Source: a virus (Duplodnaviria; Caudoviricetes). Taken from it: a DNA stretch of 45,778 bases. The position numbers were made by a program, and so were the translations under genes. This document shows, piece by piece, positions 1 through 45,778 of the stretch. Where the stretch lies: positions 1-45,778 of the IMG/VR virus record IMGVR_UViG_3300037422_000629; one strand, 5' to 3'. The notes below the pieces were generated by a model. It saw only the letters and a program-made list of their open reading frames with translations. It had not been told where the DNA came from and ran no database searches. How positions within the stretch are numbered: position 1 is the first letter of the stretch; every line of letters begins with the position of its first letter.

Positions 1-232
1 GCCAGCCCCGCATCGGCGCGCAGGGGTCGTGCGGCCACATAGAGGCCGACGCCGTTGTTGTTCGTGGCGTCGCCGTCGCGTAACAAGGGCGTGTCGAGCA
101 GCGCGCCGACGGTGGCCCCGCGTACGGTCACGGGCGGCGGCTCGAAGACGCCCGGCTCGCCCGCCGCCGGCTGCGTGTAGAGCGTGGCGTGAACGGGTGC
201 GACTTCGCACTCCAGGACGCCGATGCCGCCCT
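1..232. repeat. Terminal direct repeat, left copy (circular overlap)
   Basis: 1-232 matches 45547-45778 except T128 versus C45674; both copies fall inside one ORF. Confidence 0.97.
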
Positions 233-2165
233 TGATGGCCGTCAGCCTTAGCCGGTGCGTGAAGCCGTCGTCTTCCACGATGTCCACCACCTGGCCCGGC
301 GCGAGCCAGAGGTATTTCATGGGGAGCGTGAAGGGGTGTTGCGTGGCTTCGACATACCGGCGGTAGAGTTTGCGCCCGGCGACAGCGCGCGCCTCGTCCG
401 CAGTCAGCGTCAGGAATTCGAGGTTGACGGTTTCTTCGCCCGCGCCCGCCACGATTTGCCGCGACAGCGATTGGCTGTTGACTTCGTAGTCGCGCGCCGG
501 GTCGCGGAAACGCACCGTGACAGTGCGGGGCAACTCGCGCGCCGGCGTGAAATTAACGTCCACGCCGGGCAGGGCCTTGGCGCTGTCGTCGCCCGCATCG
601 TTGGCCGAAATCCAGCCCACTTCGCGGCCCGGAATCGTAGCTACCGGCGTGTCGTCCGACCACAGCCCGGCGGTAATTCGCCCGTCCTGTTCGGCGAACC
701 ACAGTTCGTAGGCGTCAGCCAACTGCTGCAACGCCTCGGCCGGCTGAAATTGTTGGCCGCTAAGGGTCAGGCCGCGCACCTTGAGCGCGTCAACCGCCGT
801 AAAATCGTAATCTGCCGCCGCTAGACCGACACGGCCACAGAAAGACGCGGCAATGTGGCCGATGGTCTTGATGAGCGTGTTTTCGAGCAGCGCGTTGAAA
901 TTAGGCAAGACGCCGCCGAAGTCCGTCAGGAAAAATTGCTTCAGCACGGTGTAGGCGCGGCGGCGGTAGCTAGGCGTACTGCCCGCGCCCTGCGCCGCGT
1001 CCACCGCCGCCTCGATAGTCGGGTCGGGCAACTGCTGTTCCGTGCCGGCGTAATGGGTGATGAGCGCGTTGCCGGCGGCGGCCAGCGTCGCGTACTGCGC
1101 CAGTTGGCCGTTATCGGTGTCGAGGCTGAAAGGCGCGTTGTAGCGGTGTTTGCTCTGCGGCAAATCCGCCGGGTCGGGAAAGGCGTCCTGCGCGTAAGCG
1201 GCGTCAGCGGCCACTTCGGGCGCGCGCAAACCCGACGGGCGCACCAGAATTCCGCCGCCGCCTTCGCCGTCCGGGTCGGGCAAAGGCGGCGCGACGTAGA
1301 GGTAATCAATCACCGCCGTGCCGGACGTGCAGGTAATCTGCACGTCGTTGTCGCCGCTGCCGAGCCCCAGGGTGTGCGTCAGCGATTCATAGACTGGCGC
1401 GTCGGGCAAGGCTATGCTCACGGGGCTGCCGCCGTTGATGACGTATTCCACCGTCGCCGCGCCGCCTTCCGTGCGGAAGTGCAGGTACGAGGGCGAATTC
1501 GGAATCCCGATGCGCGTGCGTGGCACGCCCGTCACAAGGACGGCTTCGCCGCTCGTCAAGCGCACGGCCTGGAGCAGGGAAGCGTTTTCGTCGGCCACGA
1601 CCTCGCCCGTCGCGTTGTAGTCTTCGGCTTCGTAGATGCCCGACGGGTCGCCGCCCACGCCGCCGGTGATGTCGGTTAGTATCTCGGCGTTGGCCCAGAG
1701 TTTTTTCAGCAACAGCGGCCCGCGCCCCCAAAGACAGGCTAAATCCAAATCGTAGGTAACGGTCTCCACCGTTTGGCCCCCGCCCCCGCCGCCCCCGCCC
1801 TTGCCGCCGCCGGTGCGCGTAGTGGTGACGTGGCGGCGCAAGCCCGAAGTCCAGATAATGTTGGCCGCTACGCGGCCGCCGCCGCCCTGCGCGTCGGGCG
1901 CGGCCCCATAAATCTCAGTGATGAGCGCGCCCTGCGAGGACTGCTGCACCTGTAAATCGCCCGTCAGTTCTCCGACGCGGCGCACTGGCGGCTTAGGCGC
2001 AAACAGCAGCGCCAGCCCGTAGCTGGCGGCCGACACCGCCGCGCTGACCGCCAGCGAAATCAAGAAGCCCGATAGCGGGTCGCGCAGCCGGCCCGCGCGG
2101 AAAGCGGCCAGCAACTCAGCTCGCTTGCGATCCTTTAACTCTCGCTTTTCCTCAACACTCAACAT
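1..2165 (-). CDS. GTA-like host-specificity/central tail tip protein, 5' part (continues across the origin at 45546 down to 44214; ~1165 aa total)
   Basis: ATG at 2165 gives MLSVEEKRELKD...LISLAVSAAVSAASYGLALLFAPKPP...QSSQGALITEIYG...ANIIWTS...TYDLDLACLWGRGP. The frame matches ORF 44214..45677 through the repeat. Follows NlpC/P60. Absent from the ORF track because it runs off the end; not every codon was checked. Confidence 0.85.
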   Translation of the reverse strand, partial: MLSVEEKRELKDRKRAELLAAFRAGRLRDPLSGFLISLAVSAAVSAASYGLALLFAPKPPVRRVGELTGDLQVQQSSQGALITEIYGAAPDAQGGGGRVAANIIWTSGLRRHVTTTRTGGGKGGGGGGGGQTVETVTYDLDLACLWGRGPLLLKKLWANAEILTDITGGVGGDPSGIYEAEDYNATGEVVADENASLLQAVRLTSGEAVLVTGVPRTRIGIPNSPSYLHFRTEGGAATVEYVINGGSPVSIALPDAPVYESLTHTLGLGSGDNDVQITCTSGTAVIDYLYVAPPLPDPDGEGGGGILVRPSGLRAPEVAADAAYAQDAFPDPADLPQSKHRYNAPFSLDTDNGQLAQYATLAAAGNALITHYAGTEQQLPDPTIEAAVDAAQGAGSTPSYRRRAYTVLKQFFLTDFGGVLPNFNALLENTLIKTIGHIAASFCGRVGLAAADYDFTAVDALKVRGLTLSGQQFQPAEALQQLADAYELWFAEQDGRITAGLWSDDTPVATIPGREVGWISANDAGDDSAKALPGVDVNFTPARELPRTVTVRFRDPARDYEVNSQSLSRQIVAGAGEETVNLEFLTLTADEARAVAGRKLYRRYVEATQHPFTLPMKYLWLAPGQVVDIVEDDGFTHRLRLTAIKGGIGVLECEVAPVHATLYTQPAAGEPGVFEPPPVTVRGATVGALLDTPLLRDGDATNNNGVGLYVAARPLRADAGL

Positions 2166-2176
2166 CACTAACCACC

Positions 2177-2205
2177 TACCGCTCGTCGTTTTACCGCTCG
2201 TCGTT
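2177..2205. repeat. 14-bp near-tandem duplication TACCGCTCGTCGTT
   Basis: Copies at 2177-2190 and 2192-2205, at the NlpC/P60 stop codon. Confidence 0.85.
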
Positions 2206-2652
2206 CAGCCGCAACGCCCACGCGCTGTGCAGCAGGTCGCGCAGTTGCCGACTCAGGCGATGGCGGCGCACGCCCCGCTCCGAGGCGTGCACGATATAGA
2301 TTAGGCCGTCCGCGCTGACTTCCACCACAATCGCCAAATGGCGCGGCTGCCGCGTCTGCCGTCCGTCGTGAAAGGCCAGCACGTCGCCCTGTCGCAGGGC
2401 CGCATCGCCGTCAAGCAAATCCAGCCCGTCGGTCAACAGTTTTTCCAGCACGTCGGACGACGTTTGCCGCTGGTAGTCGTTTGTCCAGTCCACGACTTTG
2501 GGCAAACCGCAGTTCAGCGCGACGCCGGCGATAAAATTGCCGCAGTCCACGCCGACACCCTTCAGCGAACCCTGATGCCGAAAGGGCGTGCCCACCCACG
2601 TCAGGGCTTCAGCGGCAATCCCAGCCCGTTTCTGTTCCGGTTCATCCTTCAT
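2191..2652 (-). CDS. NlpC/P60 family tail peptidase
   Basis: W.GTPF.HQG...GVDC catalytic Cys motif, GD.L.F, RHLAI and IVHA His motifs; lies in a GTA-like tail-tip gene order. Confidence 0.92.
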   Translation of the reverse strand: MKDEPEQKRAGIAAEALTWVGTPFRHQGSLKGVGVDCGNFIAGVALNCGLPKVVDWTNDYQRQTSSDVLEKLLTDGLDLLDGDAALRQGDVLAFHDGRQTRQPRHLAIVVEVSADGLIYIVHASERGVRRHRLSRQLRDLLHSAWALRLNDER

Positions 2653-2663
2653 CCTTCATCCCT

Positions 2664-3506
2664 TCACGACAATGGGTAGCGCAGCAACGGCGACAATCCG
2701 GGCAAATCCGGCTCGCCGTCGAAATTTACAGCCAGCGCGAATTTATCGCGCGACGTCGTGCGCTTCCCGTCATAGCCGGCCAAGAGCGTCACCTCATCGG
2801 GCGGGCCGATGGAGGCCGGCATCGGCAACTGTAAGCGCACGCGGGTCAGCGTGCCGTCCTGGGTGGCGGTTTTGATTTCCATCGAGCGGCCCGCGCTCGC
2901 GCCGGTGGTAAAGAGCGCCCGCCCGAAGTCGAAGTAGTTGGCCGACGGCATGGCGAACGTCACTGGGAAGTAATCCTGCTCCACGCCGTCGTCAACCACC
3001 TGCAAATCGTGGCTGAACGTGAGCTCGTTCGCGCCCAGTTCGATGAGCGTGCGCTGGCGGTCAATGGGCGAGGTGAGCGCGCCGATTGACTGTTGCAACG
3101 CGCGGCTCAACGAATCCATCTGCACCGTGAAATACTTCCCGCGCAAAGAGATATTAGCCGCAAAGCCGCGCTGCTCGGCCACGCCGCCCATCGTTAAATC
3201 CATGCAATTGACGTAGCGCAACCGCACCCGCGCGTCGTCCCACACGCCAGCGTAGAGGTCCGGCTTCGTCACTTGCGCGTCCAACACGCCGGTCAGTTCC
3301 GCCGTGTTCGGCTCCAGGCCCAAGCTGCGCGCCGGGCGCGGAAACTCCACCGGCGCGGCGTAGTAGTTCTCGCCGTCTATCGCCAGACGGCGCGTGTGGT
3401 TGCAATAACGCGCCGTCTGGCCGTTGGCCGCCACCATCTCCCAGACCTCGCACAACGTCAGCACGTTGCCGGCTAGGTGGTCCTTCATTTGTGCGCTGAC
3501 GGGCAT
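2664..3506 (-). CDS. Baseplate hub protein (DUF2163/BR0599-like)
   Basis: TLCEVW...YCNHTRRL, DL.AG.WD.A.V, YFDFG...FTTG..AG, NF.GEP.LPG; between DUF2460 and NlpC/P60. Confidence 0.85.
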   Translation of the reverse strand: MPVSAQMKDHLAGNVLTLCEVWEMVAANGQTARYCNHTRRLAIDGENYYAAPVEFPRPARSLGLEPNTAELTGVLDAQVTKPDLYAGVWDDARVRLRYVNCMDLTMGGVAEQRGFAANISLRGKYFTVQMDSLSRALQQSIGALTSPIDRQRTLIELGANELTFSHDLQVVDDGVEQDYFPVTFAMPSANYFDFGRALFTTGASAGRSMEIKTATQDGTLTRVRLQLPMPASIGPPDEVTLLAGYDGKRTTSRDKFALAVNFDGEPDLPGLSPLLRYPLS

Positions 3507-3583
3507 AGCTTTCTAATGGTGAATGGTTAATGGTTAATGTCGGAACGCTCCGCGTCGCCTGCCGCCCAATTCACCATTCACCA

Positions 3584-4327
3584 CTAAATCACTCCCAAAT
3601 CCAACAAGCTGAGGCCGAGTTCGACGGGCAGGATTTCCTCGAAGACGACCTGCCGGACGTTCGCCACCGTGTCCGTTTGTTGCGAGAGTTCGTTGTCGCG
3701 GAAGCGCATCGGCACATCGAATTGCCCCGACCACTGCAACACCGCGCCGTTGGCCGGGGCCGCCGCGAAAGTCACCACGCCGGTTTTGGCGTTTACCGTC
3801 CACCCGCTGGTTTGCTCGACGCTGTTGACATAGATTGTCAGCGGCTGCGCGGGCGTGCGCGGCGTCACCCCGTCGGCCTCATAGAGTTGGAAGCCGTTGG
3901 TCTCTTTGGCGACCTGTACGACGGGCTTGATGATTTGCCGCACGTCCTCGCGCGCCGTCACGCCGGGCCGCCGGTAGGTGCGCTTCAAGGCCCATTGCGT
4001 GTTCGCGCCGTTGCCCGTGCCAAAGCCTTCGAGCGTGGCCGTGTAGTCCCACAACACCAACCATCGAAAGCCCACCGCGTTGCCGTAGCCGCCGCGCCAC
4101 ATTTTCATTAGGTAAGCGGATTGCTCCGGCGTCAGGCCCTCCAAATCCGCTACTACGCGCTCGCGCGCGTCAAGCCGGTTGACGTTGACCTGCGCGTTGC
4201 CCGTCGCCGGGTTCTGAATCGTCGTGTTGGCGAAGGCCGGCCAGCCAGCCAACGCCGCGTCTGGCGACAAACCCTTGATAACGTCGGTGTCAAAAATAAT
4301 CTCGTCGAATAAAAAAGTTGCTGCCAT
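3584..4327 (-). CDS. Distal tail protein (DUF2460-like)
   Basis: GFRW...DY, G.GNG..TQW.L.RTY, I.KPV, TG.VTF..APA.GA.L...G.FDVPMRF..D.L; directly downstream of the tape measure gene. Confidence 0.88.
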   Translation of the reverse strand: MAATFLFDEIIFDTDVIKGLSPDAALAGWPAFANTTIQNPATGNAQVNVNRLDARERVVADLEGLTPEQSAYLMKMWRGGYGNAVGFRWLVLWDYTATLEGFGTGNGANTQWALKRTYRRPGVTAREDVRQIIKPVVQVAKETNGFQLYEADGVTPRTPAQPLTIYVNSVEQTSGWTVNAKTGVVTFAAAPANGAVLQWSGQFDVPMRFRDNELSQQTDTVANVRQVVFEEILPVELGLSLLDLGVI

Positions 4328-4436
4328 AAAATTTGAAATTGAAGATTGTTAATCGGAAATTGTTAATTGCAGACTTGCGGCGCGCGCCGCCGCCGACAAT
4401 TTCAACTTTCCAATTTTCAATCAACGATTAACAATT

Positions 4437-7400
4437 TCACCTTCTTCCTCTGCCGCGCAGAAAGGCCAGCGCGGTTTCGGCGGCTTCGCGGCGCGAGGCG
4501 GGCCGTTCGTAGCTGCCCGTGCGCGGCGGCGGCAAGTTGATGGTGTAGTTGTTGACCTGCGTGCTGTTGCTAGTCGTGTCGCCGCGCGGCCCGCGAACCG
4601 GGCCGCGCGGCTCATCAGCGTTGAAGACGTAGCCGGGCGAAGGGAAGTACGCCACGTCCGGGCCGCGCTCGCCAAAAGACGCCAGGCCGCCGTCGGCCAA
4701 AGCCGGCAACCGCCCGAAGCGGTTAATCTGCTCCAGGGCCGTCAGGCCGATGGCGCGCACCGCGCGGGCGCGCACCACAAATTCGCCGGGCGAGAGTCGG
4801 GCCAGCAGATTGTCGCTCGTGTCGTGGCCGGGGCCGGTAATCAACCCGCCCGTCGCCGCCGCGCCGCCCAGTCCGCGCGGCGAACCGCTGATGACGTTGG
4901 CCCCCGTCGTGCGGCCCCCGCCGCCGAAACCGCCCGCCAGTGCGCCAATAACGATGCCGAACAGCCGCGAAAAGAACCCGCCGCCGCCGCCGCCGGAGTT
5001 GTCGCCGGTACCGAGGCGACCTAAAATCGCTTCGGCGACTTTAGCCGCCAACGCCTTAAAAACGAGTTGTTGCAGGAAATTAGCGAAGTCTTCCAACATG
5101 CCGGCTAAGGCGGCGCGGAAACCGCCGCGCCGCCAGTTGTCGGCAATGCGTGAGAGTTGCCCTTGAATTCTGTCGCCTAACGTCTCTATTTGTTGCAAGC
5201 GCTTCTCGTTGGCTTCGGCTTCAATATCAGCCACGTTCTGCGCGGCTTGTAGCGTCTCGGCCTGAATCCGCCCGTCAATGGCCTGCAACAGTTCGGTGCG
5301 GCGCTGTTCGTTTGCCACCTCGGCCTGAATGCGCGCCCGCTGCGCCTCTAATTGACGCACGGCGCTTTCGTGGCGAATCAGTTCGCGTTCCAGGGCGAGG
5401 TCTTTTTCCAGATTGATGAGCCGAAGGTTTCCGCCAGTGATGATGTTGATGAGTTCGTCGCGTCGGCTCAGTTGCCGGCGCTCGTTCTCGATGTCGCGCT
5501 GCCGCACGCCAAACACCACGTCACCGGTCTCCTGCGTGATGCGCTCTAAAGCGTCAGAATAGTCTTGTGCGTCTTTCAGGTCGGCGAGGCGGGCGCGGCG
5601 GAGTTCTCCTGTGTGCCGGATTTCTTCAGCTTCGATTTCTTTGTTGAGGATTTCTATCTTCTGTTTAACTTCTTTGACTCTGGCCGCATCCTGCTCATTG
5701 TCGGGAATCGGCTTGCCGCTGGTGCGATTGATGGTCAGGCGTCCAAGGTCGGCTTGCAGCAGAGCCAGCCGACCTTGCAGGATGGCCTGCTGTTCGGCGA
5801 ATAACTCATTGAGAGCTTCTTCGTTAGTCTTCTTACCTTTCTCTATCGCCTCCCTGTTGAGTAATGCGAGCGCGCGGTACATGGCTTCGTGAAGCTGAAT
5901 CGTGCCTTGTGCGTAACGCCGCGTGGCCTCGTATTTGCGTTCATCGTATTCCAGTTGCAGGCGCAAAACTTCCTGGTCGGCGCGCGCTTTGGCCGCCGCC
6001 TCTTTCTCGCCCAACTGCGCTAACCGGACTGCTTTTTCGCCCTTTTCGAGTTTGCTTTTCTCAATCAGGTCGCGCTCTTTGGCGAAGGTTGTCTGCTCTT
6101 GCGCGAATAAATCACGCGTCGCCTTCTGCCGCAAAACAATATAACGATAGAGGTCGGCCAACCCCGCGTCGTAAAGTTGTTGATAACGGGTGTTCTTCTC
6201 GGCAAAAAGGCGTTGCGCGCGTTGTAAGTCCACTTCAGCCAACTGCAACGCCTGGCGCGCCGCGCGCTGCAAGGCCGATTCGCCCCCACCCGCGCGCGGC
6301 GCGCGCCCGCCGCCGCCCGCGCCTCTCAGGGCCGGATCCACATCGTCAAATACGCCGGCTTTTCTTTTAGTGGCCTTGATTGCTTCGTTGGCGAAGTTCA
6401 GAAAGCCGCGCGAGGCGGAACTTTCTCCTTGAGCCGGAATCCCTCGCAAATCTCGCAGAAGGCGGCTGACTCTGGTAAGGGCGGCTTCGATTTGCAACAA
6501 CGGAACCAGAATCGCCGTTACCAGAAACCCCTGAAGCGCCCCGGTGACGAACGTCGTCACGCCCGGCAGTTCATTGATCGTATTTTTGACCGACTGGAGG
6601 CCGGCTACAATAAAGGGCAGGACGCCCGCGCCGACGCGCAATTTGAAGGACTCCCATTCCGCCGAGAGTTGGCGCGTGGCATCCTGAAAAGCGCGCGCCT
6701 GGCGGACGTTGGCGTCGCCCAAGATTAACCCCAAAGCTTCGGCCTCCTGGCGAAAACGCCGGAAATCGCCGCCGCTGCGCTCAACCAGCAGCGAGATATA
6801 ACGTCCGCCCTCTTCGCCGAACAGTTTGGCGGCGGCAGTCGCGCGTTGCGTGCCGTTGGGAAACTCAGCCAAGCGGCGGAAGACTTTCTCCAACGAGCCG
6901 TCGAAATTGCTCAACACCTCTTCCGCCGTGACGCCAAATTGCGCGAACTCCTTTTGCTGCTTCTGCCCCTGTCCAATAGCCTCACGCGCTTTATTGGCAA
7001 ATTGAATGAGACCGTCGTTGACCTGTTTCAAGTCCACGTTGTACTTGTGCGCGGCCACTGACAGAGCCGACATGTTTTCGATGGACAACCCGCTCTGGGC
7101 GGCGAAATCGGCCTGTTTATTGATGACCTCAGCGGCGGCGGCGGCCAAATCGTAACTGGTTTTAATAACTACACCCTCGGCCACGACCAAGGCCGCCGCC
7201 GCCGCTATCGCAATCCCGATCGGGCCGCCCATCGCGCCCAAGGCCGCGCCCGCTCCGCTCGCGCCCGCCGCCGTCGTCTCTAGGCCGGCTGCCGCCGGGG
7301 CGAGGCTGGCCGCCAACTTGCCCGCGTCGCCGCCGGCGGCGCGCAGAGCCGGCAGCAAATCCTTCGCTTCGTTCCCAAACAAACGGGTCGCGGCAGCCGC

Positions 7401-7949
7401 CTGTTGCTGTTCGGTTTTGAGTCTGCCGAAGGCCGAGAGAAACGTCTGAAAGCCCTGTTGCGCGTCCTGACTGGCAATCTGCGCGCCGATTTGGCTGCCG
7501 GCGCGCTTGCCGGTCTCCGCATCCAGGCCCTTGAACAACGATTTGACATTACCGATTTTTTGCGCCTCAACTACCTTTTTGGCAAACAGTTCGACGACTT
7601 GCGTGAGGCCGGTGAATTTGGCTTTGGCGGCTTCGGCCTCCGCGCCCGCCGCGCGGAGGCCTTCGCCGCTCTTTCGGGCCGCCGCGCCGCTGCCGTCGGC
7701 GACGCGCGCGAAACGCTGGTAGCTTTCAACCAACAGCGCTATGACGTCGTTGGCTCGCTCCCCGCCCGGTATTAGCCCCAGCAGGGTTTTAGCTACTTCG
7801 CCCAACGCGCGCGCCTGGCGCGTGGCAGCGGTAGTGGCTGCGTTCGCGCCCTGGGCGTAATCCCGGTTGGCTTTTTCGGCGCGTTTTAGCCCCGCGTCGT
7901 GCTGGCGCGTATCGCTGTCGAAGATAGTTGTTAAGCGTTGAAATTCCAC
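4437..7949 (-). CDS. Tape measure protein
   Basis: 1170 aa, Ala-rich and helical; C-terminal ATGGLI.GPG..TSD.L.ARLS.GEFVV motif; follows the tail chaperones. Confidence 0.93.
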   Translation of the reverse strand: MEFQRLTTIFDSDTRQHDAGLKRAEKANRDYAQGANAATTAATRQARALGEVAKTLLGLIPGGERANDVIALLVESYQRFARVADGSGAAARKSGEGLRAAGAEAEAAKAKFTGLTQVVELFAKKVVEAQKIGNVKSLFKGLDAETGKRAGSQIGAQIASQDAQQGFQTFLSAFGRLKTEQQQAAAATRLFGNEAKDLLPALRAAGGDAGKLAASLAPAAAGLETTAAGASGAGAALGAMGGPIGIAIAAAAALVVAEGVVIKTSYDLAAAAAEVINKQADFAAQSGLSIENMSALSVAAHKYNVDLKQVNDGLIQFANKAREAIGQGQKQQKEFAQFGVTAEEVLSNFDGSLEKVFRRLAEFPNGTQRATAAAKLFGEEGGRYISLLVERSGGDFRRFRQEAEALGLILGDANVRQARAFQDATRQLSAEWESFKLRVGAGVLPFIVAGLQSVKNTINELPGVTTFVTGALQGFLVTAILVPLLQIEAALTRVSRLLRDLRGIPAQGESSASRGFLNFANEAIKATKRKAGVFDDVDPALRGAGGGGRAPRAGGGESALQRAARQALQLAEVDLQRAQRLFAEKNTRYQQLYDAGLADLYRYIVLRQKATRDLFAQEQTTFAKERDLIEKSKLEKGEKAVRLAQLGEKEAAAKARADQEVLRLQLEYDERKYEATRRYAQGTIQLHEAMYRALALLNREAIEKGKKTNEEALNELFAEQQAILQGRLALLQADLGRLTINRTSGKPIPDNEQDAARVKEVKQKIEILNKEIEAEEIRHTGELRRARLADLKDAQDYSDALERITQETGDVVFGVRQRDIENERRQLSRRDELINIITGGNLRLINLEKDLALERELIRHESAVRQLEAQRARIQAEVANEQRRTELLQAIDGRIQAETLQAAQNVADIEAEANEKRLQQIETLGDRIQGQLSRIADNWRRGGFRAALAGMLEDFANFLQQLVFKALAAKVAEAILGRLGTGDNSGGGGGGFFSRLFGIVIGALAGGFGGGGRTTGANVISGSPRGLGGAAATGGLITGPGHDTSDNLLARLSPGEFVVRARAVRAIGLTALEQINRFGRLPALADGGLASFGERGPDVAYFPSPGYVFNADEPRGPVRGPRGDTTSNSTQVNNYTINLPPPRTGSYERPASRREAAETALAFLRGRGRR

Positions 7950-8004
7950 AGCTTACCCTTTGCTGTGGCGCGGGTCGGCGATACGCAAAAAAGCCAGCCC
8001 GGCC

Positions 8005-8310
8005 TCAAAAATCGAAGAAGTTGAAATCCACCGTCAACTGCGCCGCCTTGCCGTGCCGTCGGTAGAGTTCCGCGCTGGCTTGTCGGCGCGCGGCGATGAT
8101 TACCTGCGCTTCTTCCAGGCGATGCAGCGGCACGCCGTCCAGTTCCCACACGCGCACGCCTAAGAAGCGCGCTACGTCGTGTTCTAGGACGTAAGCGGGG
8201 AGTCTTCCGCCGCCGCCGGCTCCAAGGAGGTAGCGTCGGTAGTCCCGGAGGTCGTCGAACTGTTCGGCGTCGATGCGCCCGCTTCCTGGCTCGCGGGCGG
8301 CTCTTTTGGG
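8005..8310 (-). CDS. -1 frameshift extension of the tail chaperone (GT-like product 8729 to 8005, ~241 aa)
   Basis: Slippery heptamer C CCA AAA at 8310-8304 is in the zero frame. The -1 frame is open: RAAREPGSGRIDAEQFDDLRDYRRYLL...VARFLGVRVWELD...DFNFFDF* with stop at 8007-8005. Confidence 0.82.
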   Translation of the reverse strand, partial: PKRAAREPGSGRIDAEQFDDLRDYRRYLLGAGGGGRLPAYVLEHDVARFLGVRVWELDGVPLHRLEEAQVIIAARRQASAELYRRHGKAAQLTVDFNFFDF

Positions 8311-8729
8311 AGCGTGGCGCTCCGCATAAAGTCGAGCATGAACAGCAGCCGGTGAGTCGGTATGCGTTGCAGATTTTCCAGCGTCACCGGCAGAGGTTTA
8401 CCCGCCGCTGTGACATCCCACTCCTGCAAGGTCTCTGCCAGGACGCTGGCATACAATGTTTGCTGCGCCTCGTCGAGTTGTAACTCGAATTCCAGCAGCG
8501 TCATTTTGCTGGCCGTCGGCGACACGCCCTCAGCCAGGGCTTTTTGTTCCTCTTCGGCGCGCTTTTCGAGCGGTGCGAGGGTTTCTTTCACCCGCTCGAT
8601 GAATCGCCGTTGCCAGGCCCGCGTAAAAATATTGGCGTTCCAGGTCAGAGCGATTTCACCCAACCCCGGAATTTCGCATCGGTGCGTCACGGTGTCTTCG
8701 GCTTCATTTGTTAAGCGTCTCAATTCCAT
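8184..8729 (-). CDS. Tail assembly chaperone (G-like)
   Basis: Between tail tube and tape measure genes; L.EWDVT..G..LP.T.EN motif. Confidence 0.8.
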   Translation of the reverse strand: MELRRLTNEAEDTVTHRCEIPGLGEIALTWNANIFTRAWQRRFIERVKETLAPLEKRAEEEQKALAEGVSPTASKMTLLEFELQLDEAQQTLYASVLAETLQEWDVTAAGKPLPVTLENLQRIPTHRLLFMLDFMRSATLPKEPPASQEAGASTPNSSTTSGTTDATSLEPAAAEDSPLTS

Positions 8730-8782
8730 AAAATTTAAGATTGTTAAGTAACAGGTTCAAAACAAAGTGCCTCATTAACCCT

Positions 8783-8836
8783 GGCGTGAATCGTCAATCG
8801 TGAAGAGATGGTTCTTCACGATTGACGATTCACGCC
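8783..8836. repeat. Perfect 24-bp inverted repeat with 6-nt loop and heptamer periodicity
   Basis: GGCGTGAATCGTCAATCGTGAAGA-gatggt-TCTTCACGATTGACGATTCACGCC, downstream of the tail tube gene. Confidence 0.92.
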
Positions 8837-8904
8837 CAAAACTTGCCGGTTCACGTTATTTTGACTCCATTACTAAATGTTGATTGTCGAGTCGGCCTCG
8901 ACCT

Positions 8905-9897
8905 TTACAACGCGGAGAGGTCGTTGATGATTTCAAAGCTGTACCCGCGCCCCATCGTCGGGTCGTGGATGACGGCGAACTCGAACTGGTATTCATAGGG
9001 ACCGTCCTGGTCGGCCACTTCCGTCGCCTTCTCGAATTTGAGGGCGAAGTCGGCGCGGAAACGCTCCACGTCCGCGGCTGTGCCAACCGGGTTGCCCGTC
9101 GCCTGCACACGCACGAAGCGGGTCGGGAGGCCGGCTACCGACAGCGCGTCGTAGAGCGCGCGGCCTTGCGCGTTGTATTCCGCCGTGATGACGACCTTCG
9201 GCTCATGGGCTTTCTCAAACGGCTCGTCCCAGCTTGCTTGGCTGCTGTTGACGCACCACTTCTGGCCCAGTTCCGGCGGAATATCCACATCCACCTTCGA
9301 GACACAGGTCCAGCGCGTCGTGCCGATGCCGGCGAAGGTGGAGTCAATGTAAACGTCCAGGTTGGCAGGGCTGGCGGGCCGTTGGGCGATTTCCGTCGGA
9401 CTAGCGGTGAGGGTTACGCCGTTGTTGATGTTCTTGGCGAAGAGCGCGCCGCTGACCTGTACGTCCTCGCGCGTGACGCTCAACTTAAAGCCGTCAAACT
9501 GGCCGTAGGCGACTTGGATGGCCGCCGTTGCGTCGCCGCGCTGCAAGGTGTAGTTTTTGCGCGTCACGCTGCCGTGCGTAGCCGGGTTAAAAGTCCACTT
9601 ATAGGCCGCGCTGCCGCCGCTGGTCTCCACCGGCGCGGCGTAGGCCACCGCCCCGGCCAGCGGGTAGATAAGCGAGCCGAAGTTCAGCACGCCGTCCCAC
9701 TCGCCCTCCGACCATTCTTTCGTTTTGAGCATAGCCGTCGGAATCTTGGCCCCGCTGCTGCGAAATAACTTGCTCTCCTGCATGGGGCTGAAACGAATGG
9801 CGATGTCGTTCACGAGGCGATTGGCGGGAACGGAAGTGCCGGGCGTGCTTTCCACGCCCAACTGCGTGACGATGTTGACGTTGCTTCTGGTTGCCAT
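8905..9897 (-). CDS. Major tail tube protein
   Basis: N-terminal QLGVESTPGT.V, 330 aa, RBS AAGGAG, upstream of the chaperone and tape measure genes. Confidence 0.85.
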   Translation of the reverse strand: MATRSNVNIVTQLGVESTPGTSVPANRLVNDIAIRFSPMQESKLFRSSGAKIPTAMLKTKEWSEGEWDGVLNFGSLIYPLAGAVAYAAPVETSGGSAAYKWTFNPATHGSVTRKNYTLQRGDATAAIQVAYGQFDGFKLSVTREDVQVSGALFAKNINNGVTLTASPTEIAQRPASPANLDVYIDSTFAGIGTTRWTCVSKVDVDIPPELGQKWCVNSSQASWDEPFEKAHEPKVVITAEYNAQGRALYDALSVAGLPTRFVRVQATGNPVGTAADVERFRADFALKFEKATEVADQDGPYEYQFEFAVIHDPTMGRGYSFEIINDLSAL

Positions 9898-9909
9898 GAG
9901 AGTTGCTCC

Positions 9910-10407
9910 TTAATTGCTGAGTAAGGTCTCGACGCGGTAATAGCCGCCGAGTTGATAAATGGTTTTGGCGTCGTCCGCCGGTTGCGGCAACGAAAACTCC
10001 GCCGGCTGTTCGCGCCAGATATTGAATGAATAGCCGGGCGCTTGGGCATAACTGACCAGCCGCGCGCTGTGCAGCAGCGCATCGAGCGCGTCAGCCGCCG
10101 CCATAAATTCCGCGCTCACCGCGCCCGCTATGGTTTCCGTGAGCCGCACGCTCCACAGCGGGCGGGCGATGAACCGCTTCTTGCCCACGCCCATCAGGTC
10201 TTCGCCGGCGATGAATTGCGCCAAGACGTAAGGACGGGTTTCGGCCTGCGGGGCGCGGCGGAAGTAGATTCTGAATGCGCCGGAGGTGGAAATGTACGCG
10301 GCGAGCGTCGCGTAGGCGGCCAGGATTTCCGCCGCTTCGCCCGTTGGCTCTGTGGAAAGCCGCCTGACTATCGCCAGCCGTGCCGCGCTGAGTTCGTTGC
10401 CCGTCAT
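9910..10407 (-). CDS. Tail terminator/completion protein
   Basis: RIY...APQ....PYV motif; between the HK97 gp10-like gene and the tail tube gene. Confidence 0.7.
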   Translation of the reverse strand: MTGNELSAARLAIVRRLSTEPTGEAAEILAAYATLAAYISTSGAFRIYFRRAPQAETRPYVLAQFIAGEDLMGVGKKRFIARPLWSVRLTETIAGAVSAEFMAAADALDALLHSARLVSYAQAPGYSFNIWREQPAEFSLPQPADDAKTIYQLGGYYRVETLLSN

Positions 10408-10410
10408 TCA

Positions 10411-10701
10411 TTACCTCCTGCGCGCCGCCTCCACCGCCGGCATAAAGAACGGCTGGTCGGCCTCGACGAAGACCGCGTAATCCACCGCGCCGCCGCCGGC
10501 GCTCACCTCCGCGCTGCCGTCCGAGGGATGCGCTGCGACGGCGATGGAAGAGCGCAACGCGCCCGTTCTGACCGGACAGAGTTCGCGGGCGCGCGCGGCG
10601 GCCTCTTCCGCCGTCTCTGCGTTCAACCGGGCGGCCAGCCGTGCGGTTTCCCGCCGGACTTCGGCGGCCCGGTTGCCACTGCTGCGAATCGTCACGCCCA
10701 T
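10411..10701 (-). CDS. HK97 gp10-like neck/tail completion protein
   Basis: A...CPVRTGALRSSI, YA.FVE, QPFF.PA motifs; start taken at ATG 10701. Confidence 0.85.
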   Translation of the reverse strand: MGVTIRSSGNRAAEVRRETARLAARLNAETAEEAAARARELCPVRTGALRSSIAVAAHPSDGSAEVSAGGGAVDYAVFVEADQPFFMPAVEAARRR

Positions 10702-10708
10702 CCGCTCG

Positions 10709-11032
10709 TCAAGCCTCTTCTCCGCCGATGGTCTCTCCGGCTGCCGCGCCGCCGGCGTCTGTCGCAATGATGTCGCCGGCGGCCAGCGGCGCGCCTCGGA
10801 TGGCGCCGGACGCCGGCGACATCGGTTTGGCGATTCTCACTTCCACTTTCTCGCCGGCGGCCAGCGGCGCGTCATCCCCTTCGTCCACGTCGAGCCGCAG
10901 CGCCAAAACGTGCGGCCTATCCCCGTCGCCGCCGCCGAGCCGGACCTCAAAGAAGCCTGGCCCCGGGCTGACGCTCGTGACTGTGGCCTCAAATTTGGCA
11001 ATCATTTGATTTCTTTGCTTGCTCATAGCCAC
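10709..11032 (-). CDS. Hypothetical protein
   Basis: RBS GAGGAG; fills the gap in the structural operon. Confidence 0.6.
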   Translation of the reverse strand: MAMSKQRNQMIAKFEATVTSVSPGPGFFEVRLGGGDGDRPHVLALRLDVDEGDDAPLAAGEKVEVRIAKPMSPASGAIRGAPLAAGDIIATDAGGAAAGETIGGEEA

Positions 11033-11064
11033 TACTCCTCAATCGCCAGGTCAAAATTCATAAT

Positions 11065-11976
11065 TCATCGTAATTCAATCACACTGACATTGACGTTTGT
11101 AAACGTCGCCGTGCCGCCCGTCACCGCCGCTTGTTCGAGGTCAATCCAATAAGCTGTGCCGATGGTCAGCCCGGTGACAATCGCTTGGCGGCTAAACGGG
11201 TTTACTACCGTTCCGGTGGCTGAACTGGAGACGACGCAACTGCCGCCGATAGTTCCGCCGACTTGAGTTCCGGTCAAAGCCGCGCCGTTGGCCGGCGCGG
11301 CTCCCGTGCCGTAACGAATCGCCCCTTTGTAGCCGTTGTCGCCAGTTCCGTTAGTCCCTTGCCCCGAAATTATTATCAGGGCGACGCCTGATGTTTTCGG
11401 GGTGAAAGCAACGGCTAACCCGGCGTGAACTCCGGTCGTCGAAGTCGTGCCAGTGGGATTGGCTCCGGTTGACGAGCCGTAATTCGCCGCCCGGCAATAA
11501 CTCACGCATCTGATGACATCAGAGCCTTCCGAGACTATACCCATCACATCGCCGGCAGAGGTTTTGACGTTTTGCGCGTTGGGCAAAATCAAGGTCGCAC
11601 TGTGCGTCAACGTCAACGCGCCGGCGAATTTCAACCAGGCGACGCGCCCGGCTTTGTCGGTGGCGAAATCAATATCGGTAATCGTCGTCGTGCCGGTTAC
11701 GTTAAAGTAACCGCCCTCGCCTAACGAGATGGCCCCGGCAGAAGCGATGTCTGAGCCTTGCTCCCACAGCGCAGCTAAGGCGTCAGGCGTTACGGTTTTG
11801 CTGGTGTTCGTGCCGATCAGCACATCGGTTGTTGATGCTAAAGAAGCGCCGCCAATCGTTTCTATCTTGTCAAAGACCGCGTTTTTTGTGGGTGCGTTTA
11901 GATCCCCGTCCCAACCCGCGCCATATGCGGCGTCGGAAATCGGAAGTTGTCTGACGGCCACCAAGGTTTCTGCCAT
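11065..11976 (-). CDS. Putative fibre/decoration structural protein
   Basis: G/T/S-rich; AS..DV..GT...K.VTP..L fibre motif; DIASA..I.LG...YF.VTGTTTI; beta-rich C-terminal domain. Confidence 0.65.
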   Translation of the reverse strand: MAETLVAVRQLPISDAAYGAGWDGDLNAPTKNAVFDKIETIGGASLASTTDVLIGTNTSKTVTPDALAALWEQGSDIASAGAISLGEGGYFNVTGTTTITDIDFATDKAGRVAWLKFAGALTLTHSATLILPNAQNVKTSAGDVMGIVSEGSDVIRCVSYCRAANYGSSTGANPTGTTSTTGVHAGLAVAFTPKTSGVALIIISGQGTNGTGDNGYKGAIRYGTGAAPANGAALTGTQVGGTIGGSCVVSSSATGTVVNPFSRQAIVTGLTIGTAYWIDLEQAAVTGGTATFTNVNVSVIELR

Positions 11977-11983
11977 TATTCAC

Positions 11984-12811
11984 CTATTTCCTGTATGACG
12001 CCCTGAGTTTCTCGCCGCTCAACGGGGCGGTCGTCATCGTGATAGTGGCCCCGCTGATGGTGTAATCGTTACCCCCGCCCGACTCCTGTAAAACCCCGTT
12101 CAGATACAAGTGTTCGCTGCCAGCAACGGGCGTGTTCGCCAGCGTAAACGTCGTGTTCGAACCGTTGATGGAGCCGCTGGGAATCTCCTTGTCAACGAAA
12201 TTCGAGGAACTTAGCCCAGTGCTGTTGACCTGCTGCCAGGTGATGGCGGTGGTCTCTAACGTGCCGCCCGCATTTGAAACGCAGAGCCAAATGGTGTCAG
12301 CGTTCGTCGAACCCTCTTCGACTATCACCAACGCGCCCGGAACTTCGGCCCAGTTGTCCATATCCGTCACGCGGGTCAAGGCCGAGCCGGAGCCGTTGAA
12401 GGTGTAAATGCCGTTCTCCGCCGACGCGCTCTGGTTTTTGAGCAACAGGCGCTCGCCGTTGGAGAGCGTCACGCCGTCGAAGGAGGCCGTGCCGGGATTG
12501 CTGACGTTGACGTTGCCAGTGGAGGCCGCCCGCGCCGAACCCTTGCTGTCAAACAAGGAATTCAAATTGGAGATAGCTGTGTCAACATAATCTCTGGTGG
12601 CGGCGTCCGTCCCGGCGGATGGCGTGCCAAGGTTGGTGATGCGGTTGCCGCCATGCGATTGGTTGCCGGTGAAGGCCACCGAGCCGTCTTTGTTGACGAA
12701 ATTGGCGCCGTCCGCCAATTTGCTGCTGGCAATAGCGGCTCCGGCGGCGACTTTCACGTTGTCAATCGCGCCGTCCGCAATTTGTCGGTTGGTAATCTGC
12801 GTTGTCGCCAT
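11984..12811 (-). CDS. Putative fibre/decoration structural protein
   Basis: RITNL.TP....DAAT..YVD and R.AST.N....DGVTL..GER.LLKNQ....ENGIY fibre-type motifs. Confidence 0.7.
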   Translation of the reverse strand: MATTQITNRQIADGAIDNVKVAAGAAIASSKLADGANFVNKDGSVAFTGNQSHGGNRITNLGTPSAGTDAATRDYVDTAISNLNSLFDSKGSARAASTGNVNVSNPGTASFDGVTLSNGERLLLKNQSASAENGIYTFNGSGSALTRVTDMDNWAEVPGALVIVEEGSTNADTIWLCVSNAGGTLETTAITWQQVNSTGLSSSNFVDKEIPSGSINGSNTTFTLANTPVAGSEHLYLNGVLQESGGGNDYTISGATITMTTAPLSGEKLRASYRK

Positions 12812-12814
12812 TGC

Positions 12815-13486
12815 TTATGCCTTTTGGTAATCAGTTTCGACGTAATCACCGGTTTGCGGCGAGTCGGTGAAGATAATGGTGTTTTGGCCGCTCGTCACGA
12901 AATCCACGCCGGCGCGTTGTTCGAGGCCGTTGATGGAGACCTGCACCGACTCCGGCACGAAGGCGAAGGCGGTCGTAAAGGTCGCGTTGCTGCCGTTAAT
13001 TGCGCCGGCCGGCGCTTCGTTGAAGACAAACCCGCCGCTCGCCTGCCACTGAATGGGCGTCCCCGAAGGCCCCGCGCCGTTCTCGTCCAGGCGACCCTCG
13101 ACTTCCAAAAAGACGCTCATCGCCTCGCGGCGCACGCCCAGGAGGTCGAAGACGCGCTCCGGCTCCGCGCCCCGCGCCGCCACGCGCAGCCTATCGCTGG
13201 CGCGCGCGTCCAAATCCGTTCCGTCGGCCCGGCGATAAGGGAGCCGCAGGACGTAATCGCCGGTTTCTATCAATCGCCCCGCCTCGCGGTCCCGACGGGC
13301 GTTTGACGGGCGATAATCCAACGGCACGTTCTGAGCCACCCAACCCCAAACTTGCGTGGTTCCGCCGGCCCCGTCGGGCGTTTCGGTGAGCCTCTCCAGC
13401 GTCGCCACGTCGGGCATGAATTCGAGGGCCAGCACGGTATTGATGTCCGCCCTGACCTCTTCTATGACCGCGCCAATGTCCGTCAC
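12815..13486 (-). CDS. Head closure/head-tail adaptor with an extra C-terminal beta domain
   Basis: MPD.ATL.R....DGAGG....W and LP.....A.DR motifs; C-terminal E.P.G.INGSN.TFT domain shared with 11984..12811. Confidence 0.7.
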   Translation of the reverse strand: MTDIGAVIEEVRADINTVLALEFMPDVATLERLTETPDGAGGTTQVWGWVAQNVPLDYRPSNARRDREAGRLIETGDYVLRLPYRRADGTDLDARASDRLRVAARGAEPERVFDLLGVRREAMSVFLEVEGRLDENGAGPSGTPIQWQASGGFVFNEAPAGAINGSNATFTTAFAFVPESVQVSINGLEQRAGVDFVTSGQNTIIFTDSPQTGDYVETDYQKA

Positions 13487-13487
13487 G

Positions 13488-13778
13488 TCAAGCCCTCACT
13501 TTCCGCACCACGCCGGGATAGGATGGCAGCCCCAACATCACCAACACCCGTTCTTTGATGGCCGCGCGGCTGCGCGCTGGGTTGTAGTCCACGCCGTCTT
13601 TGCCGCCCTTCAATTTCGTGTGCTTGTCGCGCAGCGTGTTCCAGAGCGTGAGGTCGCCGCGCAAAACGGTTTCCTGCGCCGCCGTCAGGTCGTTGTAGTC
13701 CACAATCACTTGAGCGCTGTGGTGCAGCTCCTGGATGATTTCGGCTACGGTGGCGATTTCTGCATCGGTGAGGGCCAT
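13488..13778 (-). CDS. Putative head-tail connector
   Basis: 96 aa, translationally coupled, second gene after the capsid gene. Confidence 0.55.
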   Translation of the reverse strand: MALTDAEIATVAEIIQELHHSAQVIVDYNDLTAAQETVLRGDLTLWNTLRDKHTKLKGGKDGVDYNPARSRAAIKERVLVMLGLPSYPGVVRKVRA

Positions 13779-14035
13779 TATTCGCTACCGGCTTCGAGAG
13801 CGGCGATGATGGCCGCGTTGGTCGCGCCTTCCGGGATGGCCAGGTTCAGCGCGGCGGCTTTAGCCAGCAACTCGGCTTTGTTCATCTTGGCGAGCGGCTT
13901 GGCCGGCTTTGTCTCGCAGGTTTCAGCGGCTTCCGGCGATTCGTGGACAGCGGCGTCGAAATCGGCTTCGTTGATGATAAACACGCCGCGCTCCGGCTCC
14001 GCCTGCAGGCGCACTACAAGGGTTGGAATCAACAT
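13778..14035 (-). CDS. Small protein with HeH/LEM-like C-terminus
   Basis: IINE.DFD...HE and LAKMNKAELL..A.......A....II..L motifs; this kind of gene often follows capsid genes. Confidence 0.7.
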   Translation of the reverse strand: MLIPTLVVRLQAEPERGVFIINEADFDAAVHESPEAAETCETKPAKPLAKMNKAELLAKAAALNLAIPEGATNAAIIAALEAGSE

Positions 14036-14050
14036 AGAAAAATACCAGAA

Positions 14051-14086
14051 CCTGCGCCGCGCTCATCGGCTTGAGCGCGGCGCAGG
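14051..14086 (-). terminator. Hairpin downstream of the capsid gene
   Basis: CCTGCGCCGCGCTCA-N6-TGAGCGCGGCGCAGG (15-bp stem), followed on the minus strand by TTCTGGTATTTTT. Confidence 0.7.
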
Positions 14087-14094
14087 CCAGGAAA

Positions 14095-15234
14095 TTAACC
14101 GGCGATACGGACGCCCAATTCGGGCCGCACCAGTTTGACGCCATAGAGCAGGGAAAATTCCCACACCGTCTGCTTGTACTGGCGCGAGATTTCCAGCGCT
14201 AGGGTAATGCGCGTCTGCGGGTCGGTGACCTGCATGAACTCGTTGCCGCCCTTGAACTCGGTGTCGGCGATGGGCCGGTTGGCGAAGGCGAAGGCGTCGC
14301 GGTGGAAGGCCAGATTGACGACGTGCGAGGCTTTGAGCGTCACGGCAGCGTTGTCGGCGACGTTGGCTGTCAAGGCCGGGCTAATCGGCAGAGTCCCGAC
14401 GCCGGAGCCGTCGAGCGTCACGTCGGCGGTGAGGGCGTAAGTTTGGCTGTGGCCGGCGAAGGTCACGATGTCACCCTTTTTGTAGGTGCCGGTCACGCCG
14501 CCGCCGTCAATGGCGACGGAGGTTGCGCCGGCTGACGCTGCGCCGTTGACCAGCGGCGTCCCGCCCGGCACGCCCGCCGTGTGCGTCACCACCTGGTCGT
14601 CGGCGTACCAGTCGAGGCCGTATTTGCGCCCGATTTTGCCTTCCAGCTTGACCATGTTCTCGCCGGCTTTGTCGGCGTCGGCGAAGGCGGCCAGAGCCAA
14701 GGCGTTCGCCTCGGCGTCGAAGTTCAGCACGCCGCGACGGTTATTCAGCGGGCACAATTGTTGGTTCAACACCTTGCGCGCTTGCACGGCGGCGGCCGTG
14801 TCGGAGGCGAAGGGCGTCACGCCGGGAGTGCCGACGAAGCCGTAAATCCCCGTGTATTCAGCGTGAATGTCGGCGTTGACCTGGTTGGCCAGGGCGCGAA
14901 GGGCTTCGCCGATTTGCATCGGGAAAAAGTTTTTGTCGGCCTCGATTTCCTTGATTTGCTTGTCGGTCAAGTGGAAGTCGCTCTTTTTCCACTTATTGAG
15001 CGAGATTTGCACCGTCGTCGGCGTGATGTTGGCCGGGGCCGGCGCGGTATTGGAGGGCGTGACATCGCTTACCGTCTGCGCGGTTGGCACGGGCACGTCA
15101 ATGGTCGCCCCGACCATTTCAGCGTCCTTGCTGTAGTCGGCGTTGACCAATTGCGGCATGACGCACTGCTCGCGCAGCGCCATCAAGCCCCTGGCGATGA
15201 TTTTCGGCATGATAGCCGTAAGGGTGTTAGGCAT
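14095..15234 (-). CDS. Major capsid protein (P22 coat-like, HK97 fold)
   Basis: N.LT.....I....L.ALRE..VM..LVN.DY, G.TI.VP.P, NLAFHRDAFA.A.RP, LYGVK.VRPEL..RI; follows the scaffold gene. Confidence 0.93.
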   Translation of the reverse strand: MPNTLTAIMPKIIARGLMALREQCVMPQLVNADYSKDAEMVGATIDVPVPTAQTVSDVTPSNTAPAPANITPTTVQISLNKWKKSDFHLTDKQIKEIEADKNFFPMQIGEALRALANQVNADIHAEYTGIYGFVGTPGVTPFASDTAAAVQARKVLNQQLCPLNNRRGVLNFDAEANALALAAFADADKAGENMVKLEGKIGRKYGLDWYADDQVVTHTAGVPGGTPLVNGAASAGATSVAIDGGGVTGTYKKGDIVTFAGHSQTYALTADVTLDGSGVGTLPISPALTANVADNAAVTLKASHVVNLAFHRDAFAFANRPIADTEFKGGNEFMQVTDPQTRITLALEISRQYKQTVWEFSLLYGVKLVRPELGVRIAG

Positions 15235-15282
15235 AGCAGTTCCTTAAATTCTTTAACTTGGTTCGATTGGTGAAATGAAAGC

Positions 15283-16065
15283 TCATTCGACGACTGTGAT
15301 TTCGCCTTTGGCGATGGCTTCCAGATGGGCGGCAATCGCCTCCGTGTCGCCCGCTCTGACGGTTTTCGCCCCGCCGCCGCCCGCCGTATGCACGCCTCCG
15401 CCGCTGCCGCCCGCGTTGGTCGCTTTGAAGGCCACGCCGAAAGTCGCGTTGGCCTTGAACTCCTCGACAAGTTCCAGCACGCTCATAAAATTCCCCACGG
15501 AATCTTTGAGGCGCGGATTGCCCTTGTCGTCCACCACCCGCACGACGAAGCGTTTCGCTTCGCCGTCCCCCTCTTCGACCATCTTGAGCCTCGCGCGGAC
15601 GTGCGGCAGCAATATCTCCGGCACGCCCTGGGCCGCGCTGATGGCGGCGATGGCGTCGGCTTCGAGGTATTTGGCCTCCAACTGGCCGGTCAGGAACCGT
15701 TCGCGCTCGTCGCGCCTGGCGAGTTCCTGCGCCTGCTTGTCGGTCTGCTGCCTGAGCAGGTCGTTGTAGCGGCCCTCGTCGAGAGCTTTTTGCTGTTCGG
15801 CCTTCTCGCGCTCTTCCTTGAGCTTGGCGATGTCGTCGGCAGTCAAACCGGCGGCCTTGAACTTTGCCAGCTCATCGGCGGCGGCCCTTTTTTCGGCCAA
15901 CAGCGTTTCCGCGTTCTTTTTCAAGCCCGCGATTCGCCCGGCGGCCAGCGTTTCCACTTCGGCGGCTTCAATGTCGAGCACGTATTTGCCGTCTTTCTCG
16001 GCATACAAAGAGCGTAGAGCCTCTGGAATTTCATCCAGTTTGGCGTAGGTGGCTTTCAGTGGCAT
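15283..16065 (-). CDS. Capsid scaffolding protein
   Basis: MPLKA....LDEIPE.LRSLY.EKDGKYVLD, coiled coil, C-terminal F.A...GGSG; RBS GGAG before ATG 16065. Confidence 0.85.
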   Translation of the reverse strand: MPLKATYAKLDEIPEALRSLYAEKDGKYVLDIEAAEVETLAAGRIAGLKKNAETLLAEKRAAADELAKFKAAGLTADDIAKLKEEREKAEQQKALDEGRYNDLLRQQTDKQAQELARRDERERFLTGQLEAKYLEADAIAAISAAQGVPEILLPHVRARLKMVEEGDGEAKRFVVRVVDDKGNPRLKDSVGNFMSVLELVEEFKANATFGVAFKATNAGGSGGGVHTAGGGGAKTVRAGDTEAIAAHLEAIAKGEITVVE

Positions 16066-16230
16066 GGTGTTTGGTTCTCCGTGCGGCCCTGCCGCGTGCG
16101 GTTTCCGGCCCTGCCGGCGTTGGTTGGAAATGGGGGTGAGGACGCGAACTTTTTTTCTTGCCTTGGCGTGCAGCGGACTGACCAACCTCCTGGCGGCGCA
16201 CCGCGCACAGCATTTGCAAGCGCAGAGCGC

Positions 16231-16281
16231 AAATTACCACAAACGGCGCGCGCCGCTCGTTTCCGAGCGGGATACAATTCC
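16231..16281 (-). promoter_or_regulatory. Putative late promoter upstream of scaffold/capsid
   Basis: GGAATTGTATCC-N3-TCGGAA-N24-TAATTT with TG extension; same layout as 23832-23882. Confidence 0.6.
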
Positions 16282-16300
16282 GGGCGGCAGCCTGTTTGAC

Positions 16301-17312
16301 TTAATCGCCGCGGCGTAAGCAGTGCGGGCTAAACCAAATTCGTTCTTTGGCGGCATTGTTATTCGTGCCGTCTCGTCGCTGCTTGCCGTAGCCGCCTCTT
16401 GTTTTCCAGGCCCACTCTATCCAGGAGGAAGGCATTTTGTGTTCGCCGTCGTAGCCGCATAGGGCGATTCTCAGCAATTGGATTATCCCCGTTGGCAACT
16501 GCCCATTGACGGACGAGGTGCGCTACCTGGTCGCAATCAACCCTGTATAAATCCCTGTCGCGTTTTGCCGTATCCGCATATGGCGGGTCCAGAAACACGC
16601 CGCAAATCCCGTATTTGAACGTCGCCGTCGGGCCGCAGACGCGCTCCCAATCGCCGCAGCAAATACGCACATCACGTAAGCGGTTTTGGAGCTCCCGCAT
16701 TGTTTGTAGCAAGTGTGCACGCCGCTTCGCGCACTGGTCTAAATCTCCCAAGTGCGGGAGTTGGCGGTTGATGCCCTGCCCCCTGTTTAAGTGCGGGCGC
16801 GCCCGCCAAACACCGCCAACTTGCGATTTTCCAGTCTTGACCAGCAAACCATCCACAACGCGCCAAGGGCCTTTTCCGCTACACCAGCCAGAACCAATCC
16901 AGGCGCAAATGCCCCACAGCCACCAACCGGCAATCTTGGCGTCGAAAAAGTCAGGGTCGCCTTCCAGTTGGGCTTGCAGTGAATCTTTGCGCTGCACTAG
17001 CCAGGCGTGGCGGGCGTGCAAGTCGTTTTCAAAAATCGGATTATCCGCCCACTTCGCCACCGCGTCCGGTTCGCTCTGGACGGCGCGCCAGAAGTTCGCA
17101 ATCAGACCGTCGGCGTCATTGATGGTTTCGGCGCGCAACTTTTTGTGCCAGGCTGGACGCGCCAAGATTGTCGCAGCGCTGCCGGCGAAGGGCTCAACGT
17201 AACTCGCTACGTCACCGAACCGCGCCCACACTTCCGGCGCGGCAACGCCCTTGCCGCCGAAGTACGGGAAGGGCGCTTTAAGCGCCGCGCCGGGCGTAGA
17301 TTGTTTATCCAT
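16301..17312 (-). pseudogene. D12/Dam-like DNA adenine methyltransferase with a +1 frameshift at ~16478
   Basis: PFPYFGGK, YVEPFAGS, ETIND, FLDPPY motifs; the C-terminus LLRIALCGYDGEH...ERIWFSPHCL is in another frame; span of 1012 bp is 3n+1. Confidence 0.85.
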
Positions 17313-17472
17313 CCGTTTCTTCCGCTGTCAGCCAATCGCCTACAAACGGCTGTTTTCGATACAGATACTCCTGCACGGCGTCAATCTCCGCGTCCGTGAT
17401 TTCCGCCAGCGCGTCCATCTCCGCCTCGCTCCAATCCGCCGCCGGGCCTGGTTTGATTTTATCGCCTGTCAT
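17305..17472 (-). CDS. Small acidic hypothetical protein (55 aa)
   Basis: MTGDKIKPGPAADWSEAEMDALAEITDAEIDAV...; overlaps both neighbours. Confidence 0.6.
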   Translation of the reverse strand: MTGDKIKPGPAADWSEAEMDALAEITDAEIDAVQEYLYRKQPFVGDWLTAEETDG

Positions 17473-17519
17473 TTCTTCTTAGGCTTGGGCTTCTTTTTCG
17501 GTTTTGGCATCGCCTTCAT
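17469..17519 (-). CDS. 16-aa Lys/Pro micropeptide MKAMPKPKKKPKPKKK
   Basis: RBS GGAGGTG upstream; ATGA overlap with the next gene. Confidence 0.45.
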   Translation of the reverse strand: MKAMPKPKKKPKPKKK

Positions 17520-17535
17520 CGTTCTCACCTCCGTT

Positions 17536-18999
17536 CTAAGCGCTTCCTGCGCCGCCTGGCAGCGCGTCGCGCTCAATCTGCGTCATGCCGGCGGCCTTGT
17601 CACCGTCTAGCCGCGCCACTTCCTGCTTGGCGTCGAAATCAGCCGGCAGGCGTCTGGCCCGCTTCAGCACGGCCCACAACGATTCGAGACTCAGTTGCCG
17701 GTCGTTGACCATGCTGCGATATTCCCTCATTTGCTCCTCAGTGAGCGTCAATGTGTCGAAGGCGGCTCGGAGTTCCACCGAGCCGCCGTCTTTGACGCCC
17801 AAAAACTGCGCGTGAAACATGAGCGCGTTTTCAAGAGCGTCTTTGAGGTTATTCGCCATGCCGGCGAGTTCGGAGGCCGATTCCGCCGCGCTCAGACGCA
17901 CTTCCGTCGCAGTCTGCGCCGCCGCGTCCTTTTCGGCCAACATTTCCAGGCCCATCACCGCCATCTGGCGTTCCAACGCGGTGATGCGGGTTTCGGCGCG
18001 GACGATGCCGGCCCCGGTGATTTCGGCGTAGCCCAACGCGCTGTCGGGGCCGTCCTGCAAGTCAATCAGGATGCTGGCCCCGACGGGTTGCATCGGCGTC
18101 GCCTTGTCGCGGCCCTTAGCCCACAACAGCGGCACGCACGAAAGGTGAATCACGTTGTCGAGGTCGCTGGTCAGTTGATAGTGTCGCACGTTGAGATAGG
18201 CTAATTCGAGCAACGGCGGTTCGCTGACAAAATGGCCTTTTTTCTTCTGGCACGTCACCGCCGCCAAGGGGATGTCGGGCAAAGGTTGGCCGCCGGGCGC
18301 GAGAAATTGCCCGGCGGCTTCCAGGAGTAGTTCATCCTCTTTTTCGGCTTGGCGATATAGCTCCCAGCCGCCGGGCCACAACACGCGATAGCGCGTCACC
18401 TCTTTTTCACCGAACCGGCCGTCCGGTTCGACGGTCTTCTCACAGAAAGTAATGTGCGCCAACTGCGTGCGTCCGCCGACCTTGCGCGTGGACCAATTCA
18501 TCGCCTGCCTCGCATCGTAGAGTCGCCAATACGGGCGATGCTCCGCCGCCCGTTCGTCGGCCAGCGTGGGTTGCATTGCGCCGACACTGCTTTCCGTGAG
18601 CCGCGGCGGCATGTCCACCATCAGGAAGGCGTGGCCGTCGCGCACCGCCATCGCAAACAAATCCTTCGCCAGTTCCGTCCAGTGCGTGCCGGCCAAATCC
18701 GCGTTCTCTAGTTGCGCGGCAATCTCCCCGTCCACGTCGGCGGCCAACGTCGGCGGCTCGTGAAAGACCAGCCCTGTCAGACCCCGCACGGTGCGCTTGA
18801 AGCAATTGAAAAACACAGCGCGGCTGAGGCGCGTTTGGTAGGAGTCGTTATCCTCCGCCGGCTCTTGTGGGAGATAGGCTTTGCCTTTGGCGCGCAATGC
18901 TTTAGTGCCGCCGAAAACGTCGGCCACCATCATCCAGCAGGCGGCCATGGCTTCGTAAGCGACGCTGCAATAATCGGGTCGGTTCTTTTTGTCTTCCAT
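17536..18999 (-). CDS. Portal protein (DUF4055 family)
   Basis: GGT.ALRA.G..YLPQEPAE....Y..RL.RA...N...RTV.GL.G.VF; PPLL.LA.LN..HYQ..SD. Confidence 0.92.
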   Translation of the reverse strand: MEDKKNRPDYCSVAYEAMAACWMMVADVFGGTKALRAKGKAYLPQEPAEDNDSYQTRLSRAVFFNCFKRTVRGLTGLVFHEPPTLAADVDGEIAAQLENADLAGTHWTELAKDLFAMAVRDGHAFLMVDMPPRLTESSVGAMQPTLADERAAEHRPYWRLYDARQAMNWSTRKVGGRTQLAHITFCEKTVEPDGRFGEKEVTRYRVLWPGGWELYRQAEKEDELLLEAAGQFLAPGGQPLPDIPLAAVTCQKKKGHFVSEPPLLELAYLNVRHYQLTSDLDNVIHLSCVPLLWAKGRDKATPMQPVGASILIDLQDGPDSALGYAEITGAGIVRAETRITALERQMAVMGLEMLAEKDAAAQTATEVRLSAAESASELAGMANNLKDALENALMFHAQFLGVKDGGSVELRAAFDTLTLTEEQMREYRSMVNDRQLSLESLWAVLKRARRLPADFDAKQEVARLDGDKAAGMTQIERDALPGGAGSA

Positions 19000-19169
19000 A
19001 GCGTTAAAGTCGGCTTAATCGTCTGCTATGCCGCCGGCGTACACTTCCAGGCACGCGGTCAACTCCGGCACGCGGGTCGTTGCGGTTTCGGTGTTTAGCA
19101 TCAAATCCCCTCCAGCCAGCCAGCGAGGCTCTGGTCGTCATTCAGCAAGCCAACTCTCCGGCTAACCAC

Positions 19170-19274
19170 TTACGCGCCGCCGGCCTCAAGCGGCAACTCC
19201 AACAGGGAAGCTAGACAAGCGCTGAAACAATCGCCTTGCCCGGCGTCAACGATTTCCTGAAAAACCAATTTCAC
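19170..19274 (-). pseudogene. Truncated papain-like/C39-like phage gene remnant
   Basis: GDCFSACLASLLELPLE resembles the N-terminal Cys motif of a common phage family but stops after 34 codons. Confidence 0.45.
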
Positions 19275-19282
19275 TCTTCCCC

Positions 19283-20818
19283 TCACCTCCTGAAATTCGT
19301 ATAACCAAATCCGCCTTGCTCCATTCTCCGTAACGCCTGGCTCATGGCATCCACCTGGTCGGCGTAGGCCCCGTTGGGAAAGGCCGCGCATTCGTTGATA
19401 AAGCCGTCCACCCAAGCGGCCAGACTCGGATGGGGCAAATAGACGTTGCCGCTTTCAATCGCAGGCGCGACCGCTTGCGCCCTGGCTTCCTTGCCGCCTT
19501 CGGGTTCGACGGCCACCAGACCGCTGACCCGGCTTTTCAAAGACGAGATGACCGCCGGCCCGTTGGCCTTGTCCTCAACCAGTTTCAACGCGACGTGCGG
19601 CCACTTGCGCGAGAGCTCCTGCACGGCGGCCAGCGTCGCCACGAAATCCAGCTTTTCCCGCACCTGGTCGAGCAGCCACTTATCTGCGTCCGTGCGCCCC
19701 CACACCTGCCCGACGACGAACGCCGAATCTTTTGTGTCCTTGAAAGCCATGTCCCACGATTGCAGCGTCTGGCCGAACTGCCCCGGCAACGTCACGACGG
19801 GACACGAGTAAAAAGAGCCGTCCGTCTGGCGCACCAGCACCGGCGGTAAAGTCTGGCCGGGCAATTGCCAAAACCGCCACCACTTGCGCTTGAGAATGCC
19901 GCCTTCCGCCGGCGCGGGCCGTTGCTGATGCTGGCCCGCGTAGCCGTAGGAGCCAAGCCGCCGCCGCTCCGTCGCCAGCACTTCCGGCGGGAAGCGTTCT
20001 TCAAAGAGCAATTCGCCTTCCTTCGTGCGCGGGTCGCGCCAACCGAGCGCCGTCGTGCGCGCCTGCGCTTCCTCAAACTCCTGCGGCAAACAGAGCAACT
20101 CCCAATCTCCCTGCGCCATGACGTGGCCTGAAAAATCGCGTTCGTGAAGCCTTTGCATGATGCCTATACGAACCGAAGTCCGCAGGTCGTTCAGCCGGTT
20201 TCCAATCGCTGCGTCCCAGCGGTCTAAAACGGACTGGCGCAGCTTGTCGCTCTGCGCTTCGTCGGCGTCGTGCGGGTCGTCCACAAAGAGGGCGTCGGCG
20301 CGGTTGCCGGTGATTTTGGCGAACCACCCGCGCGCCTGCCGGAAGCCGCCCGCCGTGTTGCAATAGAGGCCCTTGGCGTTCTGGTCTCCCTTCATCCGCC
20401 AGGTCGGGCGAAAGCTCTCTTGGTACCAGTCCGATTCGATGAGGTCGCGGCAATAAATCGAGTCGCGCAACGCCACATCCGGGTTGGACGACAGGAAAAT
20501 CGCGCGCCATTCGGGACAGCGCAGCCACATCCACGCCGGCGTGCAAACCGAAACTATCCTGGACTTGGCCGTCCCGGGCGGGATATTGATAAGCAAATTC
20601 CGCAACCGTTGGGTGTAACCGGAATCCGCCTGCCGCCGCTGCCAGTCTTCCAACACGGCCTGAACGTGCCACGCCACCGCCTCAATGTGCCAGTTCCAGA
20701 CCAGCGGCGTGGTCGGTTCGAGGACGTGCCAGGAGTCGCGGATGAAGCGGGCCAGGCTACGCCGGGCTTGCTCCGCCGCCACCGCCGGCAACGCGGGCGC
20801 GTTGGAGGAGTGATTCAA
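19283..20818 (-). CDS. terL: Terminase large subunit
   Basis: LLINIPPGTAKS, FVDDPH, IMQRLHE.D, QQ.P.P..GG, SWD.AFK, VEDKANG, D.VDA.SQ motifs. Confidence 0.95.
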   Translation of the reverse strand: MNHSSNAPALPAVAAEQARRSLARFIRDSWHVLEPTTPLVWNWHIEAVAWHVQAVLEDWQRRQADSGYTQRLRNLLINIPPGTAKSRIVSVCTPAWMWLRCPEWRAIFLSSNPDVALRDSIYCRDLIESDWYQESFRPTWRMKGDQNAKGLYCNTAGGFRQARGWFAKITGNRADALFVDDPHDADEAQSDKLRQSVLDRWDAAIGNRLNDLRTSVRIGIMQRLHERDFSGHVMAQGDWELLCLPQEFEEAQARTTALGWRDPRTKEGELLFEERFPPEVLATERRRLGSYGYAGQHQQRPAPAEGGILKRKWWRFWQLPGQTLPPVLVRQTDGSFYSCPVVTLPGQFGQTLQSWDMAFKDTKDSAFVVGQVWGRTDADKWLLDQVREKLDFVATLAAVQELSRKWPHVALKLVEDKANGPAVISSLKSRVSGLVAVEPEGGKEARAQAVAPAIESGNVYLPHPSLAAWVDGFINECAAFPNGAYADQVDAMSQALRRMEQGGFGYTNFRR

Positions 20819-21350
20819 GCGTGTTTAGCTCCTCTTGATTCAGTTGAGAAAGATCCACCGGGGAGTCTTCGGGCGGACGCTCTTCGATAATTTGCCGCCG
20901 GCCGCCGACTTCGCGGGCGATGTCGTCCAAAACGCCCCGGTATTGTTTGACTTCCGCCGCATTGAAAAACTCCTCCGTCACTTGCAGGGCGTTGTCGCCG
21001 CTGCCAATCATCTTCTCCGTCTCGACCCACAGCCGGTTGTCCGCGCCCGGCGTGAAGAGGTCTTTTTCGAGCAGCGCGGCCAGTTGGCTGAGTTTTTTGA
21101 CCCGCTCGCTGCGCAAGGCCAACCCTTGCGTGAGAGCGTTGCCTTCGCCGGCGGCGGTCAGACTTTTTAGCTGCACGGCGCGCGAACGCCGGTAATAGGC
21201 CACCTGCGGCCGCGAAACCTGAAACGGCGGCGCGAACGCGGTTGCCCGCCGGTTAATCTCGTCGCACTTGGCCCCGTCGCTTATCCAACTTAGCAGGGCC
21301 TCTTTTTGCGCTTTCGTCAGAGTCTGGCGGTTCGTTGTCGGCATCGGCAA
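20757..21350 (-). CDS. Putative terminase small subunit
   Basis: Directly upstream of and overlapping terL; N-terminal HTH-like region, LDDIA.E.GGR, C-terminal DLS.L..EEL..LE. Confidence 0.7.
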   Translation of the reverse strand: MPMPTTNRQTLTKAQKEALLSWISDGAKCDEINRRATAFAPPFQVSRPQVAYYRRSRAVQLKSLTAAGEGNALTQGLALRSERVKKLSQLAALLEKDLFTPGADNRLWVETEKMIGSGDNALQVTEEFFNAAEVKQYRGVLDDIAREVGGRRQIIEERPPEDSPVDLSQLNQEELNTLESLLQRARVAGGGGGASPA

Positions 21351-21528
21351 ACTTAATCGTCACTTCCAGCAGCCGCCCGCGCGCGTGGTAGGCCAGCCAC
21401 AGGGCCGCGTCCTTTTCCATGCCGGGCAAATCCAGCCGGATGCGCGCCCCATCGCCGACCCGCCCGGAGAGCGTAATGGCCGATTGCAAGTCCGGCAACG
21501 AGGCTAAAAACGTGATTTCTTTTTCCAA
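21253..21528 (-). CDS. Hypothetical protein
   Basis: ITF.ASLP..QSAI...G.GDGARI.LD.P; fills the gap between holin and terS. Confidence 0.55.
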   Translation of the reverse strand: MEKEITFLASLPDLQSAITLSGRVGDGARIRLDLPGMEKDAALWLAYHARGRLLEVTIKFADADNEPPDSDESAKRGPAKLDKRRGQVRRD

Positions 21529-21550
21529 AGAGTTAAAAAAGGTTCAAATT

Positions 21551-21784
21551 TTAGCCGCCGCGCAGCTTTTCGAGTTCGCGCTCTAACTTCTCCAGTCGCC
21601 GCCGGTCGCGGACGCGAACGTAAGCCTCATAGAGCCGGACGGCGGCCAGAATCAGCACGTTCAGAAAACTCAACAGAGCCGCCAGGTGGGAATCGAGCGG
21701 CAGCAAAATCAGGGTGGAAACAGCGGCGGCGACGTGCGCGCCGTCCCCTAACAAATCGTGAGGTGTCATGCTGTAGGCAGCCAT
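21551..21784 (-). CDS. Putative holin
   Basis: Two hydrophobic segments and a basic C-tail; in the lysis cassette. Confidence 0.55.
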   Translation of the reverse strand: MAAYSMTPHDLLGDGAHVAAAVSTLILLPLDSHLAALLSFLNVLILAAVRLYEAYVRVRDRRRLEKLERELEKLRGG

Positions 21785-21788
21785 CCTT

Positions 21789-22289
21789 TTAACGTGGGAT
21801 AACAACAACGCCGGCTAGGACCAAAGTGACCAACACACTCTTGAAAAAACGCCCGCGCCATTTACCGGCGGCGCGTTGGGCTTTTTCCTTGTCGGCGCGC
21901 AACTCCGCGACCTGCGCCTGGCGCTCCGCCAGCGCGCGTCTTTCGGCCTGGAGGCCGGCGCGTAGTGCGCCGATTTCAATGAGGGCCGTGCGGTAAGCCG
22001 CGCTTAACTGTTGATAGCTCTGTTCGGCCTGCTCGATTTCTTTGACCAAGGCCCGCTCGCGCTCTTCGTGCCGGGCCAGCAATTCGCGCGAAACATCAAT
22101 CTCCGCCAACAGGCGGCGAATCACCGCGTCGCGGTCAACTTTGGGCTTTGGGTCGCCTGCCTCCTGCCCCCCGCCTCCTGCTTCCTGCTTACCGGCATTG
22201 GATGTTGCGCTGGGCGAGTTCTGTGCAAAGCTGCTCGTCGGATAACTCAGGCCCGCCAAAATCAGGGCGAGAACGGCGAATCTTTTCAT
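21789..22289 (-). CDS. Secreted coiled-coil protein with C-terminal membrane anchor (spanin-like)
   Basis: MKRFAVLALILAG...SFA signal peptide, heptad region, C-terminal FFKSVLVTLVLAGVVVI; RBS GAGGAG. Confidence 0.55.
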   Translation of the reverse strand: MKRFAVLALILAGLSYPTSSFAQNSPSATSNAGKQEAGGGGQEAGDPKPKVDRDAVIRRLLAEIDVSRELLARHEERERALVKEIEQAEQSYQQLSAAYRTALIEIGALRAGLQAERRALAERQAQVAELRADKEKAQRAAGKWRGRFFKSVLVTLVLAGVVVIPR

Positions 22290-22635
22290 AACGTCTCCTC
22301 GAATCATGCAACGGCTCGAGCGTGGCGTTGCTGTTGGCGGCGGCGGCGCGTTGCCGCGCGCGCTGCGCCTCCAGTTGCCGCTCCTGCTCCTGTCGCTCGG
22401 CGGCGGTTGTGTTGGCGTTCTGTTCGCGCGCCGCGCCTTCGCTCACGGCGGCGTTGACGTTTTGCTCGCGTTGGGCGTCGCGGCGTTCCTGGCGGTATTC
22501 GCTCACACGCCCCGTGCCGGCAGAGAGCAGATACCAGAGCGCAAGAAAGAGGACGCCCAACGCGAGCGCGGCAAGAAGCGCCTTCGCGCCCGGACGCAGC
22601 GCGCCCCACATCAGTCGCAGATTGCTATCCGCCAC
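22189..22635 (-). CDS. Rz/i-spanin-like protein
   Basis: N-terminal TM segment, coiled coil, two C-terminal Cys; follows the endolysin. Confidence 0.6.
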   Translation of the reverse strand: MADSNLRLMWGALRPGAKALLAALALGVLFLALWYLLSAGTGRVSEYRQERRDAQREQNVNAAVSEGAAREQNANTTAAERQEQERQLEAQRARQRAAAANSNATLEPLHDSRRRYEKIRRSRPDFGGPELSDEQLCTELAQRNIQCR

Positions 22636-23638
22636 TCGTCAGTTTCCTCCACACTTTGCCGCCCAGCCGCCGCAGGTCGGCGCGGTGCCAATAAACGAGC
22701 GCGGCTACCCCGGCAATCAGCGCGGCCACGCCCAGCCAGGCGTAGAGGTTGCCCGCCTGCAACGCGGCAAAAAACAAGGCCATGGGCCGCCCGACGGTTA
22801 AGGCCAGCCGCCCCGCCGCCGATTTGCCCTGCTCGCGCAATAGTTGCGGCGAAGCGGTGTCGGCGGCCTCGTCCAAAAAGCTCGTCGCGGCGGCTTCGTC
22901 CGCCGCCGGCTCCTCTGGCGTCGGCGTGTTCGCTTCCGCCGGCCCGTCGGCGGGCGTTTCCGGCGGTGTGGCGCTGTTCTCCGCTTCTTCCGGCGGTTCG
23001 CAGCGGTCGCGGCCGGCGGAGCGTTCGCCGCTCACCGGCCAGAAATCCAGCTTCAGCGCGTTCTGATAGGCCCGCGCCAGCTTGCTATCGTAGTTGTTGC
23101 GCCAATACTCCGCCCCGTTGTAGCCGGCGGCGAAACGCTGCCAGTCGTGGCGGCGCAAAGCCCCGACCAAGCCAGTGCGAGTGAGGTACTCGCACAACGC
23201 CAGCAGGTGCGCGCCTTCGTTGCGATGCATGGCGTCGTGGAACGCCAGCACAGTGGCGAAGCCGCACAATTTGTAGTTGAAGCCGCAAATCTGGTACGCG
23301 CCCCAGGAAGCCGACATGACCCCTGCCTCCCAGTCCAGCATCATCGCTTCGTTGAGCCGTTCCCATTCGCCGGCGGTGGTTTTGCGGTAGAGTTTTTTAT
23401 TCCACGCGCGGCTGGACAGGTGCGGGTGTGATTTGTCGAATCTCCCGCCGGCATATTTGTGGAACTTGTGGGCTTCAAAAAGAATGGTCGGGCGGCCATC
23501 GGGAAGAAATCCTCCGCGCGGGGCCTCGACGACCGAGACGGCGTAAATTGCCGCCGGCTCGACGCGAAGGAGTTTAGCGGCGGCCTCTATGTCCGCCGGA
23601 GCGAGTCTTTTGCTGGCCGGGGTGAGATTGCGCGTCAT
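22625..23638 (-). CDS. Endolysin, N-acetylmuramidase (DUF3380) family
   Basis: AV..VE....GF...GRP.ILFE.H.F, SWG.YQI.GFNY..CG, W..FA..YNG..Y..N.YD.KL..AY. Confidence 0.92.
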   Translation of the reverse strand: MTRNLTPASKRLAPADIEAAAKLLRVEPAAIYAVSVVEAPRGGFLPDGRPTILFEAHKFHKYAGGRFDKSHPHLSSRAWNKKLYRKTTAGEWERLNEAMMLDWEAGVMSASWGAYQICGFNYKLCGFATVLAFHDAMHRNEGAHLLALCEYLTRTGLVGALRRHDWQRFAAGYNGAEYWRNNYDSKLARAYQNALKLDFWPVSGERSAGRDRCEPPEEAENSATPPETPADGPAEANTPTPEEPAADEAAATSFLDEAADTASPQLLREQGKSAAGRLALTVGRPMALFFAALQAGNLYAWLGVAALIAGVAALVYWHRADLRRLGGKVWRKLTSGG

Positions 23639-23831
23639 CGTTTCGTCGCCCTTTCGTTAGGGAGTGGCCGCCGCCGTCCGTTGCGCCCGTCAAAGAAGAA
23701 AACTGGCAGTCTTTTTCGGAAGTGCGCCGCCTGAAGCTGTTTGAAGCGTGAGAAGCTGCCGACGAGCCGAGGCGGTTCGGCCACGCCGCAGCCGTTGGCT
23801 AGGCACAGCAGAGAAGCGGCGGTCAACTGGC

Positions 23832-23882
23832 ATTATAGAACGCAGAGAGCGCTTACGAGCCTTCCGAACCGGATACTATTCC
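23832..23882 (-). promoter_or_regulatory. Putative late promoter upstream of the lysis/packaging operon
   Basis: GGAATAGTATCC-N3-TCGGAA-N24-TATAAT. Confidence 0.65.
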
Positions 23883-23923
23883 CGCCGTCGTTAAGTTCAT
23901 TTATCACTTATAAATTGGTTTCA

Positions 23924-24448
23924 TTATATTTTCACCTCGCAACCGCAACGCTCATTGTGGCCGTTTGGCAAAATCAGGTCCAAATTTTTCGGCGGCAAGC
24001 GGTGCGGCTCAGGGAGTTCCAAATACCACACGGCCAGCCGCGCCGCCTCCGTCCACGTCCAGACCGTATGAGCGCAATTGCCTTCGCGTAGCAGGAATTT
24101 CCGTTCAACGAGTTGCTCTGTCGTCAAATCGTTGTCGCCGACCTTGAATTCGATGACCAGGCTGTGAAACCCGCGCCGCGCGACGGGCAGATAAACGTCG
24201 TGAACGCCCGGCAAGACGCCTTCACGTTTGAGCGCGGCCCCGACGCTTGAGTGTCGCCAGCCGCCGTTGGGGACGGCGCGAAAGCGGCGCAACACCAGGT
24301 CGCGCGGCCACATTCGGCACCAGTCGAAAAAGGCTGTCTGCTCCTGATGCTCGCTCCACCAGCGCGCGGGCGCGGATTTCGATAAGCGCAGAGGGCGGCT
24401 GTTCGACCCGCGCGTAAAATCGAACCCGCCAACCACTATTTTAGCCAT
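23924..24448 (-). CDS. VRR-NUC domain nuclease
   Basis: EH.EQ..F..W, AVPNGG.R, LK.EGV..GV.D, L.IE.K, Q..FL...G. Confidence 0.88.
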   Translation of the reverse strand: MAKIVVGGFDFTRGSNSRPLRLSKSAPARWWSEHQEQTAFFDWCRMWPRDLVLRRFRAVPNGGWRHSSVGAALKREGVLPGVHDVYLPVARRGFHSLVIEFKVGDNDLTTEQLVERKFLLREGNCAHTVWTWTEAARLAVWYLELPEPHRLPPKNLDLILPNGHNERCGCEVKI

Positions 24449-24881
24449 TGTGCGGAAACTCCCGGAGAGCGCAATCCAGCGCCTCCGCTTTTGTACGCCG
24501 CGTAACGGGGAGGCCGAGCCGCCGCCGGCGCTGCAAAATGTTTTCGTATGCGACCTCTTGCGCCGCCGTCAGCGTCTCGGCGGCCAGCAATTTGTCGCCG
24601 GTGCGTCGCCGCCAGGACTCGTAAGCCGCTCGCAGGCGCTTGGTACGCAACCGCGCAGCGCATTTCCGGCAGGAGCGCACAGACCCGCTCCGCAACTGCC
24701 TGGCGAAGGCTTCGCGCTGCTCTCCGCAGGCGCACCGGCACAGCCACAAGGCCCCCAGCCCGCGCTTGATTCGCTCGACGCGCAGCAGGTTCAACGCCGT
24801 CAATTTACCGAAAGTCTGTCCGGTCAAGTCAAGTGCGGGCCGGCCGCGCGCCTTATTTGGAAATTGCGGCGTTGCAGACAC
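24441..24881 (-). CDS. Zn-binding protein with the N-terminal module of HNH/AP2-type phage proteins
   Basis: DLTGQ.FG.LT...WLC.C.CG......LRSG..RSC..C; no HNH motif visible. Confidence 0.7.
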   Translation of the reverse strand: MSATPQFPNKARGRPALDLTGQTFGKLTALNLLRVERIKRGLGALWLCRCACGEQREAFARQLRSGSVRSCRKCAARLRTKRLRAAYESWRRRTGDKLLAAETLTAAQEVAYENILQRRRRLGLPVTRRTKAEALDCALREFPHNG

Positions 24882-25025
24882 TTAGAAAGCCTCGTCGGAA
24901 ACGAGAACACAAAAAGGATGGCTGGAATAGTCTAACCGCTAAGGGAATAGCAGGCAAGGCGAGCGGCTTTTGCAGGGCGTGGCGGAGCAACTCTTCGAGC
25001 TAGGGCGTCGGGATTGTTTTAACCC

Positions 25026-25273
25026 TGACGGGATTTTGACGGGGTTTTGGTGTAAGCTATGCGTGAGATGCGCGAAAATGCAGATGCCGCCGCCGCCGCG
25101 AGATGCACAAGCCAGCATTAACATCTGTAAACGAAGCGCTTAATACACTTTTTAGGGAGACTGTAAGTTCATGCCGTATCCAGAATTTATGAGTTTGCCA
25201 TCGCCTCTATTTGCTCCCGCCATTACTATTTATCTCTAGTCTGTAATTTTCTTGACGACTTTTTGACGGGATT
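25026..25273. other. Putative attP (arm-type repeats flanking the core)
   Basis: TGACGGGATT and TGACGGGGTT at 25026 and 25037; TGACGACTTT and TGACGGGATT at 25253 and 25264; both pairs 11 bp apart; at the 3' end of int. Confidence 0.65.
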
Positions 25274-26366
25274 CGCCGCGCACGAGGGCTTCGACGGCCC
25301 GTTTTCGACTCTCCGCCGAGGCGTGGGAATAGAGCAGCGTCATGGTGCGGTCGGAGTGGCCGACAATCTCCTGCACGGTCGCCACGTCCGCGCCGGCGCG
25401 CAGCATACGGGTCGCCGCCGTGTGCCGCGTGGCGTGGAGAGTGAAGCCGTCAGGGGAACGCATTCCGTAGTTGAGGCCGGAGCGTTCGGCGACGCGGCGA
25501 AAGACGCGCAGGTATTGGCCGAAGGGCTTGTCGCCCCGGCTGTTGGGGAAGACGAAGCGGGAATTGGCCGCCCCCGCCCGCCGGAGCGACAGCAACTCGC
25601 GGGCGCGCGAACTTAAAGGCACGACACGCGATTCGCCCGTTTTGGTCTCCCGCAGGCGCGCCTCCGAAGCCTGTAAATCCACCTGGCCCCAGCGCAAGGC
25701 GACGGTTTCGCCGTTACGCATTCCGGTCAGCAAACTCAATTCAAAAAGGTCGGCCACCAGAAGGCGGTTGGCGTGGCATCTGGGCGATTCCCATTTGGCC
25801 GCGGGAGCGCGCAGGGCCGTCAGCAACGCTTCTTCTTCGCTCTCGGTGATGGGCCGGCTGCGCGTGCGGTGCGAAGTTTTGACCCAGGGCATCTTGGGCG
25901 GCTGGTAGCCTTCGAGCGCGTGAAAGAGTTCCGGCGCGGCCTTGAGCAGGGCCGAAATTTCCGCCAGTTCGCGGTTGAGACTGTTGGGCATCAGCTTGGG
26001 GTTAGCTTGGTAGCGGAGTCGCACCCACCGGCGCAGGTCGGCAGCGGTGATGTCGCGCACCCGGCAGCCGGCGGGGAGGTCGGCGGCAAAACCTTCCAGC
26101 ACTTTCCGGGCGCGGCGATGGCGGGCCAGCTTGGGGTTGAAGGCGCGGCCCCGCTCGGCCACCAATTCGGCCACCGTGACCTCGCCGCCCGTCTCCTCCA
26201 GGCCGTAGCGCGCTTCCGTCGCCCGCAGCCGGAGCGTGGCGACGGCTCTTTCGGCCAGCGTTTTCGTGGCAAACCCGCCGTCGCGGTAACGCACGCCGCC
26301 GAGGGTAAAGTCGAAGCGCCAACAGTGCGCTTGGCGTCGTTTGTCGTAATAGCGTTCTAGCTTCAT
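25236..26366 (-). CDS. int: Tyrosine integrase
   Basis: TGMR.GE, TKTG, HATRH, VGH and LY.H catalytic residues; N-terminal arm-binding-like domain. Confidence 0.95.
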   Translation of the reverse strand: MKLERYYDKRRQAHCWRFDFTLGGVRYRDGGFATKTLAERAVATLRLRATEARYGLEETGGEVTVAELVAERGRAFNPKLARHRRARKVLEGFAADLPAGCRVRDITAADLRRWVRLRYQANPKLMPNSLNRELAEISALLKAAPELFHALEGYQPPKMPWVKTSHRTRSRPITESEEEALLTALRAPAAKWESPRCHANRLLVADLFELSLLTGMRNGETVALRWGQVDLQASEARLRETKTGESRVVPLSSRARELLSLRRAGAANSRFVFPNSRGDKPFGQYLRVFRRVAERSGLNYGMRSPDGFTLHATRHTAATRMLRAGADVATVQEIVGHSDRTMTLLYSHASAESRKRAVEALVRGESRQKVVKKITD

Positions 26367-26407
26367 AACCTGGACTTAACCACTGTTTTTTGCCTCACCC
26401 AATCTTT

Positions 26408-26896
26408 TTAAATGCCATATATCTCGCGCACGTCGAGACGAATGCGCCACAGGTCGACGATGAACTCGTCGTCTGCCTCGAACAGCCCCAAACTAGCGCG
26501 GCGCAGACGCGGGACGGGCAGCAAGGCCAACACCGCCATGGCGCACGCCTCAAACTCGGCGCGGTCGTGCTGTTCCAATTCCCGGCGCGCAGCCCGCGTC
26601 CACTCGCGGCGGTGCGAAAAGAGAATCCGGCCCGGCGCGCGGTCAAAGGCGGCGTGCTTGATTTCGTGGACCGCCGTTGCAATCTGCAAATCTTCGGACA
26701 GACGCACATTAACGTAGATTTCGGGCCGGCCTGAAAGCGACGCCCCAGCCGGCACAAAATAGCCGTCCAGCTTCAGGGGCCGGCAAAAGAGCGGCGCGTC
26801 CAGCTTTCGCGCCGCGCGTTGCACCATGCGCCAGGTGATGCGCCGCCGGTTGAGGCTGGGGAACAGTTCCTTTAATCGTTGGTAAGTGGTTACCAT
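26408..26896 (-). CDS. ImmA/IrrE family metallopeptidase
   Basis: I.VN..L......A.HEIKH (HExxH) and E.EA...A...L.P; between repressor and integrase. Confidence 0.85.
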   Translation of the reverse strand: MVTTYQRLKELFPSLNRRRITWRMVQRAARKLDAPLFCRPLKLDGYFVPAGASLSGRPEIYVNVRLSEDLQIATAVHEIKHAAFDRAPGRILFSHRREWTRAARRELEQHDRAEFEACAMAVLALLPVPRLRRASLGLFEADDEFIVDLWRIRLDVREIYGI

Positions 26897-26987
26897 TGTT
26901 GAAATAGCGTCGCTCCGGCGCAACGTCCGGGTTAAAAATAAGGGGCGCGCCGCGCGCGCTCGCGAAAGAGTCGTTTACCTCTGCCTT

Positions 26988-28274
26988 TTACTGCGTAAAA
27001 TTGTAGTTGATGACGCCCGTCACCTTAACCGGCTGGCCCGAAAGTAGGGTGGGCGAAAACCGCGCGCCCTGCGCCGCCGATACAGCCGCCGCTTGCAGCA
27101 ACGGGTGGCCGGACACGGCACGGGCCGAAATGACGCGCCCCTGCTCGTCAATCGTCACCTGCACGACCACCGTGCCGGAAGCGCGGGCGGCCTTGGCGAT
27201 GGCCGGATACGCCGGCTTGGGTAAACTGACGGCCTTGCCGTTCAACACGCCGCCGTCAAGCGGGACTGTTGGTCTGGGTGTCGGTGCCGATTCAGGTGTC
27301 GGCGGCGGTTTGTGCAGTGTTATGGCGCTACTTATTTCACCGCTCTCAAATGACGGCGCATCCGATGGCGCGGGTTCGACCTCTGTGAACGCCGTTTCGG
27401 GAATTTGCGCGGGCGACGCAATCCGCTCATACACTTCGCCGGTCAGGAAATTGTACAACCACACTTCTTGCAGCTCGAAAAGCAGGGCGTTGAGGTGGTT
27501 GTGCCTATCGTAAGGGTCGTCAATTTCCGGCGTCTCATTATCGTAATCGTGGGCCGCGGGCCGCTCCGCCAGATAGCCTATGCATAACACTCTCAAGCTG
27601 CTCTTGGCGGCCCTGGCCTGTTGAGGGCCGCACCGGAGAGTAAACATAGCCCGGCGATTACCCAGACTGTCGCTCAACTCCGGGAAGGCCCTCAAACTTT
27701 CGCCGCTGAACCCTAACACATAGTCGTCGTTGCGATAGACCTGCACACGGGCCTGGCGGTTAAAGGCCGTGCGGCCAACGTAAGCGGCGACGCGCTTGCT
27801 CAGGGAAACCCATTGCAAAATCTGACAATCTTTACACGGCGCATCGTGCAGGCGGTATTCCCATTGCCAACTAAAGTTGATTTCCAAGAGGCCCAAATCG
27901 GCGTGATAAGTCTCGGTTAATTGGTTCTGGTCGCCGTTCCCGAAGGCGAAGGCCAACAGGTCGCCATAGCGCACCTTCCCGTAAGCGGCTTGCCGGCGCA
28001 ACTTGTCCAAGCGGCTTTGATACTCCGCCGTCGTCTCGTACTTATCCTTTTGCCACTTGGCTTGTTGTTTGATTAAGGCCGACCAGAGGCCGGCCAGGTC
28101 ATGGCCTAAGTATCGTTTGGGCAGGTTTTCGGCGGAGGTGTCGAAGGGTTGAGTGTCAAAGGCCGGCGCAGGCGGTTTCTGCGCCGGGCGGCGCGGTTTT
28201 TGAGCGCACACCACAGCGGCCAGCGCCAGGCAACATAACCAAGAGGTTAGCCGTTTTATGAATTGCGCCCTCAT
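26988..28274 (-). CDS. Secreted protein with C-terminal TonB domain
   Basis: Signal-peptide-like N-terminus, Pro-rich linker, GGVLNGKA.SLPKPAYP..AKA...SGTVVVQVTIDE.G.V.SA..VSGHPLL..AA..AA..ARF.P. Confidence 0.88.
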   Translation of the reverse strand: MRAQFIKRLTSWLCCLALAAVVCAQKPRRPAQKPPAPAFDTQPFDTSAENLPKRYLGHDLAGLWSALIKQQAKWQKDKYETTAEYQSRLDKLRRQAAYGKVRYGDLLAFAFGNGDQNQLTETYHADLGLLEINFSWQWEYRLHDAPCKDCQILQWVSLSKRVAAYVGRTAFNRQARVQVYRNDDYVLGFSGESLRAFPELSDSLGNRRAMFTLRCGPQQARAAKSSLRVLCIGYLAERPAAHDYDNETPEIDDPYDRHNHLNALLFELQEVWLYNFLTGEVYERIASPAQIPETAFTEVEPAPSDAPSFESGEISSAITLHKPPPTPESAPTPRPTVPLDGGVLNGKAVSLPKPAYPAIAKAARASGTVVVQVTIDEQGRVISARAVSGHPLLQAAAVSAAQGARFSPTLLSGQPVKVTGVINYNFTQ

Positions 28275-28699
28275 TTATCTTTCGCTCCTCTGCGTTTTTC
28301 CTGCTCTTGCAGCCGCCCTTTTAGCATACTCTCCGCGATGGTCTGCATGTCGCGCATGAAGGCTTCGCGCAATTCTTCGTCTTGCAGGTCGTCAAGACCG
28401 GCGGCCATGACCTTCTCCGCCAACTGGTTGGCCAGCGTTCGCACTTGCTCCGCCGTGATGGGCGGAGCGTAGCCGGCGGCCAGCCGCGCTTCAGCCAAAG
28501 GCACGCCGAGAGCGCGGGCGATGGCGTCAACTTTATCTAACGCCGGTCTTAATTCCGTTCCGGTGATGCTATGCGGTTGATTTCGCTCCAAAGTGGAAAC
28601 ATACGAAATGCTAATGCCCGCCTTTTTGCCTAACTCCTCTTGAGTCCAATCACGAGCTTTGCGCTTCTCCCGAAGCCACACACCGAAACCATTTATCAT
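28271..28699 (-). CDS. XRE-family CI-like repressor
   Basis: FG.WLR..R....WTQEEL...AGIS.SYVS.LER; divergent from a second HTH gene; start at 28699 or 28720. Confidence 0.9.
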   Translation of the reverse strand: MINGFGVWLREKRKARDWTQEELGKKAGISISYVSTLERNQPHSITGTELRPALDKVDAIARALGVPLAEARLAAGYAPPITAEQVRTLANQLAEKVMAAGLDDLQDEELREAFMRDMQTIAESMLKGRLQEQEKRRGAKDK

Positions 28700-28765
28700 T
28701 ACAACTAGATTGTAGCTCATATAATTACAATGTGGTTGCTATTTTCATTACAACTAAGGTATAGT
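28700..28765. promoter_or_regulatory. cI/cro divergent promoters with three TACAA-N5-TTGTA-like operators
   Basis: TACAACTAGATTGTA at 28700, TACAATGTGGTTGCT at 28726, TACAACTAAGGTATA at 28749; rightward TTGCTA-N18-TATAGT. Confidence 0.8.
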
Positions 28766-28771
28766 GTGCTC

Positions 28772-29008
28772 ATGGACGCTATAGTCACATTTAGTGGGCG
28801 CAAGTTGAAGGAGTTGAGAAAGGCGCGAGGTTTAACGCAAACTCAACTAGGTCAAGTCGTTGACCGTAGCACCTCGGACATCTCTAACTACGAAAACGGT
28901 TTCGCCAATCCACCTTCCGATGTATTGTTGACGCTCTTAAACTTTTTCGGTATTGGGCCGCTTGGCTTAGGAAATACCGAAAAAGTAGAAAATTTACAAC
29001 TACATTGA
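28772..29008 (+). CDS. Cro-like XRE HTH protein
   Basis: LKELRKARGLTQ.QL...V..S.S.ISNYENG...P; ATG 28772 lies 6 nt after the -10 box, so possibly leaderless. Confidence 0.9.
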   Translation: MDAIVTFSGRKLKELRKARGLTQTQLGQVVDRSTSDISNYENGFANPPSDVLLTLLNFFGIGPLGLGNTEKVENLQLH

Positions 29009-29046
29009 AATTCGTGGTTGACAGAATTACAACTTAGTTGTAGAAT
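28995..29046 (+). promoter_or_regulatory. Sigma70 promoter with two operators
   Basis: TTGACA(29018)-N17-TAGAAT(29041); operator TACAACTTAGTTGTA at 29028-29042 in the spacer; TACAACTACATTGAA at 28995. Confidence 0.85.
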
Positions 29047-29093
29047 CCTTCTCGGATAGCAATTTCGCTATCCGAGAAGGAACCTAAAACGAC

Positions 29094-29657
29094 ATGACCA
29101 ACACGAAACAACTTAAAGCCGGCGCGGTGGTTGAATTTATGGCCGAACAACTGCCCGACGTCTTTGAAACCGCGATTGCCGAAATCAACCTCGTCACGAC
29201 CCGCCGCCAGCCGCGCTACACGACGGACTACTGGGGCCGCACGGTGGTTGAAGGCTACGACGAAGCGCCGGCTTACGAGATGGTGGGTTGGCGCGGGACT
29301 TACTACGCCGAAGCCATTATGCGCGTCGTCAAGAGCGCGCCCCAAACGCGCCCGACGACACAGGCCGAACGCGACGCTACGATTTGGAATCGCGCCGCCG
29401 GTCACGGCGCGCCAAGCCCCGACGCTCTCCGCGCGGCGCGCAGCCGCAACCTCAAGCCGGTCCTGGTTGAAGGCGGAACGTGGCGCGTGCAATCCCAACA
29501 CAGCGGCGTCTGGTACACGGTGCGCGTCGAATCGGACGCCGCGACAAGCTGCAACTGCGCCGACGCCCACGCGGGCCATGTTTGCAAGCACCAATACGCG
29601 GTCTTGCGCGAGTGCCGGCCAGTGGCGCAAACAACTGGCGACGCGACGCCGCTATGA
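29094..29657 (+). CDS. SWIM zinc finger protein
   Basis: W.V.S......Y.V......SCNC.D......CKH..AV; RBS AAGGA. Confidence 0.8.
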   Translation: MTNTKQLKAGAVVEFMAEQLPDVFETAIAEINLVTTRRQPRYTTDYWGRTVVEGYDEAPAYEMVGWRGTYYAEAIMRVVKSAPQTRPTTQAERDATIWNRAAGHGAPSPDALRAARSRNLKPVLVEGGTWRVQSQHSGVWYTVRVESDAATSCNCADAHAGHVCKHQYAVLRECRPVAQTTGDATPL

Positions 29658-29968
29658 CCGGCGTTTCAGACCGGCCAAGAGGAGAGCAAGTTGAAACCCG
29701 GATTCGCCCGCGTGGGGTGAGGACGCGCGGGCGCGAGAAAACGAACCGCGCGGGGTTGCTTGAGCGAGTTTCCCCCGCGTGGTTCGGCGGGACGCGGCGG
29801 TGGGGAGTCTCCAGTTGCCTCTGGGAACCGCCGCCGCATCTCGCGCAACCTCTTGACATCCGTGTTAGCGGAGGCGTGCGGACGCCGTTCCGAGCCGCTA
29901 ACCCACAGTAGCCCGCTTGCCTACTGTGCAGTGATAAGCGGGGACGTGGCCGGAGAGACGGCCCTTGA

Positions 29969-30039
29969 CGCGGAGAAAGCGACGGTAGCTGCGAAGACTC
30001 ATCACCTTTGACTTTTCGGTTCGACTCCGAACTCCGCCA
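29969..30039 (+). tRNA. Degenerate tRNA with CAT anticodon (Met/Ile2-like)
   Basis: Acceptor CGCGGAG/CTCCGCC with a 1:72 mismatch, D arm AGC-GACGGTA-GCT, anticodon loop CTCATCA, T arm TTCGG-TTCGACT-CCGAA; CCA not encoded after the discriminator. Confidence 0.65.
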
Positions 30040-30485
30040 TTGAAGCGGCGCAGTCATACGCCGGACTGAGCGAATCGGCATGGGCGTTGGTATCAAGTTG
30101 TCAACCCAAGAGCCGCTTCATCCTTTTGCCATGTTCTTACACCAGATAGGAAGATTTGCGCCGTTTCCGGCGCCGCCCCCGCGCACCGGCGTCATCGTCG
30201 GTCTCTTGGAGGCGTTGGCGGCAGCGACAACCCCCGCTCCGGGCTGGCTGGCCGGACGGCGCGTCACGCTATGGGCTACTGTGCTGGCCGGTGCGGCCCT
30301 TCGGCCTCCATCTGGAGTATTTTATCGTTGAATTCGTGCGGCAGGGGCCGACGGTGCGCGTCGCCCACTTGGAAGAAGTCGCCGCCGGCATCGGCCAACG
30401 CCTCGACGCGGCGCACCGCCGCTACCTGAACTAAAGCGTTATGCCAAGCGCCGCTCATCGCGCTGGTTAGAACGGGAGAAGCGAA

Positions 30486-30743
30486 ATGCAAAAAGCTATT
30501 GACTGGCCGGAAATCATTGCCGACCCAAACCAAGAGGAGCGCACGGCGGCGGCGGTCATCGCCGCGCCGCGCCACGAATCCAACTGGCGACTGCTATACC
30601 GCTTGCCGCTGCTCGCTCTTTTCATTTTGCCGCTATTCTTTTTGGTTCTGTCGGCGGCCTTGGTGGACGCTTTGATGACGCGGCCCGATTGCGAATGCGA
30701 AAGATGCGCCAAACGGCGCGCGAAACAGGAGCGCCGCGACTGA
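30486..30743 (+). CDS. Small membrane protein with C-terminal CxCxxC
   Basis: RBS GGAG, one long hydrophobic stretch, CECERC. Confidence 0.6.
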   Translation: MQKAIDWPEIIADPNQEERTAAAVIAAPRHESNWRLLYRLPLLALFILPLFFLVLSAALVDALMTRPDCECERCAKRRAKQERRD

Positions 30744-30746
30744 GAT

Positions 30747-31043
30747 ATGCCCACCACCGTGACATTCAAGACGCTGGGCGGCAAGACGGTAACGGTCACC
30801 GTGCCGTCACGCTCCCCCGGAAGGCGCGCCCCGCAGACAGCGAACGGCTACGCGGCGAAGCCCGGCACGGGACCGGCGGGCGAAAACTGTAAGAGCTGCG
30901 TTCACGCTGTCAAGCGCTGGTACTGGTGGAAGTGCGCTTTGCTCAAAGCGCCCTGGCCCCACAGTTGCCGCACGGACATCCGCTTAAAATCGCCGGCCTG
31001 CCGGCATTGGCAGGCGAGCGGCGCGGAGGAGTTGAAGGTTTGA
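30747..31043 (+). CDS. Small Cys-rich hypothetical phage protein
   Basis: GY.A.PGTGP.GE.C..C.H...KC.L......TDIR...PAC..W. Confidence 0.7.
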   Translation: MPTTVTFKTLGGKTVTVTVPSRSPGRRAPQTANGYAAKPGTGPAGENCKSCVHAVKRWYWWKCALLKAPWPHSCRTDIRLKSPACRHWQASGAEELKV

Positions 31044-31163
31044 CAATTCAGTTTCGGCCCTGCCGCTCAAGTCAGGGCCGGCGGCAACCGGTATGGTGCG
31101 GCGCGAGATGCGCCGACGGCCCCTTCTTTCGTGTCGGGCTTAGGAAACACCGGTTGCCCTTTT

Positions 31164-31258
31164 GCGCTGCGCGGGCCTCCTGGCGGGAGGCTGGTCTCGC
31201 CGGCTGGTAGGCGGGATGACTTAGGATGGCACCCGGGTTCGATTCCCGGCGCGGCGCG
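31164..31258 (+). ncRNA. Non-canonical tRNA-like RNA (95 nt)
   Basis: 8-bp acceptor GCGCTGCG/CGCGGCGC, 7-bp D-like stem, 8-bp anticodon-like stem, canonical T arm CCGGG-TTCGATT-CCCGG. Confidence 0.6.
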
Positions 31259-31333
31259 TGTTTGGCTAAAAGGTCAAAGGTCAGAGGTCAAACCTTGAAC
31301 CCGTAACCTTCGACCTTGAACGATAAGGACTAA

Positions 31334-31627
31334 ATGAGCCTTTTCTTCTTTATTTTAGCGCCGCCGGATGAACGGCCCGACGACCGCGTGAACGCCGCCT
31401 GGGTGGCGCGGCGGTTCGGCTGCTCAACGCGCTCGGTGCAGGACGGCAAGTGCGGCACGGACCAATTGCGCCGCGTCAGCGACCGGCCCTTATTGTTCGT
31501 CCGCGCCGAGGTCGAGGAGCATTTACGCCGCCTCAACAGAGCGCCCGAACGCCGCCCGCCGCAGGCCCGGCGCACGCTGGTGCGCCGCCGCCGGGAATCA
31601 CAGAGAGTGGAGGAAACCAAACTATGA
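31334..31627 (+). CDS. Putative excisionase-like winged-HTH protein
   Basis: V.AA.VA..FG.S.RSV......L.....LF.RAEVE..L; RBS AAGGA. Confidence 0.55.
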   Translation: MSLFFFILAPPDERPDDRVNAAWVARRFGCSTRSVQDGKCGTDQLRRVSDRPLLFVRAEVEEHLRRLNRAPERRPPQARRTLVRRRRESQRVEETKL

Positions 31628-31902
31628 AACGCGAAACCGATGATTGGCCGGAGGTCGTCCCGGAGGAAGAGGCCGCCAGCCAGCGCGGCGGCTTACCCAC
31701 GAAAGAACAATTGCAGTTTATCCGTCGCTGCTGCCAGGAGATTCTGGCTTTGCTCGATAAATCACCGTTGTCGGCGGAGGAGGCGGCGGAGGTTGACGCG
31801 GCCACCGTGCGCGAAGGCTTCCATGAAAAGCATTGGCAGCGGACGCAAGAAGCCCGCGCGCTGGCCGGATTGTCAAAGAGCGACGCCGCCGCCGAACAGT
31901 AG
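31624..31902 (+). CDS. Hypothetical protein
   Basis: RBS GGAGG; ATGA overlap with the upstream gene. Confidence 0.6.
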   Translation: MKRETDDWPEVVPEEEAASQRGGLPTKEQLQFIRRCCQEILALLDKSPLSAEEAAEVDAATVREGFHEKHWQRTQEARALAGLSKSDAAAEQ

Positions 31903-31954
31903 AGCAGAGGGCCGCCCCGCGCGGCTAGGTTCAATTTTCCCTGACTTGCCCTTT

Positions 31955-32464
31955 ATGCCGATTATCCAGACGCACGAGATTATCGCCGAAGCCCTGACGC
32001 CGCGCGTGACGCACACTATCGCCCACGCCTTCGGCGTCCACGAACAGACGGCGAGGGCGTGGGGCCGCGCGCCGGAAACGGACGACACGCCCACTGGCAC
32101 AGGCAAGTCGAACCCGCTCGACCGGGCGGCGCGGCTCATCCGGCTGCTGCACCGCTACGCTCCCGGTGCGGCCCGCCTGGCGGCGCAGTATTTTCAGGAA
32201 CTGACGGACGAACTGGACGAAGCCGCCGGCGAAGGGGCGTCCCCGGCCTCGCCGTTGCGCCCCTGGCGCGAGGCGTTGAGCCAAGTCGTGCGCGAGGTAT
32301 CGGACGTGGAGTTGGGCGTCCTGCAACGCCCGGACACCAGAGCCGAATTGAAGGAGTTAGACCGGGAAATCGCTGAGGCGATATGCGCGTTGGCCGCGCT
32401 GCAAGGCGACGTGCGACGGCATCTGGAACGTCGGGGCCAGGGCTTGGGGATAGAGGAGGAGTAA
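31955..32464 (+). CDS. CII-like phage regulatory protein
   Basis: N-terminal HTH, W.R.P......TG..NPLDR, C-terminal helical bundle with ...V.E.SDV...EI.EAI. Confidence 0.55.
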   Translation: MPIIQTHEIIAEALTPRVTHTIAHAFGVHEQTARAWGRAPETDDTPTGTGKSNPLDRAARLIRLLHRYAPGAARLAAQYFQELTDELDEAAGEGASPASPLRPWREALSQVVREVSDVELGVLQRPDTRAELKELDREIAEAICALAALQGDVRRHLERRGQGLGIEEE

Positions 32465-32471
32465 ATTCGCC

Positions 32472-32609
32472 ATGGCGCACACAGGAGAAAGACGAGAAAA
32501 AGGGAAAACCGAGACCGGCTACCAGCCGTCGCCCGACGCGGAGATGAGGGAAGCCCGCCTGGATGAGTTTTTAGCAACCCTGGCAAGTAGCAATAAAGTG
32601 GCGGATTGA
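32472..32609 (+). CDS. Small hypothetical protein (45 aa)
   Basis: RBS GAGGAG upstream; MAHTGERREKGK...LDEFLATLASSNKVAD. Confidence 0.45.
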   Translation: MAHTGERREKGKTETGYQPSPDAEMREARLDEFLATLASSNKVAD

Positions 32610-32702
32610 AAGAGAAAAGGTTCGGGCGCGGCCACTTGAGAAGACGCGCCCGAACCCGGAGAAAAAGAGGAAAGACCCTCAATTAACGGGAGAATACAAC
32701 CA

Positions 32703-33749
32703 ATGACGAAAGCAACACAAGCCTTAGCCGTGCGCGAGCCGGCCCCGCCGCCGGCGGATTACCAGCAAGAGGAGATTCAACTCATCAAGGATACGGTCGC
32801 CAAAGGGGTGTCCGACAGCGAATTGCGGCTGTTTCTGCACCTCGTCAACCGCACCGGCCTGGACCCCCTCGCGCGCCAGATTCACGCCGTCAAACGTTTC
32901 GACGGGCGGTTGGGGCGCGAAGTGATGACGGTGCAGACCGGCATTGACGGCTACCGGCTCATCGCCGACCGGACGGGCGAGTACCTGCCCGGACGCGACA
33001 CGGAACTCACGTTCGACGAAGGCGGCCAACTGGTCTCGGCCACCGCCTTCGTCAGACGCTTCCGGCACGGCGAGTGGCACGAAATCGCGGCCACCGCCCA
33101 TTGGGCCGAATTCGCTCAAACGAACAAAAACGGCCAACCGGCGGCGATGTGGGCGCGGATGCCCCGCCTGATGCTCGGTAAATGCGCTGAAGCGTTGGCT
33201 TTACGCAAGGCGTTTCCGGCTGAGTTGTCGGGCCTCTACACGCGCGAGGAGATGTCACAGGGCGAGACCCAGGCCCCTTCGGAATTCCGCCAGGCGGTAG
33301 AGCGCGCCCAGCCGCCCGCCGCCGGCGCGACCAACAGCCGCGTCGGCGTGGTCCTCAAACTGTGCCGGCAACTGGACGAGTTGGGCGAAATGCTGGACAT
33401 CAAAAACCGGCAGGGTGAAGGGCAACAATTGCCCTTCACCGGCGAGACTCTCGAAACCATGCTGCGCGCCAAACGCAAGGGGTTGAAAAACCTCGCCGAC
33501 GCCACCGACGAGGAATTGGCGAAGGCGGAACAATTCTTGCGCGACAAATTGGCCGCCGCCGGGGAGCGGCACGAGCGCGCCGTAGCTCTGGCCGCGCTCG
33601 ACGCCGCGCTGACCGAAGCCGAAATGACGCTCGACGATTGGTGGGCGCAGGAAGCCGCCAACTACGACGGGCGCGCGTTGGCCGACCTGACCGCCGAAGA
33701 ACTTGAGGCCGCCGCCACCGCCTTTGGCGCGCCGGAAGGAGAAATTTAA
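32703..33749 (+). CDS. bet: Bet/RecT single-strand annealing protein
   Basis: EL.LFL....RTGLDPL.RQI.AVKR, QTGIDGYR.IA.RTG.Y, W..MP..ML.KCAEA.ALRKAFP..LSGLY..EEM. Confidence 0.93.
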   Translation: MTKATQALAVREPAPPPADYQQEEIQLIKDTVAKGVSDSELRLFLHLVNRTGLDPLARQIHAVKRFDGRLGREVMTVQTGIDGYRLIADRTGEYLPGRDTELTFDEGGQLVSATAFVRRFRHGEWHEIAATAHWAEFAQTNKNGQPAAMWARMPRLMLGKCAEALALRKAFPAELSGLYTREEMSQGETQAPSEFRQAVERAQPPAAGATNSRVGVVLKLCRQLDELGEMLDIKNRQGEGQQLPFTGETLETMLRAKRKGLKNLADATDEELAKAEQFLRDKLAAAGERHERAVALAALDAALTEAEMTLDDWWAQEAANYDGRALADLTAEELEAAATAFGAPEGEI

Positions 33750-33751
33750 TC

Positions 33752-33976
33752 ATGTACGAACCAAACTCCATCACCGTCGGCGAATACTACGCCACGCTCA
33801 ACGCCCTGAACGGCACACTGTTGAAAACGTCGTCGCGCTTGTTGTCGGTGTGCGACATAGCAAAGTGGGTTCAAGGCGACAACCGCAAAATGGGCAAGGC
33901 TGCTCAATCCACACCTGCTGCCAAACACAGCGACGGCGCGCCGCCCAACGAAGAGGGAAAGGCCAACCGATTTTAG
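33752..33976 (+). CDS. Hypothetical protein
   Basis: RBS AAGGAG; 2 nt after the bet stop. Confidence 0.45.
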   Translation: MYEPNSITVGEYYATLNALNGTLLKTSSRLLSVCDIAKWVQGDNRKMGKAAQSTPAAKHSDGAPPNEEGKANRF

Positions 33977-34090
33977 CACGGCATCAGGCCGAAAAGGGCT
34001 GGTGTCAATTTTGCGACCCGATTTTCGGGAATGGCGGTTGGAGATTGTAAACGCTCCAACCTAAACACTTAACCTAGATGGAGAACAACT

Positions 34091-34363
34091 ATGACAACCA
34101 CAGAATTTATCGCCCGTGTCGCCGAAGACACGGGACTTTCCGCGGCGCGCACCAAGCACGCCCTCAAGACGCTCGCCGACGTGCTGGTCGAACAATTGGC
34201 CGACGGCGAGAAGATTAGACTACCGGGCCTCGGTACGTTCAGTTTACGCTATGTCGCGGCGTGCCAGTGGCGCAACCCGCGCACCGGCGAAACCATCGCC
34301 ATTGCAGCGCACCGCGCCGTCTCGTTCAGGCCCGCCGGCGCGCTTAAAGAGGCCGTGCGATGA
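34091..34363 (+). CDS. hup: HU family DNA-binding protein
   Basis: L..GE.I.L.GLGTF......RNPRTGETI.I.A...V.F.P...LKEAV. Confidence 0.93.
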   Translation: MTTTEFIARVAEDTGLSAARTKHALKTLADVLVEQLADGEKIRLPGLGTFSLRYVAACQWRNPRTGETIAIAAHRAVSFRPAGALKEAVR

Positions 34364-34445
34364 CCGGCTGAAACTTTTTTTATACGCTCCACTGCCGCGC
34401 GGGACAATCGTGTCGCCGCGTGAACTGGATGACGGCGAGGGAATC

Positions 34446-34510
34446 GGCAAGCGTTGAGTGTTAAGCAAGCGCTTGCTTAACACTCAACGCTTGCCCAAAC
34501 CTTTTTTTTT
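34446..34510. repeat. Perfect spacerless 50-bp palindrome followed by a T9 tract
   Basis: GGCAAGCGTTGAGTGTTAAGCAAGC|GCTTGCTTAACACTCAACGCTTGCC at 34446-34495; T run at 34502-34510. Confidence 0.95.
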
Positions 34511-34577
34511 AACGCGCGCCGCTCCGCCAGTGACCGCCGCGCACAGGTTGTGAACATTTTGTAGCCGCGCCTTAACT

Positions 34578-35360
34578 ATGAGCATTTCATTGATGACCAT
34601 GGTTTGGAACGACGCGCCCTTCGAGAAAGGGGCGTTGCTGCTCTTGCTGGCCCTCGCGGATTGGGCCGACGATAACGGTGACGGCTGGTATTTTATTTCG
34701 ACTTTGGCCGCCAAAGCCCGCCAGTCCGAACGCACCACTCAATTGCTCCTGGCTAAATTTGAGACGTTGGGGATTGTCGTCTGCAAACGCGGCCAGGGGC
34801 GCGGCAAAGAGACCCGTTTTCACCTCAATATAGCCGCTTTAGGCGTGCCAAAGGGTGAAAAAATTTCACCTAAAAGGGTGAAAAAAATTCACCCAAAACC
34901 GGGAAAAGGGGTGAAATTTGACGCACAAAAGGGTGAAATTTGCGCCACTCCCCCCAGACCCCCCTATAAGGATGAAACTAAGGAAAACAGTCCAAGCCAG
35001 CCAGCCAGCAGCGCGCGCGCGGGCGACGCGGGCGACGGTTATGTGTTGAATTTTTTCTCCAAATGGTCACGCCGTCCGCAGGACTTCCCCGACGAGAGCT
35101 GGCGCGAAGCCATGCGCTGGCATCCTGAGTGGCAGGGAGTTGACCATGCCGAACTGGCCTGGGAATTCGTCACGAAAGCCAAATCGCAGACCTGCCGCAC
35201 TTACGTCAAATTTCTCGAAACCGCCAAGCGCACGGCTGAGGCGCGTGGAGAAAATTATGCCACTAACACTCGTCCAACCAAGCCCGGAAGCGGAAGCGAC
35301 GGACAACCCGTTAGCAGCAAAATCCAGTTCGTTACCGGGAAAACTATCGGCAATTTGTGA
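34578..35360 (+). CDS. Replication initiator (N-terminal winged HTH)
   Basis: MSI.LM..VW......LLLLALADWADD.G..W..I.TLA.K...SERT; contains iterons; precedes the loader gene. Confidence 0.88.
   Translation: MSISLMTMVWNDAPFEKGALLLLLALADWADDNGDGWYFISTLAAKARQSERTTQLLLAKFETLGIVVCKRGQGRGKETRFHLNIAALGVPKGEKISPKRVKKIHPKPGKGVKFDAQKGEICATPPRPPYKDETKENSPSQPASSARAGDAGDGYVLNFFSKWSRRPQDFPDESWREAMRWHPEWQGVDHAELAWEFVTKAKSQTCRTYVKFLETAKRTAEARGENYATNTRPTKPGSGSDGQPVSSKIQFVTGKTIGNL
34850..34942 (+). repeat. Replication origin iterons
   Basis: Four AAAGGG(G)TGAAA copies, two followed by inverted TTCACC halves, inside the initiator gene. Confidence 0.8.
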
Positions 35361-36135
35361 AAGCCCGACGCTACGCCAGGTGCGGAAACTAATAAAACAG
35401 GCACAGGACTCCGCGCCGGCTTCGATTGCCGCTTGCGAGCCGTGCGGCGACACCGGCTGGCGGTTCATTGAGCGCGACGGGCGACGCGGCAATGTCGAAT
35501 GCGATTGCCGCCGGGAGCGCCGCATCAAGGCGGCGCTGGCGCGGGTCGAACGCCGGTTTTGGGTGAACGGCCAACCGCCGCGCCTGGCGGCGTTGCAACC
35601 CCGCGCCGATTTGGTGAGCGATAAATCCCGCGCCGCGTTTATTGCCGAACGGCAAGCCGCCGCTATCGGCCAAATGCGCCGCGAACCGCTGGCAAGTTAC
35701 TTTTTCGCCGGGCCGCGTGACGCTGGCAAGACGCACCTGGCGTATGCGCTCTACGTTCACGCAGTAGAAAACACGAATCGCCGCGTGTGGGCCGGAACGG
35801 TAGCCGACTTGCTGAACCAATACCAAAAAATGCAAGGCAGCGAACCGGGCGCCGACGGCAAGCCTTTCGTGGCGGAGGTGTTGCCCGAAAATCTACGCGG
35901 TTACGAGTGGACAATTTTGCTTGATGAAGTGGCCTACGTTCGCCCGACGGCATTCCGGCACGAGAAGTTTTTTGACCTCATAGACGCCATTTGGAAGAAC
36001 AGCCATCAGTTACTTTGCACGTCGAATCTCACGCTTGACGCATTAAGCGCAAAGTGGGATGCGATTTCCGGCGGGAACGGCGAAGCGATTATCAAGCGCT
36101 TGACCGCCGACGCTTACCGGGTGGGATTTTTTTAG
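35257..36135 (+). CDS. DnaC/IstB-like helicase loader ATPase
   Basis: C..CGDTGW...CDC Zn motif, GPRDAGKTHLA Walker A, ILLDE Walker B, TSNL; exact start uncertain. Confidence 0.88.
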   Translation: MPLTLVQPSPEAEATDNPLAAKSSSLPGKLSAICESPTLRQVRKLIKQAQDSAPASIAACEPCGDTGWRFIERDGRRGNVECDCRRERRIKAALARVERRFWVNGQPPRLAALQPRADLVSDKSRAAFIAERQAAAIGQMRREPLASYFFAGPRDAGKTHLAYALYVHAVENTNRRVWAGTVADLLNQYQKMQGSEPGADGKPFVAEVLPENLRGYEWTILLDEVAYVRPTAFRHEKFFDLIDAIWKNSHQLLCTSNLTLDALSAKWDAISGGNGEAIIKRLTADAYRVGFF

Positions 36136-36513
36136 ACCTTTTGATAAGTAAGATGGTCACAAGTGGACTAATACGAAGTCGGACAAGGCCATCCCCATCT
36201 GCGCCGGTGCGCTGCCGGCGGCGTGGCTGATGACGCCGACAATTTGACCAGCGCCGATTGGGTGTGGCTTGAGTTGAGCGACGACGAAGCGGCGGATTAT
36301 AAACGCGAGGGCTTTTTGCTGATTCAGGTGGAGGTTGTCAACCTCACGCCGTAAATTGTCAAAGTGGAGGTTTTCGTTCATGGGCTGTACACGCCCGATG
36401 ACGTCCCTAAGCCGCGCGCCTGGATGACGACACCGGAGCGGCAACAATGGCTTAGTTCAACCTGGGAGTCGCGCGAATGGCGCGGCATGGTGGGAGTCGG
36501 TTTTTGGGGGAAG

Positions 36514-36951
36514 ATGATGAGCCAAGCCTTAACGGTCAGTGAATTGCTTTGGCGGGCCGCCGGCGCGCCGGCCCTGCCGTCGGACGAGCGGGCCGGACTT
36601 TGCTGTCTGTGCGGCGCGGAGTCTGCCGGCGCGCCGTTTGCCCGATGGGTGAAGGATTCTTTCACGAATTGGGATTTGCTCCACAGCGGCACGATTGCCT
36701 GCCGCGCATGTCTGTTTTGCGCCGAGGAGCAGAGCCGCCTGTTGCAATCGCTAACGGGCCGGGAGAAACCGCAAAAGATGCGCACCTACTCGCATTTCAT
36801 CGTCGGGGGTAGGTGGCGAGCGCTCACAAAAGGCGAAAAGCCAGAGATGCGCCGCCTTCTCGCGCAGAACCCGGAGGTGGCGGTCATCAGCGTCACGGGG
36901 CAAAAGCACCTGTTGTTTCGCGCCCGCGCGGGCTGGTGGCAGTTCGAGGAG
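36514..36951 (+). pseudogene. csf1: Csf1 (type IV Cas8-like) N-terminal fragment
   Basis: CCLCG...F..W...SFT.WD.L.....C..C...R.YSH....W..L.K......L......I...GQKHL.FRA....QFEE; the frame then runs into low-complexity sequence. Confidence 0.65.
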
Positions 36952-37052
36952 ACGGCACAGGCACGCTCTCCGGCTTTCGCCCCTCCTACTGGCTGCCAGC
37001 CAACCAAACCCGCTGCCGCCTGCCGGAAGCCTACACCGACCCCGCCGCCTGA
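36951..37052 (+). pseudogene. csf3: Csf3 (type IV Cas5-like) C-terminal fragment
   Basis: A different frame reads GFRPSYWLPANQTRCRLP...*, matching the G.RP.YW...NQ..C tail typical of Csf3. Confidence 0.55.
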
Positions 37053-37071
37053 TTCCTCGCGGCGTAAAATT

Positions 37072-37135
37072 TTTCAGGAAATTTATAAATTTCCTGAAAC
37101 CATTTGGCATATTCTTACGTAGATATATATAGATT
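37072..37135 (+). promoter_or_regulatory. Perfect 28-bp palindrome and AT-rich promoter of the inserted cassette
   Basis: TTTCAGGAAATTTA|TAAATTTCCTGAAA at 37072-37099, then TTGGCA and a TATA-rich -10 region. Confidence 0.7.
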
Positions 37136-37181
37136 GGAGATAACCAGTCCAGTAGCATCAGTTACAGAAGGGAGAGAAAAT

Positions 37182-37624
37182 ATGGTAGAGCAAAATATAA
37201 CCTATGTTCATGGCGCACAGGGGCAGCTATATGCGGAGGTAGCGAGCGCAGAAATAGTTGCCCCTGCGTCACTTTTCGGGCGGACTTGGTATTTTGAGTA
37301 CGCCAAATTTGGCACGCAAACCTTGCATCTTTGGCAACTCGGAGGCGGTCTGCACAACCCGCAGGAGATTGAGGCTCTGGCCCTGGCCAAACCGTCACTG
37401 ACCGCCAAAATATCTACGGCGGCGGGGATTGGTTCGTCGTCGGGCCGGAGTGGATTTGGTACGTCCAGAATAACGGTTCGGACGGCGGGGACTGGGCCGC
37501 CAACAACGTCAGGACGGGGGGCGCGGGCGCCATGGGCTGGCGCGTGCCGCACACGCCGGACCTGGAGGCCCGGATTAACGGTTTTGAAGCCGTTTTGGAG
37601 TCGGAAAAAGATGAGCGCCCATAG
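37182..37624 (+). pseudogene. Hypothetical phage protein split by a 1-bp frameshift at ~37373-37400
   Basis: ATG 37182 with RBS GGAG. The protein-like continuation TVTDRQNIYGGGDWFVVGPEWIWYVQNNGSDGGDWAANNVRTGGAGAMGWRVP is in the -1 frame and stops at 37622-37624. Confidence 0.7.
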
Positions 37625-38582
37625 CCTGAGCTACCGCGAACTGCTCGACCTCGTGCCACAAGTAGAGCCGGAATTATGGCGGGTGGTTTACCCCCGCCGT
37701 TATAAAAAGGCCGACGCCTGGGGCCTGCCGCAACTGGCGTCGCTCGCCGCCGCCACCGGCGTCAAGCTCCTGCGCGATGCGCCGCAGGATGCTTCGGTAG
37801 TGGACAGAAACGTCTATCGCGTGGCGGCGGGGCTGGCCGCGCACCAGTTTCCGGCCTTTTTCCCCACGCGCGAGTTGTGCGAGGCGGCCCTGGCCAGCGC
37901 GCCGCCGGAAGGTCTGCGCTGGAACGCGATGCGTCTGCCCTACGAGGCAGCCACTTTCTGCCTGCCCGCCGGCTGGCTTCAACACTCGACTGCCGGCGCA
38001 GTGGATTTTATCTCCTATGCCCGCACACGCGCCGGCGACGAATTTGTCTTTCCCCTGCCCGGGTGCCCGCGCTTCGCCCTGTTAGACGACGCCTTTACCG
38101 TCGTCACGGCGCTGCGCCGGAGGCGGAATTTCCCTATCTTGGAGAGCACTCTCAGCGCGGCGCAGCGCCCCTACGCCAACACCGATGACCTCCTCATGGG
38201 CGAATACCGGCCCGAGGGTCTGTTCATACGAGCGCTCGACGATGCCGACGCGCGCTGCCTGAAGATGTGCGAGGCGTTAATTTTGCGCCTGCTGCTGGCG
38301 ATGCAGGCGCGGCCTGCGCTGGTGGAGCGGGGCCGCGCTGCCGGAAGGCACAAAAAGTTGGGCGTGGAATTGTGGACACCCACCGTCGTCGGGCGCAACT
38401 ACCGCGTGGCGCGCTCTGCCGGCAGTGCGGCGGCGGGCGTGAGCGCCCGCCCGCGTATGCACTGGCGGCGCGGCCACTTCCGTCAACAGGCCGTCGGGCC
38501 GCGCGGCGGCGGCGCGCACAAAACTATCTGGCTCGAACCTACGCTCGTTGCCGCCGGTGGCGACCAAGAAAGAACACTATGA
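37611..38582 (+). CDS. Hypothetical protein with C-terminal HWRRGH.R.Q..G...K..W..P motif
   Basis: RBS GGAG and ATG 37611; 323 aa; the motif is recognisable from uncharacterised phage/MGE proteins. Confidence 0.75.
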   Translation: MSAHSLSYRELLDLVPQVEPELWRVVYPRRYKKADAWGLPQLASLAAATGVKLLRDAPQDASVVDRNVYRVAAGLAAHQFPAFFPTRELCEAALASAPPEGLRWNAMRLPYEAATFCLPAGWLQHSTAGAVDFISYARTRAGDEFVFPLPGCPRFALLDDAFTVVTALRRRRNFPILESTLSAAQRPYANTDDLLMGEYRPEGLFIRALDDADARCLKMCEALILRLLLAMQARPALVERGRAAGRHKKLGVELWTPTVVGRNYRVARSAGSAAAGVSARPRMHWRRGHFRQQAVGPRGGGAHKTIWLEPTLVAAGGDQERTL

Positions 38583-39019
38583 ATCGCATTATTATCGAAA
38601 ATGACGGCCCTCGCATCCGGGCCGCCAACTACTGGCAAACGGAGTGGGCCCAATACGGGGCCTTCTACCTGAGCCTTAATGCCGGCGCTTTTCGCCTGCT
38701 CGTGCCGCGCGCGCAGGAGGCCTTGTTGGACGAGTTCCGCACGGGGCGCGAAGTGCTGATTTCGCGCGGGCCTTGGCCGGCGGCGCAGCGGGCGGACGCA
38801 CTCGAAATTCTGTTTGACGATAACACGGACGACCCGTTCGCGCTACATCTGGGCCTGGAGCAGATAGACCGCCTGCCGCGGGCGACGGACGCAGGCCGCG
38901 AAGTTATTTTCAGCGCCTGGACATTTCGCGGCGGCGAGCCGCGCCTGAGCTACCAGGCTCCGTGTTTTTATCGCCTCGTGCCGCGCTTGCCATGTCTTCA
39001 GCCGCGCGGGAAAGCCTAA
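38579..39019 (+). CDS. Conserved MGE hypothetical protein (146 aa)
   Basis: ATGA overlap; I.NDG..I...NYW..E.A..G.FYLS.NAGAFRLLVP. Confidence 0.75.
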   Translation: MNRIIIENDGPRIRAANYWQTEWAQYGAFYLSLNAGAFRLLVPRAQEALLDEFRTGREVLISRGPWPAAQRADALEILFDDNTDDPFALHLGLEQIDRLPRATDAGREVIFSAWTFRGGEPRLSYQAPCFYRLVPRLPCLQPRGKA

Positions 39020-39052
39020 CGGGGCGCACTCTGCGCTGAAAGCGGTGAACCT

Positions 39053-39283
39053 ATGCCAAAAAAAAAGGTCGTGCCGGTCTTGCACACGCCGGCTGAGATA
39101 GAAGAGTTGAAACGCGAACTGCCTACGGGCGCTTCGCCCTCGAACTATTACCGTAGCCTGCGCGGACTGCCGCCGCTCACGCCCGGCCCGCCGAAAGGCA
39201 GTCAACATACAAAAGGCAAACGCTGGAAACAGAAGCAAAACCGGCGTTGGCGGCTGGCGGCGGAAGAAGCGGAGGAGCAATGA
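39053..39283 (+). CDS. Small basic protein, possibly ribbon-helix-helix-like
   Basis: beta-helix-helix pattern (VVPVLHT..EIEELK...S.SNYYR); ATGA overlap with the next gene. Confidence 0.5.
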   Translation: MPKKKVVPVLHTPAEIEELKRELPTGASPSNYYRSLRGLPPLTPGPPKGSQHTKGKRWKQKQNRRWRLAAEEAEEQ

Positions 39284-40290
39284 AACGAGCGATAATTACC
39301 ACCAGCCGCGCGCAGAAACTGGCAGCCATCAATGCGTTGAATGCGTTGCACCGGAAGTGTCTGGTCATTTTGCCGCGCGCCGAGCAATCCGTGTTACAAG
39401 ACTTGGCCGTGCCGCACGAGCATCTTTTCCTCGAGCAGATGAACAAGGCCGTCCTGTTTCTCGATTTTCAAACTAAAGTCAACCCGGACGTAATGGTTGT
39501 GGTCTATAACGCTTTGCGTTACAGCACGCCCAACAACACAAAATACAACCGTATTTACCAACTGACAGCTACCGCGCAGAACGTCATGGTGTGCGACTCG
39601 TTTCCCTTCGTCTTTGACCGGCGCAATCTGTGGGTGCTGCAAAAAATACTGGGCGTGGCGCGCTATCACCACAAGCAATTCTATGACGACGGTTTTTTTA
39701 TCGAGCGCGAGGGCCGGCGGCTGGCGGCCAACAGCCTCGAAGCGGTTTACCCGGACTTGCGCCCTTACCTGGAGACCGATTTTGCGCCCCTGCGTTACGA
39801 ACTGCACGCATGGCAACACACAGCCGAGGAGCAATCCCTATATGAAAGCAAAAAACGGCGTGCCATTTACGAAAAAAACTACCCCAAAGTGCGGGTTGTG
39901 ACCTCCCTGCAAGGCTTCGCCAATCGTTTCGAGAGTAAGTTCGCCGCTTTGTGCCAGGCGCTGGCCGGGATGGGCGGCCGGCCCTTAATTTTCTACAACT
40001 GGGAGGAAGGCATCCGCCAGCATCGCCCGCGCGTGCCGCTCACAGCGGATTTAGTAAGCTACCATCAGGAGACCCCGAACTGCGCCAGCGCAGTCGTCTT
40101 CTACGAGACGATTATCAACCAGAAAATACATTTCTACGATAAGTTAGCGCAGTACGCCGCCGCCCCGTTGCACCTGTTTCTTAATCCGAAGTTGGGCGCC
40201 GACCGGCTGGCCGCCAATGCCACCATCCAAATACTGGAAGAGTTGAACGCCTTCGCCGCGTTCGACTGGAAGGGGATTGCCAACCCATGA
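39280..40290 (+). CDS. Degenerate SF2 helicase-like protein (no intact Walker motifs)
   Basis: RBS GGAGG, 336 aa, alternating beta/alpha pattern, VVVYNALR where a DExx motif would be expected; coupled to ibrA; family call tentative. Confidence 0.45.
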   Translation: MKRAIITTSRAQKLAAINALNALHRKCLVILPRAEQSVLQDLAVPHEHLFLEQMNKAVLFLDFQTKVNPDVMVVVYNALRYSTPNNTKYNRIYQLTATAQNVMVCDSFPFVFDRRNLWVLQKILGVARYHHKQFYDDGFFIEREGRRLAANSLEAVYPDLRPYLETDFAPLRYELHAWQHTAEEQSLYESKKRRAIYEKNYPKVRVVTSLQGFANRFESKFAALCQALAGMGGRPLIFYNWEEGIRQHRPRVPLTADLVSYHQETPNCASAVVFYETIINQKIHFYDKLAQYAAAPLHLFLNPKLGADRLAANATIQILEELNAFAAFDWKGIANP

Positions 40291-41441
40291 ACCAGACGGA
40301 CGCCCAACAACGTCGGCTACTGAAAGCCAAGGTTTACAATCCGCGCCTCAACGTCTATGAGGCCGCGCTTGAACGGCTGAACTTCGTGTTTGACCGGCAC
40401 GAGAAAATCATCGTCTCGCTGTCGGGGGGCAAAGACAGCGTAACGATGCTCTATCTGGCGTTGGAAATCGCTCGCCAGCGCAACCGGAAGATTTACGCTT
40501 TCTGGCTTGACCAGGAGTTCGAGTACAACTCCACATTTTTGCTTATCGAAGAGCTAATGAAATTGGAGTATGTCGTGCCTTTGTGGTTTCAGGTTCACGG
40601 CATTCTGCCGACGGCCATCTCGCACGAACAATACTGGCTGCAACCCTGGAATCCAGCGGAGCGTGGGCGCTGGCTGCGGGCCTACAAGCGCGTCAGCATC
40701 AAGGAAATCACCTGGCCGCACGACGTGCCGTATTCATTTCCCGCCGAGCACAAAATGGGCTTCTACGGCCTGATGAAATGCATGGAGCAAATGTTCCGTG
40801 CCGAAGATGCGGCGCATTTGATAGGATTGCGCGCTGAAGAGAGCCTCAACCGCTTCCGTGCCGTTACGCGACACCCTGGCGTGGAGGGCGTCCCATGGAG
40901 CACGCGCAACCGCTGGGGCGGCGTCAAATACTATCCCCTCTACGACTGGACGTTCCACGACCTGTGGGTGTATGCCGGGCGCAACCATCTGCGCTACAAC
41001 AAAATGTACGACTATTTCTGGAAAAAGGGTTATTCCTTGAAAGAAATGCGTATCAGTAGCCTGATGAACCGCAAGGCGTTCGGCTGTCTGGCGGACATAC
41101 AGGAGTTTGAGCCGCGACTGTACGACGCCCTGCTGGAACGCGCCCAAGGCGTCAAAACGGCCAGCCTCTACGCTGACGAAGGGCGGATGTACCAGGCGCG
41201 CAAATTACCCCGCGCCTTCGACACTTGGGCCGCCTATCGTGATTTTTTACTGGTGACGCTGCCCGACCGCAGACACGCGGAGATTTTCCGCGAACGCTTT
41301 GCCCAGCAACTCGACAACGAATACGTCGCGCGGCAACAGGTCGCTCAGATTCAAATCCACGACCTAACTAATTCGCGCAAAATTGACAACGCGCCGGACC
41401 CGGCAATAAAGAGGAAACAACAATGGATGGACGAATTGTAG
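40287..41441 (+). CDS. ibrA: IbrA-like PAPS reductase/CysH-family protein
   Basis: NVYEAA.ERL...F......VS.SGGKDS PP-loop, DQE.EY, IGLRAEESLNR, YP.YDW...D.W, YN..YD, MR.S. Confidence 0.9.
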   Translation: MNQTDAQQRRLLKAKVYNPRLNVYEAALERLNFVFDRHEKIIVSLSGGKDSVTMLYLALEIARQRNRKIYAFWLDQEFEYNSTFLLIEELMKLEYVVPLWFQVHGILPTAISHEQYWLQPWNPAERGRWLRAYKRVSIKEITWPHDVPYSFPAEHKMGFYGLMKCMEQMFRAEDAAHLIGLRAEESLNRFRAVTRHPGVEGVPWSTRNRWGGVKYYPLYDWTFHDLWVYAGRNHLRYNKMYDYFWKKGYSLKEMRISSLMNRKAFGCLADIQEFEPRLYDALLERAQGVKTASLYADEGRMYQARKLPRAFDTWAAYRDFLLVTLPDRRHAEIFRERFAQQLDNEYVARQQVAQIQIHDLTNSRKIDNAPDPAIKRKQQWMDEL

Positions 41442-42106
41442 AGGCTCTGGCCGTGCTGACCACGGCGATTGAGGCGGCGCCCGACGTGGACGCGCAGATT
41501 GATTTGCTCAACTTTATTCGCGGGCAGCTGCACGCAGTGTCCCCGTTGCGCCATCACCCGGTGGATTTGGTGGTGTGGGAGCGCGCGGCTAACCTCGAGG
41601 CAAACGACTACAATCCCAATCACGTTGACCGGCGCAACATGGAGTTGCTGCGCCACTCCATCCGCGAGGATGGCTACACTATGCCCATCGTCACCAGCGA
41701 GGAGCAAATCCCAGCGGAGGCCGGCGGCGCGCCGCGCGCGGCTATCAAGATTGTTGACGGTTATCACCGGCGGAAGGCCGAACGCAGCGATAACCTCATC
41801 AGCCGTTCAACTTACGGGCGCATCCCGCGCACCCAGATTCGCAACGAAAAACGCGACCTCAAATCCCGCATGGCAAGCACCGTCCGGCACAACCGGGCGC
41901 GCGGCGTGCACGGCGTGGAACCGATGAGTTATCTGGTCGTGGAGTTGGTGCAGTTAGGCTGGTCGGACGCCCAAATTGCCCTTCACCTGGGCATGGAGGC
42001 GGACGAAGTGCTGCGCCTCAAACAGGTGAGCGGCATCGCCGAAATCTTCCAACATCTGGAGTACACCGCGTCATGGACTTTCCAGGAACTCGACGCTTCC
42101 GGCTGA
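41423..42106 (+). CDS. ibrB: IbrB-like ParB/Srx-domain protein
   Basis: HPVD.V.W......ANDYNPN.V...ELL..SI..DGYT.PIV, IVDG.HR, R.ASTVRHNRARG.H, LGM..DEVLRLKQ..G. Confidence 0.9.
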   Translation: MDGRIVEALAVLTTAIEAAPDVDAQIDLLNFIRGQLHAVSPLRHHPVDLVVWERAANLEANDYNPNHVDRRNMELLRHSIREDGYTMPIVTSEEQIPAEAGGAPRAAIKIVDGYHRRKAERSDNLISRSTYGRIPRTQIRNEKRDLKSRMASTVRHNRARGVHGVEPMSYLVVELVQLGWSDAQIALHLGMEADEVLRLKQVSGIAEIFQHLEYTASWTFQELDASG

Positions 42107-42206
42107 ACTGCGCGGCGCGCCGGTGCGCTCGGTTATCAGCGCGGCCCGCGCCGGGCATTCCCCAAGACATGATTTAACGATTCATGCCCCGGCACGACGT
42201 ATGGTC

Positions 42207-42443
42207 TCATTCAGCTTCAAGCATTAGCGGCGACTCATCCTTTCTTAATAAATCATGCAACTCGGATAATCGCTCCGAGTTGCCGAAAAATTCCCGGTCC
42301 AGTTCTACTAAACGCGCTTGAACCATCTGCGCCTGCTGTTGCAAGGCGGCGTATTCCGCTTTTACGGCCTCGTTACGAGACTGAATATAGGCGATACGCT
42401 CCGCAAGCCGAGTCTGCAACGGTTTTTCAACTTCCTGCGTCAT
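42207..42443 (-). CDS. Small coiled-coil protein (possible fibre chaperone)
   Basis: Heptad pattern; last gene of the tail operon. Confidence 0.6.
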   Translation of the reverse strand: MTQEVEKPLQTRLAERIAYIQSRNEAVKAEYAALQQQAQMVQARLVELDREFFGNSERLSELHDLLRKDESPLMLEAE

Positions 42444-42745
42444 TGTGTCAATGCCATTGCCGTCACTTGAATCTGAGTCACTAAGTCGGGTTGTGCCGCT
42501 ACTAGAGCGTCAAACTCCGCATCACGAAACTCACGCACCTGAACGTTGCCCAGAGGCAAAGCTCCCGCCTCGAACGCCTCAACAGAGGCGTAAACTGCGC
42601 GGCTGACGCGAATCAATTTATCACTCGTCCGCACAGTAAATTCACCCAAAATAAACGCCGCTTCTGGGTACGTCGCTTGTGTCACTGGGTCGGTGTAAGC
42701 TTCAATTACATGCGCGTAATTGTTAATGTCTTTTATGTTTGCCAT
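42440..42745 (-). CDS. Hypothetical tail-associated protein
   Basis: RBS GGGAG; directly after the fibre gene. Confidence 0.6.
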   Translation of the reverse strand: MANIKDINNYAHVIEAYTDPVTQATYPEAAFILGEFTVRTSDKLIRVSRAVYASVEAFEAGALPLGNVQVREFRDAEFDALVAAQPDLVTQIQVTAMALTQ

Positions 42746-42758
42746 AACTCCCCTAATC

Positions 42759-44195
42759 TTACGGCTCAGTCGCTATAACTTGCGCCGCGCCCGTGTTGAA
42801 CCCAACCACTAAGCGGGTTTTGCCGCTACCGTTATCCTCCAGATACAACCGCCCGCCATTTGCGCCGGGCGCGGAAGGCGCGGTCATCTCTGTTAGTTCT
42901 AAGTAACCGGTGGTAAGAATTAAGCCTTTCCCGCTCGATGGTGAGATTTTCGCGCTTCCGGCGTTATCCGCCGTGTAATCCACGTCGTTGCCGCCGCCAG
43001 CCCCAATGCGGATTTTGCCGTCGTCGCGCTCGATATTCAACATTTGATAGTTGCCCTGCCAATAACGCGCGCCTTGGAAGGCAAAGCCTAGCGTGCCGCT
43101 ACTGACTAAGAACAGGCCCGTGTCTTCGCCGATTTGGACTGACGGAGTGGGCGCCGCGCCGCTGCCAAAATACCCGCGCCGCCATTTTTTCGCCGAACTT
43201 CCCAAGTCAATCGAATTGTCCGTGCCGGGCAGCAAACTGGTATTCACCGCGACGCTCGCCAGATTGCTCAAGGCGGTATCTGCGCCGCCGCCGCCGCCCG
43301 CCCCTAACGACACAGTACTCCCGTTGATACGCGCCCGCAGCAATTTATTCGTACTTTCGTACCACAAATCGCCGTCCTGCGGCGCGGACGGGTCGGCGGC
43401 ATGGCTGCCGACGTTCAAGCCCGGCGTCGTGCCATTGGGGTTGAAGGTCTGTCTTACGCCGTCCTCAAAGGCTATCGCGCCTTCCACGCTAGGCGAGACG
43501 AGATTCTTATCCGCCAAATCCTGAGCTCCAGTTTCGTACACGACGTTCGGCGGCAACCGCGCACTGGCTACCGTGCCGCTCGCCAGATTGGAGGCGTTCA
43601 AAGCCGTGAGGTTTACCCCGCTGGCCGCCGGTAGCGTGGCCGGAAACCGCCCGTCGGGCAACGTGCCGCTGGACAGGTCGGAGGCGGAGCGCGTCGCAAT
43701 ATCAGCCAAACTGCTCGTGGTCTTGTTAATCTGCGCCCACGTATAATCGTCCGTAGCCGCAACAACTGCGCCCGTCCGCCCGAACACGGAATCCACCGCC
43801 CCGCCGCCGCCGCCCGCTGGCGTAATATCGGTTACATCCGTGCCGTTGGTCGTCACCAACCAGCCGCGACTGCCGTTTGTCACCGTCACGCCCGTTCCGC
43901 CAGACGTAACTTTGACCGTCACCGCGTAGCCGCCCGACGTGGCGTTCTCGACCGTGAACACGCGCGGGCTGGCCTCGTCGCGCGTGAGAATAATCGTCCG
44001 CGCGGCGGTCAGCGTGCCGGTCAATTTGAGATAGGCCCAGGGCGCGGCTTCGGGTGCGAAGGTCTGGTTGGCGGTATTGTTGAGCGCCAACGTCGAAGCG
44101 CCGCCGGCCGCCGGGTAGAGGTTGCCGGTCAGCAGTTCGGTGAATTTGTCAGCCGGATAGATAACGCCCCGGTCAATTCTGGTTGCTCGCGCCAT
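42759..44195 (-). CDS. Tail fibre / receptor-binding protein
   Basis: L.LTGTLTA.R N-terminal domain, V.SVFGRTGAV.A...DY, L.ASNL.SGT...ARLP, P..DN..DLGS....WR..Y fibre motifs with Gly linkers. Confidence 0.82.
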   Translation of the reverse strand: MARATRIDRGVIYPADKFTELLTGNLYPAAGGASTLALNNTANQTFAPEAAPWAYLKLTGTLTAARTIILTRDEASPRVFTVENATSGGYAVTVKVTSGGTGVTVTNGSRGWLVTTNGTDVTDITPAGGGGGAVDSVFGRTGAVVAATDDYTWAQINKTTSSLADIATRSASDLSSGTLPDGRFPATLPAASGVNLTALNASNLASGTVASARLPPNVVYETGAQDLADKNLVSPSVEGAIAFEDGVRQTFNPNGTTPGLNVGSHAADPSAPQDGDLWYESTNKLLRARINGSTVSLGAGGGGGADTALSNLASVAVNTSLLPGTDNSIDLGSSAKKWRRGYFGSGAAPTPSVQIGEDTGLFLVSSGTLGFAFQGARYWQGNYQMLNIERDDGKIRIGAGGGNDVDYTADNAGSAKISPSSGKGLILTTGYLELTEMTAPSAPGANGGRLYLEDNGSGKTRLVVGFNTGAAQVIATEP

Positions 44196-44213
44196 AATCA
44201 GCCCCCCAAACCC

Positions 44214-45778
44214 TCAAATTACCGCCTCCGTGTGGTAGCCTTCGCCTACTATTTCAGACTCCTGCCACGCCTCTACGGGCAACGCCCCCAAGCCCAACCC
44301 CTCCGTGCCGTCGGCCTCGCGCATCTCAAGCGTGTAGAGCCAGGTGACCCGCCCGGCGCGGATACGCGGATTGGTAATACTCGCTCCGTTGGTCGTCCAG
44401 AAATAGGGCCACAACGTGACTGCGCCGTCCACCGGCTGCGTGCCGGCGGCGAACGCCTCGCTGTCGCCGTCCTCGTAATCGGCGTAAAAGTAGGGCAGCC
44501 CGTCTCGCAGTTCAATCCGCGCCTTAACGGGGATGGGGTTGCCCAGCCCCGACGGGTCATCTAACTCTTTCGTGCCGATAATAGTAGCGCCGACCCCGTA
44601 TTCAACTTTGCGGGCGACGGCAATCGAACCGTCCGGCGCATTGGCCGTCACGTCAACGTAGTATTCTACCAGCCCGGAGGCTGGCGTCTCGTAATACGAG
44701 CGCAGGCCGATTATTGCCACGTCCGTCGCTCCGGGAGCGCACAAACTTTGCACGAAACTGTTTTCGGCGCTAACGCGCGGCCCCACATTGTGGGTCTGCG
44801 TAGCCGGGTCACTGTTGATCGGGTCCGGAGTCAGACTAGCGTCTTGCGTGAGCGGCGCGGTAATGAGCTGCGCGCGCGGCGGCGCGGCGTCGGGAATAAA
44901 TACCCTGAACCGCTGCAACCCTGCCACCGTGGCGAAATTGGGCGCGAATGCTGCGCCGCCCACACGAGCGCGCGGCGTGAGGGCAATCAGCACGTTTTCT
45001 TGCGCCTCGTCCCATTCGCCCGCTATTAGCGGCCCCAAGGGTTTGGCTGTGCCGCCCGTCCAGGTGAAGGCGAGCGTGGCCGCTTCGTCCAAGTCCTGCC
45101 CGCTCGTCACCAGCTTGTAGTCATATTCTGTGTTGAGGTCGGCCAAATCCAGCGGCACGAATACGACTGCCGGCGTCAGCAGCACGAAGCGTTCTTCGCT
45201 AACGTGGTCATTTTTGGCGTATTCCGTGCCGCGCACGCCGCGCAGCAGAGTGGAGAGCCGCCAGCGGTTCGAGTAGCCCGACTGTTGCACCGCCGAGGCG
45301 AAGTGCAACACCTCGTCGCCCAACAGACATGCGTTCTGCCCGCCCAGCATCTCCTCTTCCGTGCAGGACTCCAGCGTCTCCGCGTCGTAGAGGTCAACGT
45401 CAAAATAATTAACCCGGTCAAGCCCGCTGGCCGGCGTGAAATCGCCCAATGCCGAGGCAGCACGCCCCATCGTTGAGGCCGTCGGGATGGCGTCCAGAAA
45501 ACGCCACTGGTTATTTTGGTAGCGATAGAGCGCCGCCCCGTTCCAGGCCAGCCCCGCATCGGCGCGCAGGGGTCGTGCGGCCACATAGAGGCCGACGCCG
45601 TTGTTGTTCGTGGCGTCGCCGTCGCGTAACAAGGGCGTGTCGAGCAGCGCGCCGACGGTGGCCCCGCGTACGGCCACGGGCGGCGGCTCGAAGACGCCCG
45701 GCTCGCCCGCCGCCGGCTGCGTGTAGAGCGTGGCGTGAACGGGTGCGACTTCGCACTCCAGGACGCCGATGCCGCCCT
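44214..45778 (-). CDS. GTA-like host-specificity/central tail tip protein, 3' part
   Basis: N.C.LGDEVL.F..A.......WRLS.LLRG.RGTE.A...H...ERFVLL motif; continues from 1..2165 across the origin. Confidence 0.88.
   Translation of the reverse strand, partial: GGIGVLECEVAPVHATLYTQPAAGEPGVFEPPPVAVRGATVGALLDTPLLRDGDATNNNGVGLYVAARPLRADAGLAWNGAALYRYQNNQWRFLDAIPTASTMGRAASALGDFTPASGLDRVNYFDVDLYDAETLESCTEEEMLGGQNACLLGDEVLHFASAVQQSGYSNRWRLSTLLRGVRGTEYAKNDHVSEERFVLLTPAVVFVPLDLADLNTEYDYKLVTSGQDLDEAATLAFTWTGGTAKPLGPLIAGEWDEAQENVLIALTPRARVGGAAFAPNFATVAGLQRFRVFIPDAAPPRAQLITAPLTQDASLTPDPINSDPATQTHNVGPRVSAENSFVQSLCAPGATDVAIIGLRSYYETPASGLVEYYVDVTANAPDGSIAVARKVEYGVGATIIGTKELDDPSGLGNPIPVKARIELRDGLPYFYADYEDGDSEAFAAGTQPVDGAVTLWPYFWTTNGASITNPRIRAGRVTWLYTLEMREADGTEGLGLGALPVEAWQESEIVGEGYHTEAVI
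45547..45778. repeat. Terminal direct repeat, right copy
   Basis: 231/232 identical to 1-232. Confidence 0.97.

Follow-up and report, generated by a model that had tools for sequence, protein, structure and literature searches.

The genome of a tailed phage, represented by a single virus record, very probably carries a real deletion scar in which the 5' part of csf1 runs, in a different frame, into the last 33 codons of csf3 (Table 1); the window, as the term is used here, is the whole stretch of DNA that was analysed, namely, that entire record of 45,778 bases. Judged by gene content, the locus is a remnant of a CRISPR-Cas system of type IV-B, not a working member: csf1 (5' two thirds) and csf3 (last 33 codons) are present, and the signature backbone gene csf2, cas11 and a cassette-type cysH are absent. 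A previous sequence-only reading of this DNA proposed that a deletion had joined the csf1 5' end to the csf3 3' end, and this is now borne out by intact parents of both genes and by contigs of both forms.

Table 1. Features of the csf1-csf3 scar and of related regions in the window
Feature	Positions	Strand	Remarks
RecT-family single-strand annealing protein	32703..33749	+	Pfam RecT, E 1.7e-25; candidate deletion maker (putative role)
Probable protospacer	36398..36435	+	from 36401, far end approximate; ATG at 36398-36400; 26 repeat letters directly before 36401 (run X1)
csf1 5' part (type IV Cas8-like, two CxxC)	36514..36957	+	148 of ~221 codons
Imperfect direct repeat: second block within csf1, similar to the csf3 DNA that lies just upstream of the joint	36922..36935	+	length approximate, deduced
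Deletion joint, common word GACGGCA (6-7 nt microhomology)	36951..36957	+	from X2 contig and P0021 comparison
csf3 (Cas5-like), last 33 codons and stop	36951..37052	+	lacks a start codon; in the -1 frame with respect to csf1
Out-of-frame read-through tail of the csf1 ORF, 54 codons	36958..37122	+	no homologue alignment
Perfect 28-bp AT-rich palindrome, just 3' of the csf3 stop	37072..37099		self-BLAST
Probable second protospacer	37299..37335	-	ends at 37299, far end approximate; preceded there by 29 repeat letters (run X1)
IbrA-like PAPS-reductase/DUF3440 gene and downstream partner (IbrB-like)	40287..42106	+	Pfam; outside the cassette

Identification of the csf1 and csf3 fragments

The open reading frame that begins at 36514 encodes two CxxC motifs and is matched by four type IV Cas8/Csf1 models, the best of which, PADLOC Csf1_0_IV (E 5e-15, 36514-36951), identifies the 5' fragment as Csf1, in line with the original proposal; the frame had no match in NCBIfam or Pfam, and a search of PDB sequences with the Csf1 alignment gave best E values of only 0.28 and 0.7. 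The start codon is uncertain (36424, 36487, 36514 or 36517), and a possible ribosome-binding site, GGGGGAAG, lies immediately 5' of 36514. Among 151 candidates, 20 Csf1 homologues were found. The intact Csf1 P0021 (PADLOC Csf1 model, E 3.8e-17) and its cluster mate P0002 are identical to the window through 36957 and then continue as normal Csf1 proteins, with 73 residues of P0021 missing from the window protein. The continuation found in the window aligns with none of the 19 other homologues, and the product of the chimeric frame, P0001, forms a one-member cluster. The sequence-only reading placed the loss of protein-like character right after WWQFEE (~36951): the break is confirmed and its exact point is not, given that Csf1 identity extends two codons further.

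The second frame reported for the 3' fragment, GFRPSYWLPANQTRC with a stop at 37052, is present as claimed. Taken alone, the csf3 tail was matched by no model of PADLOC, NCBIfam or Pfam; a custom Csf3 profile of 64 sequences, none of them from the window, ranked it first among 1648 six-frame segments (E 7e-4, against 0.13 for the next). The relatives were retrieved with the Csf3 of locus L002 as the query (58 proteins among 170 candidates), and the C-terminal 34 residues of one intact member, P0033, are identical to the last 34 of the window tail. P0033 itself scores as Csf3_0_IV (E 1e-37); csf3 remained under the NCBIfam cut-off (46 vs 140 bits). The two segments thus belong to two different Cas proteins and not to a single non-Cas protein. 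The palindrome that follows the csf3 stop is possibly a terminator or operator of the former operon; a terminator scan did not call it, and no sigma-70 promoter was detected in 36000-37700.

Intact relatives and the probable content of the deletion

The Csf1 alignment was used to fetch 76 loci (68 viral and 8 genomic, not de-replicated), which were examined with csf profiles seeded from L002, a locus whose genes are named Csf1, Cas11, Csf2 and Csf3 by PADLOC. The combination of csf1, csf2 and csf3 is present in 69 of the 76, and these complete loci mostly include a cysH-like gene (66/69) and a detectable cas11 (61/69); of the remaining seven, four are cut off by a contig edge and three appear to be broken internally (L021:6360-6920, L055:150-767 and L073:2616-3078). 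In L073, from a Blastocatellia bin, csf1 itself has lost an internal part, and the 8 kb downstream contain no further csf gene. In the FastTree phylogeny, the parent Csf1 groups with L001, L002, L069 and L013 with moderate support (86-92); the gene order is csf1-cas11-csf2-cysH-csf3 in all four of these loci, and the points that match the two sides of the joint lie 2858-3701 nt apart. By comparison with these relatives, whose Csf1 identity of 45-57% bounds the precision of both size and content, the deletion likely removed about 3 kb, probably including cas11, csf2 and cysH, the latter because the four nearest intact loci all hold cysH between these points. The window contains no recognizable remnant of csf2 or cas11 (best E 0.025 and 1.7, respectively); the middle genes of the parent were not recovered from viral and metagenome contigs searched by protein and by DNA, a set from which close records may be missing, and its own cysH was not found among the best 120 of 315 matches. 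The original claim that one deletion removed the 3' part of csf1, cas11, csf2 and most of csf3 is accordingly upheld directly for the ends of csf1 and csf3, and through relatives for the loss of cas11 and csf2; several successive deletions instead of one are possible.

It was further suggested that relatives might carry an intact array-less complex directly downstream of the replication genes. Intact cassettes do exist, in the 69 complete loci, but the position was not recovered: none of the 76 loci has a tblastn match to the two replication proteins of the window, and a set of 77 flank ORFs, selected in seven loci, includes one replication-initiator-like gene, 5 kb upstream in L002.

The relatives show several other variations. 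An extra gene for a cysteine-rich protein of 270-283 aa is found inside the cassette, at differing positions, in L001 (9987-10799), L069 (8629-9480) and L004 (9003-9815); the inserts of L001 and L069 appear alike by eye. L026 carries two tandem csf3 genes (11193-12500), and in L017 (12193-13113) the N-terminal part of csf3 is duplicated and no cysH was found. A Cas12u/Cas12f-like gene of 620-665 aa together with a CRISPR array lies beside the IV-B cassettes of L040 (11898-14400, directly after cysH), L062 (from 9335 onward) and L063 (from 10814 onward), and a CRISPR array is also present in L061. Finally, a four-repeat CRISPR mini-array (L029:66-330) is located about 7.7 kb upstream of one cassette and a Ro60/TROVE gene (L004:3461-5263) 2.6 kb upstream of another.

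The PAPS-reductase gene that the window does retain was considered as the CysH of the cassette and rejected: its product falls with five homologues into a group of 95% support that excludes 61 other rows, and each of these five adjoins a homologue of the partner gene in the window. The pair is IbrA/IbrB-like. An IbrA/IbrB-like pair accompanies a IV-B cassette in five of the 76 loci (L033, L044, L056, L059 and L060) and is also found in this phage (39247-42106).

Relationship to known type IV systems

In the available text of two studies, type IV-B consists of csf1, csf2, csf3, cas11 and a cysH-like gene, with no array, and its function is presented as unresolved, with crRNA sponging as one hypothesis that one of the papers calls unlikely (PMC8175902; PMC7038947). 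The Csf complex of Mycobacterium sp. JS623 is described, in the accessible part of the corresponding report, as assembling on heterogeneous RNA (PMC7937560). The window locus resembles IV-B systems such as that of JS623 in its Csf1 and Csf3 families, in the gene set of its nearest relatives and in carriage by a mobile element, which is here evident from the terminase, portal, coat, tail, integrase and repressor genes; unlike them, it keeps two gene ends only. It differs further in that it likely belongs to a Blastocatellia phage, whereas the JS623 system resides on an actinobacterial plasmid, and in that cysH precedes csf3 in its nearest relatives, unlike in JS623-type loci.

Virus-borne IV-B cassettes have been published for Fuxivirus (PMC10848311) and a Methanoperedens virus (10.1101/2023.08.02.551345), and for Fuxivirus a host spacer that targets its cas7 gene is reported. 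As far as the accessible text of these sources goes, the likeness lies in a five-gene cassette within a virus genome (here, in the intact relatives), and the differences are the bacterial host, the lack of a mini-array, the deletion of the cassette and the existence of a near-identical sister with an intact csf3.

As in IV-B systems, no array, Cas6, DinG or adaptation genes were found in the window with Rfam (0 matches), a crude k-mer scan and Pfam on 46 ORFs, an absence that applies to the window and not to the deleted interval. Assignment to type IV-A was rejected, the window having no DinG, Cas6/Csf5 or array and the nearest loci carrying cas11 and cysH. Type IV-E, for which an in-frame Csf3-Csf1 fusion is described in the consulted portion of PMC7038947, was rejected as well: the pieces in the window are out of frame and their order is the reverse.

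The phage and its probable host

The window has a terminal overlap of 232 bp (self-BLAST), and is therefore probably a complete circularised genome. Pfam analysis of its 46 ORFs identified terminase, portal, P22-type coat, tail, baseplate and lysin genes, along with an integrase, a repressor pair, RecT, HU and an IstB/DnaC-like ATPase, a combination of structural genes, integrase and repressors that points to a tailed phage of temperate lifestyle. Sequence affinities suggest a Blastocatellia acidobacterium as the probable host: the top genomic matches of Csf1 come from Pyrinomonadaceae and Blastocatellia bins, and the TonB-domain DNA of the phage is up to 78% identical to Blastocatellia genomes. 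A 19.7-kb phage query found matches in 224 of 401 genomes of the single class searched (218 of 395 when six genomes marked unpublished are set aside), and among the 150 matches listed nearly all have the TonB domain as their target.

The phage gene at 26988-28274 (minus strand), which encodes a TonB domain at the C-terminus, closely similar to genes of Blastocatellia hosts, and adjoins the repressor, is possibly a superinfection-exclusion or host-derived gene. Other repeats in the window are palindromes at 34446-34495 (50 bp, after HU) and 8783-8836 (55 bp, in the tail region), both detected by self-BLAST, and a short direct repeat of two copies with a 78-base period in the structural region (10772-10870).

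Structure and origin of the joint

Three runs are listed for the stretch, none of them on record as RNA; X1 and X2 cover most of it, and X3 contributes a small share in short pieces only. The evidence on the joint comes from contigs, not reads. In X1, which may be the source sample of the window, an 862-nt contig covers 36401-37236 and crosses the joint with 0 differences, at a depth of 8.9; the contigs on its two sides reach 11.3 and 10.6. A 962-nt contig from X2 agrees with the window from 36951 on and continues upstream of the match with 596 other bases; its 30 loose letters, read by hand, encode EWPHDWSVE, a stretch of P0033. Because one contig bridges the joint and the other has csf3 upstream of it, the deletion is very likely real and not an assembly error. 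Further differences at 37122, 38042 and 38063 indicate that the X2 phage is a sister strain. Most of csf1 is without cover in X2 (77% of the run covered), which proves nothing about csf1 there, and a loose end at 36925 in this run was rejected as derived from an unrelated contig.

The limits of the joint are set by the X2 contig, which differs from the window at 36950 and further upstream and agrees with it from 36951, and by the csf1 frame, which matches P0021 through 36957; the seventh base of the shared word is deduced from the P0021 protein and is thus a probable one. The X2 csf3 contig can be aligned back to 36922 with 6 gaps, and at the second block of similarity, whose csf3 counterpart is about equally far upstream of the joint, the -1 frame reads PRGL, as in P0033. 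The window retains the csf1 version between the two blocks, which places the exchange in the downstream word. In each of the 69 intact loci, csf1 and csf3 have exact words of 8-13 nt in common, which implies that such short repeats arise by chance; accordingly, only their position at the joint is informative, not their existence.

We infer that a single event, recombination or slippage between the short imperfect direct repeats in csf1 and csf3, would have been resolved within the shared word of 6-7 bases, possibly by the RecT of the phage itself. Before the loss, the parent likely formed the array-less filament of RNA and Csf protein that is usual for such cassettes, acting together with CysH, and the event likely left behind a dead cassette; given that no complex can form without the Csf2 backbone, the phage likely propagates without it. 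The locus is, then, a real and ordinary gene-loss relic.

An alternative origin would be escape from CRISPR, in which the host type I-B system made a cut within the cassette and the ends were resealed at the microhomology by the phage recombinase; we consider it unlikely that this was the cause. Its basis is that two X1 contigs have loose ends, at 36401 and 37299, that correspond to one CRISPR repeat in opposite orientations joined to phage DNA, on either side of the joint and at most 560 nt from it. A 22-base part of this repeat is present with at most 1 mismatch in 40 of 301 genomes of the single class searched (38 of 299 without two marked unpublished), often within arrays that have a period near 71-73, and in genome G035 an array that shares the last 29 bases of the repeat adjoins Cas7/DevR, Cas5/DevS, cas1_MYXAN and Cas2, so the repeat probably belongs to Myxan I-B arrays. 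A Myxan I-B Cascade prefers an AYG PAM, including ATG, according to the available text of PMC11096372. Such a PAM precedes one of the two sites in the window (ATG, before 36401), with the array known from G035 and not from X1; at the second site, no AYG is found at spacer lengths of 34-38, and TTG is read by hand at 36. To judge from these repeat-phage junctions, two or more spacers against this phage are likely present in a host in X1. Phage T4 provides a precedent, in that it evades Cas9 and Cas12a through minihomology deletions made by its recombinase (accessible text of PMC8262927); the scar is similar in being a deletion at a few shared bases that may involve the phage's own recombinase and differs in that the enzyme would be RecT, not UvsX, the host system would be type I-B, and CRISPR is here only a candidate cause. 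Against escape, both protospacers that were seen are still intact in the window, there is no known spacer against the deleted DNA, the 2.6 kb covered out of 45.8 kb permits no claim of clustering at the scar, and a spontaneous deletion needs no CRISPR cause.

Among the loose ends listed for X2, with 2.6 kb of the phage covered, there was no repeat end, a result that supports no claim of a contrast between X1 and X2. None of the 85 spacers from arrays in 14 loci matched the window. The idea that the window carries a decoy repeat was rejected, as a search that allowed up to 3 mismatches found the host repeat nowhere in it.

An intact phage whose joint is a chimera of assembly or of the library appears very improbable. 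Imperfect repeats do lie on both sides of the joint, X2 does contain the intact form, and the joint is seen in only one of the two main runs, the one that may be the source sample; but the X1 contig is unbroken across the joint at close to the flanking depth, and no intact-form contig was found in X1 (95% of the run covered), with the proviso that contigs drop rare variants. Word-based assembly does not join contigs through a 7-base overlap, which is far below the assembly word length. Hardly credible is the retention of the truncated zinc-finger Csf1, or of a -1 frameshifted Csf1-Csf3 fusion, as a functional protein such as a decoy: 148 codons are kept without a stop and with both CxxC motifs, but what is retained does not differ from the intact parent, as a recent loss predicts, the chimera is a singleton whose joint occurs in none of the 76 loci, and no slippery run is seen at the joint.

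Implications

Phage-borne IV-B has already been published, and the sister pair together with the spacers lifts the scar slightly above a plain relic. The window phage and its near-identical X2 sister with a whole csf3 likely form a natural knockout pair, in which a contiguous intact operon of the sister is presumed from the csf3 side that was seen. It is conceivable, if quite unlikely, that IV-B shields the phage from the host type I-B system, with the X2 sister protected and the X1 deletion lineage targeted, or that host targeting forced the excision of the cassette.

An intact cassette is available in a cultured phage. Among 50,697 phage records, only that of Skermania phage SPI1 matched Csf2, and its orf40-44 (KR011061.1; L102:3837-7470), annotated only as hypothetical proteins, score as csf1, cas11, csf2, csf3 and cysH. 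We found no literature that links SPI1 to CRISPR or type IV, although Faure 2019 or Al-Shayeb 2022 may list this phage. SPI1 could serve as a bench system, including for a direct test of the anti-CRISPR idea.

The scar leaves the question of IV-B function unanswered, but it demonstrates that loss of the cassette need not keep a phage from being abundant enough to be assembled in full. Near-identical phages with and without the cassette, with host spacers visible, offer a cheap read-level test of the anti-CRISPR idea; if true, the shielding or forced-excision reading would tie IV-B directly to CRISPR conflict.

Follow-up and report, generated by a model that had tools for sequence, protein, structure and literature searches.

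An ATPase-dead SNF2-fold protein accompanies the IbrA/IbrB pair in a phage module found beside either an SNF2 helicase or type IV-B csf genes

IbrA and IbrB have been described as activating prophage gene expression. Pairs of this kind are known from E. coli (prophage IbrAB, and YbdN/YbdM), from Flavobacterium phages 6H and FCL-2 and from HeimV2; as in the locus described here, a protein with PAPS_reduct and DUF3440 domains is followed by a ParB-like one, with about 30-39% identity to ours among the matches listed. Two further kinds of system resemble this locus. The Dnd, Ssp and BREX type 4 systems (DndC, SspD, and BrxP with DndB) show the same pairing of a PP-loop enzyme with a ParB/Srx protein, and DndH also has an inactive SWI2/SNF2 domain, according to the available part of PMC10853773. 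Subtype IV-B (csf1, cas11, csf2, csf3 and a cysH-like gene, with no array) is described as helicase-less in the accessible portions of the literature, which offer cysH as the only clue to its function and make no mention of ParB.

We analyzed a stretch of 45,778 nucleotides, hereafter the window, which is IMG/VR record IMGVR_UViG_3300037422_000629 from its first position to its last and represents a complete temperate phage. An earlier note on this DNA reported three overlapping, uninterrupted ORFs about 2.2 kb past a csf relic, and both points hold: the genes are intact and on the + strand, the second carries SGGKDS (384 aa) and the third DGYHR and HNRARG (227 aa), and 2228 nt separate them from the end of the relic at 37052. 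Compared with the known IbrA/IbrB pairs, the clade to which this triad belongs adds a dead SNF2-fold gene right before IbrA, plus an SNF2 or a type IV-B partner; the accessible IbrA/IbrB literature mentions neither of these additions, and we found no description of a link between an IbrAB triad and such partners.

The first gene of the triad (39280..40290, + strand) encodes a 336-aa protein with no match in Pfam, NCBIfam, PHROG or PADLOC, and a single sequence match in the PDB, which we judged to be due to chance. With its AF2 model (pLDDT 94), the top Foldseek match is the SWI2/SNF2 core 1z63 (E 1.2e-9, TM up to 0.67), SNF2 clusters of the ESM Atlas reach a TM of 0.79-0.80, and hhalign aligns it with a neighboring phage SNF2 at a probability of 96.4 (E 1.2e-9). 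The description “helicase-like” proposed before is, thus, right for the fold, as Foldseek recovers the two lobes of SNF2, in line with the earlier note, which a lack of RecA-like folds would have refuted, but not for the ATPase: Walker A and DExx are absent from all 35 family members, and again from all 54 sequences of a second set, versus 33/33 neighboring SNF2 proteins that have them. On predicted fold, profile alignment and motif absence, we regard it as an ATPase-dead SWI2/SNF2-fold protein, called the dead helicase below. It lies directly 5' of IbrA wherever it is found, the sole exception being one piece of a split gene, and the IbrA proteins paired with it form one branch of the IbrA tree (33 rows, SH-aLRT 98). 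Close relatives are few: 4 proteins at 90% clustering, window counted; 23 representatives; one viral contig; and two metagenome contigs, one of which is again our locus L002. In cultured phages, neither a dead-helicase relative nor the csf2 of L002 gave any match.

The second gene (40287..41441, + strand) codes for a PP-loop protein of the IbrA/YbdN family, assigned from its motifs and from matches to Pfam PAPS_reduct (E 3e-12) and DUF3440 (E 3e-9), both above cut-off, and to phrog_2302 (E 1e-71). SGGKDS, D75/E77, R182/E185/R189, YPxxDW and R255 are conserved, and the family is widespread, with matches in 210 phage and 714 plasmid records. Read literally, the Pfam and PHROG labels would make IbrA a PAPS reductase aiding host sulfate assimilation, an auxiliary metabolic role that is scarcely credible here: ECG, the catalytic motif of the PAPS reductase CysH, occurs in 0/33 IbrA proteins of the clade, the cysH model scores it at 27.6 bits (cut-off 165), and the neighbors of IbrA are DNA-handling genes. 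DNA phosphorothioation, in which IbrA would act like DndC or SspD to bring sulfur into the DNA backbone with the host IscS, draws on the analogy with DndC made in the earlier note, of which the shared PP-loop fold stands, on a weak PADLOC match to DndC (E 2e-4) and on DndB, the ParB-like gene that Dnd systems have too (PMC12839542, in its accessible part). DndC, however, has a 4Fe-4S center and a cysteine dyad, as stated in the available text of PMC10853773, whereas the phage-borne triad has an IbrA with no dyad or Fe-S motif: CxxC is present in 0/33 clade proteins, no cysteine is invariant, and the best cysteine column has C in 20/33 and Val in the window. The DndC model reaches 15.4 bits (cut-off 290), and no match to DndD, DndE or SspBC was obtained among the neighbors scanned. 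The lack of both CxxC and the PAPS-reductase motif argues against DndC-type phosphorothioation as well as sulfate metabolism, and we hold phosphorothioation to be very unlikely. Among solved structures, those nearest to IbrA belong to two adenylyltransferases, FAD synthase and CysD.

The third gene (41423..42106, + strand) encodes the IbrB/YbdM-family ParB/Srx protein. It matches phrog_2159, a ParB-like family (E 2e-55), and the IbrB family profile matches a solved ParB from the PDB (E 1.9e-7). Among 149 homologues, NxYNPN and DGxHR are each kept in 147 and NxARGxH in 144; a C-terminal HTH is likely, judging from the alignment.

We surveyed 150 non-redundant IbrA loci, 33 of which, window counted, contain the dead helicase; IbrB is near IbrA in 147/150. 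Among the 33, an active SNF2 helicase is close by in 20, type IV-B csf genes in 7 (window included), neither in 6 and both in none. The earlier note had overlooked the commoner form, with the active SNF2 helicase in the place of csf. When only the 19 well-flanked dead-helicase loci are considered, 12 are linked to SNF2, 6 to csf, 1 to neither and 0 to both (Fisher p 2.6e-4, kinship ignored); the window is scored as csf-linked via its relic and is, as such, one of the 18/19 with a partner set. A tree-aware test within the dead-helicase clade (five independent pairs, 4.4 concordant, 0 discordant, p 0.0625) makes the mutual exclusivity of SNF2 and csf only suggestive. A first independent-pairs test (7/8 concordant, p 0.016) was discarded as partly circular, its input having been limited to SNF2 or csf loci. 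One locus that does not have the dead helicase (L113) contains both SNF2 and csf. The two families of SNF2 partner genes, found at 15 and 7 loci, occur with SNF2 in every one; SNF2 and these genes are absent from all seven dead-helicase csf loci, and a whole-record search found csf2 in 0/27 SNF2-linked or partnerless records. A methylase-like gene stands alongside 14 loci and a GNAT gene alongside several. Across the whole survey, dead helicase, SNF2 and csf are all lacking at 103/150 IbrA loci, which means that IbrAB needs no partner in general. The idea that the triad can travel with a type IV effector but may work without it is borne out by the csf-linked relatives in its first half; the second half stays a conjecture, nearly all well-flanked dead-helicase loci having a partner set.

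The link to type IV-B extends beyond the window, as had been proposed: triads lie inside or against type IV-B operons in six further dead-helicase loci, and in the window's nearest relative the triad sits within a csf1-csf2...cysH-csf3 operon. L002, L036 and L041 are examples in which the csf set is intact and accompanied by both cysH and the triad. PADLOC recognizes 21/22 csf proteins in relatives and, in a separate scan, 3/3 in L002. Subtype IV-B being described as helicase-less, these triad-bearing variants differ in having a dead one. In 7/9 other csf loci, a triad-type module abuts or overlaps csf or cysH. In L002, L035, L036, L041, L056, L126 and L135 it is embedded in the operon itself, flanked either by csf genes alone or by csf on one side and cysH on the other. 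A separate cysH is present in 8/9. Since csf2 identity across these nine loci is at most 36.5%, and csf linkage requires nine changes on the IbrA tree, the pairing of IbrA with csf arose repeatedly. An archaeal plasmid shows csf genes followed by IbrA, IbrB, GNAT and cysH. The csf records are mostly fragments: of eight, a single one reaches 90% completeness or more, and in it a distant 750-aa SNF2 (E 3.7e-16) is found close by. Type IV-B loci are probably mostly devoid of IbrAB, which was unannotated in two of the three plasmid loci viewed, the positive one having been chosen for its already known overlap. Among 401 genomes sampled from the phylum of L018, we found one IbrA locus (the seed itself) and one true csf2, on a 2.4-kb contig too small for its surroundings to be assessed; three further csf2 matches were dropped because of their resemblance to type III RAMP genes.

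The triad and type IV-B operons could also be independent cargo of the same variable phage region, the arrival of csf displacing the SNF2 genes. The differing gene order among csf loci, with csf on the opposite strand in L066, would fit this, as would the many partnerless loci, the four unrelated ORFs that part relic and triad in the window and the modest tree-aware result; set against them are the seven loci in which the module lies within an operon despite unrelated csf2 lineages and the uniform absence of SNF2 and its partner genes from the dead-helicase csf loci, and we consider a mere hot spot unlikely.

In the window itself, type IV-B is reduced to a relic. The 5' two thirds of a Cas8-like csf1 (36514..~36950, + strand) match PADLOC typeIV_Cas8 over positions 5-129 of 227 (E 8.7e-15), and likeness to intact Csf1 stops past WWQFEE. 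What follows (36951..37052, + strand) is probably the 3' end of csf3: the typeIV_Cas5 match is weak alone (positions 197-219 of 222, E 0.036, with two chance matches elsewhere in the window scoring better), but the segment aligns with the C-terminal RPxYW motif of seven Csf3 proteins. A deletion probably joined this tail out of frame to csf1. An assembly artefact is disfavored, a contig of run X1 spanning 36401-37236 with no difference, although X1 may be the source sample. An X2 contig has about 600 bases beside 36950 that do not align. The window has no intact csf1, csf2 and csf3 set, and csf2 is missing from the whole genome, as is a separate cysH, the cysH profile matching IbrA only. The Cas11 profile matched none of eight local proteins scanned, no regular repeat family that could be a CRISPR array was detected in 36000-42500, and Rfam gave no match in the window. 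Between relic and triad, a perfect 28-bp palindrome (37072..37099, no strand assigned; two 14-nt arms, 100% complementary, no spacer), revealed by a repeat search upstream of the accessory gene run, is a possible operator; a promoter scan returned 1 site versus 2.3 expected. Of the ORFs in this interval, one (37611..38582, + strand) encodes an AcrVA2-like protein, outside the conserved module and given here as context only (ESM Atlas feature score 0.98 to PF26125 clusters, TM 0.64), with no homologue among the relatives' loci compared. Those of 146 aa (38579-39019) and 76 aa (39053-39283, overlapping the first start codon of the triad), both on the + strand, have no match in Pfam, NCBIfam or PHROG. 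As the window phage contains no csf2, cysH or SNF2 and nearly all its well-flanked relatives are partnered, this copy of the triad looks orphaned; it is probably a recent orphan within a run of anti-defense genes, its csf partner removed by deletion.

Our preferred reading, to which we give a little less than an even chance, is that of a conserved phage module for ATP-driven adenylation or another modification of nucleic acid, with an interchangeable engagement partner. IbrA is predicted to adenylate a substrate using ATP and IbrB to bind nucleotide and DNA, while the dead helicase would grip duplex DNA and couple the two to the partner, this being the SNF2 helicase together with the genes that accompany it, or else csf1-3 plus cysH. 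The partner would then deliver IbrA and IbrB to the target, SNF2 by translocating and type IV-B by means of a Csf-RNA filament, and the resulting mark may shield phage DNA from host defense or disable a rival element. In a more specific version, which we think improbable, the RNA-bound Cas7 filament of Csf replaces the SNF2 motor and docks via the dead SNF2 adaptor on IbrA/IbrB, which would write an undescribed, sulfur-free DNA mark. The AcrVA2-like gene upstream of the window triad and the methylase-like and GNAT neighbors were counted in support of the modification reading.

IbrAB might instead adenylate protein or RNA, or be a DNA-bound activator of prophage genes, the helicase pair remodeling protein-DNA complexes. 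The regulator label goes back to a genetic effect, not to biochemistry, which counts against an activator, and the recurrent methylase-like and GNAT neighbors suggest, together with the two SNF2-fold proteins, that the substrate is duplex DNA. IbrA does weakly match the tRNA-modifying TtcA and TilS, and the accessible parts of two papers describe type IV-B Csf assembling on heterogeneous RNA (PMC8175902) and name IbrA and IbrB prophage transcriptional regulators (PMC8813620); all in all, we find these alternatives rather unlikely. E. coli ybdNM, a chromosomal pair that the available text of PMC9068703 connects with a citrate regulator, counts against the preferred module reading.

The window is a broken example, and the intact L002, L036 or L041 would be better test material, with SNF2-type loci, such as the intact L011 or L013, and csf-type loci serving as matched natural pairs for testing the role of Csf. 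The repeated exchange of SNF2 for Csf beside the same triad offers a concrete hypothesis for the array-less type IV-B, namely that Csf may serve a modification machine as its engagement arm. The same exchange opens a way into IbrAB, which is widespread in phages and plasmids and continues to be filed under sulfur metabolism or regulation.

The three overlapping, uninterrupted ORFs described in the earlier note, the first of them as helicase-like, were recovered on the + strand at 39280-40290 (336 aa, overlapping the IbrA ORF), 40287-41441 (IbrA) and 41423-42106 (IbrB). IbrA passes the cut-off for PAPS_reduct and DUF3440 and matches phrog_2302 (E 1e-71), and IbrB matches phrog_2159 (E 2e-55); the 336-aa protein has no match in the Pfam, NCBIfam, PHROG and PADLOC libraries. 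Structure prediction agreed with a helicase-like fold: the AF2 model of this protein, built from 23 sequences (pLDDT 94), resembles SWI2/SNF2 ATPase cores (best E 1.2e-9, TM up to 0.67), an ESM Atlas comparison concurs, and the family profile aligns over 270 columns with the SNF2 helicase adjoining a relative (probability 96.4). Walker A and DExx motifs are present in 33 of 33 neighbouring SNF2 proteins and in none of the family members, either the 35 from our loci or the 54 of family alignment A7. The 336-aa protein is an ATPase-dead SNF2 paralogue, hereafter the dead helicase, and its fold suggests that it binds DNA.

Across the dead-helicase clade (33 IbrA proteins), conservation is 94% or higher at the PP-loop, D75/E77, R182/E185/R189, YPxxDW and R255; the cysteine-richest column holds Cys in 20 of 33 (Val in the window), and neither CxxC nor ECG[LI], the catalytic motif of CysH, occurs in any of them. 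Among solved proteins, FAD synthase, CysD and PAPS reductase come closest in sequence, and a role of IbrA in sulfur metabolism is very improbable. Phosphorothioation is improbable, if less so: DndC carries a 4Fe-4S centre and a cysteine dyad (PMC10853773), in contrast to the CxxC-free IbrA proteins, whose features fit an adenylating enzyme devoid of DndC-type sulfur chemistry. IbrB is a ParB/Srx protein whose three motifs are retained in 144-147 of 149 homologues. That IbrA and IbrB together form a regulator, or modify protein or RNA, seems to us unlikely, with somewhat better prospects than phosphorothioation. The IbrB of the window is a long form whose best matches, after that of L002 (the window's closest relative), fall outside the dead-helicase clade (45%), a pattern hinting at gene exchange.

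IbrA loci were drawn from viral, genome and metagenome scans; two large scans covered 8/64 and 10/64 parts and contributed the best 80 of 235 and the best 80 of 582, so that the sample is biased to the window's relatives. Once 12 loci had been removed (duplicates of L002 and of locus L018, one annotated plasmid stretch and four csf2-query loci), 174 remained. In 171 of these IbrA measured 280 aa or more, and clustering at 90% identity reduced them to 150, the window being one. Triad homologues do lie near csf genes, as had been proposed: with the dead helicase (n = 33), 20 loci have SNF2, 7 csf, 6 neither and none both, whereas without it (n = 117), 103 have neither, 11 SNF2, 2 csf and one (L113) both. 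Restricting the count to 71 well-flanked loci leaves 19 with the dead helicase, namely 12 with SNF2, 6 with csf and a single partnerless one, L060 (Fisher p 2.6e-4, not tree-corrected); csf is commoner with the dead helicase (6/19 vs 2/52, p 0.004, not tree-corrected either). PADLOC upheld 21 of 22 csf assignments and, in L002, 3 of 3, and a separate cysH is found in 8 of the 9 csf loci other than the window. In L002, whose triad proteins are 48%, 72% and 62% identical to the window's, the triad sits inside the csf operon (csf1-csf2-dead helicase-IbrA-IbrB-cysH-csf3). Two triads stand in tandem in L043 (6224-11068), and second IbrA copies occur in L004 (5825-8998) and L034. csf2 is long in L002 (5697-6926) and L135 (5093-6316), as well as in L035, L056, L066 and L113; the N-terminal Cas11 match in L135 csf2 (E 2e-8) indicates that these type IV-B loci include Cas11-Cas7 fusions.

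On the IbrA tree (82 rows: all 47 labelled loci and 35 of 103 unlabelled ones), a single branch unites the dead-helicase loci (SH-aLRT 98), and nine changes are needed to account for csf linkage. The csf2 proteins of the nine non-window loci share at most 36.5% identity (median 27.5%, 28 of 36 pairs having aligned), and in seven of these loci the module directly abuts or overlaps a csf gene or cysH. We consider it unlikely that triad and csf share an insertion hot spot and nothing more. A tree-aware test within the clade (23 loci, looser flank rule) yielded five independent pairs, 4.4 of them concordant and none discordant (p 0.0625), which is at most suggestive of mutual exclusivity between SNF2 and csf. 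Searched over their full length, 27 records (22 linked to SNF2 and five without a partner; eight of the 27 are 90% complete or better) had no csf2, nor had four further ones, L002 serving as positive control. In two of eight csf records the SNF2 profile gave weak matches (E 3.7e-16 and 1.9e-5), which score far under the module SNF2 genes; most of these records are fragments, and one of the searches had no positive control. Two gene families are found solely alongside SNF2 (15 and 7 loci, L113 among them), and a small methylase-like family, absent from the window, occurs in 14 loci of both SNF2 and csf types.

Searching in the reverse direction, 46 plasmids matched csf2, three of which were viewed. 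The Halomontanus rarus plasmid (L186; NZ_CP135527.1, 54536-61781), picked for its known overlap, carries on a single strand csf genes and, after them, IbrA, IbrB, GNAT and cysH; no IbrAB is annotated by the csf genes of the Thermococcus nautili and Rhodococcus jostii plasmids. L186 comes from a cultured haloarchaeon isolate and is usable for tests.

The window copy of the triad is partner-less. Its csf1 relic (36514 to about 36950) matches typeIV_Cas8 (E 9e-15) and is followed, in a different frame, by a csf3-like C-terminal tail (weak match, E 0.036). When the entire genome was searched in all six frames, csf2, a separate cysH, SNF2 and GNAT were all missing. A contig of metagenome run X1 crosses the csf deletion junction and is identical to the window there. 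The first 366 bases of a contig of run X2 (record 11, 962 nt) align to 36922-37281, csf3 tail included, with five of the listed insertions and two substitutions at 36938-36950; past this part, at the deletion junction, about 600 nt are unlike the window. The X2 contig may represent the undeleted allele of a related strain, perhaps with an intact csf3. As csf is deleted and SNF2 absent, the window triad is an exception within its clade; the earlier view that it outlived the Cas genes holds for its intactness and not for a proven activity.

Four ORFs stand between the relic and the triad. No homologue of them was found in the loci collected: direct queries covered three, and neighbour clustering linked no window gene. 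The protein at 37611-38582 (+) resembles AcrVA2, an anti-CRISPR (10.1101/2022.11.29.518452), in the ESM Atlas (feature score 0.98, PF26125; TM 0.64), a similarity that Pfam, NCBIfam, PHROG and PADLOC did not pick up here. An ORF of unknown function (37182-37625, +) runs in frame into this gene; an alternative frame from about 37410 looks more protein-like, a possible frameshift shared by run X1. Upstream of the accessory gene run, a perfect 28-bp AT-rich palindrome (37072-37099) is a possible operator. This setting fits an anti-defence region and does not imply such a role for the triad itself.

The window is a temperate phage. The record is a single contig with a 232-bp terminal direct repeat, so the genome is probably complete and circular; Pfam profiles identified an integrase, RecT, HU and a loader resembling DnaC, and reading of the translations pointed to terminase, capsid and tail genes. 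Three freshwater metagenome runs are listed for the region, two of which contain more than 90% of its sampled words. A D12-class adenine methyltransferase gene (16359-17312, −; E 3e-6) appears frameshifted at its 3' end, and an unusual phage cargo, a protein that looks secreted and carries a C-terminal TonB domain (26988-28274, −; E 3e-17), lies between repressor and integrase.

Printed descriptions linking an IbrAB triad to type IV-B were not found in a search mostly outside subscription journals, and ParB does not occur in the text of four type IV CRISPR papers, whose supplements may list such neighbours. The folds, motif states, gene linkage and two partner sets lead us, tentatively, to favour a nucleic-acid adenylation module coupled to SNF2 or Csf over the alternatives. 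IbrA would adenylate a nucleic-acid substrate and IbrB would bind nucleotide and DNA, while the dead helicase would grip DNA and couple both to the SNF2 motor or to a Csf-RNA filament. The triad is a real, conserved module joining the known IbrAB with the known type IV-B system; its chemistry is predicted, and its product may aid the phage in countering host defence or rival elements.
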